In this document: positions 1-64,000 of the stretch, piece after piece
Numbering within the stretch: the stretch's first letter is position 1
Layout of the letters: every line of letters begins with the position of its first letter
Virus record (IMG/VR): IMGVR_UViG_3300025736_000010
Location: 1-64,000 of that record
Origin: a virus
Length of the DNA stretch: 64,000 nt
Direction: 5' to 3' (one strand)
Position numbers and translations under genes: made by a program
The notes under the pieces: generated by a model
What the model was told of the DNA's origin: nothing
What the model saw: only the letters and a program-made list of their open reading frames with translations
The model's database searches: none

Positions 1-285
1 GATCTTACTAAGACAAAGGAGAGCGAAACGCCTGATTTTGTGTGCCCACACTGCGGTATGAAGTGGAACGAAACAGGAGAATATTGGCGCGACGGAGAAT
101 ATGGGTATTTCACGCTAGACGAAGGTAAAAGCATGGCCTTCTTTACCTGCGCTCACTATCGCAGTACTCTTAATGGGCGAAAGCTAGTACATGGATGTGG
201 TAATAGGTTTAAGGTCGCCAGGACGGTTGAAACAACAGTCAGCTATGGCGTAGCGGATAAAATGGATACAGATAAAGTGACCTGA
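1..285 (+). CDS. Cys-rich (Zn-binding) hypothetical protein, 5'-partial
   Basis: Frame open from base 1; CPHC...CAH...HGC motifs. Confidence 0.6.
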   Translation, partial: DLTKTKESETPDFVCPHCGMKWNETGEYWRDGEYGYFTLDEGKSMAFFTCAHYRSTLNGRKLVHGCGNRFKVARTVETTVSYGVADKMDTDKVT

Positions 286-327
286 AAGCACAAATGCCAC
301 TAACTGAGGTTTAAAGGAGTAAGGAAC

Positions 328-504
328 ATGAGTAAAGGGCTATACAAACGACTGTGTAACTACGTAAGAAACTACCCGCTATACCACCTATACTACAAAC
401 ACACCAAGAAACACAAACAGGAACTAAAAGACACTACTAATAGGGTATGCGATAGATTCCTAGACGTTATGGGGTATAGACATCCACAGGATAAGCGCCA
501 GTAA
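328..504 (+). CDS. hypothetical protein (58 aa, MSKGLYKR...)
   Basis: AAGGAG/AAGGA RBS upstream; below ORF-track cutoff. Confidence 0.55.
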   Translation: MSKGLYKRLCNYVRNYPLYHLYYKHTKKHKQELKDTTNRVCDRFLDVMGYRHPQDKRQ

Positions 505-545
505 TCCACTTTGCGCCACAAAGTACTTTGTAGAAGGAGAACAGA

Positions 546-833
546 ATGAAACACAAAATACCAATAGAAGACATTTATAAGATGCAAGAGATGCGTGTAA
601 AGATAAACAGAATACCAATAACAGACATACAATTTACATATGAAGGTAAAGACCTAGACATACCAGAGAAAAGACTAGAAGATTGGTTGGATATAGGACT
701 GAATAACACCGATTTCGTGCTAACAGCGACGATATATAGCGCATTGCCGGGTAACCCGGAAGAGAATACAACGATAGCTAATGACATCTTAGAACAGATT
801 GGACAGAAGTTCCCAGAGTTGTGGCCAGATTAG
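546..833 (+). CDS. hypothetical protein
   Basis: AAGGAG RBS; 95 aa. Confidence 0.7.
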   Translation: MKHKIPIEDIYKMQEMRVKINRIPITDIQFTYEGKDLDIPEKRLEDWLDIGLNNTDFVLTATIYSALPGNPEENTTIANDILEQIGQKFPELWPD

Positions 834-1249
834 ACCGTAATTCGCCTTTCGATAATTGAAAAGGAGGGGATGTAGAGTTTCTCCCATGTTTACACCCCAA
901 GACTTAACCATAATCATCCAAAGTCATCTATAACCTTACCAAGACTTTACATTGTAGTACAGCAGTACCACTATTCACCTTAATACAGTACAAGGCGGTG
1001 CATTTTGTATGAGTTATCCTATAATAGCCTTACCCGCACTGGTCAGAAAGGTAACATAATTATACGTTTGCCTATTTTATGAACAATCGCCTGCCACTCT
1101 ACGTTTCAGCCATTTCGCCTCTATTTGACTCCTCTGAAATACGCTGATTTGCCTCTAAAATCGCCTTATCCTATTTTGTGTTTTGCCTAGGGGTCTACGG
1201 TGTAGTAGGGTTTGACTACAGGTGGAGATAGAACTGGACATTTGTCCTC

Positions 1250-1277
1250 TTGACATTACCCTACTAACGGATATACT
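1250..1277 (+). promoter_or_regulatory. sigma70-type promoter with adjacent GGACATTTGTCC palindrome (1236-1247)
   Basis: TTGACA-16-TATACT. Confidence 0.65.
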
Positions 1278-1305
1278 TGTGGTGACTAAAAGGAGCGTGA
1301 TCGGT

Positions 1306-1569
1306 ATGAATGTGGTAAAGCGCAGTGAGTATTGTGGTACTAAAGGTCAATTGTTGAAGGATATTCCAATGGGCACAATCTTTCGTGGGGCTATTGGTGG
1401 TTATCCCCCGCACGTTTGGGTTAAGACTCACTCTATTAACGGTAATGCTATATGTATAGGAGAAGCTGACGCCCCTATGGATGTGGGCCGGGGCTGTTCT
1501 GTCTTCGGCGATTGTGGTACAGTAGTCGGTTACGAGGTTCTTAACGCCACTCTAGTTATAGATGATTAA
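1306..1569 (+). CDS. hypothetical early protein (start moved to ATG 1306)
   Basis: AAAGGAG RBS downstream of the promoter. Confidence 0.7.
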   Translation: MNVVKRSEYCGTKGQLLKDIPMGTIFRGAIGGYPPHVWVKTHSINGNAICIGEADAPMDVGRGCSVFGDCGTVVGYEVLNATLVIDD

Positions 1570-1620
1570 GGGTTTTGTGTTTTTCGTGGTGTTTGAAAGG
1601 ATCTAGTGTAAGGAGCTGGT

Positions 1621-1839
1621 ATGAAATACATCTATGTCGCAGGAATCGGTATTGTGATGTTCCCCGCAACGTGTAATCACGACGACATAGCAAATTTATT
1701 CAACGGTATTGCTATCGAGTCGGCTGGATTTGTACGCTGTGATGATCCAGACGTACTAACGTGTTCGGGTGATTCAATGACGCTAAAACTTAAGTCTCGT
1801 GTGGTTGATACAGGTGTACTGCGCTCGTGTATTCGCTGA
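1621..1839 (+). CDS. hypothetical early protein
   Basis: AAGGAG RBS; H...SAGFV...C.GDS.TL...S pattern typical of small phage proteins. Confidence 0.75.
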   Translation: MKYIYVAGIGIVMFPATCNHDDIANLFNGIAIESAGFVRCDDPDVLTCSGDSMTLKLKSRVVDTGVLRSCIR

Positions 1840-1938
1840 TTCGCCTTGATATTCGCCGTTTCGCCTTTGGCTGGATTCGCTAATTCGCCCTTGGTTTCGC
1901 CTTAGTATTCGCCTCCTATTTCGCCTTTGATTTCGGCC
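1832..1938 (+). repeat. TTCGCC array 1 (about 10 copies)
   Basis: Copies at 1832, 1840, 1852, 1860, 1876, 1884, 1896, 1908, 1921, 1932. Confidence 0.9.
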
Positions 1939-2003
1939 TGACTTTATACGTTTCAAGTTGATATGCTAGAATATGGGAGAATATTCAAATTACCCGAAAG
2001 GGC

Positions 2004-2031
2004 TTGACAAACTGATGCAGATGACCATAAT
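2004..2031 (+). promoter_or_regulatory. sigma70-type promoter
   Basis: TTGACA-16-CATAAT. Confidence 0.6.
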
Positions 2032-2061
2032 GGTGGTAACAAACGCAGTGAAGGGGTTGGA

Positions 2062-2283
2062 ATGGAAACGCAAGCAGTCTACACGACCGAAGAACTAGCC
2101 GGATTCATTACAGACATGCTAGAACATACAGACACGGAAACGGTCCTTCTTATGGCTAATACGTGTCTTGGCAGGGAATTTGAGTTTGTGGAAGACGGGG
2201 AATATGATAAGTTTGTGGAGGTATTGGAAGACCCCAATTATGCAAAACCCCTGAAAATCTCAAAAATACTTGACAAGCAATAG
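2062..2283 (+). CDS. acidic hypothetical early protein
   Basis: AGGGG RBS after promoter. Confidence 0.7.
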   Translation: METQAVYTTEELAGFITDMLEHTDTETVLLMANTCLGREFEFVEDGEYDKFVEVLEDPNYAKPLKISKILDKQ

Positions 2284-2329
2284 ACAATAGGTGTATAGTT
2301 CGATATAAAGCAATCGGGAGGTTGTGAAG

Positions 2330-2674
2330 ATGAAACATGCAGAAAGGTTGACGAAAGTAAGAATAGAGGGAGAATGGAAGATAAGGCATCTTAACGCTAT
2401 CAATTGCCCAAGAGGCCAGGAGATTGGCTTTGTCTCAATGCTGAAAGGATGGCTAACATTTGCAGATAATCACGCTTACTCTGTAGACGATAACGAAAGA
2501 GGAATCGGTAACGACTATTACACGGGTGACATTTGGGCCAGGATAGGCACTGAACTGCGCGGCTTGTTGTCCTGTGATATTGGCTCACGCCTTGACTGCG
2601 GGACGCTTGACGGGGTTATACTGGGCGCGTTAGAAGCAGAAGGCTTTGACGAGAGCGGGGAGCGTGCGGAATGA
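2330..2674 (+). CDS. hypothetical early protein
   Basis: GGGAGG RBS; promoter TTGACA 2270 / TATAGT 2294. Confidence 0.75.
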   Translation: MKHAERLTKVRIEGEWKIRHLNAINCPRGQEIGFVSMLKGWLTFADNHAYSVDDNERGIGNDYYTGDIWARIGTELRGLLSCDIGSRLDCGTLDGVILGALEAEGFDESGERAE

Positions 2675-2940
2675 TCTTCGTAGACGATAGAACAGAAGAA
2701 CAGAAGAAAACACACGCGACAATCGTCGTTGGAACTGATAGCTTTATGAGCGGATGGGGAGAAGCTGGAGGCGGCCTGTCATACGCTGGATGGGCTTGTA
2801 AGGAGTCGGAAATCAATGCTTGCGAGTCTATGGTCCGCAATCGTAATGAAATGAAGCGAGTCCGCATTGTAGGCAACGACTATAAGCCATCCGGTCAAGG
2901 CCATTGCCATATATACGTGTATAAGGCACGGGAACTGTAA
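2671..2940 (+). CDS. hypothetical early protein (TDSFMSGWG motif)
   Basis: ATGA overlap with upstream gene; GGAG RBS. Confidence 0.75.
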   Translation: MIFVDDRTEEQKKTHATIVVGTDSFMSGWGEAGGGLSYAGWACKESEINACESMVRNRNEMKRVRIVGNDYKPSGQGHCHIYVYKAREL

Positions 2941-3125
2941 TGAACACATCAAGACGCTCATGCAAATACTTTGAAACATGCGGAAGCAATGAAAACTGCC
3001 TAAACTGTACCGGATACGAGAAGAAGAGCAATCGTGATAAGGTGGCACAGGTGCTAAGGCATAAGAAGCGCAGGTGTCGGCCATATCAGCGAGAAGGGAG
3101 GATAACGCGATGGAATCACGCATAG
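2940..3125 (+). CDS. small Cys-rich basic protein
   Basis: TAATG overlap; four Cys. Confidence 0.5.
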   Translation: MNTSRRSCKYFETCGSNENCLNCTGYEKKSNRDKVAQVLRHKKRRCRPYQREGRITRWNHA

Positions 3126-3274
3126 AGCGGCTTGAGAGGATAACCCTGAAGATGAGGCTTGGTACGCTTATAATCCGCGAGTATCACCTCGGCGATTGCC
3201 CAAGCGCGTACGATCAGGATATATATACGCCGGTAACAGACCAAAAGGAAATGAAAGCGCTAGATCTAAGATAA
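3110..3274 (+). CDS. hypothetical protein
   Basis: GGGAGG RBS before ATG 3110. Confidence 0.6.
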   Translation: MESRIERLERITLKMRLGTLIIREYHLGDCPSAYDQDIYTPVTDQKEMKALDLR

Positions 3275-3295
3275 TACGCCCAACCTCCCATGATC

Positions 3296-3324
3296 GCCCC
3301 TAGTGTAATGCTGGGGGCTTTCTT
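3296..3324 (+). terminator. intrinsic terminator
   Basis: GCCCCTAG..CTGGGGGC hairpin followed by TTTCTT. Confidence 0.75.
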
Positions 3325-3326
3325 GT

Positions 3327-3412
3327 TTCGCCTTAGATTACGCCTGTGTTGATTCGCCTTGGATTTCGCCTCTGATATTTCGCCTTGAACAATTCGCCTA
3401 TGATTTCGCCTC
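3327..3412 (+). repeat. TTCGCC array 2 (7 copies, 12-14 bp spacing)
   Basis: Copies at 3327, 3339 (variant), 3353, 3365, 3379, 3393, 3405. Confidence 0.9.
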
Positions 3413-3576
3413 TGTTTGGCTGATATGTTGGGAGGTGGGTCGATATGCTTGGATATATGAGAATATGTTGGTCGATTATTCAAATTGTCTGGAAACGGTC
3501 CATTTCCATGTTCCTTCCATTCTTCTTCACAACTGGCGGACTAAAATGGTAGTGTAGGAAAGGGAGATGGTATAAG

Positions 3577-3999
3577 ATGGAGAGAAAAGGGCTAACAACG
3601 GATCAAGCGATAGAACAGGAATGCTATTCTATTGGTGAAGCTATCGGGAATTGCCTAGAACTCAATGAAGACTTTATCGAACGATACTGCGGAGAGAAGG
3701 TATCGGCTCAACTGTTGAGGATACCTGAGCGCGACAGGGAGTACGCTATTGAGGGATCAATCGGAGAAGGTGAGGAATGCGGTTCAATGTGCGGACTCGG
3801 AGAAGATTCTATTGTTATTCCTATCGGAGAGATTGAAGTCCAGATAGAATCCCTTGAGGACCTTGCGGACCCTGAGGACTGGGTTATACACGGCGACTGC
3901 GCCTACTGTACACTTGACTCGATACGGTTTACAATTGACATTGAGACACTGACAGAAGCTGTTGACTCGATTCTAGACACTGGAGATGATAGCGAATGA
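3577..3999 (+). CDS. very acidic early protein
   Basis: AAAGGGAG RBS; roughly a quarter of residues D/E. Confidence 0.8.
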   Translation: MERKGLTTDQAIEQECYSIGEAIGNCLELNEDFIERYCGEKVSAQLLRIPERDREYAIEGSIGEGEECGSMCGLGEDSIVIPIGEIEVQIESLEDLADPEDWVIHGDCAYCTLDSIRFTIDIETLTEAVDSILDTGDDSE

Positions 4000-4211
4000 A
4001 ATGGTACGTAGGATTGACAGGGGCGCACGTTCTCAAAGCGTTCAGGGCAACAGCAGAGCCGACGGCAAAGACTCACGGGAAACTATACTTGGCATGTGTA
4101 GGGCCATTCAAGACACGCAGGGGCGCATTGTGGGCAGAGTCTCACGCTCTGAACAACCCTCATGCGTTGACAGTGGCACAGTGTGAAAGGATAGCAAAGG
4201 CGGCACAATGA
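3996..4211 (+). CDS. hypothetical protein (GPFKTRRGA motif)
   Basis: ATGA overlap; GGAG RBS. Confidence 0.7.
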   Translation: MKWYVGLTGAHVLKAFRATAEPTAKTHGKLYLACVGPFKTRRGALWAESHALNNPHALTVAQCERIAKAAQ

Positions 4212-4372
4212 GAGACTACACTGACAAAGAACGAGAAGAGATGCAGGCCAAGTATTGCAGCATGAGATATACTGAACTTGTGGCAGTAGAGGCAGAGCTG
4301 AAGGAAGAACTGAGCACGGTTCGCACCTTCATTGACAGAATAGGAAGGATAGAGTTTCCAGATAACAGATAA
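4208..4372 (+). CDS. hypothetical protein (54 aa)
   Basis: ATGA overlap; ends just before terminator. Confidence 0.6.
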   Translation: MRDYTDKEREEMQAKYCSMRYTELVAVEAELKEELSTVRTFIDRIGRIEFPDNR

Positions 4373-4387
4373 CGCAGTACCATCTTC

Positions 4388-4426
4388 GAGGGCATTGGCT
4401 AACGAGAGCTAATGCCCTCTTTCCTT
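4388..4426 (+). terminator. intrinsic terminator
   Basis: GAGGGCATTGGCT..AGCTAATGCCCTC plus T-rich tail. Confidence 0.8.
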
Positions 4427-4516
4427 TTCGCCCCTACTTTCGCCCCTACTTTCGCCTTGAACAATTCGCCTACACTTTCGCTTATTCGCCTATGATTTCG
4501 CCCGTCATATTTCGCC
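4427..4516 (+). repeat. TTCGCC array 3 (8 copies)
   Basis: Copies at 4427, 4439, 4451, 4465, 4477 (variant), 4485, 4497, 4511. Confidence 0.9.
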
Positions 4517-4539
4517 CCCATTTGACCGTGTTCAGATGT

Positions 4540-4672
4540 GGTCATGTGTCCTCAAATGATAGCGGACATGTGTCCCCCAAAGAAGAGCGGTCATGTGTCC
4601 TATTCTATAGGTGGTCATGTGTCCTCAATCTGGGTGGGATATGTGTCCTGTTTTGTGTGAGGACATTTGTCT
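4540..4672. repeat. six imperfect palindromes GG(T/A)CAT(G/T)TGTCC at 24-25 bp period
   Basis: Copies start at 4540, 4564, 4589, 4613, 4637, 4661. Confidence 0.9.
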
Positions 4673-4738
4673 AGTCAGTCTTCACATAATCTTCACATTA
4701 GTGTGTTATGGTGAAGTATCAAAGGGAGATGGTACGAG

Positions 4739-4960
4739 ATGGCAAAAGACTTCACGCCGGTTGTAACGCAAGTGACACAGGAAGAGGCTGAAAACATGAT
4801 GTTCGGACTTGACTCTATAGGATACTGTAGAGCTTGCGGTGCTGAACGTAGTGGATGTGAACCGGATGCTCGCGGGTACGAATGTTACGAATGTGGCGAA
4901 CATCAGGTGTATGGCTTTGAAGAACTTATGATCATGGGTGAAGTGGAAATTGTAGAGTAG
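4739..4960 (+). CDS. Zn-ribbon protein (CRACG...CEPDA..YEC..CG)
   Basis: Two CxxC pairs; AAAGGGAG RBS. Confidence 0.8.
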   Translation: MAKDFTPVVTQVTQEEAENMMFGLDSIGYCRACGAERSGCEPDARGYECYECGEHQVYGFEELMIMGEVEIVE

Positions 4961-4988
4961 TAAATCAAATATCCCGAGGAGGATACTT

Positions 4989-5498
4989 ATGGCGACAATG
5001 AAAATAAAGAAAGATGAGACAATACGTTTTGACGGCACATGGATTACAAACGGGTTTTGGATGTCACACAGGAACAGGATAACCCTCAGCGATAAGGCAA
5101 TGCAGGGATTGATCGATGCCAGCATACCATTCTCCCGCCAGGGTTATGGCGGGGAGATTGAAACTGGCGACAAGGTGAACACGTTTCAAGCAGAGCGTGT
5201 AATGCCGGAGGAGTCTTGCCCCGGCTCACAACTTGTTCCTACTCGCTTCCTCTACGAGATAGAGGATAACGGGGCAACAACCGTATGCCGTGTAATGAAA
5301 CACGATAGCGGCCGCCTCGTAGCAGTTAGCGAGCGGTATGCCGTCTTGTGGGAGGGACTCATGCTATATCAACACGCCCCATTGAAAGCTATCGGGATTG
5401 ATAACGGAACAGAAACGATAGCGGTTGTAATGCCGGTGAACAGCGATATGGCATTATCGGAACAAGTGAACAGACTTCACACCGGCTCGCAAGTCTAG
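4989..5498 (+). CDS. hypothetical early protein
   Basis: GAGGAGG RBS; 169 aa. Confidence 0.8.
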   Translation: MATMKIKKDETIRFDGTWITNGFWMSHRNRITLSDKAMQGLIDASIPFSRQGYGGEIETGDKVNTFQAERVMPEESCPGSQLVPTRFLYEIEDNGATTVCRVMKHDSGRLVAVSERYAVLWEGLMLYQHAPLKAIGIDNGTETIAVVMPVNSDMALSEQVNRLHTGSQV

Positions 5499-5508
5499 CG
5501 CCTCCTCA

Positions 5509-5543
5509 CACCCCTCCGAACTGGCAACTCGGAGGGGTTATTC
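5509..5543 (+). terminator. intrinsic terminator closing the early block
   Basis: ACCCCTCCGA..TCGGAGGGGT hairpin. Confidence 0.75.
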
Positions 5544-5828
5544 TCTGCCTATTTCACGTCCGAACCACTCCAAACCACTCCCGAACTACTCAAAAGACGG
5601 CAACCTTTCCCAGTCACTCCCATTCTATCCTATAACCTCATGAAGTCTACAGCGTAGAGTAGGACAGGGGATGCGGTGTCGTAGGCTCTATTATAATGTG
5701 TTAGGTACCCATCTTTTTTGCTAGAATACGCTATCATATACTACAACGCCCCTGCCCGATACAAATCCGCAAAAAATTACAAAACGTATAATTAACACAT
5801 CCAAATTTTTTGCGTAATATTTTGCACA

Positions 5829-5950
5829 CTATCCATCATCAACGATCCAATAATCAAACTCCTCAGGATGCTCGTCGCGATACGCTATGAACTCATCCGC
5901 CGACATAGTGCCTTTTCGCATATTGCAGTCTGGACAAGCCAAGGTACCAT
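5829..5950 (-). pseudogene. C-terminal remnant of an HNH endonuclease
   Basis: Translates LACPDCNMRKGTMSADEF...; stop upstream in frame, no start. Confidence 0.55.
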
Positions 5951-6063
5951 ACGCACTCTTTACTCTTACATATAGGGCATATTAGTACTTTTATCTTTTT
6001 CTCTTGTTTTATCTCCTTCAGTATCTTATCACATAGTTTTTTGCAGCATCTACATGTTTTCAT
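5893..6063 (-). CDS. small Cys-rich protein (56 aa)
   Basis: MKTCRCC...CPICKS. Confidence 0.5.
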   Translation of the reverse strand: MKTCRCCKKLCDKILKEIKQEKKIKVLICPICKSKECVWYLGLSRLQYAKRHYVGG

Positions 6064-6068
6064 ATATA

Positions 6069-6254
6069 TCACTCATCCGTCTCGCTCGACTCCCAGTACT
6101 CACAACTTCCGTAGTAGCCTATCAACGCTCTAGGAGCCAGTCCGTCGGGCGTAGGGTTATGAGAACAGTACGTTTCGTCATAGAACGAGTCATAGGCCAT
6201 ATACTTACACTTACAGCACGGTTTATACACTAATGGGTTTACGTAGGTTGGCAT
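6069..6254 (-). CDS. small Cys-rich protein
   Basis: AGGAG RBS; CCKCKY...C..W pattern. Confidence 0.65.
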   Translation of the reverse strand: MPTYVNPLVYKPCCKCKYMAYDSFYDETYCSHNPTPDGLAPRALIGYYGSCEYWESSETDE

Positions 6255-6810
6255 TGTTTTCTCCTATACTGTTGTTTTGTTTTCCGCTTAATACTCCAAC
6301 GTTCACCATTAACGACAGTTCTATTGTACGCGTACCATTGAATGTATCCCATTGTATTGGTAGTTTTAGTAGTTTTAAGGTCCAGTATCTTATTGATGTT
6401 TTTAGCGTCCATTTAGGTGCTAGCAATCCTAGCTTTCTTAGTTTGTACGAGTCTTGTTGTATAAATACTTTCTCCGGTGAAGATTTCTTTAATAGCCTGT
6501 TCATACCTGCTGCGAGTTCAACTGTTTGATCTGTTTCGCGTACTCTGCTAAAATATCTTGCTTGGTTATGTAGTGTTTCTACTCTTACCATAGTTTCTGT
6601 TTTCGGCGGGAGCGGTATAGTTAGGTTGCGATCTGCATACTTCGTGAATGGTTCATCGTATTGCATCAATCTAATATTCCAAAGGTCGTTCGGCACTATA
6701 GTTACTTTGAATCCTTTGTGTAGTTCTGCAATTGCGTTTTCGGGCCACTTATATATATTAGACCATTCTTCTACTGTATGCGGTCGCTTTAGTTTTGTTT
6801 TCATTTCCAC
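6223..6810 (-). CDS. hypothetical protein
   Basis: AAGGAG RBS; 195 aa. Confidence 0.7.
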   Translation of the reverse strand: MEMKTKLKRPHTVEEWSNIYKWPENAIAELHKGFKVTIVPNDLWNIRLMQYDEPFTKYADRNLTIPLPPKTETMVRVETLHNQARYFSRVRETDQTVELAAGMNRLLKKSSPEKVFIQQDSYKLRKLGLLAPKWTLKTSIRYWTLKLLKLPIQWDTFNGTRTIELSLMVNVGVLSGKQNNSIGENNANLRKPISV

Positions 6811-6827
6811 TCCTTATATATTCCGTA

Positions 6828-7100
6828 TCAACACTGTACTTCCCTCTTTGTATACGTTTCACTTATAAGCTTGAACCACACTTCTATAATCCACTTATCC
6901 ATACGTTTACTCGCTACCTCTACTTTCCACGGTTTAATATGGAACTCTTCATCTCCTACGTATACTGTGAATATTTCACCGTTTAGAAGTGTGTGTTTTA
7001 CGCGATCAAAGTCTTCTGGAGCTACAAAGCCATCCAGCATGTATGTGTATAGGTTTCTAACGTCTATTCCTTCATTACAGTCTAGTGTCCAAGTATTCAT
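6828..7100 (-). CDS. hypothetical protein
   Basis: AGGAG RBS. Confidence 0.7.
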   Translation of the reverse strand: MNTWTLDCNEGIDVRNLYTYMLDGFVAPEDFDRVKHTLLNGEIFTVYVGDEEFHIKPWKVEVASKRMDKWIIEVWFKLISETYTKREVQC

Positions 7101-7110
7101 GGTGTCTCCT

Positions 7111-7314
7111 CTACGGATTAAGTTCGTCTGGGAATTGTTCTTTTGTCAGCTTCTCTATAATTCGCCAACACAGTATCGCCTGCTCTTTACTTACCGAGTC
7201 AACGTAATCAGGCCACATATCAGCCTCATCTACTGAATACAGCGCGTTATGGAGGTCTGTGTCGTTTAATACTGGGTTTGTATCACCGAAGAAGTCTTCT
7301 AGTTTTGTTTTCAT
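7111..7314 (-). CDS. hypothetical protein
   Basis: GAGGAG RBS. Confidence 0.7.
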   Translation of the reverse strand: MKTKLEDFFGDTNPVLNDTDLHNALYSVDEADMWPDYVDSVSKEQAILCWRIIEKLTKEQFPDELNP

Positions 7315-7333
7315 TGTATCTCCTCTTCCCTCT

Positions 7334-7684
7334 CTATACGGTAGTCTCGATTAGTGTTTTGTTTTTCGCCGCACTTTCTGGTGTTTCTATTACTTGCTCC
7401 AACGACCCTGATCCACCTAACAAGTTTCTACCAGATTCAGGCCCGCCGCGCCCAAGAAAGCCTGACATAATAGCATCGCTCTGTATAGCTGCTTCCCATA
7501 ACGCTTGCGCTCTCAGCAACAGTACTTCTTTCGGTTCGCATCGGTCGTTAAAGAAAATGTAGTCACCCATCCTAAGGATAACGTCTCTAAGTCCTTCTGA
7601 TGTTAAGTTGCCATCTATACTTGGAACTAGCCTATATTCGCTTGGTTTTGATATCTTACATCCAGCAATGCGTACTTCATCCAT
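7334..7684 (-). CDS. hypothetical protein
   Basis: AAGGAGG RBS. Confidence 0.7.
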   Translation of the reverse strand: MDEVRIAGCKISKPSEYRLVPSIDGNLTSEGLRDVILRMGDYIFFNDRCEPKEVLLLRAQALWEAAIQSDAIMSGFLGRGGPESGRNLLGGSGSLEQVIETPESAAKNKTLIETTV

Positions 7685-7736
7685 TATGCCTCCTTACGAG
7701 TCATATGCTTTCATGTTACTCTATGTTACTGCTCAG

Positions 7737-8309
7737 TTATGGTTTTGTTTCAACACCGTTTTCCAACGATTCAACTGTTCGCCAATGCCAGTCGTAGTCT
7801 TTCTTGCAGTCGCTACTTACCGCGCATTTGTCACCTTCTATAAACGCCAATGAACCGTCGCCATCCCAGTACCAGCCAAAGTGAATGTCGCCATTTGAGT
7901 AGAACCGCCCTTTTGCAATAACGTCGTTAGCAAACTCCTCACAACAACTATCTCCGACGATTGCCTCAATGACCATTCTGCCTGCCTCGCTACCAATACC
8001 GACCCTCGCGAATTCTGGATTTACTTCAAAGCACGAGTAACACCCATACTCTTCTGGTGAGCAGTCAAAGCAATATTCTCGCATTCTCTCTCCGAATGAG
8101 TTCGCGTCGTAATCCGTTCTTAGCCTGGTATTATATTCGTGTAACACTTCGATCATGCTGTCTATGCGTTCTATCTCGCCATGAGCCTCTCGCAATAGCA
8201 CTACAGGCATATAACTGTCTTCGCCGATAGATATACGTGTTTCTCCCTCTACTGCTGCGTTTTCCAAGAACTGTAGTATAGCCTCTAAGTGGTATGTTCT
8301 CATTTTCAT
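7737..8309 (-). CDS. hypothetical protein (FGWYWDGDG motif)
   Basis: AAAGGAGG RBS before ATG 8309. Confidence 0.7.
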   Translation of the reverse strand: MKMRTYHLEAILQFLENAAVEGETRISIGEDSYMPVVLLREAHGEIERIDSMIEVLHEYNTRLRTDYDANSFGERMREYCFDCSPEEYGCYSCFEVNPEFARVGIGSEAGRMVIEAIVGDSCCEEFANDVIAKGRFYSNGDIHFGWYWDGDGSLAFIEGDKCAVSSDCKKDYDWHWRTVESLENGVETKP

Positions 8310-8320
8310 TTTGCCTCCTT

Positions 8321-8758
8321 TTACTCGTCCTCTGGACAACAATCGTATTGATGCCTTTCTGCGCACATGTCTGTTATCTCATCTGGATATTTTTCAATTA
8401 ACGTGGCTAGTAGTTTCCTTTCATCTACCTCTATATCAGCCGTTCTCTTTACATCTCGCTGTTTTTGCCGCTCTTTATATTTGCGTTTTTCCTCGTCTTT
8501 CGCCGCTTTAACTATATCCTTCCAGTTATCGGACCAAAGGCATTCAAGTGGAATCCAATCTTGGTCGTCACTACTGCCAATCCAGTAATTTATATATAGG
8601 CTATTATTCACACTCTCAAACACTTCTGTTATATAAATGTCGTGTTCGCGTTTTGGATTAAGAAATTCAACTGCGCTCCTAGCAAACTCAGCGAGTTCTT
8701 CTTCCTTCCTCATGTGGCTATAGTATTCTTTTGCTTTCTTGAATGGAGGCATTATCAT
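8321..8758 (-). CDS. hypothetical protein
   Basis: AAAGGAG RBS; tightly packed. Confidence 0.7.
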   Translation of the reverse strand: MIMPPFKKAKEYYSHMRKEEELAEFARSAVEFLNPKREHDIYITEVFESVNNSLYINYWIGSSDDQDWIPLECLWSDNWKDIVKAAKDEEKRKYKERQKQRDVKRTADIEVDERKLLATLIEKYPDEITDMCAERHQYDCCPEDE

Positions 8759-8943
8759 TCTCCTTTTGTTTTTATAGCATTTAATACGCTTAAAACTACG
8801 TCGCTTTCAGTTGCGGTTAGCGCAATTCCGTCTAGTTTTATTGTTGGCATGTTGGATTTTGATATTGCAAATTCAGTCCATCCGACACTCCTATACTTCA
8901 TAACTGTACACTCCAGCCCAAGATCTTCTAATTGCTTTCGCAT
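8755..8943 (-). CDS. hypothetical protein
   Basis: AAAGGGAG RBS. Confidence 0.65.
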   Translation of the reverse strand: MRKQLEDLGLECTVMKYRSVGWTEFAISKSNMPTIKLDGIALTATESDVVLSVLNAIKTKGE

Positions 8944-9287
8944 AATCGCTCTCCCTTTAGTTTCTCTTCCAACGCATCTATATAGTCTTCTCTAGCATCA
9001 ATCATATCTACTAGTTGGCGTTCTTTGTCTTCTAATTCATATATTTTGTTTTCCTGGGCTGTTATTGTAGATTCCATTGCCTTTATTGTTAGGATGCCGT
9101 CAGAGCAATACTCGTATACCATAGTGTTGCCGTTGTCTATTTCGCCGACCGGCCTGATACGCCTAGAACAATTTATCATAGATTCAATTGCTTCGAGTTC
9201 CTTTTCAGCGCCTTCTGCAACGCCAATAAAGAATTTGTCTGAAGTGTCGATGTTTTCGATGCACTTACGAATCCATTTTGTTTTCAT
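8928..9287 (-). CDS. hypothetical coiled-coil protein
   Basis: AAAGGGAG RBS. Confidence 0.7.
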   Translation of the reverse strand: MKTKWIRKCIENIDTSDKFFIGVAEGAEKELEAIESMINCSRRIRPVGEIDNGNTMVYEYCSDGILTIKAMESTITAQENKIYELEDKERQLVDMIDAREDYIDALEEKLKGERLCESN

Positions 9288-9407
9288 TGCAGCACTCCCT
9301 TTTTACGCCAGAAGCGTTCCTGTTATCAATGCGTGAATAATAATACCTATAATACCGCCGATTACCAATCCCCAAATGAACAGACTCGTTCTTCTCATAG
9401 TTCCTCC

Positions 9408-9608
9408 CTATAGCTTCTCGCCCAACTCAAGATCGTAAATGTATCCATCGCTATGCGCCACCCATTGTGTAACGGCCAATACCTTTGAGTTGAATAGGTA
9501 TATAGATGTAAGTCTTCCGCGTCTACAAACAAATGCATACCTACCTTTCCCAGAAATTTCGTAAGCAGTGCCTTTTGTTAGCTTCTTAGCCTCTTCTATG
9601 TAGTTCAT
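9408..9608 (-). CDS. hypothetical protein
   Basis: ATGA overlap with upstream gene. Confidence 0.6.
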   Translation of the reverse strand: MNYIEEAKKLTKGTAYEISGKGRYAFVCRRGRLTSIYLFNSKVLAVTQWVAHSDGYIYDLELGEKL

Positions 9609-9901
9609 GCGTACCAAATTCCACTAGGATTAAACGCCTTATTTCCACAAGTTGGACATTTCTTCTCAAGCGCAATATACACAAGTCCGTAGGTTGAATG
9701 GTTCATAACGCCGATTCCAACTTCGCAACAATGACAATACTTCATTGTGTTGCCTTCAATATCGTTAGCTTTAGTTGTTCGCCTAATCCTATCTTTAATC
9801 ACCGCTTCGTGTTCGGGGCTGTACCACTCGGCAATCCCTGTCATCCCCGCGTAATTCCAGAATGGCAATTGTTTTTCCTCTAACATCTCAATTAAGTTCA
9901 T
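9605..9901 (-). CDS. Zn-finger hypothetical protein
   Basis: CHCC...CPTC. Confidence 0.65.
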   Translation of the reverse strand: MNLIEMLEEKQLPFWNYAGMTGIAEWYSPEHEAVIKDRIRRTTKANDIEGNTMKYCHCCEVGIGVMNHSTYGLVYIALEKKCPTCGNKAFNPSGIWYA

Positions 9902-10258
9902 TCACCGCTTCCCTCCATCATATTCTACTGCTAGCCCTTTTTCAACCATTTCATTGTTGATTGATTTTTCGCCGATGAATATTTCTGCCAAGTATCTTCC
10001 GTACTTTCCTTTCTTGTCCTTATGCGTGCGTATCATTACTTCCTTGCCTTCTATTCTGTTTTGCAGCCATTCTTTGGCGATCATACCTTCTTTGTACTCT
10101 TCTGAGTCTTTTTTCACTCCATACGTTTCCTTCGTGTTGATACCAAATAACCTGCATCGCTCTGTAATGTATACATTGCAACCAAGCGAAATTTCTGCAT
10201 CCACGGTATCTCCATCAACACATTTCGTGATTCGCGCCAAATATACAAATCGTTCCAT
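9902..10258 (-). CDS. thermonuclease (SNase-like) family nuclease
   Basis: DGDTV, RLFGINTKE, KYGRYLA, INNEMVEKGLA motifs. Confidence 0.9.
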   Translation of the reverse strand: MERFVYLARITKCVDGDTVDAEISLGCNVYITERCRLFGINTKETYGVKKDSEEYKEGMIAKEWLQNRIEGKEVMIRTHKDKKGKYGRYLAEIFIGEKSINNEMVEKGLAVEYDGGKR

Positions 10259-10259
10259 A

Positions 10260-10421
10260 TTATTTTCCACTCCTATTGCTATGTATGCATTCATGGCAGA
10301 TATGTCGTCTTTTCAATCCCCTGAATGTTTTTCCACATGCTCTGCACGTATTTATATGATGCCCTGTCTTATGCTTGAAGTCCTTAACCCAGTCTCTATT
10401 ATGTTTTTCGCCGTCTTTCAT
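10260..10421 (-). CDS. small Zn-finger protein (53 aa)
   Basis: CRACGKTF.G.KRRHIC..C; GGAG RBS. Confidence 0.6.
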   Translation of the reverse strand: MKDGEKHNRDWVKDFKHKTGHHINTCRACGKTFRGLKRRHICHECIHSNRSGK

Positions 10422-10726
10422 TATTCTCCATTGTTTTCTTTAATCCACTCAGAGGCTTTCTCTCCACGCAGTGTCGTTTTGTCTACGAACATCACGTAAG
10501 GATAGTTGTCCTTATCTAGAACGCCATGCCCACAACACGCGTTAATAACACCAGGGAGATTTGCTAGGCACGCATCATGCCCATCTATTGTGCTAAACAT
10601 ACCACATCTTTGACATGGCCGTTCATTCGATATTGACGACAGGTCATTGGCGTAAACCCATTCTCCTGAATCTTCGTCGAACCTTGTCTCGTATCCATGG
10701 CAGTGTGAATATCCACCTAGTTTCAT
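10421..10726 (-). CDS. Cys/His-rich phage protein (GHDACL..LPGV.NACCGHG)
   Basis: AAAGGGAG RBS before ATG 10726; the upstream ORF extension is the ncRNA. Confidence 0.8.
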   Translation of the reverse strand: MKLGGYSHCHGYETRFDEDSGEWVYANDLSSISNERPCQRCGMFSTIDGHDACLANLPGVINACCGHGVLDKDNYPYVMFVDKTTLRGEKASEWIKENNGE

Positions 10727-10745
10727 GTTATCTCCCTTTGTTAAT

Positions 10746-10898
10746 GCGGCTGGCCAGATTACTCGCAGTCTCATACCCGCGGAACCACCGTTACAGTCGG
10801 TACTGGCTGGGGCATCGATCTTCGGCGAGCGCGATGTATAGGGTCGCGTGTCTCCCGCCTGCGCTGTTTTTTCCACCTATGCCTATACGTGCAGCCAC
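10746..10898 (-). ncRNA. putative structured RNA B (family with 19796-19924)
   Basis: Begins 6 nt after a consensus -10; closing stem GTGGCTG/CAGCCGC; internal hairpins. Confidence 0.6.
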
Positions 10899-10904
10899 AC
10901 AATA

Positions 10905-10933
10905 ATTATACTACAACCGTTCGATAAAGTCAA
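10905..10933 (-). promoter_or_regulatory. sigma70-type promoter
   Basis: TTGACT-17-TATAAT. Confidence 0.85.
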
Positions 10934-11015
10934 GTGTTTTCATTTAATGTCTCTCCCGCGAACAAAAGCGATAACAACAAGCACTGCAATAGCAAACACT
11001 CCCCAACACTGTAGA

Positions 11016-11318
11016 TTACTCATATTTATAGTCCTCTACATCGCCGTTGTTCTTTTCAATCAATCCCTGTAGGATGTCTTTTTCAAATCTAGTTTCAGCG
11101 TGCGATTTTTCTTCTATTGCAAGTTTTTCCTTACAAACTCGCAAATTTAGAGCAAGGTCCTCAATAAGATCCCTAACTCCCTCTTCCTTTACATCGTCCA
11201 TAAAGTACCCAAGCCATCGTTCTTTGTGCTTTAACGCACGCCTTAATGCTATTCTATCGTACTCAAGCGGCAAAACACATTTTAGATCTATAAACAATCC
11301 AGGCTCGTTGTCTTCCAT
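11016..11318 (-). CDS. hypothetical protein
   Basis: GGAGGT RBS. Confidence 0.7.
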   Translation of the reverse strand: MEDNEPGLFIDLKCVLPLEYDRIALRRALKHKERWLGYFMDDVKEEGVRDLIEDLALNLRVCKEKLAIEEKSHAETRFEKDILQGLIEKNNGDVEDYKYE

Positions 11319-11358
11319 AAAGACCTCCGTTATGTATGCTTTTAGCTCTTTTGTTGCG

Positions 11359-11745
11359 TTACTCTTCTTCGACTGCCTTCACAGCGCAGTAACAGATTAA
11401 GTCAGCGTCAACTACAAGACCATCCCATAGCGTTTCTTGCGCACAGTGCCCTTTTAACCCGGCTTCGTGCGCTATCATGTTCAGCATCCGTACTGTAACA
11501 TCTTCACCGCTTTCCCTAATCGCGCTCAGCACCAAAACACATGCGTTGCGGTCTGTAGTTGACTTAGGTACGAACTGCGTTCCTGTAGCGTGTCCTTTCG
11601 CATTCCTCCATAACATTTCGTCTGAGTTCTCAGCACACTCTGCATGCGAAGTAACGGCTGGCCTTGTCCATCCGCGAAACATTTCTGCCACCAGAAGATT
11701 TTTGTCCACTTCCGCCATCTCATTCCACTCGGCTTTATTCATCAT
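11359..11745 (-). CDS. Phage ABA-sandwich/NinX-like protein
   Basis: LLVAE..GW...PKSTTD.NA...IC..AVKA pattern. Confidence 0.6.
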   Translation of the reverse strand: MMNKAEWNEMAEVDKNLLVAEMFRGWTRPAVTSHAECAENSDEMLWRNAKGHATGTQFVPKSTTDRNACVLVLSAIRESGEDVTVRMLNMIAHEAGLKGHCAQETLWDGLVVDADLICYCAVKAVEEE

Positions 11746-11761
11746 CTCCCCTCCTCGTACA

Positions 11762-11923
11762 TCACAGCTTGATCGACCAGTAGAACTCCTCGTACCCCTT
11801 CTCTTCCTCGGTCAGCACAACCTGAGTGAACACACCGTCGTCATAGTTGAAATAGCCGAACTCGATAGTCGTGTATTCAGTCATCTCGCCGCCCATCATT
11901 GGAACGCTGTGGTATGTTGCCAT
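11762..11923 (-). CDS. small acidic protein (53 aa)
   Basis: AAGGAGG RBS. Confidence 0.55.
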   Translation of the reverse strand: MATYHSVPMMGGEMTEYTTIEFGYFNYDDGVFTQVVLTEEEKGYEEFYWSIKL

Positions 11924-11961
11924 CCTTCCTCCTTATGTAACACAACCGTCATTTTGTTACG

Positions 11962-12225
11962 TTATTCGTCCAAACTAATCAACTTAATCAAAACGCTCAA
12001 TTCGTCGCACTTTTCATCAAACGTAGCGCTAAGAACTTCACCAAAATAAGCCTCGTCATCTATTTCTATAAATGCTTCGCTTCCGACTGCTGAGTGAGAT
12101 TCAGCATTATCAATTTCAGCGAAACAATCCATAGAAACACCAAGAGTCTGGCATCCCTCATAAATATTATCAGCGAACTCAAAATGATTAATCGTGCCAA
12201 TTTCGTTCAAATTAACTATTCCCAT
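11962..12225 (-). CDS. acidic hypothetical protein
   Basis: GGGAGG RBS. Confidence 0.7.
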   Translation of the reverse strand: MGIVNLNEIGTINHFEFADNIYEGCQTLGVSMDCFAEIDNAESHSAVGSEAFIEIDDEAYFGEVLSATFDEKCDELSVLIKLISLDE

Positions 12226-12247
12226 TTGTTCCTCCCTAAGATTTTAA

Positions 12248-12364
12248 GTTGTGTGGATACGTGGCTGTCAGGCAACTTCGTAAGAAGCCAGTCCAGGGAT
12301 TATCCCCATCATACCTTCGACCGCTATTGCGGCCTATCCAGCAGGCCCACGTATCCACCACAAC
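12248..12364 (-). ncRNA. putative structured RNA C
   Basis: Perfect 12-bp closing stem GTGGATACGTGG/CCACGTATCCAC enclosing several hairpins, directly after a promoter. Confidence 0.6.
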
Positions 12365-12367
12365 ATC

Positions 12368-12396
12368 ATTATACACCAATGTCGCCGAAAAGTCAA
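12368..12396 (-). promoter_or_regulatory. sigma70-type promoter
   Basis: TTGACT-17-TATAAT with extended TG. Confidence 0.85.
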
Positions 12397-12405
12397 GGGA
12401 ATTCG

Positions 12406-12624
12406 TTACTTCTTCTGCAAACTTGTAATGCCCCTTAGATGGCCGGAATTTTGGCTCATGTGCTTTAACTCCACTGTTTCGCGACCGTCAAACTCATCAA
12501 TAATCTTCGCAACAGCGTTCACTACCCGCTTTGATGTTAGATCAACTTCGCGCTCCTCGCAACGTGCAATGTAGTCTAGTATTTTATAAGCCAGCTTAAC
12601 ATTCTTATCGGCAGTGTTCGGCAT
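12406..12624 (-). CDS. hypothetical protein
   Basis: GGGGAG RBS. Confidence 0.65.
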   Translation of the reverse strand: MPNTADKNVKLAYKILDYIARCEEREVDLTSKRVVNAVAKIIDEFDGRETVELKHMSQNSGHLRGITSLQKK

Positions 12625-12633
12625 AATCTCCCC

Positions 12634-12945
12634 TTAATCAGTAATCTCTTTTTCTAGAACTAGTTCGAGTTTGCCAGAGACAACAAACTTCCTAGTAACT
12701 TCCTTTGCGCTAACAAGCTCTGGATAATCATCTTCGTCTAGATCGACGATTTTAATAAAATGACCATCCTCGCCTCGTGCATATCCGCGTAATTCTATTT
12801 GAGATAGTTCTTGGACATCTAGTAGGACTTGGAATAGATCTTTTATGTCGATACCGTTGTTGGTCGCGCAAACATCGCCAAGAGAATCCCCTGGAATGTT
12901 TACAATGTCAAGTGTGACTTTGTCGCCTTCAATTAGTTGATTCAT
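12634..12945 (-). CDS. hypothetical acidic protein
   Basis: AAGGAGG RBS. Confidence 0.7.
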   Translation of the reverse strand: MNQLIEGDKVTLDIVNIPGDSLGDVCATNNGIDIKDLFQVLLDVQELSQIELRGYARGEDGHFIKIVDLDEDDYPELVSAKEVTRKFVVSGKLELVLEKEITD

Positions 12946-15270
12946 TTAATCCTCCTTTACTTCATCTTCTTCCGTGTTCGCTATAAATCTAGGTGGCAAT
13001 CCAGCTTTTTCCCTGATGGCATCCTCGATTTTGTTTGCTAATTCTCCGTCCTCTTCGATTGCCTTAGCTGCCTTATTTACCCCCTGTCCAATGTTTTCTT
13101 CTCCAAACGCAAGCCAAGAACCACTCTGTGTTATAACTCCAGTACTTTTGCCGGAATTGATTAAATCGTTGGATCTGACAATGCCCTTTCCGTAAATAAT
13201 ATCCAGCTCGGCCTTTTTGTACGGCGATGCGATCTTGTTTTTGACGATTTCTGCCGTTATGTGACCACCAATACGGTTGTCTCCGTCCTCAATTTTGCCG
13301 TGGTTGAACATTTTTACGCGAACGCTGGTGTAATATTTTAAGGCCCGGCCCCCAGACGTAACTGATCGAGGGCCAAATCCACCACCGCCGATAGCGCTCC
13401 GTAATTGATTTGTGAACACAACCATTGTATTAGATTTAGCTATAGCTCCAGATAATATGCGACAAGCCTGACTCATGAGCCGCGCTTGTTGACCCACGTG
13501 AGCATCTCCAATTTCTCCGGCTAACTCGGCACGGCTAACAAGTGCTGCCACTGAATCGATTATAACTATTCCAATGTCACCGCCGCGAATTAGCTGTTCA
13601 GCAATCTCAAGTGCTTCCTCCCCGCTTGAAGGTTGACATATTAACATATTTTCTAAGTTAACACCAAGAGTTTTGCTATACTCCGCGTCCAGCGAATGCT
13701 CAGTATCAATATATGCGGCCGTCATCCCTCGTTTTTGTGCTTCCGCAACGGAATGCAGGCAAAGGCTTGTATTGTGCGATAGTATCCCGTTAGCAATAAA
13801 ACTGTGTGTCTCTGGGACTACAACGTCAAAAGTGGGTTGTTGACCAGCACTCGTTACATCTACAACCTCTTCATACGTATATTCACTATCTAGCAAATGT
13901 GTAAGATATGAAATAATGGATATGCTCGTTTGCGGCAACGGCCTTCCAATGTTATACGCCCAATCAATTATTTTTGCCAATCTTTGCTTTGAACACTCTA
14001 AGTTAGTTTTTTGTATTATCAAATCTCCTGCTATATCGCCAAATTCTCTGTCTCCGCCACAGTCGTCCCGCAACGCCCTAACAAGCCCATATATATTCGG
14101 TATGTTCTCTGATCGCGGATCATATGTTGATCTCCTAAAGTTATCCTCAACTTGCTTTGCCCTTCTATCTGACCTAAACCCAATCCTCTCTAAAAATCTA
14201 TGAGTTGACGCGGGATTTACAAGTAGAACCCAATAAGTATGGTCATATCCCTTAGCATATTTTGGTGCGATTGTAGCTGATATCCCAAACCCATACAGTA
14301 ACAACTGAATTTCGTGTGCAAGAACTTTCGATGACGACGAGTAGCTAACTGATGAGCATTTCTCCATGCACCCGTCACCATCAAACAGCGCAGACAAGAA
14401 TGCGGCCTGTACATTTATCCCGCCAGTCCTGACACAGTGAGGGACTGACTTATAATGAGAAGTCACATAGTCCAACCCATATCTATCATATACTTCTGTG
14501 CGTATTTTTTTGCTATAAACTGCGTGTTCTTTTCCGTGGTAGTGGTGAACTTCTGCCCCAAATAGGTTTTCCATTAAACTAGTAAATTCAGCCGTAATTT
14601 GCGGGTCCTGCTTTGAGAACCTAAGTGTGTTTTTCCCAGCTATGTGCCCCTCGGCAATCAAATGTCCTAGCAAGAGCGCCTCGTCTAAGCTTATATTTTC
14701 ATCTGTCTTTGATTCAGTCGCCCCAAACAATGCTGAAACTACCATATCTCCTTTTTTTATGTCCCCAACCTTGCGCCACACAATGAACCCAGAAGAATCT
14801 ATCACTCGCAAAGGGTGATTCTGCGTAGCTGTTATCGTTCTTCCAGAACGTAATTTTACACTAAATACACTTCGTCTATTATTATGCGTTATAACAGATA
14901 TATTTTCTAGAGCGCCATTCTCGTTAACCATCTGTATATTTTTACCAGATACGTCTGTTGTTCTGGAAGTACATGTTGCCGGTTCTCCTGCCCTGTCAAA
15001 AAGCTCTGATATAGTCTCTAACCCAGCGTCTGTCCACACATAAGTGTCGGCAGTTAGGCATTTCCCGCACGCCTCATTTCCGAATATTTCGATTATCCGT
15101 CCTTTTGGAAACCCCCCTGCGCCCAATGCAATGTCTAACGCCAAAGATCCGGTGGGAACAACCTCAATCTTCTTAATTGGATGCTCGCCAGCCATCCACA
15201 TTACGCTACCCTCGCCGTATGTTTTCTTGATTTGTGCTAACGTCTTTTCTAACGACTTCCTATCACCCAT
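12946..15270 (-). CDS. recA: RecA recombinase containing an intein
   Basis: TGSLALDIALG, GRIIEIFG, Walker A GNEACGK/T, IDSVAAL, GGRALKYY, KNKIASP. Confidence 0.97.
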   Translation of the reverse strand: MGDRKSLEKTLAQIKKTYGEGSVMWMAGEHPIKKIEVVPTGSLALDIALGAGGFPKGRIIEIFGNEACGKCLTADTYVWTDAGLETISELFDRAGEPATCTSRTTDVSGKNIQMVNENGALENISVITHNNRRSVFSVKLRSGRTITATQNHPLRVIDSSGFIVWRKVGDIKKGDMVVSALFGATESKTDENISLDEALLLGHLIAEGHIAGKNTLRFSKQDPQITAEFTSLMENLFGAEVHHYHGKEHAVYSKKIRTEVYDRYGLDYVTSHYKSVPHCVRTGGINVQAAFLSALFDGDGCMEKCSSVSYSSSSKVLAHEIQLLLYGFGISATIAPKYAKGYDHTYWVLLVNPASTHRFLERIGFRSDRRAKQVEDNFRRSTYDPRSENIPNIYGLVRALRDDCGGDREFGDIAGDLIIQKTNLECSKQRLAKIIDWAYNIGRPLPQTSISIISYLTHLLDSEYTYEEVVDVTSAGQQPTFDVVVPETHSFIANGILSHNTSLCLHSVAEAQKRGMTAAYIDTEHSLDAEYSKTLGVNLENMLICQPSSGEEALEIAEQLIRGGDIGIVIIDSVAALVSRAELAGEIGDAHVGQQARLMSQACRILSGAIAKSNTMVVFTNQLRSAIGGGGFGPRSVTSGGRALKYYTSVRVKMFNHGKIEDGDNRIGGHITAEIVKNKIASPYKKAELDIIYGKGIVRSNDLINSGKSTGVITQSGSWLAFGEENIGQGVNKAAKAIEEDGELANKIEDAIREKAGLPPRFIANTEEDEVKED
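13771..15060 (-). mobile_element. 430-aa intein with LAGLIDADG endonuclease, inserted in the RecA P-loop
   Basis: Starts CLTADT; T.NHP block; LLGHLIAEG and FLSALFDGDG; ends SHN followed by Thr+1. Confidence 0.95.
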
Positions 15271-15484
15271 TATTACCCTCCACTATTTCCTTCGCCGATT
15301 TCTTAGCTTTCTTTAATGCTTTCGTATAACCCCTTCCCACGTATGTAATCCCAACATTCCTCGATATCAATCGTTCTGTTTCATTCGACTTACATTCAGG
15401 GCACTCTACTTTAGTTTCATTTACTTTGTATGTTCCTTTGAATTCTTTATTACATTTAGTACACTTAAACCGGTAAATTGGCAT
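15263..15484 (-). CDS. FmdB-family zinc-ribbon protein
   Basis: MPIY.F.C..C..EF...CPEC.S...RLIS. Confidence 0.85.
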   Translation of the reverse strand: MPIYRFKCTKCNKEFKGTYKVNETKVECPECKSNETERLISRNVGITYVGRGYTKALKKAKKSAKEIVEGNNG

Positions 15485-15928
15485 CTATTCGTTCTCCATT
15501 GCCATTATAAACGCTTTTGTTATTGCTCTTGGCGCTGTGTCTGGTCCGCTTTCAGCTACAACATCCCATGTAGCATGACCGTTTATTGGCTCAATCTTTC
15601 CCATTACAACAGCAGCCCATCCGCCTTCATCAAGTTCATATACTGACCAGCGGCATCCCGGAACGTAGTTAGTTAGTTTCCACGAGGCAGTAATGCAGTT
15701 AGGATAATCGTCTACAACGTCAAACATATTTTCGCCATCGCCAACTAGCCAGCCCCCGCACTCTTGCTCTGGGCCACTATCGGGCTTCCCGCAAACTGCT
15801 TCAAACATAACGTCTTCCATAATCAGGTTATTTACCAAACGAACAGCAACGTCTTCCCATCCACTAAGCTCTGCCGCCTTAACACACAACTCCTCATCTG
15901 TCATTGCGTTTATTTCTTTTCTATTCAT
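15485..15928 (-). CDS. Phage ABA-sandwich/NinX-like protein
   Basis: DEEL...AAELSGW...DY...I.ASW.L...TAPRAITKAFI. Confidence 0.7.
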   Translation of the reverse strand: MNRKEINAMTDEELCVKAAELSGWEDVAVRLVNNLIMEDVMFEAVCGKPDSGPEQECGGWLVGDGENMFDVVDDYPNCITASWKLTNYVPGCRWSVYELDEGGWAAVVMGKIEPINGHATWDVVAESGPDTAPRAITKAFIMAMENE

Positions 15929-16184
15929 TTTTGTTTTCCGCCGCCTCATAAAGCATATTATGTATTACCATTCCGCCAGCCGCGTATATCGCCGAGTATG
16001 CTTTTGCACTCCATCCAAATTCGCTATAAAGCATATGCCGGAACGTAGATTCAGTTTGTGCGTGGTCAACTAACGTGCGGAATACAACAACAGCCGCTTG
16101 TATCTGTTCTGTTTCAGTTAATCCTTCCCAGAACTTTTCAGCGCCGTAATAGTCATAGATAGCTTTCGTTTCTTTAGCTTCCAT
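15921..16184 (-). CDS. hypothetical protein
   Basis: AAGGAG RBS. Confidence 0.65.
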   Translation of the reverse strand: MEAKETKAIYDYYGAEKFWEGLTETEQIQAAVVVFRTLVDHAQTESTFRHMLYSEFGWSAKAYSAIYAAGGMVIHNMLYEAAENKNE

Positions 16185-16488
16185 CACGCTCTCCTTCCGC
16201 AACATAAACATTCCCGTCGAAATCCATCGCAATACTATCTTTTTCAAGCGTATCTACTTCTTGCAGCCTAAATCCTTTTACGCACCCACACGGAGTTACC
16301 CTATCCACTGCAATATATCTTCCAGTATACCCACGTCCGAAGCAGCGCTTACAATTTTCAGCAGGCTTTTGTGTGATTACAAAGACAACCTTCTCCTTAT
16401 AGTCTTCCATTCCGTATTTTTGAATTAGCACCGCTTCATACAGGAATAACTTCTCCCACATTGTCATTATCGACTCTTGTTTCATCAT
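16174..16488 (-). CDS. hypothetical protein with CxxCxGxG Zn motif
   Basis: CKRCFGRG...PCGC; AAAGGAG RBS. Confidence 0.7.
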   Translation of the reverse strand: MMKQESIMTMWEKLFLYEAVLIQKYGMEDYKEKVVFVITQKPAENCKRCFGRGYTGRYIAVDRVTPCGCVKGFRLQEVDTLEKDSIAMDFDGNVYVAEGERDGS

Positions 16489-16701
16489 CTGGGAACACTC
16501 TCCTTTAACAAATGTTTTCTGGCCCGTGATATGTCTTTTTTGACGATCTAAATTTATCAATAGCTTTCCACGCGTTTATAAGATCACATGCGGCCTCCTT
16601 AGACATCCATCCAGATTCACAGTTGTCCCAAAACAAAAATGACTTACATTCAGGACTGTACTTGTCTCCCTTTTTTGACTATTCGGTATTTTGTCATGTC
16701 C

Positions 16702-17550
16702 TCACTCTCCTTTACCCAGATCGTCAAATACTCTTTTTATTGCATCTGGATTTAACTCAAATAGAAGTACTTTAAGATAAGCTTTACTTATTGCAATTGG
16801 CAGCCGCTTGGAGTGTCCAGAATATACTGTTTCGTCTTTAGTGAACGAACATGTATACGCTCCGTCTACTAGCGACTCCCTTGTTGATAATCTGAATCCC
16901 TGCGGTTTCAAGTCGGACACAAGTAACAGTGCGCGGGTAATATCGCTATAGTCTAGAATCGGCTCAAGGACTGGTGTTTCTCCCTTTCCGCATCCATTCT
17001 TACATGTTACTGGCCATGCTATGTCTTGGTCTCTGTCAATTTCTACTTTTGTGAAATTGTTGAGTTCGTCTATTGTCATTGCAAACATTTCAGTTGCGAA
17101 GTAATAACAAGGCCATTCTTTATCGTATATTGATATTCCGTGCGCTCTTGCTATTGCTAGGATAAGTTCGCTTACATGCATTCCGTCGATTTGCTTTCCA
17201 AACTGTGTTTCATCAGTTACTTCATTTGAGTTCGCGGCTTTGTACTTAGCAACCTCTAGCTCATACTTTTCCATTAGGGATTGAATGAAATCATTGGATT
17301 CGTATGGATTGTCGCCAATAAGCATAACATCTGTTATAACTGAGAATAAGTCATCCAAAGGAAGTGGTTCTCCTATAGTACTCTCCTTCATAAAGCTCAT
17401 AGCTCGTAGGAGAGAATCAATTAGATCGCCTTCCATGTTCTTATACTTTTCTGTAGTATCTGATAACAGCTCACCAACAGACTGCTTGTTAACAAACTCT
17501 TTTACTTCATCGCGCACCCACTCTATTACATTCTTACTCACTATTATCAC
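16702..17550 (-). CDS. protein with C-terminal ABA-sandwich/NinX-like domain
   Basis: DYSDITRAL.L...LPIAISKAYL. Confidence 0.65.
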   Translation of the reverse strand: MIIVSKNVIEWVRDEVKEFVNKQSVGELLSDTTEKYKNMEGDLIDSLLRAMSFMKESTIGEPLPLDDLFSVITDVMLIGDNPYESNDFIQSLMEKYELEVAKYKAANSNEVTDETQFGKQIDGMHVSELILAIARAHGISIYDKEWPCYYFATEMFAMTIDELNNFTKVEIDRDQDIAWPVTCKNGCGKGETPVLEPILDYSDITRALLLVSDLKPQGFRLSTRESLVDGAYTCSFTKDETVYSGHSKRLPIAISKAYLKVLLFELNPDAIKRVFDDLGKGE

Positions 17551-17728
17551 CTAGCCGTTCCAACGTATCTAGAAAATCTTGCCAGTGGCAATCTGTGCTG
17601 TCTGCGTCGTTCTCTGCATCGCCTAAATAATCAAACCATACTTCACCAGCCCTGTGAAAATTATCCCAGAACGCAGCTTTGATCTGTTCTATACTGAACA
17701 GTCTATCGTCTAGTATGTTTTTATTCAT
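17534..17728 (-). CDS. hypothetical protein
   Basis: GGGAG RBS. Confidence 0.65.
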   Translation of the reverse strand: MNKNILDDRLFSIEQIKAAFWDNFHRAGEVWFDYLGDAENDADSTDCHWQDFLDTLERLGDNSE

Positions 17729-18050
17729 TTGACTCCCACATAACACACCCGAAGAAAGCATTGGTGTCAACTACGCCGTACTCCTCATCATCCATTAACG
17801 TATCTTCTTCTCGAACTCTAACACACTTTCCCCAATCGCAACTGCTCTTAACGCGCTTGCCGCTTACTGCGCTAGCAAGAGTGTTGCTGTCATCCCACCA
17901 TACGCAATCTTTGCATCTGCCGACAACCATTGCTCCGTCCATTATGTTGATAAGGCACCCAGGCTTTAGGTTAAATTGATTTATTACGTGGTCAAACCTC
18001 GCAGCTCGTCCTTGATAATTAGCGCAGAAATAACCATCGCAACCTCCCAT
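17721..18050 (-). CDS. Cys-rich phage protein (RCKDC.WW...FGC..W)
   Basis: GGGAGG RBS. Confidence 0.7.
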   Translation of the reverse strand: MGGCDGYFCANYQGRAARFDHVINQFNLKPGCLINIMDGAMVVGRCKDCVWWDDSNTLASAVSGKRVKSSCDWGKCVRVREEDTLMDDEEYGVVDTNAFFGCVMWESNE

Positions 18051-18472
18051 TATTCCTCCCTTGAGTTTTTGTACATCACGTAGAATATACAAATACTTCT
18101 CAGCAAGTTCTTCCTAAATTCGCCGAAATCATTTATATCTTCGATTTCAGTAAACATAATAGGAATCTCGTTTTCGCCGTCGAATGGAAATCCTCCAATC
18201 AGTATCCCTGGTGTTTTTGTATTTACGTCGGCGGTATTGATGGCCAATCCATTGCCATCTGCTGAAACTTCGCGTAAAAGCTCCAATGCAAAATTAGCAT
18301 TACTTGTCGGGCAGAACTCGGTCTGTAAATGACATAATGCTCCATCCTTATCTACCCATCCGCCTTCACCTGCAAGACTCCTAAGTTCAAGGCCGGAAGC
18401 CTCTGCTACAAGTGAGTCTAGTTCATTGTCAGTTTTTGTCGCGTAATAGGTTGCATTAAATGTGATTTCCAT
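18050..18472 (-). CDS. Phage ABA-sandwich/NinX-like protein
   Basis: TDNELDSLVAEA.G...FCPTSN...A..LL...RSIC. Confidence 0.6.
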   Translation of the reverse strand: MEITFNATYYATKTDNELDSLVAEASGLELRSLAGEGGWVDKDGALCHLQTEFCPTSNANFALELLREVSADGNGLAINTADVNTKTPGILIGGFPFDGENEIPIMFTEIEDINDFGEFRKNLLRSICIFYVMYKNSREE

Positions 18473-18486
18473 TTTTACTCTCCTTG

Positions 18487-18696
18487 TTATGCTGGCATCT
18501 CATTGTATGCCGAGCATTCTTCGTGATCTCGCGGATCGTACTCTTCCCAATCAACCGCCATCTTATCTTCTTTCGGCACTCTTATATCAAGCATAATAGT
18601 GTGATTCTTCCAATACTTTTTGTCTGGATTTGATTCCCGCCTAATAGCTGATCGCACATGACAAATAATCTTTGCGTCTTCGTAGGTCATTTTCAC
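18487..18696 (-). CDS. hypothetical protein
   Basis: AAAGGAG RBS. Confidence 0.7.
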   Translation of the reverse strand: MKMTYEDAKIICHVRSAIRRESNPDKKYWKNHTIMLDIRVPKEDKMAVDWEEYDPRDHEECSAYNEMPA

Positions 18697-18953
18697 TCTC
18701 CTTTACACTGATCGTCTTGCTCGCAAACAATCTCCGGCAAGCGATTAAACTCGTTTAGTTCCTTCTTCAACCTTTCGTCTTCTTTCCAAGTTTCGATACA
18801 ATCACAAGCTCTTTCCTTAGTTACCCACCTAATCGTTGGCTTGTATGGAAGACACCAACTAGAGTTATCTACAAACAATCCATACCACCACCAAAAACGT
18901 CCCTTAAATTGTGCGCCATATTTATCTCCCTTGCGGACGAGTCTGTATTTCAT
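18693..18953 (-). CDS. hypothetical protein
   Basis: GGAGGT RBS; promoter TTGACT-17-TATAAT at 18976-19004. Confidence 0.7.
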   Translation of the reverse strand: MKYRLVRKGDKYGAQFKGRFWWWYGLFVDNSSWCLPYKPTIRWVTKERACDCIETWKEDERLKKELNEFNRLPEIVCEQDDQCKGE

Positions 18954-19058
18954 GTTCCCACCTCCCATTTGTACCATTATACACTGTTCTTACTCAAAAG
19001 TCAAGCGGAGAATAATCGTCATAATTCTTATCGTACTGCCAGTCTTTCGCTGCGTTGC

Positions 19059-19316
19059 TCATGATTTCTCCTCTGATAGCGCACGTATTCTGATGTGGCA
19101 GTGAGTAAGCGCTGCGTCTGCGTCTGGGAATGGCTCAAATTGCTGTTTTGCCCAAGCCATAGACATAACTTCTTCGCACTCCTCAATCACCGTTTTGCGG
19201 ATATCCTCCGCCTTATCAAACTCCGCCTCAATCGCATACAACTCAACCTGCGCTTCAAGTGCATCACGAACATCAGACCCATTATCTATGCACCTCTTAA
19301 TCGCTTCAGTTTTCAT
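19059..19316 (-). CDS. hypothetical protein; N-terminus resembles 8928-9287
   Basis: AAAGGAG RBS. Confidence 0.65.
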   Translation of the reverse strand: MKTEAIKRCIDNGSDVRDALEAQVELYAIEAEFDKAEDIRKTVIEECEEVMSMAWAKQQFEPFPDADAALTHCHIRIRALSEEKS

Positions 19317-19737
19317 GGGTTTCTCCTTTTTTGAATGTATAGTAGGCGTAGGTGCTGTCGCCATCATCATTCTCTCTATTGACAAGCATATCGCCTGCTT
19401 TCTTGACCGCATCGTTGCTAAATCCGCCAACTCCGTTTTCTCTTGTACAAACACATACACAGCCATCCTCTACGAATGCGCTTCTGAATCTACAGAAGTC
19501 ATCGCTTGTCAGACCTACGCCAACCATATCCAGAATTGCTTGTTCTTTTTCCTGTCGTTTCTTGCGGTCCTCGTCTCTTCGCGCTATTTCTTTTACGGTC
19601 ACTGCGATCTCGTCTTCCGTCGCCGGTCTTAGGTTTTGCTTATCTGAGGTCATATAGCTTGGCGTATGAAAATACTTACCATCTATCCAACCGACGTGTC
19701 CTGAATTGTTGACAACCCATTCTCGTTTTTTATCCAT
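19306..19737 (-). CDS. hypothetical protein (RFRSAF...TRENG...DD.DSTYA.Y.F)
   Basis: AAAGGAG RBS; promoter 19764-19792. Confidence 0.8.
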   Translation of the reverse strand: MDKKREWVVNNSGHVGWIDGKYFHTPSYMTSDKQNLRPATEDEIAVTVKEIARRDEDRKKRQEKEQAILDMVGVGLTSDDFCRFRSAFVEDGCVCVCTRENGVGGFSNDAVKKAGDMLVNRENDDGDSTYAYYTFKKGETHEN

Positions 19738-19795
19738 AATTTCTCCTTTTCGAGCGTTTCACAAGCATACACTATTCAAGATAGAAAGTCAATTT

Positions 19796-19924
19796 GATGG
19801 CTGGCCAGATCTTGCGAATTTCTGTCAACTCGCCTAAGTCATAGCCTGTTCGCCGATTAAGGTTTGCAGTCAGGCAGCACATTCGATAGCGGTTACTGGC
19901 TTAGCCGTCGGATTCTCAGCCATC
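19796..19924 (-). ncRNA. putative structured RNA A (129 nt)
   Basis: Predicted +1 is the first base of an 8-bp closing stem GATGGCTG/CAGCCATC; a second promoter follows immediately. Confidence 0.7.
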
Positions 19925-19930
19925 GAAATG

Positions 19931-20053
19931 ATTATACTGCATTCGGAGAAGAAAGTCAAGCCCTTGTAATTTGTAGTGAGTGGTGGTATAATTGGAACGT
20001 GTGGAAAGGCCGACTTGAATCGCCTTGACAGATGCGGGAGAATAGTGTATAAT
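19931..20053. promoter_or_regulatory. divergent promoter cluster at the strand switch
   Basis: - strand TTGACT-17-TATAAT (19931-19959); + strand TTGTAA-17-TATAAT (19964-19992) and TTGACA-17-TATAAT (20025-20053). Confidence 0.85.
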
Positions 20054-20059
20054 AGTTTC

Positions 20060-20238
20060 ATAGTGAACACCAAAAGGAAGTCACAAAATTTGCAGCGTTT
20101 CGGGGGCAATCAAAGCCCAAATCCCGTTCACTATCCGGGGCGCTGCTATTCGTTTGAAATAAACATTGGTTGCACGGAGTTGGCTAACGCCATAAAACCT
20201 CCGTGGTACTTCGTGCAATCGATGAAAAATCACGGAGG
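20060..20238 (+). promoter_or_regulatory. structured 5' leader with two predicted pseudoknots, one pairing with the RBS
   Basis: 20060-68/20126-34 crossing 20092-103/20135-46; 20164-80/20208-24 crossing 20198-206/20230-38. Confidence 0.6.
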
Positions 20239-20243
20239 ATTAG

Positions 20244-21401
20244 ATGAGTAACAACGGCGGGAAAATAGTTCTTTCAGACTGGCTAGCAAAGATGCATGAT
20301 TTCACTTCTGTTCCAAACTCGATATTAAGCCATCCAGATATATCTAATCGAGCATTCAGATTGTGGGTTGCGTTGCATTCATTCCATTTCCGTATTAACG
20401 GCAGGATATTCCCTGGAATGGAAAAACTAGCAGAGACTATACACATGTCAAAGTCAACGGTATTTAGGGCAATTAAGGAATTAGAGGAATTGGGACTTGT
20501 TAGTATTAAGCATCGCGGGTTTGACGAGACTAACGAATACACATTGTATGTTCCACAAGATTTAAAACAACCAGGGAATCCAATAGAGTCTTCTGGCAAG
20601 AAACAATCACCCGGCAATGACCGGTCAAATGTGACCGATAGCAGTCGGTCAAATGTGGCAGAAGAAGAAAACAGAGTAATTAAGAAAACTAAGAAAGAAA
20701 AGGAAATCGGAACAAAGGAAAAGAAAGAAAAACGCGGCATAGCCGCTGTCCCTCCTTTAAAAACTAAGGACTCAACTACCAAAACAACACAAAGACCGCA
20801 GTTACGTAACGGCCCATCAACTATCCCTCCCAAAAACCGCTCGTATTTTTCCAGTGGATACATCACAAATACAGACCCTATTAGAGCTTCAGTATCTGGG
20901 CGATACGATAATCTTTTTAGGCGCACAGCGGAAAAGAACGGCCTTGTCGTAACTGAAAAGAAACAAAATAAAGCACTATTAGTGTCAGCATTCCCTGGGT
21001 GCGGCAAAACATGGCTATATACAAATAGCGGCAAAACAGTATTAGACAGCGATAGTAGCACATTCGACAAGAGCGATTTTCCACAAAACTATATCGAGCA
21101 CATTAAACAAAATCTTGACAAAGCAGATATTATACTGATAAGCACACATTCCGACGTAAGAGAAGAACTTGTGCGTGAACACTTGCCATTTACACTTGTT
21201 TATCCTTGCCGAGAATGCAAAAATGAATACATTGAACGATATAAGAAGCGCGGAAGCGATCAGGGCTTTGTGGCTTTATTGGATAAGATGTGGGATACGT
21301 GGATAGATGAATTAGAGGCGCAGAAAGGCTGCGAACACATAGTTCTTTGGCACAACGCATTTCTGTCAGATGCAATTAATAATCTGATAGAAGACACTTG
21401 A
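20244..21401 (+). CDS. HTH replication-initiator-like protein fused to a P-loop NTPase/kinase-like domain
   Basis: FT.VPN.IL...S..A.RL...FP....LAE...SKSTV.RAIKEL...GL; C-terminal AFPGCGKT..LDSDSS..FPQNYIEHIK. Confidence 0.8.
   Translation: MSNNGGKIVLSDWLAKMHDFTSVPNSILSHPDISNRAFRLWVALHSFHFRINGRIFPGMEKLAETIHMSKSTVFRAIKELEELGLVSIKHRGFDETNEYTLYVPQDLKQPGNPIESSGKKQSPGNDRSNVTDSSRSNVAEEENRVIKKTKKEKEIGTKEKKEKRGIAAVPPLKTKDSTTKTTQRPQLRNGPSTIPPKNRSYFSSGYITNTDPIRASVSGRYDNLFRRTAEKNGLVVTEKKQNKALLVSAFPGCGKTWLYTNSGKTVLDSDSSTFDKSDFPQNYIEHIKQNLDKADIILISTHSDVREELVREHLPFTLVYPCRECKNEYIERYKKRGSDQGFVALLDKMWDTWIDELEAQKGCEHIVLWHNAFLSDAINNLIEDT
20622..20657. repeat. iteron-like repeats CGGTCAAATGTG (two copies) inside the initiator gene
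   Basis: 20622 and 20646, 24 bp apart, followed by an A-rich tract. Confidence 0.5.
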
Positions 21402-21464
21402 CAAAGCTAAATCGTTGTGTTAGAATGGGGTTGTAAAATTCATAGAAGACAAGAAGGAGCAAGA

Positions 21465-21707
21465 ATGAACGAAGACACTGTAACAAGCTGGACGGATAAA
21501 GATACATCTGTAGGGATATCCCCATGTGATGAGGCCCAAAAAGAAATATTCCGGCAACGCAAAGATGTGGGATTGCGCCCGGGGGTGAAACTTCACATGA
21601 GTAAACAACTTTACCATGCATTGCTCAAACACCCGTCGGTAACAGCCGAGCAGTTAGAGGATGTATTCGTGGTAAAAACGGTCAATAACCAAGAGGGGCA
21701 AAAATGA
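21465..21707 (+). CDS. hypothetical protein
   Basis: Promoter TTGACA-17-TAGAAT 21398-21426; AAGGAG RBS. Confidence 0.7.
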   Translation: MNEDTVTSWTDKDTSVGISPCDEAQKEIFRQRKDVGLRPGVKLHMSKQLYHALLKHPSVTAEQLEDVFVVKTVNNQEGQK

Positions 21708-21880
21708 TAGGACTTGCTATATGTTGTTACGCCGTTATTGCCGCGCTAGCTAGTATTGTTTCGGTTGAGTGCGGATTGGCCAAAGAAGAATACATCATTA
21801 CAATGAATGAGATTACAATGATTGTTGCAGTTTTAGGGGGAGGCATTTCTATTGTCGAACTTATCGTGGCAATTATATAG
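21704..21880 (+). CDS. small protein with two predicted TM segments
   Basis: ATGA overlap; two hydrophobic stretches. Confidence 0.55.
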   Translation: MIGLAICCYAVIAALASIVSVECGLAKEEYIITMNEITMIVAVLGGGISIVELIVAII

Positions 21881-21922
21881 TGGTGGCGTCGTAAATAAAA
21901 ACATATAGCGGGGGAGGGTAGT

Positions 21923-22168
21923 ATGAGATTAAGAGATACCGTAAATACGATAGAAAAAGAAATAACCGACTTGCGATTAAGGATTGAATTCCTTGAGTGC
22001 GAACATGAGTATGCGCTTGATAGGGTATTGAGATATATGGGCATGTATGAGCCTCACAGGTATGTGCACGCGCTTAAATGTTCAAAGTGCGGGCATATAC
22101 TAAAATACCTGTCAGAAAAAGAATACCTTTTGGCAAAGTTCGTGGAAGAAAGGAGAGAAAATGCTTGA
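21923..22168 (+). CDS. hypothetical protein (CSKCG)
   Basis: GGAGGG RBS. Confidence 0.65.
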   Translation: MRLRDTVNTIEKEITDLRLRIEFLECEHEYALDRVLRYMGMYEPHRYVHALKCSKCGHILKYLSEKEYLLAKFVEERRENA

Positions 22169-22907
22169 GATTAACAAAATATACAAAGGCGACTGCCTTG
22201 AAGTTATGAAAGACATAGACGATTGTTCTATTGATTTGATTTTAGCAGATCCGCCATACGGAACAGTCCAATGCAAATGGGATACAGTTATTCCTTTTGA
22301 GCCTATGTGGGAACATCTCAAGCGTATCATTAAACCTAACGGCGCAATTATGATGACTGCAAGCCAGCCGTTTACAACTGCGTTAATTTCTAGCAACATG
22401 AAGGCATTTAAGTATTGCTGGGTTTGGAACAAGAAGCGCGTGTCTAATCCCGCTATGGCAAAAAAACAGCCATTACGAAACACAGAAGACATTATTGTTT
22501 TTAACGCTGGGGTGTATTATCCTCAAGGTTTAGTAGAGTGCACAAAGAAACTTGGTGGTAACAAAAGTGGTTCTTCTGGCCTGTCTACAGAGGTAAAAAA
22601 GGACGATTACATGCAAGAAAAAACCAATTACCCAAGAGTTTTGCTGGAAATATCGGCCGACAATTATGGTAAAAATTGTTTTCACCCAACCCAAAAGCCA
22701 GTAGCGTTAATGGAATATCTAATCAAGACATACACCCATGAAAGCGATACGGTATTGGACTTTGCTTGTGGTTCAGGCACAACCGGAATCGCCGCAATAA
22801 ACACAAACCGCAACTTCATCCTAATCGAAAAGGACGAGAAGTACTACGAAATAGCGAAGAAACGAATAGAAGACACAATCAAAGACAAAGCGCAACGATT
22901 ATTTTAA
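22161..22907 (+). CDS. site-specific DNA methyltransferase (N6-A/N4-C, beta class)
   Basis: GDCLE, DPPY, HPTQKP, VLDFACGSGTT. Confidence 0.95.
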   Translation: MLEINKIYKGDCLEVMKDIDDCSIDLILADPPYGTVQCKWDTVIPFEPMWEHLKRIIKPNGAIMMTASQPFTTALISSNMKAFKYCWVWNKKRVSNPAMAKKQPLRNTEDIIVFNAGVYYPQGLVECTKKLGGNKSGSSGLSTEVKKDDYMQEKTNYPRVLLEISADNYGKNCFHPTQKPVALMEYLIKTYTHESDTVLDFACGSGTTGIAAINTNRNFILIEKDEKYYEIAKKRIEDTIKDKAQRLF

Positions 22908-23030
22908 TCCGTAACTGAAAAGAACTATCCGATTCATGAAAACTTGGATGGAAACACAAACCCCATAGAAGACACTTGACAAAGCGACAGAATCGGCGTA
23001 TAATGGCTAAAACAGATAACTGGAGGAAAA

Positions 23031-23333
23031 ATGAAGACAGTTCAAACTATAGTGAACGAGATCAACGAAGCAGGCATCTGCTCACCTCATTGGGTAGAAG
23101 ATGAAATTGATATGGACGATGCCGAGGAAGTGGCGACAGTGGATCGTGACGAGCACCGTTGGTACGTCATTGGAACTGTCGTCTACAAGCTGGGCGATGC
23201 GTTCTTTGGCGTATGTGGGCCGATATCCCTTAAATCCGAGTCTATGGGATTTGATGATGTAGAGGTGGGATGCACGGCATTTGAAATGGAAGCCATTCCA
23301 TCCGTATCGTATAGACGCAAGAAACAATTGTAA
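23031..23333 (+). CDS. hypothetical protein (DEHRWY motif)
   Basis: Promoter TTGACA-17-TATAAT 22976-23004; GGAGG RBS. Confidence 0.8.
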   Translation: MKTVQTIVNEINEAGICSPHWVEDEIDMDDAEEVATVDRDEHRWYVIGTVVYKLGDAFFGVCGPISLKSESMGFDDVEVGCTAFEMEAIPSVSYRRKKQL

Positions 23334-23404
23334 GTTGAGCTATTAAGAAAATCCGAACACTTGACAACGTACTGAAAGTGGTGTATACTGGTTTTGAAAA
23401 GGTT

Positions 23405-23566
23405 CCTCCCCGATGACAAGAGCCCAGGGGGTTCTGCCGTAGTTAAAGCCGATGATAATGCCCTATGGCGCAGGAGGCGACAAGGCTAGTTGGGGAGGTC
23501 AAAAAGCAGGCGCGGTTACGGTGTCCGCTGCCAGGCGCAAGTTAGATTAACGGCACGTAGCCGCGT
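23405..23566 (+). ncRNA. putative structured leader or ncRNA D
   Basis: After promoter 23361-23389; stems CCTCCCCGA/TTGGGGAGG and GCGCGGTTACG/CGTAGCCGCGT. Confidence 0.5.
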
Positions 23567-23583
23567 CACCAAAAGGAGACATT

Positions 23584-23793
23584 ATGTGGCCAAAAAACTT
23601 CGACGAATTTTGCGAATTTAAAGGATGCAAACACATGTGTAGCGAATACAGAACCGCTGGATATGGAATGCAGGACGCGAAAGCCGTGTCGTGTCTGCTA
23701 ATCGGGCCTTCTATGCATATAACCGAATACCCTGATAATTGTCCTTATATTGATGAAATTATAGAATATGAAGGGAGGAATAATGAGAACTGA
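23584..23793 (+). CDS. Cys-rich hypothetical protein
   Basis: AAAGGAG RBS. Confidence 0.7.
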   Translation: MWPKNFDEFCEFKGCKHMCSEYRTAGYGMQDAKAVSCLLIGPSMHITEYPDNCPYIDEIIEYEGRNNEN

Positions 23794-24259
23794 GGCAGAG
23801 GCGTATGCCGATAGATCTACTCACTTGTATGTCGGTGATGTGAATGGTAGCGTAGAATTAAATGACTCGTTAATGCCAGTGAATAAGACGTATAACGATT
23901 ACGCTAACGGAGAACCATTGGAGAAAGACATAGCTATCGCAATTGACGCAATGTTTTCTGGCAATGAATACAAAAGTCCGTTTGGTAAACCATTTCCAGT
24001 TGAACCAGCAGAACACGTAGGCGAATGTAAGCACGGTATAGGCGTCAGCATTGCTGGTGGAGTGAATTGTATGATGTGCGAATACTGGATACCTAACAAC
24101 AAAGAAACAGGGTTTGGTATAAAACTTGAAATTGGAACCCTCAAAAAAGAGAACGATGAGATGAGGAATCTGCTGCAACGCATATCAGATGAGTCTTGCT
24201 TTGACGAGTCTAACGCAAAAGCGATGAACGCAATAGACTTATTCTTGAAAGGAGAGTAA
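23783..24259 (+). CDS. hypothetical protein
   Basis: GGGAGG RBS. Confidence 0.7.
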   Translation: MRTEAEAYADRSTHLYVGDVNGSVELNDSLMPVNKTYNDYANGEPLEKDIAIAIDAMFSGNEYKSPFGKPFPVEPAEHVGECKHGIGVSIAGGVNCMMCEYWIPNNKETGFGIKLEIGTLKKENDEMRNLLQRISDESCFDESNAKAMNAIDLFLKGE

Positions 24260-24262
24260 ATT

Positions 24263-24546
24263 ATGGACAACGCTAAAGTAAATAAGCTGCTAAAGGCCAA
24301 GGGAAAACTAGAGTGCGCTATTACAAAAGCAGTTGCAAACACAATTACTGCGTGGAAAAAAGAAAATGACTTAGAAGTTACATATATCGACATTGACGTT
24401 GAACCTATTATCACAATGGGCCACAGTATCCACGGTATATAATCGGACTCACAACTGTTGACTTGCTGACTAAAGACGGAGCAAAAATTACACGCTCTGG
24501 CATTTCGTACCCAGTTCCGCAAAGAAAAATGGACGGAAGTTATTAG
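24263..24546 (+). pseudogene. hypothetical gene with apparent frameshift near 24425
   Basis: MDNAKV...TMGH stops at 24442; the -1 frame continues YPRYIIGLTTVDL... to 24546. Confidence 0.45.
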
Positions 24547-24580
24547 CGCCGCGAAAACAAATAGCAAAAGGGAGGAATAA

Positions 24581-24805
24581 ATGCCTACATGGGGAATAGT
24601 GCTTTTGATTATTGGATATTTAGGTATTGGGATGGTGGTAAACTGGTGGGCGTGTGATTATCGCCGTGATCGTATGCAAGAATATTGGGCTATGATTATA
24701 ATTTGGCCACTAGTTGTTATTCCGCCAGCGGTACTTTGGGTAATAGAGCGGGTATACAGGGCTGCAAAATGGATGCGAGCGAGATGTCGGCGTGAAAACA
24801 CATAA
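24581..24805 (+). CDS. small membrane protein
   Basis: GGGAGG RBS; two hydrophobic segments. Confidence 0.7.
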   Translation: MPTWGIVLLIIGYLGIGMVVNWWACDYRRDRMQEYWAMIIIWPLVVIPPAVLWVIERVYRAAKWMRARCRRENT

Positions 24806-25088
24806 AGAATACCTAGAGAAGATGTTGCGGGATGAAAAATTCGCAAAAGGATATTACCGCGAACTTAGAAAACTAAGAAGGAGAATAAATATGAACACTG
24901 ACACACACAGAGGGTTGATAGAAGAAACATTGTGCGCTGTTTTTCTATGCGCTGGATTTATTGCATTTAACGCTGGATTCCCAACATGGGCAAAGATATT
25001 GTGGGGGAAGGCGGCGTGGGATTTGTTGTGCGCGTTTATGTATTATGGGAAAGGGAAAGCGTCGGAAGTGTTTGACAAAGAGGAGTAA
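24792..25088 (+). CDS. hypothetical membrane protein (alternative start 24891)
   Basis: AAGGAG before ATG 24891. Confidence 0.55.
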   Translation: MKTHKEYLEKMLRDEKFAKGYYRELRKLRRRINMNTDTHRGLIEETLCAVFLCAGFIAFNAGFPTWAKILWGKAAWDLLCAFMYYGKGKASEVFDKEE

Positions 25089-25090
25089 AA

Positions 25091-25330
25091 GTGGATAAGG
25101 GGAGAACGATTGATACTGATTCAGTGCTCGCACTATTGTTAGGCGGGGATGTGTGGAAAGATCCAGATGAGTTGATCGAAAAGGCGTTGGTTGACATCGA
25201 AAAGCTGCGAGAGATTGAGTGGATAAACGATCCTGAATATGATGAGCGATATTGCCAAGTGTGTCAAGAGTTTGAGGATGACGGACACACTGATAGCTGC
25301 TGGTTAGGAAATTTACTGAGCGGTTGTTGA
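25091..25330 (+). CDS. hypothetical protein (C..C...GH...CWL)
   Basis: GAGGAG RBS. Confidence 0.7.
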   Translation: MDKGRTIDTDSVLALLLGGDVWKDPDELIEKALVDIEKLREIEWINDPEYDERYCQVCQEFEDDGHTDSCWLGNLLSGC

Positions 25331-25465
25331 TAGGAACAGTTGAATCGTTGGAAAACGGCGTTGAAACAAAACCATAATTGAAAGCAGTTAGAGGGTTTGA
25401 CAAACCTGTAGAAATGCGGCGAGAACAAACGCCACACTAATTGAAGCTGTTAAAAGGGAGATAAC

Positions 25466-25744
25466 GTGAAAGAGAGAGCGACACAGAAAGACATCAAGCC
25501 TGATTGTATAAACGTTCCTTTGGATGGCAGTCATTACGTTGATAAGTTTGTAAGCGACCATATCATAGTGACGCTTGATTTTATCCCTGTAACCGAACGG
25601 TTGCCAGACGAAAGATTGAAAGACAAGCAATGTCTGTGCCTATCTCATGTTGTAACACCAGCCTATCGGATCATAGCAGGGCAATTCGTTAAATTTGCTA
25701 CTGACTGTAGCCACTGGGCAGAGATCCAGACTGCCAATGAATAG
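25466..25744 (+). CDS. DUF551-like protein (FIPVTERLP...SHW)
   Basis: AAAGGGAG RBS; motif. Confidence 0.65.
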   Translation: MKERATQKDIKPDCINVPLDGSHYVDKFVSDHIIVTLDFIPVTERLPDERLKDKQCLCLSHVVTPAYRIIAGQFVKFATDCSHWAEIQTANE

Positions 25745-25810
25745 TAATGTAATTAGAAAAAGTGAGCGACGAAACCAATACCGTAACTGAGATGTTAAAA
25801 GGGGGATAAC

Positions 25811-26434
25811 ATGAAAGAGAGAGCAATACTATTCAACGGAGAGATGGTTAGAGCCGTATTAGACGGAAGGAAGACACAAACGCGACGGGTTGTTAAAACT
25901 GGAATACTAGCCCACTCTGGATTGCGTTATGTGGGTATGCACGAAGACCTTAGCCACGTTGCATTTATTGGGGAAGGATCTGGGACAGAGTATGATTTCA
26001 AGAATCCATACGGACAGATTGGAGACAGGCTTTGGGTAAGAGAGGCATGGAAACCAGATGATTCATTAAAGGGTGGCGGAATTCCTAGAATGGGTATATC
26101 TTACGGCGATGCAGTTCAATGGAAGAGTGGAAACCCAGATCAGTCTGGACCTTGGAAGCCCTCAATCCACATGCCTCGCTGGGCATCACGCATCCTGCTT
26201 GAGACCGTAGACGTTCGCGTTGAACGAGTGCGGGATATCTCTGTGGGCGACATCGAAAGAGAGGGGTTGGTATTTGAATACGGAGGCATCGAGGTAATGA
26301 GATCGGAGGAAAGAGAATTGGGCCTACCTCTCGCATTCGAGGAACTCTGGGACTCCATCAACGCCAAGCGTGGATTCGGATGGGACGTAAATCCGTGGGT
26401 TTGGGTAGTGGAATTCAAGGTGATAACAACTTAA
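25811..26434 (+). CDS. ASCH/PUA-like phage protein
   Basis: MKER.ILF..EMVRA.LDGRKTQTRR, GDRLWVRE, W.PSIHMPRWASRI, W..NPWVWVVEF. Confidence 0.9.
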   Translation: MKERAILFNGEMVRAVLDGRKTQTRRVVKTGILAHSGLRYVGMHEDLSHVAFIGEGSGTEYDFKNPYGQIGDRLWVREAWKPDDSLKGGGIPRMGISYGDAVQWKSGNPDQSGPWKPSIHMPRWASRILLETVDVRVERVRDISVGDIEREGLVFEYGGIEVMRSEERELGLPLAFEELWDSINAKRGFGWDVNPWVWVVEFKVITT

Positions 26435-26487
26435 TCTTGGGAAGTGGGCGACGAAACAAATACCGTAACTGAAAGCCCTTAAAGCAC

Positions 26488-26516
26488 TTGACAAATGAAA
26501 GGAAATAGTGTATAAT
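26488..26516 (+). promoter_or_regulatory. sigma70-type promoter of the portal gene
   Basis: TTGACA-17-TATAAT. Confidence 0.85.
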
Positions 26517-26569
26517 AATATGAATAGGCGGCGAAAACAAAAATACAGTAAAAGGAGCATTCATAAGAG

Positions 26570-27991
26570 ATGACGAGTAAGGATGTAGAGAAGGCGCGGC
26601 CAAGGAAGATTATGAAGGAGCTTGGAGTTTCGGGCTTAAGCAGATGGGGAGGCAAGGTTACTGAGCAATTCTTGCCAGAACTTCGCGGCATCGCTGGTCG
26701 TAGAGTATTCAAACAGATGGGTACTGATCCTACAATTAGCGCTCTGTTATTCGCCATCAGACAAATAATACAGGCTGCTACTTGGGATACAAGGCCTCAT
26801 AAGGAAGACTCTTCCGAAGATGGCAAAAAAGCAGCTCAATTTGTCGACGAGGCACTAAACGACATGTCTAGGTCTTGGACCAGCACTGTTTCTGGCATTT
26901 GTAGTATGATGCAGTATGGATTTGACTACAGGGAGATATGCTATAAACAGAGAAACGGTCGTTACTCGAAGACGCCATCTGAGTATAATGATGGACGCAT
27001 AGGGCTCAAGAAGCTAGCTGGGCGTTCTCAACTTACAATAGATGAGTGGAAATTTGATTCGCATGGTGGCGTGCATGGTGCGGTTCAGCACGATGTGCAG
27101 GGAGACAAGGAAATATGGCTGCCCATTGAAAAGTGCCTGTTGTTTAGAACGGAAGAGAATATAGACAACCCAGAAGGAAATTCTATTCTATCTGGCGCGT
27201 ACACTTCGTGGTTTTTCCTTAGAAACTTCCGGGAGATTGAAGGCATTGGTTGCGAACGAGACCTAACTGGAATTCCAAAAGTGAGAGTACCGGCAGAATT
27301 ACTCACAAACTCCGAATTCGCCACAGAGTTGCAGAACTGGAAAAACCTCATATCTAATTTGCGAGTGGACGAGATGGATGGCTTAATTCTCCCGTTCGAT
27401 CCGCAAAACCCGGAATTGTATGATGTTACGCTTATGGCATCACCGGGCAAAAAAACATTTGATACCGATAAAATCATTGAGAGGTTAAAGGCAGAGATGG
27501 CATCAACGTGTTTGACTGACTTTATATTGCTTGGACACGCTAATGTGGGCTCGTTTGCGCTTGCCCGGTCGAAGCAGGACGCTCTAAACATCGCTATCTC
27601 AGGATGGCTTAGACTAATTGCTGGCGTGATTAATTCGCACTTAATACCGAAGCTAATGATGGTGAATGAGGAATTTAGAAACTTGGAGTATTATCCAGAA
27701 ATAGTCCCGGTCATGCCAAAAGTTCCGTCATATGCAGAATTGGCCGAAATGGTCCGCGCACTTGCATTTGCATCATTCCACATATCTTCTAACAAGCCTA
27801 TTTTGAACAGCATCTTAGGATCATACGGATTGCCAGAATTGTCTGATGATGAGTATAATGAATTAGTTGACAACGTTGTAGATGGGAAAATGTTGCCTGG
27901 GAAAGCTGATGATGTCAATGAGGAGCCCGATAACAGCGAAGATGCTGGAGGAGCGGAGAGCCTGTCGATAGAGGCGAAGGAAGAAGATTAG
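26570..27991 (+). CDS. portal protein (DUF935/Mu gp29-like)
   Basis: ELG.SGL, NPEG.SIL, E.IG.ERDL.G.P, GSFALA, N..LIP.L motifs; 473 aa. Confidence 0.88.
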   Translation: MTSKDVEKARPRKIMKELGVSGLSRWGGKVTEQFLPELRGIAGRRVFKQMGTDPTISALLFAIRQIIQAATWDTRPHKEDSSEDGKKAAQFVDEALNDMSRSWTSTVSGICSMMQYGFDYREICYKQRNGRYSKTPSEYNDGRIGLKKLAGRSQLTIDEWKFDSHGGVHGAVQHDVQGDKEIWLPIEKCLLFRTEENIDNPEGNSILSGAYTSWFFLRNFREIEGIGCERDLTGIPKVRVPAELLTNSEFATELQNWKNLISNLRVDEMDGLILPFDPQNPELYDVTLMASPGKKTFDTDKIIERLKAEMASTCLTDFILLGHANVGSFALARSKQDALNIAISGWLRLIAGVINSHLIPKLMMVNEEFRNLEYYPEIVPVMPKVPSYAELAEMVRALAFASFHISSNKPILNSILGSYGLPELSDDEYNELVDNVVDGKMLPGKADDVNEEPDNSEDAGGAESLSIEAKEED

Positions 27992-28014
27992 AGTGAGCTT
28001 GAAATTGGAGAGTA

Positions 28015-28767
28015 GTGATGAGCAAAAGAATTGACATGGCTGGGAAGCGATTTGGAAGACTCCTTGTCATTTCGTACTCACATACTGTGAAATCTAGACG
28101 TGCGCACTGGAATGTGCTGTGTGACTGTGGCACAGAAAAGACTGTCAGCGGTAAGTGTCTAAGATCTGGCTACACCAGAAGCTGTGGGTGCCTTCAGAAG
28201 GAATCCGCTCGTGCGACAGGTAAGTCGATGGCCGGGAAACTTCACCCGGATTGGGCCAAGCACGACTTAACTGGAAAAGAATTTGGGAGGCTTGTAGCTA
28301 TTAAGCGACTTGATAAACAAGAGGGTAGTGTGGTCAAGTATCTTTGCAAATGCGCGTGTGGAAATTTTAAGGAGATTGCAGCAAAGAGTCTTGTTGGAGG
28401 CCACACAAAATCTTGCGGGTGTCTGCAAAAGGAGACAGCTAGTAAGATGTGCAAGGAAAGAATTGGCGAACTTCATCCGAACTGGAACCCAACCCGCACA
28501 GATGAAGAACGGTCTGTGGCTAGGATGTACCCAGAATATTATGAGTGGCGGACAGCAGTTTTCGAGAGAGATAACCATACTTGTCAAAAGTGCGGCAAAA
28601 TAGGCGGGAAACTTAGAGCACATCACATAGATGGCTACGCAAACAATGAAGAGATGCGTTTAGAACTTTCAAACGGCGTTACATTATGTAAAAAGCATCA
28701 CGACGAACTCCACGATCTGTACGGATACGATGTCGGCAGGAAAAATCTCAACAAGTTTATAAAATAG
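28015..28767 (+). CDS. HNH homing endonuclease with duplicated Cys-rich DNA-binding modules
   Basis: D..G..FGRL..C.CG..SCGC twice; WR..VFERD..TCQKCG..HHI..NGVTLC..HH. Confidence 0.92.
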   Translation: MMSKRIDMAGKRFGRLLVISYSHTVKSRRAHWNVLCDCGTEKTVSGKCLRSGYTRSCGCLQKESARATGKSMAGKLHPDWAKHDLTGKEFGRLVAIKRLDKQEGSVVKYLCKCACGNFKEIAAKSLVGGHTKSCGCLQKETASKMCKERIGELHPNWNPTRTDEERSVARMYPEYYEWRTAVFERDNHTCQKCGKIGGKLRAHHIDGYANNEEMRLELSNGVTLCKKHHDELHDLYGYDVGRKNLNKFIK

Positions 28768-28779
28768 AACAGGGAGACT

Positions 28780-29383
28780 ATGATAATAACTCTGGAAGGC
28801 AATATTTCGTCAGGAAAGACAACCGTTGGGAACGCAATAGCCGAAACAGGCAGGGCTTCTTTCATAGAGGAGCCAGTAGGCATCTGGCAGACAAAGTATT
28901 CAGAGAACCTACTAGACTTGTTCTATAAAGACAAAAAACGATTTGCATACATGTTCCAGAATGCCGCATTTCTAAGTCGCGCAAAAAACAAGGTCAGAAA
29001 TCCTAGAAATGACAGACCATTCAAATACGTTTCTGGAAAGAAGTATCTATTCAGACAGATTCGTATTCGCGAAGTTATTGCATGAGACTGGCGATATGCT
29101 AGATGTCGAATGGGAGCTTTATTGCGAGATGTGGGATTGGCTGAATGAAAGATGGTGCGACGACTCAGACGTTACGGTATACATAAGGACGAGTGCGGAG
29201 ATATGCTTTGAAAGGATGGGCGGTCGTGGGAGGCAGGAGGAGACAGGCGTATCATTAGAATACTTGCAACTTTTAGAAGCCCAGCACGAAAGTTGGCTTT
29301 TTGGTAACAAATGTGTTATAATGGTTGACGGATCAGAAAAGATAGATCCAGAAGCACTGCTCGACAAACTTAACATAGCATGA
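28780..29383 (+). pseudogene. deoxynucleoside kinase with a one-base insertion in an A6 run (28983-28988)
   Basis: IITLEGNISSGKTT and EEPV in ORF1; ERSIYSD and RGR.EE in ORF2; removing one A joins them. Confidence 0.85.
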
Positions 29384-29395
29384 AAGGGAGACAAT

Positions 29396-29800
29396 ATGAG
29401 AACCAAAGTATCAATCGCAATACTTGCTCTTGCTTTTATTATCACGCTAGCGGGGTGCATTAACATGCAGACGCCGCCGGTTATCGGAAACATGATCGCA
29501 ACAAACGAATACGGAATTTACGCCGTTGGCCTTAAGGCTTACGTTGCTGATGACAACGCGATGCTTGTGTGGGATACTGGCGACGGAAAGAAAGAATACG
29601 GTGCTAATCCAACACACGACTACGATGAGCCTGGAGAATACACAGTTGTTTTAACAGCAACTATTCCATACGGACTGTCTTCAACCAAAGAATTACAGAT
29701 CGCTGTCCACTATAACGAGGTTTGTTTCTTTGAGAATGTACAGCCGGGATTCCCTTGGTGGTGCGAACCGCCGCAAACAGTAGAGGATTGGGAACTATAA
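29396..29800 (+). CDS. lipoprotein with PKD domain
   Basis: LAGC lipobox; WDTGDG...NPTH.Y..PG.YTV.LT. Confidence 0.85.
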   Translation: MRTKVSIAILALAFIITLAGCINMQTPPVIGNMIATNEYGIYAVGLKAYVADDNAMLVWDTGDGKKEYGANPTHDYDEPGEYTVVLTATIPYGLSSTKELQIAVHYNEVCFFENVQPGFPWWCEPPQTVEDWEL

Positions 29801-29982
29801 TGTATCTAAGTAATCTACCACCAGGAGTAACAGACGACATGATCCCAGGAAACAGACCAGAAGACAAAGAATGGGATAAATTCCATGAGTGGATTGATGA
29901 AATCGCTGAAGTATACGATATTTATAGCGCCGATGACTTCATGGACATTATCTTAGATGCGTTAAAAGAAAAGGGAGAATAA
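29800..29982 (+). CDS. small protein (NLPPGVT..MIPGNRPED)
   Basis: TAATG overlap. Confidence 0.7.
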   Translation: MYLSNLPPGVTDDMIPGNRPEDKEWDKFHEWIDEIAEVYDIYSADDFMDIILDALKEKGE

Positions 29983-29983
29983 C

Positions 29984-30583
29984 ATGATGCAAACAAGCAC
30001 CTGTATTGTTGGGCTGGAGCGCGACGGAAAAGTCTATATTGGCGGGGATTCTGCTGGAGTAACAGAAGGATTTGATAGGTCTGTACGTGTCGATGAAAAG
30101 GTGTTTATTTCAAACGATATGATCTTTGGATTTACTGATAGTTTCCGTATGGGGCAAATTCTTCGATATGTGTTTTCTCCTCCGGCGCAATCTGTAGGGC
30201 AAACTGATTTTGAATATCTTTGCGGACCTTGGACTGATGCGCTAATCGAATGCCTTAAAAGCAAAGGATATGCCACGATAGAGAACAATAACATTCGTGG
30301 TGGTACGTTCCTTTTAGGCTATAACGGCAAACTCTATCAAGTATACGAAGATTTCCAAATAGGCAAGCGGGTTGAGCCATATGATGCTTGCGGGTGCGCG
30401 TTTAACTATGCAATCGGCGTAATGGCCTTATTGGAAGACTATCTTGACACAGATATGACGCCGGAAGAAAAAATAACGAAGGCATTGGAAATCGCCGAAA
30501 GGTTTAGTGCCGGAGTAAGCGGACCGTTTGTTATTGAGTGCCTTGATGAAGATAATACAGAGTTCACATTTACGGAGGAATAG
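29984..30583 (+). CDS. HslV/proteasome-beta-like Ntn peptidase
   Basis: TCIVG...VYIGGDS...KVF...G..YA.G..AL..AE. Confidence 0.85.
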   Translation: MMQTSTCIVGLERDGKVYIGGDSAGVTEGFDRSVRVDEKVFISNDMIFGFTDSFRMGQILRYVFSPPAQSVGQTDFEYLCGPWTDALIECLKSKGYATIENNNIRGGTFLLGYNGKLYQVYEDFQIGKRVEPYDACGCAFNYAIGVMALLEDYLDTDMTPEEKITKALEIAERFSAGVSGPFVIECLDEDNTEFTFTEE

Positions 30584-31150
30584 ATGAAGAAGATGTTTGG
30601 CGTTTTGAACGATAAACAGATTAAGGAATTATGTAGTACTGGCGATCCAATGATTAGCCCTTTCATCGACGAACAGGTTGGGTATCCAAGCAAAGGAAAC
30701 GGGTACTTTGGGTACGATATCACACTTGGAGAAAACTTTAAGCGACAGACAAAGACAAGCGGAACGATTAGCCCTGGGACTGATAACTCTTCTCAGTGGG
30801 AAGAATTTAGCTCGGATGACTTTATTATCCTTGAACCTGGGGAAATCATCCTCGCTGAGTCCGTAGAGCAGTTTTCAATTCCAAGAAATGTTATGGGGAT
30901 TTGTTTCGGAAAAAGCACCTATTGCCGTTGTGGTGTGCATGTCAACATGTCTCCTTTAGAGGCGGGGTGGCGAGGGCGCTTAGTTATCGAGATTTCAAAT
31001 CAAAGCAGATACAAGAATGTAAACCTTATTGTTGGCGGCGGAATAGCGCAATTGGTATTCTTTGCAGGCGAATATCCGTCTGCTGGATATGGAGAAAAGG
31101 ATGCGGGGGGTAGCTACCAGGGCCAAGATTCTATCTGGTTGCCAAAATAA
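30584..31150 (+). CDS. dcd: dCTP deaminase
   Basis: GYDI.L, GKSTY.RCG, PLEAGW.G.L.IEISN, GIAQL.F, YQGQ. Confidence 0.93.
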   Translation: MKKMFGVLNDKQIKELCSTGDPMISPFIDEQVGYPSKGNGYFGYDITLGENFKRQTKTSGTISPGTDNSSQWEEFSSDDFIILEPGEIILAESVEQFSIPRNVMGICFGKSTYCRCGVHVNMSPLEAGWRGRLVIEISNQSRYKNVNLIVGGGIAQLVFFAGEYPSAGYGEKDAGGSYQGQDSIWLPK

Positions 31151-31152
31151 TT

Positions 31153-32040
31153 ATGAATCTAAAATACATTAAGAAGTTAGCAGAAGCGGACATTTGGAAT
31201 GCAGGGAAGATTACCCTGTATGACTTCTCCAGAGCCAACCTAAACCAAGAATCACGAGAAGAAGCAGTGACGCTCGTAGCGTCTGAATGTTATGGATCTG
31301 AACCAACTGATCGCAAAAAACTATACAACAAACTTATGACAGAACATTGCGGTGGGCCTACATCAAGCGCTGAGTTCTGTCGTGACTGGGATGACACATC
31401 AATCGGCGGAAGCCTGCGAAACAACAAAACACTACGCACATTCGAGAACACAATATCAGACATTATGGGTCCTGCTTTCTTTACCAGCGCGTGCTTTAAT
31501 GGCGTCGCTACATTCAGGCTGAAAGTCCCGATGTTTATTGGCGAGCAGATTTTACGGCACAGAAGTTTTGCGTTTCAAAAACAGTCTCGCAGGTATCAGG
31601 ATAACGAAAAAGCTCCGTTTGAGTTTTGGTATGATTCAGCGGAAATAGAAGATACTGAATTAAACGACCACTCAATTCGAGCGTATAATTCTCTAATAAA
31701 GCAAGGGTACAAGCCTGAAATTGCTAGGTCGAAGATACTACAATCTGCCTATTCGTCTTTCTTCGTGCAGGGTGACATCCCGGCATGGGCGAACTACTTT
31801 AATGTTAGGCTAATGCCGTCGGCGCAGGAAGCGCACATAGAACTAGCCAAAGCAATGTTCGCAATGTTGCGAGAACACCAACCGCGATTCTTTGAACACA
31901 TGCATGGATATGTTGACAACGGGTCCGAAATGGGGTATAATAGTGGTGATGGAATGATCGACGTGGATGAAGCGGCTAAAAGCATTAGAAAAACAATAGC
32001 CGCCGATCTTTCCGCTGATAGGCCAGACAGACATGACTGA
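31153..32040 (+). CDS. thyX: FAD-dependent thymidylate synthase
   Basis: QILRHRSFAFQKQSRRY (RHRx7S), PEIAR, R..PSAQ. Confidence 0.85.
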   Translation: MNLKYIKKLAEADIWNAGKITLYDFSRANLNQESREEAVTLVASECYGSEPTDRKKLYNKLMTEHCGGPTSSAEFCRDWDDTSIGGSLRNNKTLRTFENTISDIMGPAFFTSACFNGVATFRLKVPMFIGEQILRHRSFAFQKQSRRYQDNEKAPFEFWYDSAEIEDTELNDHSIRAYNSLIKQGYKPEIARSKILQSAYSSFFVQGDIPAWANYFNVRLMPSAQEAHIELAKAMFAMLREHQPRFFEHMHGYVDNGSEMGYNSGDGMIDVDEAAKSIRKTIAADLSADRPDRHD

Positions 32041-32050
32041 AGGAGTTAAA

Positions 32051-32293
32051 ATGGATAAAGAAAAGATTAACGGGATGCTTGCGGACGCGATTGAAGACGG
32101 GAAGTCAGCAATGGAATATATGGTCGATGTGTTTGCAGCAACGGGAATAACAGACTCATTGACTGATCTTGCTGAAGCGCTAGAAGATGTTGCAGACATG
32201 GCGCATGATGCGGGAATAACTATTCGCGAAACAGCATTGGCGGCGGGAATACTCGGAGTTGAAGATTTGGATGAGAATTGCGGAAAAGATTAG
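32051..32293 (+). CDS. acidic helical hypothetical protein
   Basis: AAGGAG RBS. Confidence 0.65.
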   Translation: MDKEKINGMLADAIEDGKSAMEYMVDVFAATGITDSLTDLAEALEDVADMAHDAGITIRETALAAGILGVEDLDENCGKD

Positions 32294-32477
32294 AGAAGAG
32301 ATTGAAAAACAATCTGGAAAACATTATTCACAGAAAGAAGCCGATATGGTTGAGCTAATCATAGAGGCAGGAACATCACATATACGCGCAACAACTGAAT
32401 CAATGCTAGAAGAACACTTATTTGATTTTAGCAGATCACAAGTAGAAATTCTTGATGAAATTATAGAGTCATTGTAA
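32271..32477 (+). CDS. hypothetical protein
   Basis: Fills the gap in the operon. Confidence 0.6.
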   Translation: MRIAEKIREEIEKQSGKHYSQKEADMVELIIEAGTSHIRATTESMLEEHLFDFSRSQVEILDEIIESL

Positions 32478-32486
32478 GGGAGGAAT

Positions 32487-33302
32487 ATGAAACGCATAGC
32501 AAGTATAGCAGATATGCATTGTGGCCATCGAGCCGGATTGACGCCAACACAATATCTATCACCAGATCCTAAATGGCGTGATGTAGAAGAGGACTTATGG
32601 ACTCGCTATTTGGACTTGGTAAAGCAATTTGATACTCCAGATATTCTAATTGTTAACGGTGATTGCATCGACGGGCGCGGTGAGCGTAGCGGCGGGACTG
32701 AACTTATAGCCCCATCTTTAGCTACGCAACGAGACATGGCGGTTAAGTGCATAATGCAGTGGAAAGCACCAAAAGTAGTTATTTCTCGTGGGACAGATTA
32801 TCATACGAGCTGGGGAGGAGAAGACTGGGAAGATCTAGTTGCCGAAAAAGTTCTAGCCGAAACAGAAAAACTATACCCTAACAAAGAAGTCACGGTGGTA
32901 ATCAAAGATCACCCATTCATCAATGTAGATGGCGTAACGTTCGACATCAAACACCACATTGGAAGTTCAGCAGTTCCTTACGGAAGCGGCACTGCAATCG
33001 AAAAAGACAAGACATGGAACGAACAATGGTGGATGAACGATGAGGGGCAACCGCTAGCTGATGTAATTATGCGAGCACACGCCCATATTTGTCACGGATC
33101 TTACGGCTATCGCGGCTCTCGACGATGGGATGCAATCCGTCTAGCTGCGCTACAAGCCGCTGGGACAAAGTACGGTGGTCGTAGATGCAGCCGAACAGTC
33201 CATTGGGGAATCCAGTATGGCGACGTAGATAACGAGCGATACCGGTTTGACGATTTCATTGCCCGTGTTAAAGGGAACCAAGTAAAGGCGGTGAAAATGT
33301 GA
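32487..33302 (+). CDS. calcineurin-like metallophosphoesterase
   Basis: DMHCG, NGDCIDG, GT.YH, KHH, AHAH. Confidence 0.85.
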   Translation: MKRIASIADMHCGHRAGLTPTQYLSPDPKWRDVEEDLWTRYLDLVKQFDTPDILIVNGDCIDGRGERSGGTELIAPSLATQRDMAVKCIMQWKAPKVVISRGTDYHTSWGGEDWEDLVAEKVLAETEKLYPNKEVTVVIKDHPFINVDGVTFDIKHHIGSSAVPYGSGTAIEKDKTWNEQWWMNDEGQPLADVIMRAHAHICHGSYGYRGSRRWDAIRLAALQAAGTKYGGRRCSRTVHWGIQYGDVDNERYRFDDFIARVKGNQVKAVKM

Positions 33303-33547
33303 ACGAGATAGAGACGATTATTGTTCCAGAAGAAACACCTGATCCATACCAATACCCGCTGTGGTCGCCAGGCGAGGAAGGTACGCTACGTAGATGGTAT
33401 CACACTCTTGGGATTACTCAATGTACCGAACATTGGTATAAACTTACTGGGCGGGATAGATCCTATAAGCAGATTGAAAGAAAGGCAAATAGTATGCTCG
33501 TGTCCGGGAACATTCCAGACGACTTCTTGGAGTTGCTTGGCAACTAG
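33299..33547 (+). CDS. small Myb/HTH-like protein
   Basis: WSP.EE..LR..Y...RS.KQI..KA. Confidence 0.55.
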   Translation: MNEIETIIVPEETPDPYQYPLWSPGEEGTLRRWYHTLGITQCTEHWYKLTGRDRSYKQIERKANSMLVSGNIPDDFLELLGN

Positions 33548-33561
33548 GGCGGAGGAAATAA

Positions 33562-33801
33562 ATGGCGATATGGTGCTGGGTTTTAATTGGACACACTTTG
33601 GTTTGGGCAGCCAGCAGCTCTTTGGTTAATTTCTTCAGCCCTGAGTTATGGGATGAAACTTCATTAGGCGATAAGGTAATTGGATATTTCGTTGCAGAAA
33701 GGCAGCTCTATAGAGGGATAAAAGTCCTTATACTGTATAGGAAGAAACTATTCCCGAATATATACAAAAATAGCCAGGACGAGGACGAATACGATGACTG
33801 A
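33562..33801 (+). CDS. hypothetical membrane protein
   Basis: GGAGG RBS. Confidence 0.65.
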   Translation: MAIWCWVLIGHTLVWAASSSLVNFFSPELWDETSLGDKVIGYFVAERQLYRGIKVLILYRKKLFPNIYKNSQDEDEYDD

Positions 33802-34051
33802 GAGTTTAGCACAGAAACTATTTGCGGCGCTTAGTAAGAACAGCGGAATGTACCTAAACGACTATGAAGTGGCTCGCATGTCAGGATTGTCAGAGGATGA
33901 ACTTGAACTGGCGAAAAGCGAACTTGATGAAATACTAAAAGGAAGCGATACGTCAATAACGGTAACAAAAAAAGGTGATAGAAGGTGGAAGATGGTTTCT
34001 CGAAGGCCGAAAGTAAAAAAGGAAGAGGAGAAGCAAGTCGGGTTATTTTAA
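33794..34051 (+). CDS. hypothetical protein
   Basis: GAGG RBS; overlap. Confidence 0.65.
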   Translation: MTESLAQKLFAALSKNSGMYLNDYEVARMSGLSEDELELAKSELDEILKGSDTSITVTKKGDRRWKMVSRRPKVKKEEEKQVGLF

Positions 34052-34053
34052 TT

Positions 34054-35148
34054 ATGGATAAAAAAGTAATGGTAATAAGCGGATGTAGGCCGGAAATTAT
34101 TAAAATGTTTCCTATAATCGAAGAGCTTAGAAACAGAGACATTGAGTGCGTTCATGTGCATACCGGCCAACATACAGACCTAGCGATGTCAACGATGGAA
34201 GCCCTGGGGATATATCCAGACATTGAATTCTCGGCGATAGAGCATTCTGTGGGATTCGCCAACTCGTCATTGTCGTATATTTTGGACAAACTAGACGGTG
34301 TTATCATCAATGACATAAGCCCAAGCGTTGTTGTGGTCCAGGGCGACACCTCGACTACGCTCGCTGGTGCATTATTCGCGTTTCATCACGAGATCCCTTT
34401 GGTCTATGTGGAAAGCGGCCTGAGAACATATAAAAAAGAACCATATCCAGAGGAGATAAACAGGCAGATCATAGCAAGAATCGCCGACGTTAACTGCTGC
34501 CCTACTAAAAACGCAATGAACAATTTAATCAGTGAAAACGTAATCGGCGAGAAATACGTAGCTGGAAATACAGAGGTAGACGCCATATATTACGCGCTCG
34601 ATAACTGCGTTCCTAAGAAGTGTTACAGCGTTGACGACGGGCGTAGAACAATCGTAGTTACATTACATCGGCGCGAAAGTATAGGAATGCCAATGCGAAA
34701 TGTTTGCAGAGATATTGTGAAGGTCGCAGAAACAACACCTGTGGATGTAATCGTAACAAAGCATCCAAATCCCGGTGTGTCGAAAATCATCGAGGAAGAA
34801 CTGGAAAACATTGATCTGCAACTTAATAGCACGATGCTTGTAGTAGAGCCAATGGATTTCGTGTCGTTTGCGCATCAAATGGCAAAATCCACACTAATCA
34901 TCACAGACTCAGGTGGAATACAAGAGTCGGCATCGGCATTAGGAATTCCAGTAGTTGTGGCTAGAAACGTTACAGACAGGCCAGAATGTTCATCAGTTAT
35001 AGCAGGAACAAACGCCGGAAACGTATACACAGCGGTAATGAAAATATTGAAATCGCAAGAACTGTACGACGAAATGGCAAAAGCAAAGTGTCCGTTTGGA
35101 GATGGACATGCGGCGGAAAAGATAGTTGACTTGATATTGGAGGTGTGA
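34054..35148 (+). CDS. wecB: UDP-N-acetylglucosamine 2-epimerase
   Basis: GCRPE.IK, TGQH, VQGDT, ESGLRT, PEE.NR, TLHRRE, TDSGGIQE, PFGDG. Confidence 0.93.
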   Translation: MDKKVMVISGCRPEIIKMFPIIEELRNRDIECVHVHTGQHTDLAMSTMEALGIYPDIEFSAIEHSVGFANSSLSYILDKLDGVIINDISPSVVVVQGDTSTTLAGALFAFHHEIPLVYVESGLRTYKKEPYPEEINRQIIARIADVNCCPTKNAMNNLISENVIGEKYVAGNTEVDAIYYALDNCVPKKCYSVDDGRRTIVVTLHRRESIGMPMRNVCRDIVKVAETTPVDVIVTKHPNPGVSKIIEEELENIDLQLNSTMLVVEPMDFVSFAHQMAKSTLIITDSGGIQESASALGIPVVVARNVTDRPECSSVIAGTNAGNVYTAVMKILKSQELYDEMAKAKCPFGDGHAAEKIVDLILEV

Positions 35149-35149
35149 A

Positions 35150-35377
35150 ATGTATTCAGTTTATTTAGTATATGAAGACAACGAACATAGACACGCCGTT
35201 AAGGACGTGATAGGCATTTTTTTTGAACAGATTGACGCTTATGAATGGGCGGCAAAACTAGAAAAGGAAAGAGACGACAACGAACGCGAAAGAGCGAAGA
35301 CATCGACTATTGGTTTTATTGAGCCTGAAGACCGAGACTGGCGATGTTTTACAGTAGAACATTGGAACGTAAGATAA
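35150..35377 (+). CDS. hypothetical protein
   Basis: GGAGGTG RBS. Confidence 0.7.
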   Translation: MYSVYLVYEDNEHRHAVKDVIGIFFEQIDAYEWAAKLEKERDDNERERAKTSTIGFIEPEDRDWRCFTVEHWNVR

Positions 35378-35428
35378 AAACACTTGACATTTACAAGAAA
35401 TGTAGTATAATATAGAAAAGGAGGATAC

Positions 35429-35617
35429 ATGGACATACTTAAGTTCTCTAAAATAATAACACTTATGTCCACTCAGACTTGGCGAGATGTGTATTTCGAG
35501 ATGCTGTACCAAATGAAGAATTCAGATGGTGCTTGCCAACGTGCGTTCAATAATAGGATGCGGTCTATCGGTATGGCTGAATTTGCCGAAGATATATCGC
35601 ACAGACTTAGGTGGTGA
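35429..35617 (+). CDS. hypothetical protein
   Basis: Promoter 35384-35411; AAGGAGG RBS. Confidence 0.7.
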   Translation: MDILKFSKIITLMSTQTWRDVYFEMLYQMKNSDGACQRAFNNRMRSIGMAEFAEDISHRLRW

Positions 35618-35883
35618 CAACAATGAATATAGCCAAGCAAGAGTTCGATAAAATTCAAAAGAAACACAAAAGAGACCTAGCAGAAAGAGAGATTGATATC
35701 AAGAGGATGATGGGTGTTCTGGCGAGTTTGCTGGATCTATTCTCGGATACTAAATCGCCGGAGGATCTGACGTGGGCGCTTGAAAACATCAGCGAGTCAT
35801 CGACAGATGCTATTATTGCTAGATGCGCTGAGGCGTCGAGTTTGGTGGAGCTTTTGGAGCAGAAGTATCTATTTGAAGCGTAA
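35611..35883 (+). CDS. hypothetical protein
   Basis: Operon packing. Confidence 0.65.
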   Translation: MVTTMNIAKQEFDKIQKKHKRDLAEREIDIKRMMGVLASLLDLFSDTKSPEDLTWALENISESSTDAIIARCAEASSLVELLEQKYLFEA

Positions 35884-35889
35884 TATAGG

Positions 35890-36900
35890 ATGGTTAACGT
35901 GGCTAAAATAATTACGGCAGATGTGCTGGAGTGGTGCAAAACATACGATGGGCCTAAGTTCCATGCAATTCTATGTGACCCTCCTTACGAGTTAGGGTTC
36001 ATGGGGAAAAATTGGGATAAGACAGGCATTGTGTTTGATCCGGCGACTTGGGAGGCGTTGGCCGAACATCTATATCCCGGTGGATTTGGGATGGCGTTTG
36101 CATCATCGAGGGGATGGCATCGTTTAGCTGTAGCGATTGAGGATGCTGGATTGCGTATACACCCAAGTATTTTTGGTTGGAATTTTGGCTCGGGATTTCC
36201 AAAAGCTACAAGGGTAAAGGGTTCTGAGGTATTTGAAGGCCATCGGTATGGTCTACAGGCAATGAAACCAGCACTTGAGCCGATCATTATTTTTCAGAAA
36301 AACTACGAAGGAAAGCCAGTAGAGAGCATAGTAGAGACAGGTGCTGGGGCGTTGAACATTGACGGGGCGCGGATCGGGACAGAGGAAAGAGAGTACAATT
36401 TGAAGGGCGGCGAAAACTTAAACAAATTATCTCGCAAAGATGGACATGATTCCGAATCAGCTAAGGGCTGCGGAGCTTACGGAATAGGCGCAAAACAAAC
36501 ATCTATCGGCAGTAAAACAGTACAAGGCCGCTGGCCCGCAAATTTCTACGTAGACGAAGAAGCAGCGGCAAGGCTTGGCGAGCAGAGCGGGGAGCGAAAG
36601 AGTTCGATATACGATACGAGCAAAGGAGACACATGTGGATTCCACGATTCTCTTGGGAGAAAGAAATTGCGCAAACGTACTGATGTTGGTGGCTACGATG
36701 ACACCGGCACAGCCGCAAGATTCTTCTTCAACGTAAACCGTCAGATAGACGAATCAGATCCTGTACTGTATCAAGCGAAGACGTCTAGGAAAGAGAGGGA
36801 TGCGGGGTTGGATGACATGGCTAGCATTAGAGAAAATCTAACGGACAAAGAACGTGAATATGTTATGGTGGAGTTGAGGAAACATGGGTTTCTTGAATAG
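35890..36900 (+). CDS. DNA methyltransferase, N-terminal (DPPY catalytic) part
   Basis: CDPPYELGFMGK.WD, GSGFPK, KPA.EPI, GRWPAN, ARFF, AK.SRKER; lacks motif I. Confidence 0.9.
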   Translation: MVNVAKIITADVLEWCKTYDGPKFHAILCDPPYELGFMGKNWDKTGIVFDPATWEALAEHLYPGGFGMAFASSRGWHRLAVAIEDAGLRIHPSIFGWNFGSGFPKATRVKGSEVFEGHRYGLQAMKPALEPIIIFQKNYEGKPVESIVETGAGALNIDGARIGTEEREYNLKGGENLNKLSRKDGHDSESAKGCGAYGIGAKQTSIGSKTVQGRWPANFYVDEEAAARLGEQSGERKSSIYDTSKGDTCGFHDSLGRKKLRKRTDVGGYDDTGTAARFFFNVNRQIDESDPVLYQAKTSRKERDAGLDDMASIRENLTDKEREYVMVELRKHGFLE

Positions 36901-37732
36901 CGGATTCTATTTCGGAACGAACGATGGAAGGAGATTTATGAACAATACATTCCCAAAAGCGAAGAATGCGCAAACCGCACTTTCTCATATAGGCATCCTG
37001 AGATTTGTCGAGCGCCACTCTCTTGGATTGTCTGGCATCAAGATTAGAAAACTTATCGCGATTGCCGTGCCAGTAGTCGCCGTCGAATTGGATAACAAGT
37101 CCGCGCTCAGGAATAAATGCGTCAACGACGAATTTTTCAAACAACATAGTTTGTTTTGTATAGCCAATCTTCATGCCGTCAAGGATTTTATATCCAGCAA
37201 TCTCAAGCTTGTTCGGGCTAAGTGTTTGTTGTATGGCATTCATCTCAAGAAGGCGTTTCTTAACTGCCGGGTCGTTGTTTCTGCATGTAATAGAACAGTA
37301 AGTTGGGTTAGTCTGCTCGGCACGAGAAGGCGACAACCTATATCTCTTTCCGCATATTTTGCAGATGAATTCTATTTTATTACGCCCTTGCCATTTATTA
37401 GCACAAGCAATAGAACAGAATTTGGCTTCTTCGGAACGGCACTTTGGAGCGTAAAAGACAGTACTGCATTGTTTGCAAACACACATTTTCCCGGTTTTTC
37501 TCTTTGCGTTTCTCGACTTATTGCCGCATTCAGCAGAGCAAAACATATGTTGGTTGTACGTTTGTTGAAACTCTTTCCCGCACCATTCGCATTCGCTGAT
37601 TGGAAGCCTACTCGCGATGCCTTTGCATTTCTTAGAGCAGTAACGGCCTCCGTTCTTTTTTTTATTAGACGCGCAATCGGACCACTGAAACTCCTTCCCA
37701 CATACTTCGCAAATTCTAGTTATTTTTGGCAT
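36863..37732 (-). CDS. Zn-finger-repeat DUF559/Vsr-like endonuclease inserted in the methyltransferase
   Basis: Four C..C..F...(Y/F)CS..C repeats; VD.F...VIQFDGDYWH..D..QD.Y...G..ILRFWE; leaderless start at 37732 after promoter 37739-37767. Confidence 0.88.
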   Translation of the reverse strand: MPKITRICEVCGKEFQWSDCASNKKKNGGRYCSKKCKGIASRLPISECEWCGKEFQQTYNQHMFCSAECGNKSRNAKRKTGKMCVCKQCSTVFYAPKCRSEEAKFCSIACANKWQGRNKIEFICKICGKRYRLSPSRAEQTNPTYCSITCRNNDPAVKKRLLEMNAIQQTLSPNKLEIAGYKILDGMKIGYTKQTMLFEKFVVDAFIPERGLVIQFDGDYWHGNRDKFSNLDARQSKRVALDKSQDAYMRKCGLRILRFWECIVHKSPSIVRSEIESAIQETHVSSTPP

Positions 37733-37782
37733 GTGTATATTATACACGATACAGAACGAATTGTCAAGGCAATGGTGATAAC

Positions 37783-37884
37783 ATGATGGTTAAATACGCT
37801 GATGTGCCAGAGCATTTGAAGAAATATTTTAAGAGAAATTCCGGGGGTGATAATAGTGGGGTGCGGAATTCGCATCCTACTTGA
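37783..37884 (+). CDS. DNA methyltransferase middle fragment (33 aa, MMVKYADVPEHLKKYF...RNSHPT)
   Basis: GGTGA RBS; ends in the conserved NxHPT. Confidence 0.65.
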   Translation: MMVKYADVPEHLKKYFKRNSGGDNSGVRNSHPT

Positions 37885-38123
37885 ATGCCGTTAAGCCTAT
37901 AGACCTAACACGATGGCTAGCAACATTACTATTGCCACCAGAAGAGTATGCGCCGCGCAGAATCCTAGTGCCGTTTTCAGGCTCAGGATCAGAAATGATC
38001 GGGGCGTCATTAGCTGGCTGGGAAGAAATCGTTGGGATAGAAATGGAAGAAGAGTACGTAGAAATAGCAGAGGCGCGATTAAAGCACTGGGAAAATAAAA
38101 CAGAACAACTCAAGCTTATATAG
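37881..38123 (+). CDS. DNA methyltransferase C-terminal SAM-binding part
   Basis: VKP..L.RWL..L.LPP, VPFSGSGSE, GIE..EEY..IA..R; TTG start overlapping the upstream TGA. Confidence 0.85.
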   Translation: MNAVKPIDLTRWLATLLLPPEEYAPRRILVPFSGSGSEMIGASLAGWEEIVGIEMEEEYVEIAEARLKHWENKTEQLKLI

Positions 38124-38133
38124 AGGAGCAAAA

Positions 38134-38937
38134 ATGACAAACGCAAAAGTTATAGAAAAGAATAATGACCTAGTAGTTATCGAAGTAGACGCAGGGTATT
38201 CGGCGACGTTTCTAGAACTTCCCGGAGATTTCTCGCCAGAAAGCTTTTTCAAGGCAACTGAGGTCGTTGAAATACAAAAACAAGACTGCCATACCTGTCC
38301 GCACGCATCTTCAAGTAAATTCGACAAGATTAGGAAGGGCGTTAGTGAAGATGGTAAAAAACATGATATTCTATATGGCCGCGTGATTGGTACAAATCGA
38401 TGGGAAGTTGCGAGTTTTATGTATGAGAAGGCGGAATGGTCGGATTCTGAAGCGAAAGAACACTGCAAGAATCATGGTGGGGTCGCTTTCGAGAAGGCGG
38501 TGGGGAAGGTTGAGGAAGTGGAAGAGGTTGTCGAGGGCGGGTTTGTAGTGAAAAAGGCCGATCAGCTTCGACACCTTGTATACGGCGTAGCTCTAGATGT
38601 CAACACTGTAGATCTGCAAGGAGATTTCGAGGTACCTCTTGAAGTGGAGAAAGCGGCTCACAGATACCTACTGAATTTGTGGGCTGAAGAGAAGCCATCG
38701 ATGATTGGAGCACAACACGACTATCCTATTCCGGCGGCAATTGTGGTAGAGTCCTACATTGCGCCAGTGAGCTTCTACTTTGACGGAACTCCTCACGACG
38801 CAGATCATCTAGTAGAAAAAGGGAGCTGGATTATAGTCAGTTTAATTAGCGACGATGAAGAATTTGATCGCGTATTAAGCGGCGAGTATTCCGGTTATTC
38901 GGTGCAGGGTACTGGCCAAAGGAAACCAATAGCGTAG
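38134..38937 (+). CDS. XkdF-like prohead serine protease
   Basis: KAD...LVYG...DLQGD..EVEKAAH, VESYIAP, KGSW, GEYSGYSV.G. Confidence 0.88.
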   Translation: MTNAKVIEKNNDLVVIEVDAGYSATFLELPGDFSPESFFKATEVVEIQKQDCHTCPHASSSKFDKIRKGVSEDGKKHDILYGRVIGTNRWEVASFMYEKAEWSDSEAKEHCKNHGGVAFEKAVGKVEEVEEVVEGGFVVKKADQLRHLVYGVALDVNTVDLQGDFEVPLEVEKAAHRYLLNLWAEEKPSMIGAQHDYPIPAAIVVESYIAPVSFYFDGTPHDADHLVEKGSWIIVSLISDDEEFDRVLSGEYSGYSVQGTGQRKPIA

Positions 38938-38946
38938 AGGGAGCAA

Positions 38947-39147
38947 TTGAAAAAGAAAATAGAATATCTAACACCTAAACAGTTGCGTACAAAATTTATG
39001 CTCAGCTTGTCACGAATATACACTTTGTTGAATGACCCTGTTGACCCAATCCCTCATCACAGGATTGGCACATCTTACAGGATTATTGTTGACGAACTCG
39101 ACGATTGGCTGAAAAGACATCATAAGATAATGGGTAAAGAGCGGTGA
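38947..39147 (+). CDS. HTH_17 excisionase-like DNA-binding protein
   Basis: YLTPKQL...S.IY.L..IP..RIG..YRI..DELDDWL. Confidence 0.85.
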   Translation: MKKKIEYLTPKQLRTKFMLSLSRIYTLLNDPVDPIPHHRIGTSYRIIVDELDDWLKRHHKIMGKER

Positions 39148-39151
39148 TTCA

Positions 39152-39808
39152 GTGAATAAAGAAAAAAAGCGAGAATACAATAAGAGATATCGCGAGAAAA
39201 ACCGCGAACAAATAAGCGCCAAAAATGCTGCTTATTACGTCAAGAACAAGGAGAGGCTTTTGGCCGATCACGCTGTTTATGCAACAGGGCATAGAAAAGA
39301 GAAAAAAGAGACTAATGCTATTTATCGTGCAAACAATAAGGAGAAGAAAAAAGCCTACAACGCAGAACACAAAGAAGAAATAAAATCTTATAGCGCTGAT
39401 TATTACATTAAACATAAAGAGGAGAGAAGGGTTTACGACGCAGCTTATCGTGCTTGCCATAAGGATGAGATAAAAGCTTATAAGGATACTCACAAGGAAG
39501 AGGCAATCGCTTATCGAATCGCGAACAGGGATAAGTGCGCGGCCCATTCTGCCAAGCGGGCGGCTTTAATAAAAGAGGCTACAATAGGAGATTTAGAACA
39601 AATTTCAGAAATATACCGCCAGGCTGATGAGGACGAAGGTATAATATGTTATATATGTGGCGAGGTAATCGATCTTGGAATGCGCCACGTTGACCATGTT
39701 TTCCCCGTGAGCAAGGGAGGAGCACACTGCGCAGACAATCTGAAGATAACTCATGCGCGCTGTAACTTGATAAAAGGGTCAAAGTTGATCGAAGGAATAA
39801 ATATTTAG
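39152..39808 (+). CDS. HNH endonuclease with helical Y/K repeats
   Basis: CYICG...HVDHV.P.SKGG.H..DNL..TH..CN..KG. Confidence 0.92.
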   Translation: MNKEKKREYNKRYREKNREQISAKNAAYYVKNKERLLADHAVYATGHRKEKKETNAIYRANNKEKKKAYNAEHKEEIKSYSADYYIKHKEERRVYDAAYRACHKDEIKAYKDTHKEEAIAYRIANRDKCAAHSAKRAALIKEATIGDLEQISEIYRQADEDEGIICYICGEVIDLGMRHVDHVFPVSKGGAHCADNLKITHARCNLIKGSKLIEGINI

Positions 39809-39832
39809 ACTAGTAGTTTTGCAATAACGCAG

Positions 39833-39868
39833 AGACGCCCGCCATAACGACGGGCGTTCTTTTTTTTG
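39833..39868. terminator. intrinsic terminator
   Basis: ACGCCCG..CGGGCGT followed by a T8 tract. Confidence 0.8.
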
Positions 39869-40024
39869 CGATTGGTCAGAGCCTATCGCAGCTGGACATC
39901 TGAACAGTAATATTATACAACATTTTTCGGCTAATTGCAAGCCAAGAGCCATTTTCCCATATATCCCACACATTCCAAAAACTACTGGACAATTATACTT
40001 AATTATCGTATAATCATAATTGCT

Positions 40025-41002
40025 ATGGATGACACAAAATACTGGAACGAATTGACGGGGACACAGGGTGTTAGCGAGCTGCTGGATCTGGATATCGATA
40101 GAACAGATTTAGTTGGTTCACCGGCCATTGGACGTAAATTTCTTTTGCTGAAATCTAATGATGGCGAACACCAAAACACAGAAGTTAAAAAGGAGGAATA
40201 CATGGACAAGCTTATCGAAGTCCTAAAAGGCCTGATTGCGCACGCCGATAACTCGGATTTTGCGGATCAAGCTGTTGATGTCTTAGATCGTTTACAGAAA
40301 TCTGAAAACGAGGAAGACGTTAATGGCTTACTCAATGACCTTGAGGCGGCATTTGGCGAAAGCGATACGATTACCAAAGAGCAGTTTGGCGAATGGGCGA
40401 CTAAGGCCGAGGCACTTATCGTAAAGGATGAAGACGAGGATGAGGAAGAAGAGGAAGTTATCGAACCTGATCCTGTCGAAAAATCCGAGGACGAAGAGTC
40501 CGACGAAGAGGAAGCCGAAGAAGAGGAGGAAGACGTAATGGATAACGAGATCGAAAAATCACTCTCGGAGAAAATCGAGAAGCAGGCTGCGGAACTTAAG
40601 TTGGCGAAGGCCGATCTTAGGAAGCAGCAAGTGGAGATTGAGTCTCTTCGTGTAGAGAAACAGCGAAAAGAATTGGTAGAGAAAGCCTCTAATGATCTTA
40701 GTCATCTAGGTAAAGCCTCTGATGAAATTGGCGATCTGCTCATGTCCCTTAGACTTGCTGGAGTTCCCGACAAGATCTTTGACGGAGTTTATGGGCTGTT
40801 GAAGTCTAATAGCGAAATGATTAAGCAAAGTGGATTCTTCAATGAATTTGGCACATCTATAGAGGAAGACGAATCTGATCCTCATGTCAAGACAATGAAG
40901 TCTGCCAAAGAGCTTGTGGCGAAAGGAGATTTCCCAACAGTAGCACAAGCATATGCGTCTATCTATAAGGAAGACCCGTCTGCTTTTGACGCTGAGGAAT
41001 AA
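40025..41002 (+). CDS. capsid scaffolding protein with XkdF-type N-terminal peptide
   Basis: L.DL.IDR.DLV..PA..RKFLLLKS; acidic linker and coiled coil; F.E.G; promoter 39986-40014. Confidence 0.8.
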   Translation: MDDTKYWNELTGTQGVSELLDLDIDRTDLVGSPAIGRKFLLLKSNDGEHQNTEVKKEEYMDKLIEVLKGLIAHADNSDFADQAVDVLDRLQKSENEEDVNGLLNDLEAAFGESDTITKEQFGEWATKAEALIVKDEDEDEEEEEVIEPDPVEKSEDEESDEEEAEEEEEDVMDNEIEKSLSEKIEKQAAELKLAKADLRKQQVEIESLRVEKQRKELVEKASNDLSHLGKASDEIGDLLMSLRLAGVPDKIFDGVYGLLKSNSEMIKQSGFFNEFGTSIEEDESDPHVKTMKSAKELVAKGDFPTVAQAYASIYKEDPSAFDAEE

Positions 41003-41020
41003 AAATAGGAGGATGGTTAA

Positions 41021-41413
41021 ATGTCTACTGAAAGTTTTGGCGTAAAACAGTCGTTTAAGGCTGATGCCGATTATTCAGATAAGCAATATTACCTTATGTA
41101 TATTTCAGCTTCCGAGACGGTCACTATTTGTGGCGAGAAAGGTCTTGTTATTGGAATTATGTATGGCAAGCCTGAGTTGGGCGCATACGGTGATGTTCTT
41201 ACCGCGCCAGGTGTTATGGCGAAGGTAATTGTAGGAGATACTGTTGCCGCCGGGGATTTGCTTGAGAGCGATTCTGCCGGACGGGCCGTTGCATTTACAT
41301 ACGCGAGTGGCGGAACACACGAAACTTATACTGTTGGACGAGCAGTTACAGGCGGTGCCGAGAACGGAATTATCACGGTACTAACAGGCTTTTGCCTGGC
41401 CGGGAAATCTTAA
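41021..41413 (+). CDS. capsid decoration/cement protein (DUF2190-like)
   Basis: A.AD.S..QY, G..KV..G..V.AGD.L.SD..GRAV, GRA...G; precedes the capsid gene. Confidence 0.8.
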   Translation: MSTESFGVKQSFKADADYSDKQYYLMYISASETVTICGEKGLVIGIMYGKPELGAYGDVLTAPGVMAKVIVGDTVAAGDLLESDSAGRAVAFTYASGGTHETYTVGRAVTGGAENGIITVLTGFCLAGKS

Positions 41414-41427
41414 GGAGGCGATGACAA

Positions 41428-42444
41428 ATGACTTATATTAAGAAAACTGGAATTGCCCAACCTGGTGATGTCCATGTAGATACCGGCTTAACGATGGTTT
41501 CGGTTGCTTATAAAGAAGCTGCGGAGATGTTCCTTGCTCCTAAAGTTTTCCCGAACGTACCAGTAAAGAAGCAATCTGATCTCATCGCTAAGTTTGACAA
41601 GAATGACTGGCTCCGTAACCAGGCTAAGATTCGCGCTCCTGGCACTGAGTCTGCTGGCGGCGGGTTCGACATCGACATCTCAGATCAGTATTTCTGCGAT
41701 GTTCATGCAATGCATAATGATATTCCGCGAGAGCTTTTGGCTAACTCGGATATTGCAGACCTTTCCCCGCAGATGGCTGAGTGGGTTGTACAACAGTTGC
41801 TTATCGACCGAGAACGCGACTTTGTAACAAACTATTTTACCACAGATCTATGGGCAGACCAAACCACAGAACACGACGCTACCGGACACGCTACTAGTTC
41901 TACGTGGCCGTATTTCATCTATTTCAGTGATGGCGCAGATTCTGATCCTCTCGGAGTAATCCGAACAGGCAAGCAGAAGATCTTGTCCACGACTGGATTT
42001 GATCCTAATACACTGGTTGTTGGGCGCGAAGTGCATGATATTCTTGCACTGCATCCTGACATCAAGGAAGTGATTAAGTATACGCAGACTGGTATTGCAG
42101 ACCTTCACGGAAATGCTTTGATGGCATCTCTGTTTGGCGTTGACCGATACTTTGTTGGCAACAGCGTTTATGCCTCGAACAACGAAGGCGAGACGGCTGC
42201 TTACGCGTTTAACTTTGCAAAGAATATGCTGTTGTGTTATGTACCTAAGTCTGCCGGGCTTCTTCAGCCAGCGTCTGGGTATACATTTGAGTGGACGGGT
42301 CTTAACGGTCTCGGCTACAACACAAGCATGAGCAAGTGGTGGATGCAAAATACGCGATCATGGAGAATCGAGGGCGAAATGGCCTACGATGCTAAAATAG
42401 TTGGCAGCGACCTTGGACTATTCTTCAACGGCGCGGTTGCATAA
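41428..42444 (+). CDS. major capsid protein (lambda gpE-like)
   Basis: HVD..LT.VSVAY, VFP.VPV.KQSD, RAPG, PN.LV.G, L..HP, P.SGYTF.W. Confidence 0.9.
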   Translation: MTYIKKTGIAQPGDVHVDTGLTMVSVAYKEAAEMFLAPKVFPNVPVKKQSDLIAKFDKNDWLRNQAKIRAPGTESAGGGFDIDISDQYFCDVHAMHNDIPRELLANSDIADLSPQMAEWVVQQLLIDRERDFVTNYFTTDLWADQTTEHDATGHATSSTWPYFIYFSDGADSDPLGVIRTGKQKILSTTGFDPNTLVVGREVHDILALHPDIKEVIKYTQTGIADLHGNALMASLFGVDRYFVGNSVYASNNEGETAAYAFNFAKNMLLCYVPKSAGLLQPASGYTFEWTGLNGLGYNTSMSKWWMQNTRSWRIEGEMAYDAKIVGSDLGLFFNGAVA

Positions 42445-42465
42445 ATAAATAAGGGAGGTAATTAG

Positions 42466-42996
42466 ATGTATAAAGTACTTACGCCGTTCAACATGGGCGG
42501 AAAGAGGATCAATAGAGGCACGATGCTCGAAGATGGCGATATTGAACATAGTAGAAACTATGTATCGCTGAGAGCAGATGGATATATCGAAAAGATGGCC
42601 GACAGGTATGGCCGGGAATTCGTACCGCACTGCTATATTGCGAATCGAACGTTCACGGGAAAAGGAACAGAGTATAGGCTTAACGATTTTGTTGACCTTC
42701 GAGAAGGAGGCTGGCGAAACGAAGTCAAACTTTTAGAGTCTAAGTATCTCCGATATGCTACATTGGAAGAAGTGTTGACACACTCTCCACAAGGTTCTAT
42801 GGGGGCTACTCCCGGCCCCCTAGAGCCGCCTAAACTCTACAAGAATATAGGCTGGCTTATCAAGAGATATAAAGGTGACGGAGCTTCTATTCCAGAAATG
42901 GCTGAAGAAGCGAACTGTTCAAGATCTACACTATGGACGGCTTTGAAGAACGCAAATATTAAAACGCGATCTGTTGGACGACCGGCAGAAGCGTAA
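42466..42996 (+). CDS. hypothetical protein with C-terminal HTH
   Basis: WL..RY....S..EMAEE..CS.ST....L. Confidence 0.7.
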   Translation: MYKVLTPFNMGGKRINRGTMLEDGDIEHSRNYVSLRADGYIEKMADRYGREFVPHCYIANRTFTGKGTEYRLNDFVDLREGGWRNEVKLLESKYLRYATLEEVLTHSPQGSMGATPGPLEPPKLYKNIGWLIKRYKGDGASIPEMAEEANCSRSTLWTALKNANIKTRSVGRPAEA

Positions 42997-43037
42997 CTAA
43001 ACTTTCCATGGAGGAAAGAGAGAATAATTAAGAAGGG

Positions 43038-43916
43038 GATGATGTAGGGAGGCATAGGCCCTGGGGGTAAAATAATGAGTAGGCACATTGATGCGTCTAG
43101 CGAATTCTTGAGGCGCGAGTATGTCGATAACGGCAAAACTACGACTCAAATTGCAGATGAGGTTGGGTGCCATAGAACGACTATTATTAAAAGACTTAGT
43201 CGTTTTGGCATTCCAGCTAGGCGCGGGGGCTCTCCGTCGAATCATATAGATGTGTCTGATAATCTTTTAGAAATCTTGGACGGGAGTTTGTTGGGTGACG
43301 GTTCTATGGGAACTCAACATCGGACTTCTGCATACTACACGCTGGGACAAAAACACAGAAAATATATAGAATTTATGGCCAGCTACTTTAAGAGTCTCGA
43401 TGTTCCTTGTGGGAATATCTATAAACGGTATAGAGTTAACGATAGCGGCACAATAAGCAATTTGTTTTCTTTTAAGACCGCTGACTGCGTAGAACTGTTA
43501 GAACAACTAGATAGATGGTATCCACGAGGAATAAAGATTGTACCTAAGGATGTTAGATTAACGCCATTAGCAATGAGAACGTGGTTTCTAGAAGATGGTT
43601 CTTTTTACACGAAAGGTGGATGCACTTTGGGCACAATTAGACTACATACGAATTGGTTCACAGAAGAAGATGTTCGTATGCTTATAGATAGGCTAAAAAT
43701 CTTACTAAACACACCACGAATCAACTTTAGGTTGAGCAAAGGAAAATACCCAGAAATACAATTTGGGCACAAAGATGCAGTACAGAAGTTTTTTGACTAT
43801 ATTGGGCCTTTTCCGAAAGAACTTTATAAGGATTATGGCTATAAAATGTTAGATAATCGGGATTTCATCGAGAAAGAAGCAAATTAGAACGGAAGATAAT
43901 GTTGGGAGGCATAGGC
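43038..43916 (+). repeat. 22-bp direct repeats flanking the LAGLIDADG gene
   Basis: GATGATGTAGGGAGGCATAGGC (43038-59) and GATAATGTTGGGAGGCATAGGC (43895-916). Confidence 0.8.
43075..43887 (+). CDS. LAGLIDADG homing endonuclease with N-terminal HTH
   Basis: ILDGSLLGDGS; WY..G.K.VP..LTP.A...WFLEDGS; LHT..F. Confidence 0.92.
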   Translation: MSRHIDASSEFLRREYVDNGKTTTQIADEVGCHRTTIIKRLSRFGIPARRGGSPSNHIDVSDNLLEILDGSLLGDGSMGTQHRTSAYYTLGQKHRKYIEFMASYFKSLDVPCGNIYKRYRVNDSGTISNLFSFKTADCVELLEQLDRWYPRGIKIVPKDVRLTPLAMRTWFLEDGSFYTKGGCTLGTIRLHTNWFTEEDVRMLIDRLKILLNTPRINFRLSKGKYPEIQFGHKDAVQKFFDYIGPFPKELYKDYGYKMLDNRDFIEKEAN

Positions 43917-43938
43917 TTCTAGGAGTTGAGGCGAATAT

Positions 43939-46275
43939 ATGAGCATAACAAGGAAAGACTTAGGCGAATGGGTGGTCGGGGATTTAACCGTCGCCGACGA
44001 CATGACAATCGGGGGGGATATTGATCTTGCTGGCGACATCGAGATCTTAGGACAATTTACTATTGTAGACACACTGGCTACTGGGAAAGCGTTCAGCGTT
44101 GACGTTGATGTTGCATTGGCTAGCGATGCGTATGTATATGGTATTGACGTAGACTTACAACAGACAGCAGCGTTTGCTGCCGGTACATGGTCTACTAGCG
44201 GCGGAATGATTGGTGTAAGATCCGATCTCCATGTTGATATGAAAATTACTGAGGCATACGCTGGATATTTTAATGTATACATAGATCCTGCGGCAACATG
44301 CACTCTAAACGACATGCTAGGTGTGTTCGGGCGAATAACGATTGTTGGCCCTGTTACAGCAGGTGCTGCGTCTAGCCAGATTGCTGCGTTACGCGGTAGC
44401 ATTGCCAACACGAGCACTGGAACTTACGATGGGCAGGTATTTGCACTGTCGTTGGACTACGGCTCTGATATCAATTATGGGAACACTACCGCGTTGATTT
44501 ATATGTGGACACATGGTAATGCGTATTGCGACTACGGAATGTATCTCGATAACTGGTCTCCGTACATGACGGCAGGTATTGCGTTGGCGGAAACAGCAGG
44601 ATCATCTCCAGCTATGGGCCATGGTATCTTAATCACGGCGGCCTGTACCACCGCAGCGATTCAAACCGGCGTAAGTGGAACTCCGGCAGGAGACACGATC
44701 TTCTACGGCACCACCGCTACAACCTATCTACATTGGGATGCAAGCGAAGACGATCTACTTCTAGTCGGAGCAGCAACTCAACTTGCTGTTGCTGGAGACA
44801 CAGACTCTTCAAGCACTACAACTGGTTCTCTGCGAACAGCAGGTGGGCTTGGTGTAGTTAAAACGCTGTATGTCGGAACTGGCGCAGATATTACAGGGAG
44901 CCTTGCGGTTGACGGCACTCTTGTTGTTCTTGATGGCGCTACGTCTACGCGAGAAATTAGTGCTGGATTTACGAGTCACGAATCTCCGGCGAACCGTTTT
45001 GGTCTAAATGCAACTGAATATATGCAGATTGCGACTGCCGTAACGACTGGAATTACTTTAATTACACATACGGGCTCAGGCGCTACTGTGACATGGACCG
45101 TCCCAACAATGAGTTTGGTTGCCAATACATCAGTTACTGGAACGCTTGGAGTTTCAGGCACGTTGTCCGCAGGATTGGACGCGACTGCTGGAACGATTGA
45201 ACTCTATCCTGGAACAACTAATACAGGAACGACTACAATCACTATGTCCGACAATACTGGCGATACTATCACGAATATCAACGTTGCTCTTCAGGCTGCC
45301 GCACGGACTTATACAATTCCTGACGCTGGCGCAGATGCTGCGTTCTTGATGACGGATTCTTACAAGACTTGGTGGCCTTTTGCTATCGGTCTTGCCGGTG
45401 AGGATACTGACGGGGCTGCAACTAATGGTGCTGGAATGGCTGGTGGCGTTGTAGATCTGACTACGCACACTTACAATACTGGTGCATATGGTGCAGCAGA
45501 TGTTATGTGTTTGGCTTACGACCATGGCACAACTACATGGGAAGACCTTAAAGCATCTAGTTCGTTGACAGGATGGACTGACGACTATCAGTTCCAACCG
45601 GATGCTGGATCTGAGGAAGCCAACGATGCGTTTGCTGTGGGAATGACTACTAGGTTCTGCGAGATTGCTTTTACTGATCTTTCGACGGGGTCTGGTGCCG
45701 TGGCGACATATTCTAACGATGCTGGCAAGTGGCAGTATTCTACTGGCGCAGGCACATGGTCTGATTTGACAGTGTACGATGGAACAGACTCGACAGCACA
45801 AGATGGCCTGCGGCCTCTTCAACGAATTGGGGCGATTTCGTTTGCTCCGCCTTCTGATTGGGCTACGGCTACTTATGATACCGACAAGACAGGATATTGG
45901 ATTCAGTGGGTTTGCACCGCCGCCGCGATCACTGCGTGTGGTGTTGCTGGCGCTGTTACGGTTCCTTGCGCTGTTATCCCGAATGCAGATGCCTTCGACA
46001 CTCCGTTCAAGGCAACTATCGGAGAAGTGCGAGCGACTGATATGGGCATTACAGTACATGACCAAATAGTAAAGTTTGTTGTTGGAAACTTTACCACAGG
46101 AATCTTCTCGCAAGAGTTTTCGTGGACTGCTTCTCAGTACAACGATACATTCACCCCCACAACGCCACTGGCTGTTGCTGCGGATGACATTGTCGGAATC
46201 TGTATTACTGATGATACAGCATCTACTGTGAACCCAGTGATTCAAATAGAGCTTGAGGCAACGTACTTAAACTAG
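43939..46275 (+). CDS. large Gly/Thr/Ala-rich virion structural (fibre-like) protein
   Basis: 778 aa; S.TTG.L..AGGLGV.K.LYVG repeat; RTYTIPD motif; position. Confidence 0.75.
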   Translation: MSITRKDLGEWVVGDLTVADDMTIGGDIDLAGDIEILGQFTIVDTLATGKAFSVDVDVALASDAYVYGIDVDLQQTAAFAAGTWSTSGGMIGVRSDLHVDMKITEAYAGYFNVYIDPAATCTLNDMLGVFGRITIVGPVTAGAASSQIAALRGSIANTSTGTYDGQVFALSLDYGSDINYGNTTALIYMWTHGNAYCDYGMYLDNWSPYMTAGIALAETAGSSPAMGHGILITAACTTAAIQTGVSGTPAGDTIFYGTTATTYLHWDASEDDLLLVGAATQLAVAGDTDSSSTTTGSLRTAGGLGVVKTLYVGTGADITGSLAVDGTLVVLDGATSTREISAGFTSHESPANRFGLNATEYMQIATAVTTGITLITHTGSGATVTWTVPTMSLVANTSVTGTLGVSGTLSAGLDATAGTIELYPGTTNTGTTTITMSDNTGDTITNINVALQAAARTYTIPDAGADAAFLMTDSYKTWWPFAIGLAGEDTDGAATNGAGMAGGVVDLTTHTYNTGAYGAADVMCLAYDHGTTTWEDLKASSSLTGWTDDYQFQPDAGSEEANDAFAVGMTTRFCEIAFTDLSTGSGAVATYSNDAGKWQYSTGAGTWSDLTVYDGTDSTAQDGLRPLQRIGAISFAPPSDWATATYDTDKTGYWIQWVCTAAAITACGVAGAVTVPCAVIPNADAFDTPFKATIGEVRATDMGITVHDQIVKFVVGNFTTGIFSQEFSWTASQYNDTFTPTTPLAVAADDIVGICITDDTASTVNPVIQIELEATYLN

Positions 46276-46282
46276 GATTAAC

Positions 46283-46343
46283 TGGCGGGGTGTAAAAGCC
46301 CCGTCAATATTACCTTGACAAACATGAAGATTTATAGTATAAT
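46283..46343 (+). promoter_or_regulatory. terminator hairpin followed by sigma70-type promoter
   Basis: TGGCGGGG/CCCCGTCA; TTGACA-17-TATAAT 46315-46343. Confidence 0.75.
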
Positions 46344-46379
46344 TGACATACAAATAAAAGTAGTAGGGAGAGTGAAAAG

Positions 46380-46850
46380 ATGTTGAAGGGTTTGAAAGTG
46401 CTTGACCGATGGAATCTTGTAAGCCTTTTGCCAGAAAAGGGCGGATTGCATACACAGCTTATTGTGCAGAAACTGCGTGAGAAGTTGTTGATGGATGCAG
46501 ATGAAGTAGAGGAACTTGGGCTAACTACTGGCGTGATTCACGAGGAGTGCGGAAACCCAGTACAGAACATTGGTTCAGAGTCGGAGCCGAAATACCACTG
46601 TCTCGTATGTGACAAGGTGATCACAGACACTAAAGGTTCTCCAGGACAAACTATATGGAATGCTGCAAAAGACGTTGGCGTCGATATAGAACTAAAAAAG
46701 GCAGAGCGCGGTATTTTTATTGAAGTATTTGCCGAGCTAGACAAGGGCGGGGAAGTAACACCACAACATGTTGCAGTTTGGAATTTACTGGAAAAGGGCT
46801 ACCCGAAAGCATTTACGCCGCCAGATAATGACGACGAAGAAGAGGAGTAA
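46380..46850 (+). CDS. hypothetical protein with inserted Zn ribbon
   Basis: HEECG...CLVCD. Confidence 0.7.
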   Translation: MLKGLKVLDRWNLVSLLPEKGGLHTQLIVQKLREKLLMDADEVEELGLTTGVIHEECGNPVQNIGSESEPKYHCLVCDKVITDTKGSPGQTIWNAAKDVGVDIELKKAERGIFIEVFAELDKGGEVTPQHVAVWNLLEKGYPKAFTPPDNDDEEEE

Positions 46851-46859
46851 TAACGAGAA

Positions 46860-47774
46860 ATGAAATATCCCAATAGGGACGAACTTATAGCTAAAGCGAA
46901 AGAGCTGCGGGAAGGCGGTCTTAGTTATAGGGCTATTGCCTCCGCGCTTGGCGTTAAAGCTCATATAACAATAATACACTGGCTAAATCCAGCAGTTCGT
47001 GCAAATAAAGCTCGGTATAGAGAAGAAAACAAGGATAAAGTTAGAGAACAAGACCGCATAAACTCTGCTCGTTGGTATAATGAAAATAAGGATAGGGCTA
47101 GAAAAACGCAAGAAGCTTATCGTCTTACTCACAAAGATGAATTAAGTGCATTAAACAAAAAGTATCGAGCTGGGCATAAAGATGAATTAAAAACAAAGAG
47201 GTCTCTATACTACGCCGAGAACAAAGATGAAATATGTGCTAATAGCCTGGCTTATTATTATGAACACAAGGACGAGTGTGATACCAGGAGTAGGCATTGG
47301 TTCTCAGAGCATAAAAACGATCCAGGATTGCTGGCAAAACGGAAAGAATATCAGGAAAGAAATAAGGGGAAAATACGTATTAGGAAGAAAGAATATAATA
47401 AAGTGCATAAACAAGAAATCCTCGAACGCAACAGAAAGAGGAAAACGCTGATAAAAACTGGAGATACGATAATAGAAGATCAATACAGTGCTGTTTGGGA
47501 AGAACAAAACGGATGTTGTTTTTATTGTGGAGAACCGATGATTCGCGATGGGAATTGCTATGCGGATAACTATTATAACGTTGAACACATAAATCCGATC
47601 TCAAATGGTGGCTGGCACCAACTAAGCAATATTGTGTATGCTTGTAGGAAATGTAACTCAAAAAAAGGCAAGAAATTAGTTGAGGTCTGGATGCCTGGCA
47701 TTATAAATAAAATCAGGTCTAATCCAAGGCTTAGATACGATATTGAAGAGGCGCACATGCGCTGGCTAGTATAG
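46860..47774 (+). CDS. HNH endonuclease with HTH and helical repeats
   Basis: Q...CFYCG...EHI.PIS.GG.H..SNIV.AC..CN..KG. Confidence 0.92.
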   Translation: MKYPNRDELIAKAKELREGGLSYRAIASALGVKAHITIIHWLNPAVRANKARYREENKDKVREQDRINSARWYNENKDRARKTQEAYRLTHKDELSALNKKYRAGHKDELKTKRSLYYAENKDEICANSLAYYYEHKDECDTRSRHWFSEHKNDPGLLAKRKEYQERNKGKIRIRKKEYNKVHKQEILERNRKRKTLIKTGDTIIEDQYSAVWEEQNGCCFYCGEPMIRDGNCYADNYYNVEHINPISNGGWHQLSNIVYACRKCNSKKGKKLVEVWMPGIINKIRSNPRLRYDIEEAHMRWLV

Positions 47775-47784
47775 GAGGTATGAG

Positions 47785-47988
47785 ATGGCTAGAGGAAACG
47801 GACAAGGCCCTCAAGAGAGAGGCCCCAAAACTGGTAGAGGGCTTGGAGATTGCGAGCCTAAAACTGAAACAGAACGAACATCTGTTTATGAACGAGGAGC
47901 TGGAAATGGTGGCTGGCAGAGACAAGGTGGAGGGGGAAAGCGTGACGGATCTGGCGGCGGACGCGGGTTAAACCGACGAGGTCGATAA
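47785..47988 (+). CDS. DUF5320-like Gly/Arg-rich protein
   Basis: MARGNGQGP...GP.TGRGLG.C; GGAGG 6 nt upstream. Confidence 0.7.
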   Translation: MARGNGQGPQERGPKTGRGLGDCEPKTETERTSVYERGAGNGGWQRQGGGGKRDGSGGGRGLNRRGR

Positions 47989-47990
47989 GT

Positions 47991-48266
47991 ATGACAGATA
48001 AGAAAAAGATGACGCCAGCGGGGATTTTACAAGCAATTCTTGGTGACGACCCTAAGACGATTATAAGCGCAATCAGGGGTAAACGCGCAAAGCGACTTGG
48101 AAAGAAAATTCCGCCGGATAAATATAAGAAGCGAACCGTTGGACTAAATAAAGACGGAAAGCCAGTTGTGAAGAAGACCGAATATACAAAGGTTCATTTG
48201 GATAAGGTTGCTGCCGCTAAAAAGGCCGCCGCTAAAAAGACTAAGAAAGTTAAGAAGGAGGAATAA
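47991..48266 (+). CDS. Lys-rich basic protein
   Basis: AAAKKAAAKKTKK tail. Confidence 0.7.
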   Translation: MTDKKKMTPAGILQAILGDDPKTIISAIRGKRAKRLGKKIPPDKYKKRTVGLNKDGKPVVKKTEYTKVHLDKVAAAKKAAAKKTKKVKKEE

Positions 48267-48267
48267 A

Positions 48268-48834
48268 ATGGGAATAGTAAAATACGGGTCAAAGCTTGTT
48301 ACAGGAAAATCGCAAAATAGCGGAGCGTCAGGCATTCCTGTAGGTACTGGCGTTACAGCAATTGATGGGTCTGGAGTTGTTCACAAAACTGTTATTGATC
48401 TCAGTTCTGTTGCAATGACTGGGACTGATAATACGATTATGTGGTTTGCGGAAGAAATATTTAATGCTCCCGCCGGAAGCACTCTGATTTTAGGCGCTAT
48501 TGCTGACCTAACGATCTTGGGATCGGACGGCGTAAAGACCGGAGCTGAAGGGGACTTTGGCCTCGGCTCAATAACCTGCGACGTTGCCGGGGCTCTTAGT
48601 GGCCTGGATCAAGATATAATTCCCAGCACTGGGATTACTCTTTCATCCTTCACAGTTGATGTTACAGGAAGGAGCGCGGCAATAATCAGTAGCGGCGCTC
48701 CATATGACGGCTCAAGCACTGCGACGAAGGTATGGCTCAATTGCATAATTGACTCAGGAGACTTCACGACTACTGGCGTACTTACAGTTACAGGTACTGT
48801 TACGCTTACATGGTGCAGCTTCGGCGACTACTAG
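48268..48834 (+). CDS. virion structural protein
   Basis: AAGGAGG RBS before ATG 48268; TGTVTLTW...GDY end. Confidence 0.75.
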   Translation: MGIVKYGSKLVTGKSQNSGASGIPVGTGVTAIDGSGVVHKTVIDLSSVAMTGTDNTIMWFAEEIFNAPAGSTLILGAIADLTILGSDGVKTGAEGDFGLGSITCDVAGALSGLDQDIIPSTGITLSSFTVDVTGRSAAIISSGAPYDGSSTATKVWLNCIIDSGDFTTTGVLTVTGTVTLTWCSFGDY

Positions 48835-48847
48835 GAAGAGGTGAGCT

Positions 48848-49225
48848 ATGGCCAATGAAGTAACTAACGGAAAAGCAGGCTCGCTTAAAACGGTTACGTG
48901 GACAAACGCTACTACGACTAACGTTACTCCAGATACTGATTTTGAGATCGATTTACGCAATTCTGACTATTGCACAATCCAACTAGACTCTACAGCGACG
49001 GCGAGCACTTCTTCTAGTATTGATTGCAACGTGTGGGCTAGCAATGACGGCGTTGTGTGGGATACACTAGCGAGATGGGACGGATATGATACACTTGCGG
49101 ATAATAAAATCCATTCATTCGCAATTACTCTCGGTGCTGCGTTTGTCAGACTGCGTTTGGATAACAACACTGGCTCCAGTAGGGCAGATGTTACAGCTCG
49201 CGTATGGATTGGTTTGAAGAAATAG
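48848..49225 (+). CDS. virion structural beta-sandwich protein
   Basis: SNDG..W, FVRLR. Confidence 0.7.
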   Translation: MANEVTNGKAGSLKTVTWTNATTTNVTPDTDFEIDLRNSDYCTIQLDSTATASTSSSIDCNVWASNDGVVWDTLARWDGYDTLADNKIHSFAITLGAAFVRLRLDNNTGSSRADVTARVWIGLKK

Positions 49226-49260
49226 TTTAGGCGCGGCTTAATTATAGCGACAGGAGACAG

Positions 49261-49563
49261 ATGGTAAGAATAAGGCCAGAACAGATTCGCGGACGAGTGC
49301 TATCGACTCCACCTACAAATCCGTCAGAAGAAGATCTCTATCTAGACGACGGAACAAATACAGCGTCTGGAACATTAGGATTTAGGCGATATGACGGAAG
49401 CGCGTGGGAAGATTTCGGCCTGCAATCTGGGGCTGGATCTGAAACACTTGAAGGGTTAACTGATGTTAGCATAACAAGCGTAGCTAATAGCAATCGTCTT
49501 GTTTATGATAGCGCGAGTAGCAAATGGAAAAACGAGGACGTTATTGATGGCGGAAGTTTCTAG
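49261..49563 (+). CDS. fibre-associated protein ending VIDGGSF
   Basis: L..LTDV.I...L.YD.....WKN. Confidence 0.75.
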   Translation: MVRIRPEQIRGRVLSTPPTNPSEEDLYLDDGTNTASGTLGFRRYDGSAWEDFGLQSGAGSETLEGLTDVSITSVANSNRLVYDSASSKWKNEDVIDGGSF

Positions 49564-49590
49564 AAACAATATTAAAGGAGGATATGAATA

Positions 49591-51051
49591 ATGGCTAACC
49601 AGATCCAGATTATGAGAGGAACTGCTGCTAACCTAGTTACCAAGGGTAACCTTGCAGCAGGCGAGTTGGGGTTCAGTACAGATACATTCCAGATGCACGT
49701 TGGTAGTGGGGCTGCGAATTATGAGTTCGTGATGCACCAGCTGTTTGGCGCTCAATCGATTATAGCAGCTACCGCTGATAACACACCGGCAGAGTTGACT
49801 GTTGGAGAGCAAAGTGTTGTCGGGCGTATTACTAGCGGTAATGTAGCGGCATTGACAGGTGCAAACCTATGGACAATCCTTACCGGGCAGGCAGCTGCTG
49901 ATGTTTCGATGAATTCTCACAAACTTACAAGCGTAACCGACCCTACTGGCGCACAAGATGCAGCGACTAAAGCATACGTAGACGCTCTAGTTCAGGGATT
50001 AAAAATTCACGATGCTGTGGCGTGCGCTACAACTGCAAATATTTCATTGACTGCCGAACAGACTCTTGACGGAATCCTTACATCTACAAGCAGAGTGCTT
50101 GTTAAAGATCAGACAGCTCCAGAAGAGAATGGTATTTACGTGTCTGCTGCCGGTGCATGGGCTCGTGCTGCCGATATGGATGCTGCTGCTGAAGTGCCGC
50201 AATCATTCGCATTCGTTTCTGGGGGAACAACGCTAGGATCTACCGGATGGGCATGTACTGTTGATCCAGACGGTTTCGTACTCGATACGACAGCAATGCC
50301 TTGGGCGCAGTTCTCCAGCACTGGTTACGTTACAGCAAGCGCCGGATTAACAAAGACCGGCAACGATATTGCTCCCGATGGGAACCTTGAAGATCTAAAC
50401 ACAGTTGGCCCAGTAGATGGCGCTGATTACTTCTTGGCAGGAACTGCCGCTGGGGCGTTGGCGTGGGAAACTGGAGATACAGTTAGAACATCTCTTGGGT
50501 TAGCAATTGGAACAGATGTTCTTGCAGAGCAGACAATTGGTATTGCAAATGACAATCTATTAGAAGTAGACGGTACTCCATTAGATACAGAAGTAGCAGT
50601 GTTCACTGCAAATGGCATTAACGGTTTATCTAAGGCTGAGACAATGGCACACCTTTCTGCTGGCGCTACTGCTGATTTCTCGATGAACACTAATAAAATC
50701 ACCGCAGTAAAAGATCCGACGGCAGATCAAGACGCTGCTACTTTCAAGTGGGTTACTGATAACTTTGCTTCTGGTTCTGCCGGTGCAAATACAGCACTAA
50801 GCAACCTTGCAAGCGTTGCAATTAACCTACCGTTGCTTCCAGACGCAGCAGCTGCTGACGATTTCGGCTCTGCTACATTGCCGTTTAAGACAATGTTCTT
50901 TGCCGGTACCTCTGGAACTCCAGGCACGAATAATTTCCAATTAACTGGTGCAAGCACATCTGGAACGCGAACTGCGGCATTCCCAGATAAGTCTGGTTAT
51001 GTGCTAATAACAACAGCTGCAAGCGTTATTGACGGAGGAGCATTTGTATAA
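49591..51051 (+). CDS. tail fibre protein with Mtd_N-like N-terminus
   Basis: IQI.RG...L..GELG..TDT; DP..AQDAATKAYVD; RVLVKDQ...ENGIY. Confidence 0.85.
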   Translation: MANQIQIMRGTAANLVTKGNLAAGELGFSTDTFQMHVGSGAANYEFVMHQLFGAQSIIAATADNTPAELTVGEQSVVGRITSGNVAALTGANLWTILTGQAAADVSMNSHKLTSVTDPTGAQDAATKAYVDALVQGLKIHDAVACATTANISLTAEQTLDGILTSTSRVLVKDQTAPEENGIYVSAAGAWARAADMDAAAEVPQSFAFVSGGTTLGSTGWACTVDPDGFVLDTTAMPWAQFSSTGYVTASAGLTKTGNDIAPDGNLEDLNTVGPVDGADYFLAGTAAGALAWETGDTVRTSLGLAIGTDVLAEQTIGIANDNLLEVDGTPLDTEVAVFTANGINGLSKAETMAHLSAGATADFSMNTNKITAVKDPTADQDAATFKWVTDNFASGSAGANTALSNLASVAINLPLLPDAAAADDFGSATLPFKTMFFAGTSGTPGTNNFQLTGASTSGTRTAAFPDKSGYVLITTAASVIDGGAFV

Positions 51052-51143
51052 TAGTTGCAATTTAACTTATAATTGTGTATAATAACAAAAGGGGAGAGGC
51101 AATCTCTCCCCGATCTTAATAAATAAAAGGGAGGAGTATTAAT

Positions 51144-51761
51144 ATGATGGAAGAAGCAAAAATTAGCCAAGTAGCAAATGAAACGGCGAAGCCTGCTGGG
51201 ATGCCAATGCTAGTTACAGAGGATGACCTTCAGCTCGAAATTGGTAGGTGGGTTGTGGCCTCGCTCAACAAGGACAAAATCCTCAACCGCATGGTTGAAA
51301 TCCAGCAACAACAGTCGGCTGCCATTGCAAATATGAAGGCGACGATAGACGCAGCGGCTCCATTAGCTGAGTCTAACTCAAAGCTAGGCGCAAAGAATAA
51401 AGAACTTGGCGATGCAATAACAGCTGTGAGGGCTGAGGCCAAGGCTGGAATAGACGCCGCCAAGAACGAGGCTAATGCAATAGTTGCAACAGCTAAGTCT
51501 GAATCTAAGGCGATGATAGCAACTGCTAAAAATGATGCAACAGCAAGTATATCTGCCGCTAAAGCAGACTCTGATGCAAGAGTAGTTATAGCAGAAGAAG
51601 ATGCTGGCGCTAAAGCGGACGCAGAGGTAGTTGCAGTTAAAGAAGAAGCTAGAAAATTAGCGGATGAGGCTACAGAGAAACTAGAAAAGCAAGAGAAGAT
51701 AATCGTTGATTTGAAAGCAAAGTTGGCAAAATTAAAGCCAGCTAAAAAGAGGAAGAAGTAA
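51144..51761 (+). CDS. Ala-rich coiled-coil protein with 11-residue repeats
   Basis: AK.(E/D) every 11 aa; own promoter 51055-51083. Confidence 0.75.
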   Translation: MMEEAKISQVANETAKPAGMPMLVTEDDLQLEIGRWVVASLNKDKILNRMVEIQQQQSAAIANMKATIDAAAPLAESNSKLGAKNKELGDAITAVRAEAKAGIDAAKNEANAIVATAKSESKAMIATAKNDATASISAAKADSDARVVIAEEDAGAKADAEVVAVKEEARKLADEATEKLEKQEKIIVDLKAKLAKLKPAKKRKK

Positions 51762-52501
51762 TGTCAAATACAGTAAAGATTCGTAGTGGGACAGCGGCTA
51801 ACCTTGTGACACTGGGGGCGCTTGAGGCAAGTGAACTTGGACGCGAGACAGACACAGACAAGGTATATATTGGAGATGGGGCTGCTAATCATGAGTTCGT
51901 TATGCACGATCTGTTTGATGCTCAGAGTGTCTTGGCAGCTACCGCTGATAATACTCCTGTGAAACTTACAATTGACGAACAAACAGTCGTAGGAAGGATC
52001 ACAAGTGGCAATGTCGCAGCGTTGACAGTAGCACAGCTTCAGACGCTGGTACTGTCTGCGAACTTACCTGAGAACGTGACGATCAAGCTAGATCCAATTC
52101 TCAGTGCGGATACGAAGTGGACAGGTACTACTCGTGATGTGGTAGCTGGAACAACTGCTCTTGTCTACGGATACTGTTACTACATGGCTGCTACCGGGAA
52201 ATGGGAACTGACAAACGCTACTGCGATAGCCACTTCTCATGGTGAGGTTGGTATGTGCGTTGTCGCTGCTGCGACAGATGCGACCGGCACGTTGTTGATG
52301 AGTGGAATGATTCGTGCAGATGATGAGTTTGATACATTCACCAAGGGTAGTGACATCTTCTTGAGTGCTGCTAATGCCGGGAAGTTGACAGAAACAGCGC
52401 CTACAGGCACAACTGACTTCGTTGTGAGGATCGTGGCGGCAGCTCCAACGGCTGACAGCATATCGTTCACTGGCGAACAGGCATACGCGACATTGGCATA
52501 G
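51761..52501 (+). CDS. tail fibre paralog (same Mtd_N-like N-terminus)
   Basis: First about 95 aa closely resemble 49591-51051. Confidence 0.8.
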   Translation: MSNTVKIRSGTAANLVTLGALEASELGRETDTDKVYIGDGAANHEFVMHDLFDAQSVLAATADNTPVKLTIDEQTVVGRITSGNVAALTVAQLQTLVLSANLPENVTIKLDPILSADTKWTGTTRDVVAGTTALVYGYCYYMAATGKWELTNATAIATSHGEVGMCVVAAATDATGTLLMSGMIRADDEFDTFTKGSDIFLSAANAGKLTETAPTGTTDFVVRIVAAAPTADSISFTGEQAYATLA

Positions 52502-52511
52502 GAGATAGATA

Positions 52512-52715
52512 ATGAATGGCAAGAAAGAAATAAGTCGAGATAACATACAAGCCGGCCGTAAAGCTGTTGACGCTTACCGTGAAGCCCACGCGAAACTTCA
52601 TGCAGGCGGTTGGCACAAGGGCATATCCGAGGATCACGCGCCGCTTTTGGAGAAGCTTGTCGCCACCCTTGAGAAACTGGGCATCACTTCGATTGAGAGG
52701 TTAAAATGGAGTTAG
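52512..52715 (+). CDS. hypothetical protein
   Basis: AGGAG RBS. Confidence 0.6.
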   Translation: MNGKKEISRDNIQAGRKAVDAYREAHAKLHAGGWHKGISEDHAPLLEKLVATLEKLGITSIERLKWS

Positions 52716-53449
52716 TCAAGCGAGAAACCTGCCAAGAATACTTTGAACGCCGCCTGCGAGAGGGCTGGAAATGCATCAGCCTTGAGGGGTATAATGCTGT
52801 CCTTTTGTCTCCTGATGGTATCAGGCGGGAACTTGACCTAAGGAATGACGTTGAAACCCTTAGACCCAGTGGAGGTTCCTTTGCCACGTTTGGTTATTAT
52901 GATGGTAGTTATCATGGTGGCCTGCGAGAGGAGAATTGGAAACAGGTTGATGAGGTTACTGCTGATGACGATGCCACTTTTGTATATCAGGCTATTACGG
53001 CATGGTCCGAAGACCACTATACATTTCCAGCCCATTCTGATGGTTCAGGGACTATCAACAATATTAAAGTATACTGTCGTATGGTTGGACTCGGGGGAAC
53101 AGAACAGAGTAAATGTGTAGCTTATGTTAATAGCGTTTTATATTACGGGGACGTAGAGACTTTAACTACGTCTTGGGCATCTTATTCCAAGACATGGACC
53201 AAAAACCCTAATACAGGACTTGATTGGACTTGGGATAATATAGATGCTTTAATAATTGGTGTTGCCCTTAATAACAATAACGGCACGGTGGCAAAATGCA
53301 CCCAAGTCTATGTTGAGGTTGATTACACGGCGTCTGGAGCAACCAGCATAAAAACAGTCCTCGGCGTACCAATTGCCGACATCAAGACAATCATGGGAGT
53401 GCCTATCGCCAATGTGAAGTCATTCCTTGGAGTATCGAATGTTAGTTAG
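52706..53449 (+). CDS. putative receptor-binding/virion protein
   Basis: ETLRP...VDEV..DDD...NP.TG..WTW..I..L..G...TQVYVEVDY. Confidence 0.7.
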   Translation: MELVKRETCQEYFERRLREGWKCISLEGYNAVLLSPDGIRRELDLRNDVETLRPSGGSFATFGYYDGSYHGGLREENWKQVDEVTADDDATFVYQAITAWSEDHYTFPAHSDGSGTINNIKVYCRMVGLGGTEQSKCVAYVNSVLYYGDVETLTTSWASYSKTWTKNPNTGLDWTWDNIDALIIGVALNNNNGTVAKCTQVYVEVDYTASGATSIKTVLGVPIADIKTIMGVPIANVKSFLGVSNVS

Positions 53450-53472
53450 GACAAATATAGGAGGTAATTAAA

Positions 53473-53796
53473 TTGGCAACAGTACAAGGAAGCATACCAG
53501 AAACATGTCTATACGTTGACGATGCGCGTGATTTAGCGATAAGCGTTACTCGTGGCAATGTTTCAGGTAGCTATGCTGCCGTTACGCCGGATTCCGCGAC
53601 AATAAAAGTTGATACAACCGATGGAACTGAAGTTATGGCAGAGGTAGCCGCTGGCGTTTCTGGGAGCCAAGTATATTACCCAATAAACACAGATAACATT
53701 ACTGACACTGCCAGGCGATTAGTTGTTACTTGGAAAGTAGTGTACGGTGACGAAATAGCACGCTTACTACATTATCTAACAATACAGGAAGTATAA
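53473..53796 (+). CDS. virion structural protein
   Basis: GGAGGT RBS; TTG start. Confidence 0.65.
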   Translation: MATVQGSIPETCLYVDDARDLAISVTRGNVSGSYAAVTPDSATIKVDTTDGTEVMAEVAAGVSGSQVYYPINTDNITDTARRLVVTWKVVYGDEIARLLHYLTIQEV

Positions 53797-54113
53797 TGGG
53801 ACAGTATCGAGTTAGTAATATTACGATAGGATATTCTGGAGAGGATGAAACCGACCTATACAGATCGGCAGACACGAGCATAATGTATTCTATTACAGAG
53901 TTATCCTTGCCGCTTTGGGTGCATACACACGGTTATTTTGCTGTGCCGTCAGAACAGATTGATGGTGAGAGAACTGACTTTACATTCCAAGGTAGCTACA
54001 TGGAGATTTTGTTGAACGGAATACCGCAACTCTACACAAAGACGGCAACCGGAATAAGTTTAGATGAGGCTCCTGTTGTTGGAGATCATTTATGGGGATG
54101 GTGGACACTATAA
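53796..54113 (+). CDS. virion structural protein
   Basis: IDG..T.F...LNG..Q...AP..GD. Confidence 0.65.
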   Translation: MGQYRVSNITIGYSGEDETDLYRSADTSIMYSITELSLPLWVHTHGYFAVPSEQIDGERTDFTFQGSYMEILLNGIPQLYTKTATGISLDEAPVVGDHLWGWWTL

Positions 54114-54364
54114 CTTATCACATGCACAGATGGTACAGAGACAGCAGCAGTACGACTAATCCAGTTTCTGGTGTTGTTAACGGTGTGAATAAGACATTCA
54201 CTTTATCGGAAACGCCAATAACTGGGACTGTTAGAATGTTCGTGAATATGGAACAATTACCAACGGAAGATTTCACGGTGAGCGGACTGATTATAACTTC
54301 TGCTGAGGCCCCAGTGACGGGTGACGATGTATGGTGCCACTATCAGATAGAGGTGGATGAGTGA
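54092..54364 (+). CDS. virion structural protein (paralogous domain)
   Basis: G..NG.NKTFTL..P...DFT.SG..IT..AP..GD. Confidence 0.65.
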   Translation: MGMVDTITYHMHRWYRDSSSTTNPVSGVVNGVNKTFTLSETPITGTVRMFVNMEQLPTEDFTVSGLIITSAEAPVTGDDVWCHYQIEVDE

Positions 54365-54441
54365 TAAAACCAGATCATAAAAACTTGACAAGTAAACGTA
54401 TTTATAGTATAATTAGTAGACGAAAAGGAGGCAATTAGAAG

Positions 54442-54894
54442 ATGTGGCATTATAGCGGAAACCCAGGAGACAGCAACATTGATGCTATTAGATTCTACTC
54501 GCAACTTACAGATACTGACGATCAACGGTTAAGTGACGAAGAGCTTACTTTTTTGCGCACTAAAGAAGATACTAATATAGGTGCTGCTGCGCGTGCGTGC
54601 GAGACGTTAGCTGTGAAATATGCCTCTGAAGCGGACGTCAAGGTTGGAGCCAGTGGGGAATTTAGCATAAAAGCGTCTCAACTCTCCTCCCAGTTTTCCG
54701 CTATGGCTGTTGTGTTGCGTAGAGAAGCATCTAAACATGCATCTCCGTGGTCTGCGGGAATTAGCGTAAGCGAGAAGCTGGCGCAAGAAGAACGAACTGA
54801 CAGAGTAGAACCTGCATTTACAAGGGATCAGTTTGGAGGAGAAGGTGCTGGACAGAACGTATCACCTGAATGGGACGATGAGGGATATAGGTAA
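54442..54894 (+). CDS. head-tail adaptor (gp6-like)
   Basis: W.YSG.P....D.IRF....TD....LSDEE; promoter 54385-54413. Confidence 0.85.
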   Translation: MWHYSGNPGDSNIDAIRFYSQLTDTDDQRLSDEELTFLRTKEDTNIGAAARACETLAVKYASEADVKVGASGEFSIKASQLSSQFSAMAVVLRREASKHASPWSAGISVSEKLAQEERTDRVEPAFTRDQFGGEGAGQNVSPEWDDEGYR

Positions 54895-55571
54895 TGGCAT
54901 TATCATATTCTAGCCAAGTAGATAAGTCGATAAAGTATATGCTTAACAGACTAGGATCGACAGTCACGTATAAGCGGCTGCAAGCGCCTGGCGAGTGGAA
55001 TCCTGATCCATCTAAGGTTATTGACATTTTGTGGGAGTGGCCAACTTTCAAAGCAATTATATATGATGTTAAAACCTCTGATGTCGAGGAGAGCGGCGGC
55101 AGGCTTGAGTTAGGTGATAAGGCATTTGCTTTTCTTAGTGATGTGTTTACGTCGCATACAAATGAAGAATACATTAAATTCACCGCTGGCGCGACAGAGT
55201 TTATGGTAGGAGAATTGTTGACAGGTGCGACAAGCGGAGAAACAGCAAATGTGGTTAGCTCATACGAAGACAGCGGGACATGGGCTGCTGGTACAGCAGT
55301 TGGAGTAGTGTGGGTTAGCGGAGCTTCTGGTGAGTTTGGAGCGTCTGAAATTATTAATGGAAGTGTCGGCGGAACAAACATGGCGACAACTACAAAGACG
55401 AACACTTCTGGCGGGACTGACAGTGCTGCGCCGGAATCTGGTGACAAGATAGTTTATGGCGGGGATACGTATAAAGTTGATCTAGCTGCAACTGGCGGTG
55501 GAACAATTATACGAGAAGATATTACAGGGATAACAAGTACGATATGGGCGCGGGTGATAGAAAATGGCTAA
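54894..55571 (+). CDS. head-closure protein with inserted beta-rich domain
   Basis: Position; G..VTY; GD; P..GD.I..G..Y. Confidence 0.65.
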   Translation: MALSYSSQVDKSIKYMLNRLGSTVTYKRLQAPGEWNPDPSKVIDILWEWPTFKAIIYDVKTSDVEESGGRLELGDKAFAFLSDVFTSHTNEEYIKFTAGATEFMVGELLTGATSGETANVVSSYEDSGTWAAGTAVGVVWVSGASGEFGASEIINGSVGGTNMATTTKTNTSGGTDSAAPESGDKIVYGGDTYKVDLAATGGGTIIREDITGITSTIWARVIENG

Positions 55572-55929
55572 TTCTGTACAATGGAAGTTGGAGGGTTTCT
55601 ATGATAGAGCTGGAACGCAAACGCTTAGTTCTGGATTAATTACCAATACATTTACACAATTTGGTATTCAGAGCACTAGGGCTATGTTGAATAGACTGCT
55701 TCCACAACTAGCGGCGGCGGCGACTGCTCTGTGTCCTAGAAGCGGACTAGAAAAGGCTCACTTGCAGGACTCAATAGAGTGGTTTGTTTCGCCAACAGGA
55801 TTGTGGGGCGCGTATGGATCTAATTTCCCATATGCAATTTTTGTTGAGGCAGGTACTGTAAATATGACCGGACGACATTTCTTAACTGGCGCACTTAACG
55901 TAATTAAAATGCAAAACTTGGGAGGCTAG
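55564..55929 (+). CDS. HK97 gp10-like neck protein
   Basis: A...CP...L.DSI...YA.FVE.GT..M....FL..A. Confidence 0.85.
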   Translation: MANSVQWKLEGFYDRAGTQTLSSGLITNTFTQFGIQSTRAMLNRLLPQLAAAATALCPRSGLEKAHLQDSIEWFVSPTGLWGAYGSNFPYAIFVEAGTVNMTGRHFLTGALNVIKMQNLGG

Positions 55930-55930
55930 A

Positions 55931-56167
55931 ATGTTTTTAGTATTACACAGAATCGACACAGAACACGGAGTAATGGGCGCGGAACCAAAGTACATCGAGT
56001 ACAATTTGCCTATAGATCTATTAGGGCCATTCGAGGTACATCCACAAGGAACAATGGTATACTTGCGAAACAACATGGGATATGTTATAATTAAAGAAAC
56101 GACAGAGGCAGTACGCAACAAAGTAATGGAATTGATTACGAATGTTGCTCGGCAAAATAATGGGTAA
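55931..56167 (+). CDS. small FlbD-like hypothetical protein
   Basis: T.V.L.N.....IKET.E.V. Confidence 0.55.
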   Translation: MFLVLHRIDTEHGVMGAEPKYIEYNLPIDLLGPFEVHPQGTMVYLRNNMGYVIIKETTEAVRNKVMELITNVARQNNG

Positions 56168-56177
56168 GGGGTAGATT

Positions 56178-56597
56178 ATGGCAGACTTATCTACAGAGCT
56201 AGAAGAGGCGGTCTATAATTTGGCTGTCGCTGATAGCGATTTGTTGGATGAAGTTGGCGGAAGGATGAAAAACGGCAGACCTATTGCCGGATGGACTTTC
56301 CCGTACATACTGTATAGTTTCCCAAATCTACCATCAACGAACGTATTTCAGTCAAGTTCACCAGTAGCGACATCCATTAGCATATATTTTGACGTTTTTA
56401 GCGAGAACGACTTTTTGGCGTCGGAGGCAGGACCCATAGCAGGTTACATAAAAACCGTTTTTAACGGTGCATCTCTGACAATGACTGGATATCAGAATAT
56501 GACTATCAAGTTAGTATCAGAGAGATCGACGCAAGAAGAAGAAACAGGACTGTGGCACGCGCAACTTGGATATCAAGGAATGGCGTGTACTACTTAA
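56178..56597 (+). CDS. tail terminator (DUF3168-like)
   Basis: A.Y.L..D..L...VGGR..FPYI..FDVFS..WH. Confidence 0.8.
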   Translation: MADLSTELEEAVYNLAVADSDLLDEVGGRMKNGRPIAGWTFPYILYSFPNLPSTNVFQSSSPVATSISIYFDVFSENDFLASEAGPIAGYIKTVFNGASLTMTGYQNMTIKLVSERSTQEEETGLWHAQLGYQGMACTT

Positions 56598-56637
56598 TTA
56601 AGAGGATATACCTAGAAAATAGGTATGGAGGTGAAAT

Positions 56638-57039
56638 ATGACTGTTTATCAGGGCGCATCAGGCTACTTTATGGCAGCCGCAACTACTACCAGTGCAGCA
56701 TTGGTTGGCGAGATTAACCGGTACACCATAACAAAAACTTCCGATGCGATTGATACTTCTGTATTCGGAACGCGATGGAAGAGCTATGTTAATGGGTCAG
56801 TGGGTTGGACCGCCAGCATTAGCGGGTTCTACTATTGCGGCGATGCGGCACAAGAGGATATCGAAGATTCAATTGATGACGGAACTGCAATCGATTTGTA
56901 CGCCCATGTTAGTGATGATATTTATCACTATGGCGTTGGGTATACTACAAACTTTACAGTTGAGCAGTCGCACGACGGGGTCGCCACTCTTAGTGCGGAC
57001 ATTCAGGGGACAGATATTCTGTATCGTACCTGCCCGTAA
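56638..57039 (+). CDS. tail tube protein
   Basis: IDTS.FG..WK.YV.G..GWT.S.SG. Confidence 0.85.
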   Translation: MTVYQGASGYFMAAATTTSAALVGEINRYTITKTSDAIDTSVFGTRWKSYVNGSVGWTASISGFYYCGDAAQEDIEDSIDDGTAIDLYAHVSDDIYHYGVGYTTNFTVEQSHDGVATLSADIQGTDILYRTCP

Positions 57040-57060
57040 ACTCGTGTTTTAGCGTACTTT

Positions 57061-57122
57061 AGGGCTTGGCGTAAAAACCAAGCCCTTTTTTACTTGACAA
57101 ACTTTGCTAAATAGTGTATAAT
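57061..57122 (+). promoter_or_regulatory. terminator followed by sigma70-type promoter
   Basis: AGGGCTTGG/CCAAGCCCT plus T tract; TTGACA-17-TATAAT 57094-57122. Confidence 0.85.
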
Positions 57123-57148
57123 CATGCTATTGATGGGAGGCGGTTAAA

Positions 57149-57685
57149 ATAGAGTGGAGAGAAATTCCTGGTTATGAGGATAACTATTTGTGTTCCGATC
57201 ATGGGGATATATTTAGTTTGTCTCACAACAAGATAAAAGGTAAAAGACTGTCTAACAACGGATACCTTAGAGTCAATCTATATAAGAAATGCAAGCAAGA
57301 AACAGCGCTTGTTCATTCTGTTGTGGCGAGAACGTTTATTGGTGAACGCCCAGAAGGAATGCAAATAAACCACAAAGATGGTGATAAAACCAACAATCAC
57401 GTATTAAATTTAGAGTACGTTACTAGTAAAGAAAACTCTAGCCACGCTATTCGCACAGGATTGTTTAATCCTGTAGGCGAAAATAATGCAAGCAGCAAAC
57501 TGTTAGAATCTGATGTTGTGGAGATACAGTATATGATTGATAGCAAGAATTTTATGCAAAAACAGATTGCAGACAAATATCATGTTTCTTCCGCAACAAT
57601 ATCGGCTATAGCGACTGGTAGAATCTGGGGCACAGTAACAAATATTGAGTACTGCCCCAAAAAGAGAATAAAGGAGAGTGCATAA
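57149..57685 (+). CDS. NUMOD4-HNH homing endonuclease (probable ATA start)
   Basis: EWREIPGYE..Y..S..G; GYL.V.L; H..VA..F; INHKDG.K.NN...NLEY. Confidence 0.9.
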   Translation: MEWREIPGYEDNYLCSDHGDIFSLSHNKIKGKRLSNNGYLRVNLYKKCKQETALVHSVVARTFIGERPEGMQINHKDGDKTNNHVLNLEYVTSKENSSHAIRTGLFNPVGENNASSKLLESDVVEIQYMIDSKNFMQKQIADKYHVSSATISAIATGRIWGTVTNIEYCPKKRIKESA

Positions 57686-58824
57686 TTAATATCTTGATGT
57701 GTATATCTACAGAGCAAGACATAGAATCTCCGTCAATGGGATCGGAACGCGAAATGCTTGGCTATTCCGAGGCTTTAGCGGAAAGGGGGCACGTAGTATC
57801 AATTGTAAACGTACTTAGAGCGGCTCCTGACTGGAACATTGATTATGATGTTTGTCATCTGGTAAATGCAGGTGGATGGAAAGGCGCACCGATTCTAACA
57901 GCGCAAATGTGCAAGTTAAAAGGAATACCAGTTGTGATTTCTCCTGTCTACTGGCCCACAGATGAGATGCAGCGTGAAATCGCGGAAAAGTTCAAAAAAA
58001 ATCCAGAACTTGTATCAGACCAATTTGGCGCACATCTACAAGGCGTTAAGAGCATGTTGGAAGAGGCTGATTGGTTGTTGCCAAACGCTGAAATTGAGAT
58101 GGACAGAGTAGCAGAATTATTGTATGGCGATACATCAAATCTTTATGACGATGAAATAGATCAAATTGGATATACAGTTATCAGCAACGGTGTTGATGTT
58201 GCGAACGAAACAGACATGGCGCTCCGCCTTAACTACGAGGAATTGCTATTTGACGATAGCCTTGAGGATATTCTAGCAGATAGATTTATTCTATGCGTTG
58301 GCAGGGTCGAAATTAGGAAAAACCAAGCATCTCTCGTCGAAGCGATGAAACCACTGTGGGAAGAAGATCCAGACCTACAGTTAGTATTGATGGGGGCAAA
58401 GTCAATACCATACGTAGATTACATCAAGGAAGAGATTAAAGGCAAGAATATTCTATTTTGTCCTCCAGGCCCTCCTGTAGCTGTTGCTAAGATGATGCGT
58501 AGATGTGCCGTCCATGTTCTAGTATCGCTCATCGAAACTCCGGGATTAGTGAACCTAGAAGCTGCTGCCCTCAACAAACCTATCGTCGTAGCAGACCGTG
58601 GTTCTGTCTCTGAGTATTTTGGCAGCGAACCAGGGGTCTTCTACTGCGATCCATTTGATATCGAAGGAATGACTTTTGCATTACGAGGCGCGTTGAAAAT
58701 GAAGGAAGCCAATGTTCTTGGTGATTTTGTACGTAAAACGTATTCACACGCTAAGATTGCTGGTGATATCGAGGCAGTTTACGAGAAAGTTATTGCCTCA
58801 ACGCGAAAAGGAAACATTAAATGA
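57685..58824 (+). CDS. GT4-family glycosyltransferase (probable ATT start)
   Basis: L..RGH.V, NGVD, VGRVE.RKNQ, ETPGLV.LEAA. Confidence 0.9.
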   Translation: MNILMCISTEQDIESPSMGSEREMLGYSEALAERGHVVSIVNVLRAAPDWNIDYDVCHLVNAGGWKGAPILTAQMCKLKGIPVVISPVYWPTDEMQREIAEKFKKNPELVSDQFGAHLQGVKSMLEEADWLLPNAEIEMDRVAELLYGDTSNLYDDEIDQIGYTVISNGVDVANETDMALRLNYEELLFDDSLEDILADRFILCVGRVEIRKNQASLVEAMKPLWEEDPDLQLVLMGAKSIPYVDYIKEEIKGKNILFCPPGPPVAVAKMMRRCAVHVLVSLIETPGLVNLEAAALNKPIVVADRGSVSEYFGSEPGVFYCDPFDIEGMTFALRGALKMKEANVLGDFVRKTYSHAKIAGDIEAVYEKVIASTRKGNIK

Positions 58825-60470
58825 GGGCCGCACTTTTAACAAACCAACTATTTTTATGGGAAAACCCAAACGAACTAGCAATAGGCGGAGGAGAACGGTT
58901 TTCGCTACAGTTTGCGCAATTGCTATTAGATCTTGGATACGAAGTTCATATATATCAGTATTCTCCGGTAGGATTTGACAAAATGCACAATGGAACGCAC
59001 GTTCACGGCATTCCTAATTTCAAAGGCGACGGACTATTGTGGACTGGAATGTGCGATTACTTTTACGATTACACGAAGCGCTTTGATCGTGTGTTTATTA
59101 ATCTTCCTGATTTCGCGGCTGGTAAAGTTCGCGGCGACGCAACGCTAATTACGCACGGGGTTCTCTGGTGCAATAAGCCAGTCGGCGAACTACCTGACGA
59201 TAAGAAAGAAAAACTTTGTAAGATATGGAGCAAGGTTTATAAGAATGTTGTCGTCCATGAATTTACGAGAGAAACAATTCGAGAACTTGGGTTAGACGAT
59301 GTTGCAGATAAGATAGTTTGCATAGGTAACTATGTTGATACAGATATATTTAAGCCAGCCAATAAGAAGCCAATTATTATATTTCCTGGCAGAGCGGAGG
59401 TTTTCAAGGGGACAGGACTAATGCAGGAAGTACTTGAGCGTCTTTCTGATACTGGTTGGGAGGTGGCGTGGGTTGGGGATGGAGCACAGTTTGATAAACT
59501 AAAGACGCTGGAAGACAAGTATAGTAATTTTAGCGCAATAAGCGTTCCTTTAGACACAATGCATGAAGTTTATTCACACGCATCAATATGTATGGTGTTT
59601 AATATATCATCTCGCGGTAACAGCTTGACGTTGATGGAGAGCATGGCTAGCGGTTGTGCGTGTATCGGAATTGACGGCGGAACAACGCTTATAGAAGATA
59701 AAGTAAACGGATTGTTGTGTAAGCCTAATGCGCAGGATGTGGCTGACAAAATTAAGCAGTTAATTGCAGATGAGGATCTACGCAACAGGCTTGGTTTTCA
59801 AAGCCGGAAAGACATTATTAGCGAACACAACAAAGAAAAGTGGGAAAGAGAATGGATTAATGTAATAGATGGAGAGGGAGGAAATATGACAGACATTTAC
59901 CAAGAACGCTATGTAAAGCACCAAGAGGCTAAGAAGAATATGACGGCTACAGATAAAAAGCCAGAATACACAGACACAGAGATTATGACGCTATTTAAGG
60001 TAATGCACGAACGCAGAAGCCAGAGATTGTTTAACGATGACAATATAGATACAGACAGGCTAAAGGGTATTATGAAAGCCGCAGAACTTGCTCCTTCTTC
60101 ATGTAATCGCAAAGCCGTTAGGGCAGAATTGATTAGGTCGGAACATGATATATCGTTGTTGTCGAAGCTTCTTGTAGGTGGATCTGGTTGGTTAGAAAAT
60201 GCGAACGCTGTTGTGTTGTTGCTTGCTGATATGGCCGCATATAAATCGCCAGCAGAGGTTGGGTTTATGCCGTTTCTTGACGCAGGCGTGATTGCGCAGA
60301 ATATCTATCTTATCGGTGAGGCTCTTGGCGTTGGTGCGTGTTTCGTTAATCCAAATATTCGCGAGGCTGACAAGGAAGAATTTGATTCGTCGTTTTTGCC
60401 AGATGGATATCGATTCTGTGGAGCACTTGCTCTTGGGAATTATGATTTAAGGGAGGCAAAGCACGCTTGA
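58821..60470 (+). CDS. GT4 glycosyltransferase fused to a nitroreductase-like domain
   Basis: GGGER, VDT..F.P, GR...KG, MESMASG; C-terminal RRSQR.F, APSSCN, LDAG..AQN..L..LG.G.C. Confidence 0.9.
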   Translation: MRAALLTNQLFLWENPNELAIGGGERFSLQFAQLLLDLGYEVHIYQYSPVGFDKMHNGTHVHGIPNFKGDGLLWTGMCDYFYDYTKRFDRVFINLPDFAAGKVRGDATLITHGVLWCNKPVGELPDDKKEKLCKIWSKVYKNVVVHEFTRETIRELGLDDVADKIVCIGNYVDTDIFKPANKKPIIIFPGRAEVFKGTGLMQEVLERLSDTGWEVAWVGDGAQFDKLKTLEDKYSNFSAISVPLDTMHEVYSHASICMVFNISSRGNSLTLMESMASGCACIGIDGGTTLIEDKVNGLLCKPNAQDVADKIKQLIADEDLRNRLGFQSRKDIISEHNKEKWEREWINVIDGEGGNMTDIYQERYVKHQEAKKNMTATDKKPEYTDTEIMTLFKVMHERRSQRLFNDDNIDTDRLKGIMKAAELAPSSCNRKAVRAELIRSEHDISLLSKLLVGGSGWLENANAVVLLLADMAAYKSPAEVGFMPFLDAGVIAQNIYLIGEALGVGACFVNPNIREADKEEFDSSFLPDGYRFCGALALGNYDLREAKHA

Positions 60471-60591
60471 CAAACTCCGAAAAATAGTGTATAATCACTA
60501 ACGTTACTCTTCTTTGTTGCTCCCGGCCCTGAGAAATCGGGGCCTCTCCTTTGTTAATACACTTGACTTTTACACAAAAATATGTTATAAT
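60467..60591 (+). promoter_or_regulatory. promoter, short transcript with hairpin, second promoter
   Basis: TTGACA-17-TATAAT 60467-95; GGCCCTGA/TCGGGGCC; TTGACT-17-TATAAT 60563-91. Confidence 0.75.
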
Positions 60592-60614
60592 AGGTTAATA
60601 AGGAGAGTGAAAAT

Positions 60615-61127
60615 ATGAAAGCAAGTGAACTAAGAAAGAAGATCAGTGTAAAGTATGCAGAGGGTATTGTTAAGACGGATGATGGCAAAGAGGTAGTTGT
60701 TCGATTTCCGTTGTTAACATCCGGTGACTGGGGAGAGTTCAAGGACATGACATCCATTGATATCTGGGATCTCTTGCTTTCCGTCAGTGCAGGCTCGGAC
60801 AGTGCGAAAGTTGCCGATATGAACGAAGATGAATTGGCAGAGCATCAGAAAGAGACAAGTATTAATCTGCTTAAGAAGATCGATCAGAAGTCGCAGATTG
60901 TTATGATCTATCTATCTCTAAGACGAGATGACGAAGAAGTAGAAATGGACGACGTTGACTGGATTGTGTCATACGGTATGAATCAGTCGGAATACATCAA
61001 GATTGTTAACTTCTTGCTATACGGCGTAACTTCTGAGCAAGTAAAGGATCTCCAGGAAGACGGTGATACAAAAAACGAGCCAAAGGACAAGACGGCCAAA
61101 GTTGGGGATACGGAGGAAGATCTATAA
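60615..61127 (+). CDS. tail assembly chaperone (gpG-like)
   Basis: After the tail tube; acidic; slippery A AAA AAC at 61070-61076. Confidence 0.8.
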   Translation: MKASELRKKISVKYAEGIVKTDDGKEVVVRFPLLTSGDWGEFKDMTSIDIWDLLLSVSAGSDSAKVADMNEDELAEHQKETSINLLKKIDQKSQIVMIYLSLRRDDEEVEMDDVDWIVSYGMNQSEYIKIVNFLLYGVTSEQVKDLQEDGDTKNEPKDKTAKVGDTEEDL

Positions 61128-61468
61128 GTTGGGGCGGAATTAAGATATTCTTCGGAAAGTGGTATGGAATAAAAGAGGAGGATATGTGCCAGATGTATTG
61201 GAGCGAGATTCTTGATAACGCTCAGGGCGTAATGATACTTGAGGGAATCGAGAACTCGCGCCAAGCTCTTCCGATGACAGATGCTTCTGGAATGATGTCG
61301 TTTAGGACTCAGCAAAAAGAACAGATGAAAGGAATCTGGGAAATAATGTTCCCACATTCTGTGCAATATCATGAGGAAGAGGCAGAAAAGCTACAAGCGT
61401 TCAAGAGCAGGAAAGAGATGTATCAGAAGATGGCTGACGATATAAATCGGAAGAGGGGTATAAAGTAG
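60615..61468 (+). CDS. tail assembly chaperone, -1 frameshift form (gpGT-like)
   Basis: The -1 frame from 61070 is open for 38 codons into ORF 61184-61468. Confidence 0.8.
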
Positions 61469-61479
61469 ATTAGTGCGCC

Positions 61480-61630
61480 TTGACAAACGGCTGTTGATAG
61501 TGTATAATATCGGTGTCGTCTAGGAGACTTGACACTCCAGGATGATACGTATAATATCATTACTTGACAGGAGCCTCGTTATAGCGGGGCTTTTGTCTTG
61601 CTTGACAAACGTTGGGGAATAGTGTATAAT
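61480..61630 (+). promoter_or_regulatory. tandem promoters around a terminator
   Basis: TTGACA-17-TATAAT at 61480 and 61602; GAGCCTCG/CGGGGCTTTT between. Confidence 0.75.
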
Positions 61631-61656
61631 GGTTAATATACGAAGCACAAGGGAGA

Positions 61657-61899
61657 GTGATCGACATGCGAAAAGAAGAGTTGGACTATAATGCAGATGA
61701 TGTAGCATTGATTGGAGAGCGAGAAATAGCTGGCGGAGTATTTGAGATAACTGGTGGTATTGGTCGCTGGATTGAAGTTAACTTAGATGGGAAGGGAGAA
61801 GCACACACTGATTTTCAACGCACAAATATAAAGAGAGACGAATACGGGATAATAATTCTGGAATTTACAGAAATGCTAGATAAATATATCGTTGTTTAG
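61657..61899 (+). CDS. hypothetical protein
   Basis: AAGGGAG RBS. Confidence 0.65.
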   Translation: MIDMRKEELDYNADDVALIGEREIAGGVFEITGGIGRWIEVNLDGKGEAHTDFQRTNIKRDEYGIIILEFTEMLDKYIVV

Positions 61900-61910
61900 C
61901 GGGGAGATAT

Positions 61911-62912
61911 ATGGCTAAACGTGTAACTGATGAAGAGAGGGTTAAGATTCTGAGTATGCGCGAACAAGGGATGACATATAAAGCGATTGGTTTAGAGATT
62001 GGAAGGGGGAGAACAACAGTTGCCTCTGTGTGCGATCCTAAATATAAGGCTTATGCAAAAGCATACGGACAGTCACCAGAGCGCAAGGAAAAACAAAAGG
62101 CACGAAGAGCAACGCCAGAATATAAAGCTTATGCTAAAGAGTACAACCAAAGGCCAGAGCAAAAGGCGTATATGAAAGCGTATCGGCACACCCCTCGTTA
62201 TAAAGATGCGAGAAGTTTGTATATGAAGGAATATAAGGACTCTAAGGAGTTCAAGGAGTCTCGCAAGAAATATCGAGAATCGCCAAAAGGAAAGGCTACT
62301 ATAAGAGCTTACGAACAATCTGCGAGCAGGAAGGCACATAGGTCAGCTTATGGAAAAGAATATTGGCAAAGACCGGAAGTTAAAGCAGCCAACATTGCAT
62401 ACAATCAATCTCCTGGGCGCATAGCTTATAGGCAATCGCAAAGACATAAAGATCTAAAGGCTGCCTACGGGAAAGAATATCGCCAAAGGCCAGAGGTCAA
62501 GGCAGCCAGAGAAGCTTATCAACAATCACCAGAATATAAAGCATTTATGAGCGACTATCAAAGGGGTCCTGGGCGGTTAGCGCATAACCTGCGCTCAAGG
62601 CTAACATCGGCAATTTATAGCGACCAAGCTGCTGGCGGCGCAATAGACGATCTTGGATGTACTATAGATGAACTAAGGGAATATCTTGAATTGCAATTTA
62701 AGCCGGGGATGTCTTGGGACAACTGGGCTTTGGATGGCTGGCACATTGACCATATCCGCCCGCTAGCATCATTTGATCTTACAGACCGCGCTCAATTTTT
62801 GGAGGCGTGCCACTACACAAACTTGCAGCCATTATGGGCAGAGGAGAATTGGAGCAAGGGCGACAGGTTGGATGTTGATGAGCATAAAATCACAGACAAC
62901 GGAGGTGATTAA
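61911..62912 (+). CDS. HNH/endonuclease VII-like protein with HTH and Y.Q.PE.KA repeats
   Basis: LGC...EL..YLE.QF..GM.WDN...WHIDHI.PL.SF...HYTNLQPLW..EN..K. Confidence 0.9.
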   Translation: MAKRVTDEERVKILSMREQGMTYKAIGLEIGRGRTTVASVCDPKYKAYAKAYGQSPERKEKQKARRATPEYKAYAKEYNQRPEQKAYMKAYRHTPRYKDARSLYMKEYKDSKEFKESRKKYRESPKGKATIRAYEQSASRKAHRSAYGKEYWQRPEVKAANIAYNQSPGRIAYRQSQRHKDLKAAYGKEYRQRPEVKAAREAYQQSPEYKAFMSDYQRGPGRLAHNLRSRLTSAIYSDQAAGGAIDDLGCTIDELREYLELQFKPGMSWDNWALDGWHIDHIRPLASFDLTDRAQFLEACHYTNLQPLWAEENWSKGDRLDVDEHKITDNGGD

Positions 62913-62913
62913 C

Positions 62914-63171
62914 GTGAACCTTAAAATTCTTGTTAAGGACGACTACTACAAGGGCGTATTTATTGACGGAGAGCCAATTCCAGAAGTCTATTTAGTTGAA
63001 ATTAAAATAGCTACTCCTAGCGACGATAGTAACACTATCAAGGTATATCGCTACAAGAAAGAAAACGACAAAATTGTCATAGTAGATGATGAAGCAGTAA
63101 CAATCATCGACGAGTACTTGGTTAAGGGCGAGATTGTCTTTGATACGGAAGTAATTCCAGTAGAAAAATAG
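62914..63171 (+). CDS. hypothetical protein
   Basis: GGAGGTG RBS before GTG 62914. Confidence 0.7.
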   Translation: MNLKILVKDDYYKGVFIDGEPIPEVYLVEIKIATPSDDSNTIKVYRYKKENDKIVIVDDEAVTIIDEYLVKGEIVFDTEVIPVEK

Positions 63172-63182
63172 AGGGGGCAGAC

Positions 63183-63566
63183 ATGAGTGATAAAATAAGG
63201 GTGTATACGAAAAATGCGCCAAGTTTAGAAAGCCTGCAAGAGATGCAAGCGACACGTGACTGTTTAGAGGATGAAGCCGATGAGATTGCAGAACAAATAA
63301 GGTCGGCGGAGGCCGTATATCACAAGACCAGAGTATTTGCTGACCCAGATTGGTATTGCCGTGCTAAGAACGCTCTCAAGATTAAGCGCAAAATGAAGGC
63401 CCGCCTTGATCGAACTATTAGCCTGCATCGGAAATCTGAGAGCGAGAAAAAGTCAGCTACCTTTGAGCGATTCTTTATCGAAGAGGCTCGCAGTGTCTTG
63501 TCAACCGAGGAATTCGACAGCATAATTGAATCTACAAAACGAAGAACAGACGTAAGCCAACTTTAG
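63183..63566 (+). CDS. hypothetical coiled-coil protein (D.DW..RA..AL)
   Basis: GAGGGG RBS. Confidence 0.75.
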   Translation: MSDKIRVYTKNAPSLESLQEMQATRDCLEDEADEIAEQIRSAEAVYHKTRVFADPDWYCRAKNALKIKRKMKARLDRTISLHRKSESEKKSATFERFFIEEARSVLSTEEFDSIIESTKRRTDVSQL

Positions 63567-63772
63567 ATAAGACACAAGCGTAGTCCCTACTTTCTTGATG
63601 CATCTCCTTTCACTAGGCTTCGGGTAAAACCGAGGCCTTTTTCTATGTAAATACACTTGACTTTTCCCCTAATATATGGTATAATAGTAAGAATAGAAGA
63701 ATAGCGCAAAGAAAGAACGTAAGCGAATAAGAGGGATGTTTGATAAAAAATGGGGAGAGGGGTATCGAATAG

Positions 63773-64000
63773 ATGGGCGTAAAAAGAGTAACGCCGGAAG
63801 AAAGCGCCTTAATGATAACTGCATACGAGAATGGAGCTACTGGGAAAGAAGCTGCTGCTCTTTGCGGTAAGTCTACACGTACATTTTATGGCGTTCTGAG
63901 AAGGGCTGGTAAAGAGTCTAGAGGCAATAGGAAGTATTCGCTCGACGAGGACTTCTTTGGGGTTATAGACTCTGAAGAGAAGGCATACTGGTTGGGATTT
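63773..64000 (+). CDS. LAGLIDADG homing endonuclease, 3'-partial
   Basis: HTH, then RKY...EDFF..ID.EEKAYWLGF; promoter 63657-63685. Confidence 0.8.
   Translation, partial: MGVKRVTPEESALMITAYENGATGKEAAALCGKSTRTFYGVLRRAGKESRGNRKYSLDEDFFGVIDSEEKAYWLGF

What the first reader, a model, noticed from the sequence alone, without database searches (positions are those of the whole stretch)
35890..38123. Methyltransferase split by an antisense endonuclease, with apparent docking peptides on the cut ends
Seen: a beta-class DNA methyltransferase is cut in the variable loop between 'ERDAGL' and 'RNxHPT' by a reverse-oriented Zn-repeat DUF559/Vsr-like endonuclease. The N-half (DPPY) ends in a non-methyltransferase amphipathic helix, ASIRENLTDKEREYVMVELRKHGFLE (about 36820-36900). 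Downstream, a new RBS and start give MMVKYADVPEHLKKYFKR, a Gly/Ser linker (NSGGDNSG), and then VRNSHPT. All catalytic motifs are intact; I see no intein residues or group I core. Established: DPPY and FxGxG must come together for activity, and free-standing endonucleases can split genes whose halves reassemble (nrdA/mobE of phage Aeh1). Inference: the element carries a peptide pair that re-joins the halves non-covalently, a splicing-free analogue of introns and inteins.
Basis: partly seen in the sequence, partly recalled or inferred. Interest (0 to 1): 0.8.

Follow-up and report, generated by a model that had tools for sequence, protein, structure and literature searches.

The report
Mobile nuclease cassette splitting phage methylase
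A selfish DNA-cutting gene has split this salt-lake phage's DNA-methylase gene and brought a conserved pair of short protein tails, an RNA hairpin and an 8-base stop-containing gap that ribosomes probably hop over; such tails are already published for other phage genes, but this widespread methylase version appears undescribed.

Summary
The split is real. The N part of the methyltransferase is 35890-36900. An antisense DUF559/Vsr-type endonuclease lies at 36863-37747. A restart at 37783 gives MMVKY..RNSHPT.

The two peptides are not chance. A tail pattern found 110 distinct copies, all in phage beta-class methyltransferase genes. They lie at six gene positions and flank HNH, DUF559/Vsr or NUMOD3 nucleases in either orientation. 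Intact alleles lack them; three re-fused genes keep them. A nuclease-free allele in the same lake gives the cassette as 36813-37901.

All 19 HPT-site cassettes share three features: a stop or rare codon after the Thr codon, a near-matching codon 2-5 bases on, and a co-varying hairpin ending at that Thr codon. Intact alleles lack the hairpin. I read this as a short ribosomal hop that hides the nuclease's target, as in T4 mobA/gene 60. This is untested.

Tail-mediated assembly is already published (Aeh1 nrdA/mobE; MobA CTE/NTE), so the concept is not new. Binding is not shown here. Earlier agents in this scan noted similar methylase hops on other DNA.

The parts
35890..36810 (+). Native N part of a beta-class N4/N6 DNA methyltransferase (DPPY ... 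ERDAGL)
   Evidence: 60-73% identical to intact 370-430-aa methyltransferases that carry PF01555. Homology ends at about residue 307-309.
36813..37901 (.). Inserted cassette (1089 nt) that replaces 34 nt of the nuclease-free allele
   Evidence: contigs of a roughly 90%-identical relative in runs X11 and X12 join 36812 to 37902. The 34 letters between read ...GLEARNNHPTIKPIDL, an uninterrupted allele.
36811..36900 (+). Element-borne C-terminal tail (CTE): ..IRENLTDKEREYVMVELRKHGFLE plus stop
   Evidence: consensus hLRxDLTxxExxYVxxELxxxG followed by a stop, in 110 distinct split methyltransferase loci. Predicted strand plus helix in a fused homologue.
36863..37747 (-). Antisense homing-endonuclease gene: Cys-repeat N part plus DUF559/Vsr-like nuclease domain
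   Evidence: PF04480, 21.4 bits (cut-off 20.6); 19 viral homologues; relatives L041, L062 and L066 match DUF559, Vsr or MTES_1575.
36884..37786 (+). Stop-free sense-strand 'bridge' frame across the antisense nuclease gene. Its ATG lies inside the tail's end, and its TGA overlaps the head ATG (ATGA).
   Evidence: the nuclease gene has 1 TTA/CTA/TCA codon in 294, against 4.1% genome-wide (P about 6e-6 for none in 288); 47 of 55 antisense-nuclease cassettes have such a frame, ending -5..+2 nt from the head ATG.
37783..37836 (+). Element-borne N-terminal head (NTE): MMVKYADVPEHLKKYFKR
   Evidence: consensus M-x-h-x-h-x(3-4)-[IV]PxHLxx[YF]FxP begins the downstream piece in 88 loci, mostly behind a Shine-Dalgarno-like sequence.
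37837..37881 (+). Element-encoded copy of the replaced methyltransferase loop (NSGGDNSGVRNSHPT), analogous to 'homR' of MobA elements
   Evidence: One search shows the replaced region. One search shows the intact loop ...RNxHPT.
37855..37881 (+). RNA hairpin: 11 bp, 5-nt loop, 3' arm is the codons Ser-His-Pro-Thr and ends at the take-off codon
   Evidence: -17 kcal/mol, z = -5.4; present in 18 of 18 gapped alleles, with compensatory changes at four stem positions; absent from 14 intact alleles (mean -4 against -21 kcal/mol).
37879..37889 (+). Coding gap: take-off ACT (Thr), then TGA-AT, then landing GCC; 8 extra bases relative to HPT|VKP
   Evidence: the same layout occurs in 19 loci, with gaps of 2-5 nt between the codons (frames 0, +1, +2). 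The landing codon is always [A/G]CN.
37890..38123 (+). C part of the methyltransferase (VKPIDL...FSGSGSE AdoMet motif...), in the -1 frame relative to HPT
   Evidence: nearly identical to the C end of intact P0002; this frame is open for 74-111 codons in every complete locus. dN/dS is 0.06 against L159.

Best explanation
Window 36813-37901 is a homing-endonuclease cassette of the MobA/MobE type that has invaded a phage beta-class DNA methyltransferase gene.

The cassette carries:
- a conserved C-terminal tail plus stop for the upstream piece;
- an antisense DUF559/Vsr-type endonuclease gene, recoded so that the sense strand stays stop-free;
- a ribosome-binding site, a start codon and a conserved N-terminal head for the downstream piece;
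- its own copy of the replaced loop up to HPT, folded into a hairpin;
- a stop-initiated gap just before VKP.

Shown: the anatomy, its recurrence, its absence from intact alleles, and the conservation of each part.

Inferred:
1. Tail and head fold together and let the two polypeptides reassemble into an active enzyme.
2. Ribosomes translating the head piece stall at TGA with Thr-tRNA on ACT. The hairpin re-forms behind them, the tRNA re-pairs 8 nt on at GCC (a G-U pair at the first position), and translation continues with VKP. This restores HPTVKP.
3. The gap breaks the endonuclease's recognition site in the conserved HPTVKP coding DNA, so the carrier allele is immune, as for the T4 gene 60 gap and MobA.
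4. The bridge frame keeps ribosomes on the mRNA and couples translation of the two halves.
For: Recurrence of the tail:
- A profile search placed the tail at the extreme C end of methyltransferase N fragments in about 27 of 33 hits.
- A DNA pattern found 29 viral and 111 metagenome stretches.
- These gave 110 distinct copies, all in methyltransferase genes: 88 with a head 500-1000 nt downstream, 3 fused. They lie at six positions.

Content of the inserts: HNH, DUF559/Vsr or NUMOD3 nucleases, in sense or antisense orientation.

Absence from intact alleles: (56 of 57 homologues lack the module), and a same-habitat allele.

Re-fused genes: L032 keeps tail, a 51-nt nuclease remnant and head in a single ORF.

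Selection: dN/dS is 0.26 for the tail and 0.22 for the head.

Fold: in the fused P0150 model the module is strand-helix-helix-strand at pLDDT 85-92.

Hop at the HPT site:
- 19 of 19 junctions have a stop (or TTA in a GC-rich phage) directly after the Thr codon, followed by [A/G]CN before VKP. ACG pairs with GCG; ACY pairs with GCC or ACC.
- 7 of 19 have no ATG, GTG or TTG upstream in the landing frame.

Hop at motif IV: 13 more gaps use CTT/CTT, TGG/TGG, TAT/TAT, TAT/TAC and similar pairs.

Hairpin: co-varying and specific to gapped alleles.

Published precedent for every part.
Against: - No protein, RNA or activity data exist for any member. No RNA run holds this DNA.
- In this window a TTG (37881) overlaps the TGA, so stop-restart could make the C piece without a hop.
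- Several GC-rich relatives have a GTG with a good Shine-Dalgarno sequence 9-10 codons upstream of the landing codon.
- Most landing codons are Ala (GCN), not Thr, so re-pairing needs a first-position G-U pair.
- The hairpin lies 5' of the take-off site, unlike the main T4 take-off stem-loop.
- The endonuclease's cleavage site is unknown.
- All tails lie in methyltransferases only, which a fully generic adaptor would not predict.
Confidence: 0.6

Rival explanations
1. Three-piece enzyme without recoding. The head piece ends at HPT-TGA. The C piece starts on its own by termination-reinitiation at the overlapping TTG 37881 (TTGA), giving M-N-A-VKP... The three polypeptides then assemble.
For: - TTGA or GTGA overlaps are present in the window, L019, L032 and L138.
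- Stop/start overlaps are used elsewhere in the cassette (ATGA at 37783-37786).
Against: - 7 of 19 loci have no canonical start in the landing frame.
- This does not explain the landing codon being kept as [A/G]CN, the matched codons at 13 motif-IV gaps, or the co-varying hairpin ending at the take-off codon.
- It would leave a catalytic motif cut with extra residues.
Confidence: 0.2
2. Dead gene. The invasion and the 8-base insert inactivated the methyltransferase. Tail, head and gap are passenger sequence that is copied along with the nuclease gene.
For: - Loss of a phage methylase can be tolerated.
- The nuclease-free allele is more abundant than the carrier in run X12 (depth 22 against 5.4).
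- Some loci carry extra breaks (L013).
Against: - The C frame is open and conserved in all complete loci; dN/dS is 0.06.
- Tail and head have dN/dS of 0.2-0.26.
- The features are conserved across GC contents from about 40% to over 65%.
- Compensatory changes occur in the hairpin.
- The sense frame across the nuclease gene is kept stop-free.
Confidence: 0.1
3. Tail plus head is an ancestral small domain native to some methyltransferases. Nucleases merely target its conserved DNA; the element does not carry it.
For: - Three uninterrupted genes hold tail and head side by side (P0128/L176, P0150, L063).
- Every copy lies in a methyltransferase.
Against: - Only 3 of 110 copies are fused. The fused forms keep the head's start Met, and L032 keeps a nuclease remnant.
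- The module sits at six non-homologous positions.
- 56 of 57 and 9 of 9 close intact homologues lack it.
- The same-habitat intact allele lacks it.
Confidence: 0.07
4. The interruption is removed by RNA or protein splicing (group I/II intron or intein).
For: Endonucleases of this fold are known inside introns and inteins.
Against: - No Rfam family matches at E up to 1 on either strand.
- The nuclease gene is antisense, so it cannot be an intein.
- Tail and head are conserved as peptides, each with its own stop, ribosome-binding site and start.
Confidence: 0.02

Closest known systems
T4-type MobA element splitting topoisomerase gene 39/60 (Manning and Atkins, bioRxiv 10.1101/2022.08.31.505936; Bonocora et al. 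2011 as cited there)
   Same: - A nuclease gene lies between two halves of an enzyme gene.
- Conserved element-borne C- and N-terminal extensions are present.
- The element carries its own copy of the replaced host segment.
- A coding gap starts with a stop or hungry codon and is flanked by matched codons.
- The nuclease has been swapped or lost in some copies, and re-fused 'hit and run' genes keep the tails.
   Different: - The target is a DNA methyltransferase, not a topoisomerase.
- The nuclease here is DUF559/Vsr-type and antisense.
- The gap is 2-5 nt between the codons, not 47 nt.
- The hairpin lies 5' of and includes the take-off codon.
- The same tail pair occurs at six positions of the target family.
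- A stop-free sense frame bridges the antisense nuclease gene.
Aeromonas phage Aeh1 nrdA-a / mobE / nrdA-b (Crona et al. 2011, PMC3045599)
   Same: A free-standing endonuclease fragments an enzyme gene. Unique tails created by the insertion are needed for activity and act as interaction domains. The authors present this as an alternative to RNA or protein splicing.
   Different: Those tails are unrelated in sequence, specific to one site, and have been tested experimentally. No coding gap is described there. Here nothing has been tested.
Vsr-like (EDxHD) homing endonucleases such as I-Bth0305I (from my own knowledge, not checked here)
   Same: A Vsr/DUF559-type nuclease fold used as a homing endonuclease in phage genes.
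   Different: That enzyme is intron-encoded. The sequence search of solved structures gave no match for the window's protein.
Naturally split inteins
   Same: Two short complementary peptides sit on the cut ends of a split gene.
   Different: There are no intein motifs. The peptides stay in the product and no ligation is expected. Fused forms retain them.

Membership tests
MobA/MobE-type homing-endonuclease cassette with tails | Endonuclease gene inserted inside an enzyme gene, absent from close intact alleles | tested here: met
   a same-habitat allele joins 36812 to 37902.
MobA/MobE-type homing-endonuclease cassette with tails | Conserved element-borne C-terminal and N-terminal extensions on the two pieces | tested here: met
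MobA/MobE-type homing-endonuclease cassette with tails | Tails needed for assembly or activity of the split enzyme | not testable with these tools
   This needs co-expression and methylation assays. The single complex prediction gave no verdict.
MobA/MobE-type homing-endonuclease cassette with tails | Endonuclease homologous to MobA/MobE (HNH) | tested here: not met
   the window's nuclease is DUF559/Vsr-like. Sister cassettes do carry HNH nucleases.
Programmed translational bypass (gene 60 type) | Stop or hungry codon directly 3' of the take-off codon | tested here: met
   30 of 31 junctions (the count includes TTA in GC-rich L018). In the window it is TGA at 37882.
Programmed translational bypass (gene 60 type) | Landing codon able to pair with the take-off tRNA | tested here: inconclusive
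   All 31 junctions match at 2 or 3 positions. 11 are identical or synonymous. The window pair ACT/GCC needs a first-position G-U pair.
Programmed translational bypass (gene 60 type) | Conserved mRNA structure at the take-off site | tested here: met
   a co-varying hairpin in 18 of 18 gapped alleles, absent from 14 intact alleles.
Programmed translational bypass (gene 60 type) | A single polypeptide made across the gap | not testable with these tools
   This needs mass spectrometry or reporter assays.
Beta-class N4/N6 DNA methyltransferase (PF01555) | DPPY catalytic motif, and an FxGxG AdoMet motif after it | tested here: met
   DPPYEL lies in the N part and FSGSGSE in the C part. Close homologues carry PF01555. 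The window's pieces alone score below the Pfam cut-off.
DUF559 / Vsr-like endonuclease | Profile match above the curated cut-off | tested here: met
   21.4 bits against a cut-off of 20.6 (marginal). Homologues score up to 30 bits.
Group I / II intron | Match to an intron covariance model | tested here: not met
   no Rfam match at E up to 1 in 36600-38200.
Intein | In-frame Hint domain flanking the nuclease on the host strand | tested here: not met
   The nuclease gene is on the opposite strand. The tail ends in a stop codon, and no Hint family appears in Pfam.

The most novel reading that the evidence does not exclude
Phage methyltransferase genes are colonised by one family of gene-splitting kits. 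Each kit has four parts:
- a portable tail/head adaptor pair that works at any of at least six surface positions and with at least three nuclease families;
- a miniature ribosomal hop driven by a 5' hairpin, which hides the nuclease's target inside a catalytic motif without changing the protein;
- antisense nuclease genes recoded to leave a stop-free sense frame that couples translation of the two halves.

This would give a second, much larger natural family of translational bypass, and a ready-made natural split-protein adaptor.
Probability: 0.35. Interest if true: 0.85.

Novelty: new variant of a known kind. Interest (0 to 1): 0.7.

Why it matters
Natural translational bypass is established experimentally only for T4 gene 60 and its relatives. 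A large, diverse set of 5-13-nt hops with a co-varying hairpin would give recoding research many natural variants to test. It would also mean that many phage genes now annotated as frameshifted or broken are in fact intact.

The tail/head pair works at six positions and with several nuclease families, so it extends the nrdA/mobE 'interaction tail' idea from one case to a family. It is a candidate natural adaptor for split-protein engineering.

The stop-free sense frame over antisense nuclease genes suggests a way in which selfish elements limit their polar cost to the host gene.

For annotation, these methyltransferases should be called as one interrupted gene plus a mobile element, not as three or four hypothetical ORFs.

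Tried and rejected
- Megablast of the region against GenBank phages found no match.
- tblastn of the 27-aa tail against the same set found no match.
- The search for related loci with tail alignments confirmed only 1-3 loci, because its tblastn check on a 29-aa query is too strict. A hand-made degenerate DNA pattern worked instead.
- Complex prediction on tail (A7) against head (A8) gave no verdict: score 0.26, mark 0.32. I do not use this either way.
- No RNA holder is listed for this DNA.
- The search of solved-structure sequences with the nuclease found nothing meaningful.
- RNAalifold on an ungapped alignment put the stems out of register, because loop lengths differ. It was replaced by per-sequence folds indexed from the take-off codon.
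- -1 or +1 frameshifting as a common mechanism is rejected. The gaps change frame by 0, +1 or +2, and only L018 has a slippery heptamer.
- Genetic-code change (TGA read as sense) is rejected. Long ORFs are normal under table 11, and most gaps are out of frame.
Full report
**What is in the window.**
- ORF 35890-36900 (+) is the N part of a beta-class DNA methyltransferase. It is 60-73% identical to intact 370-430-aa proteins that carry PF01555. Homology ends at ...ERDAGLDD, and 26 unrelated residues follow before the stop.
- ORF 36863-37747 (-) has four Cys-rich repeats and a marginal DUF559 match. It has 19 homologues on viral contigs.
- At 37783 an ATG opens MMVKYADVPEHLKKYFKR-NSGGDNSG-VRNSHPT.
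- It fails at the next step. Intact homologues read RNxHPTVKPIDL. In the window, HPT is followed by TGA and eight extra bases, and VKPIDL...FSGSGSE runs on in the -1 frame to 38123.
- The window comes from a 112,896-bp IMG/VR virus record. Its DNA is held by at least ten salt-lake metagenome runs from 2017-2019.

**Boundaries of the insert.**
- Contigs of a roughly 90%-identical relative, from two runs of the same habitat, join window 36812 to 37902.
- The 34 letters between read ...GLEARNNHPTIKPIDL, which is an uninterrupted allele.
- The cassette is therefore 36813-37901 (1089 nt).
- It includes the tail, the nuclease gene, the head, its own copy of the loop up to HPT, the gap, and the first codons of VKPI.
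- This matches the published MobA element, which replaces 55-75 nt of its target with an element-encoded homologous region.

**The peptide pair is real and travels with the element.**
- A viral contig (L013) carries ..LRDDLTDKEREYVMSELKKAGLI-stop, then 28 nt, then M..VPHHLRKFF.., in a different methyltransferase, at a different position, with no nuclease gene.
- The differences from the window in the tail core are mostly synonymous.
- A profile of the two tails, run against 1.84 billion proteins, gave 33 hits. About 27 place the tail at the very C end of methyltransferase N fragments. Two are uninterrupted proteins with tail and head side by side.
- A degenerate DNA pattern for the tail found 29 viral and 111 metagenome stretches.
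- After removing identical DNA, 110 copies remain, every one in a methyltransferase gene. Of these, 88 have a head 500-1000 nt downstream, 17 are cut by contig ends or have no head found, 3 are fused, and 2 are other.
- The copies lie at six positions of the enzyme: just after motif IV; after GLEPTP; after the LWLNLGDSY loop; before IIWxKxN; before NVW..AHFAxFP; and before HPT|VKP.
- The inserts encode HNH, DUF559/Vsr or NUMOD3-bearing nucleases, in sense or antisense orientation.
- Intact homologues lack the pair: 9 of 9 in the window's family and 56 of 57 in the P0150 family.
- L032 holds tail, a 51-nt antisense remnant of the nuclease gene, and head in one ORF. This is a 'hit and run' form like those described for MobA.
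- Against its closest relative L159, dN/dS is 0.26 for the tail and 0.22 for the head. The segments are short, so these values are rough.
- In an AlphaFold model of the fused P0150, the module is strand-helix-helix-strand at pLDDT 85-92.
- Whether tail and head bind each other is not shown.

**The break after HPT is a conserved device, not decay.**
- All 19 cassettes at the HPT site show the same order: the Thr codon; a stop codon directly after it (or TTA in the GC-rich L018); 2-5 further bases; a codon [A/G]CN; and then VKP.
- In L083 and L164 two extra codons (Arg-Ser) lie between the landing codon and VKP.
- The extra DNA is 5, 6, 7, 8 or 13 nt long, so the frame change is 0, +1 or +2. No single frameshift fits.
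- ACG pairs with GCG; ACY pairs with GCC, GCT or ACC. A first-position G can pair with U36 of a Thr tRNA.
- The downstream frame is open for 74-111 codons in every complete locus. In 7 of 19 loci it has no ATG, GTG or TTG upstream.
- Thirteen further gaps sit in motif IV (SPPYW|GLRDY) of tail-bearing genes. Their codon pairs are CTT/CTT (twice), TGG/TGG (twice), TAT/TAT, TAT/TAC, TGG/TGC (three times), TGG/AGG, TAC/TAG, TAT/GAT and TTT/TTC. All but the last have a stop directly after the first codon.
- By chance, a match at two or three positions is expected in 10 of 64 cases. It is seen in 31 of 31, although many of these junctions are related by descent.

**A hairpin marks the take-off site.**
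- In 18 of 18 gapped alleles, the codons X-His-Pro-Thr form the 3' arm of a 9-14-bp hairpin. The 39-nt segments fold at -17 to -29 kcal/mol.
- Several pair types occur at four stem positions, which indicates compensatory change.
- In the window the stem is 37855-37865 paired with 37871-37881 (z = -5.4).
- Fourteen intact alleles lack the hairpin (mean -4 kcal/mol).
- A stem that re-forms behind the ribosome would pull the mRNA forward. A 2024 preprint proposes this role for exiting mRNA in the T4 case; I saw only its title and abstract.

**Why a gap.**
By analogy with MobA, whose 50-nt gap protects the carrier from its own nuclease, I infer two things. The nuclease recognises the conserved HPTVKP coding DNA (or motif IV DNA). 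The gap hides that site while leaving the protein unchanged. The cleavage site has not been mapped.

**Bridge frame.**
- The sense strand across the antisense nuclease gene is stop-free from 36884 to 37786.
- The nuclease gene uses one TTA/CTA/TCA codon in 294, against 4.1% genome-wide.
- The frame's ATG lies inside the tail's end, and its TGA overlaps the head's ATG.
- Of 55 antisense-nuclease cassettes, 47 have such a frame ending within -5..+2 nt of the head ATG. In the 9 sense-orientation cassettes the nuclease ORF itself ends there.
- This suggests translational coupling and protection from polarity. That reading is an inference.

**Comparison with what is known.**
- Crona et al. showed that insertion-derived tails are essential for the split Aeh1 NrdA. 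[quoted passage not shown]
- Manning and Atkins described conserved C- and N-terminal extensions, a replacement homologous region, nuclease swaps and re-fusion for MobA elements. They proposed tails as a general strategy.
- I found no paper on methyltransferase-targeting cassettes, on a tail pair shared across positions and nuclease families, on short hops with a 5' hairpin, or on the bridge frame.
- Earlier agents of this scan reported similar short hops in phage methylases on other DNA. Those notes are unchecked. I tested the HPT-VKP gap, the helix and the bridge frame independently here.

**Verdict.**
- Best reading: a MobA/MobE-like cassette for methyltransferases with a probable short ribosomal hop.
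- In this window, stop-restart at TTG 37881 remains a live alternative.

Noticed in passing
window 36884-37786 (+): A 300-codon stop-free frame lies antisense to the nuclease gene and is coupled by an ATGA overlap to the head ORF. The same design occurs in 47 of 55 antisense-nuclease cassettes. Another first-stage note on this window flagged this frame.
   Followed up: yes
L013 2405-2415; L151; L123; L063; L071; L161 and others: A second class of short stop-initiated gaps sits inside motif IV (SPPYW|GLRDY), flanked by identical or near-identical codons. They lie 190-580 nt upstream of the tail in cassettes at other positions.
   Followed up: partly
L047 (508-aa open frame): A tail-bearing N fragment of one methyltransferase runs on, in frame and without a stop, into a second complete methyltransferase of the window's family that has an intact HPTVKP.
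   Followed up: no
L048, L152, L165: At the NVW..AHFAxFP position, the N fragment keeps a degenerate copy of the motif (..RNVWTAPE..) and the C fragment carries a second copy. This duplication resembles an element-borne replacement region.
   Followed up: no
L015 about 3860-3990 (-); L022 about 4800-4873 (-): Homologues of the window's nuclease lie directly beside methyltransferase motifs (..RTVKPIDLMKW.., ..DLAIVD..) with no tail or head detected. These may be other insertion modes.
   Followed up: no
window 36812/37902, runs X11 and X12: A nuclease-free allele from a roughly 90%-identical phage coexists with the carrier in the same lake samples, at higher contig depth (22 against 5.4 in X12).
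   Followed up: partly
window 39152-39808 (+): A 218-aa ORF has a Lys/Glu-rich repetitive N part and an HNH-like C end (..HVDHVFPVSKGG..CNLIKG). It may be a second free-standing nuclease, 1 kb downstream.
   Followed up: no
G000:C1:100324-100581 (+), outside the window: A weak second match (E = 3e-5) to the Cys-repeat N part of the nuclease lies elsewhere in the same phage.
   Followed up: no
window 38134-38937 (+): An XkdF-like phage serine protease (PF14550, E = 1e-23) lies directly downstream of the methyltransferase C part.
   Followed up: no
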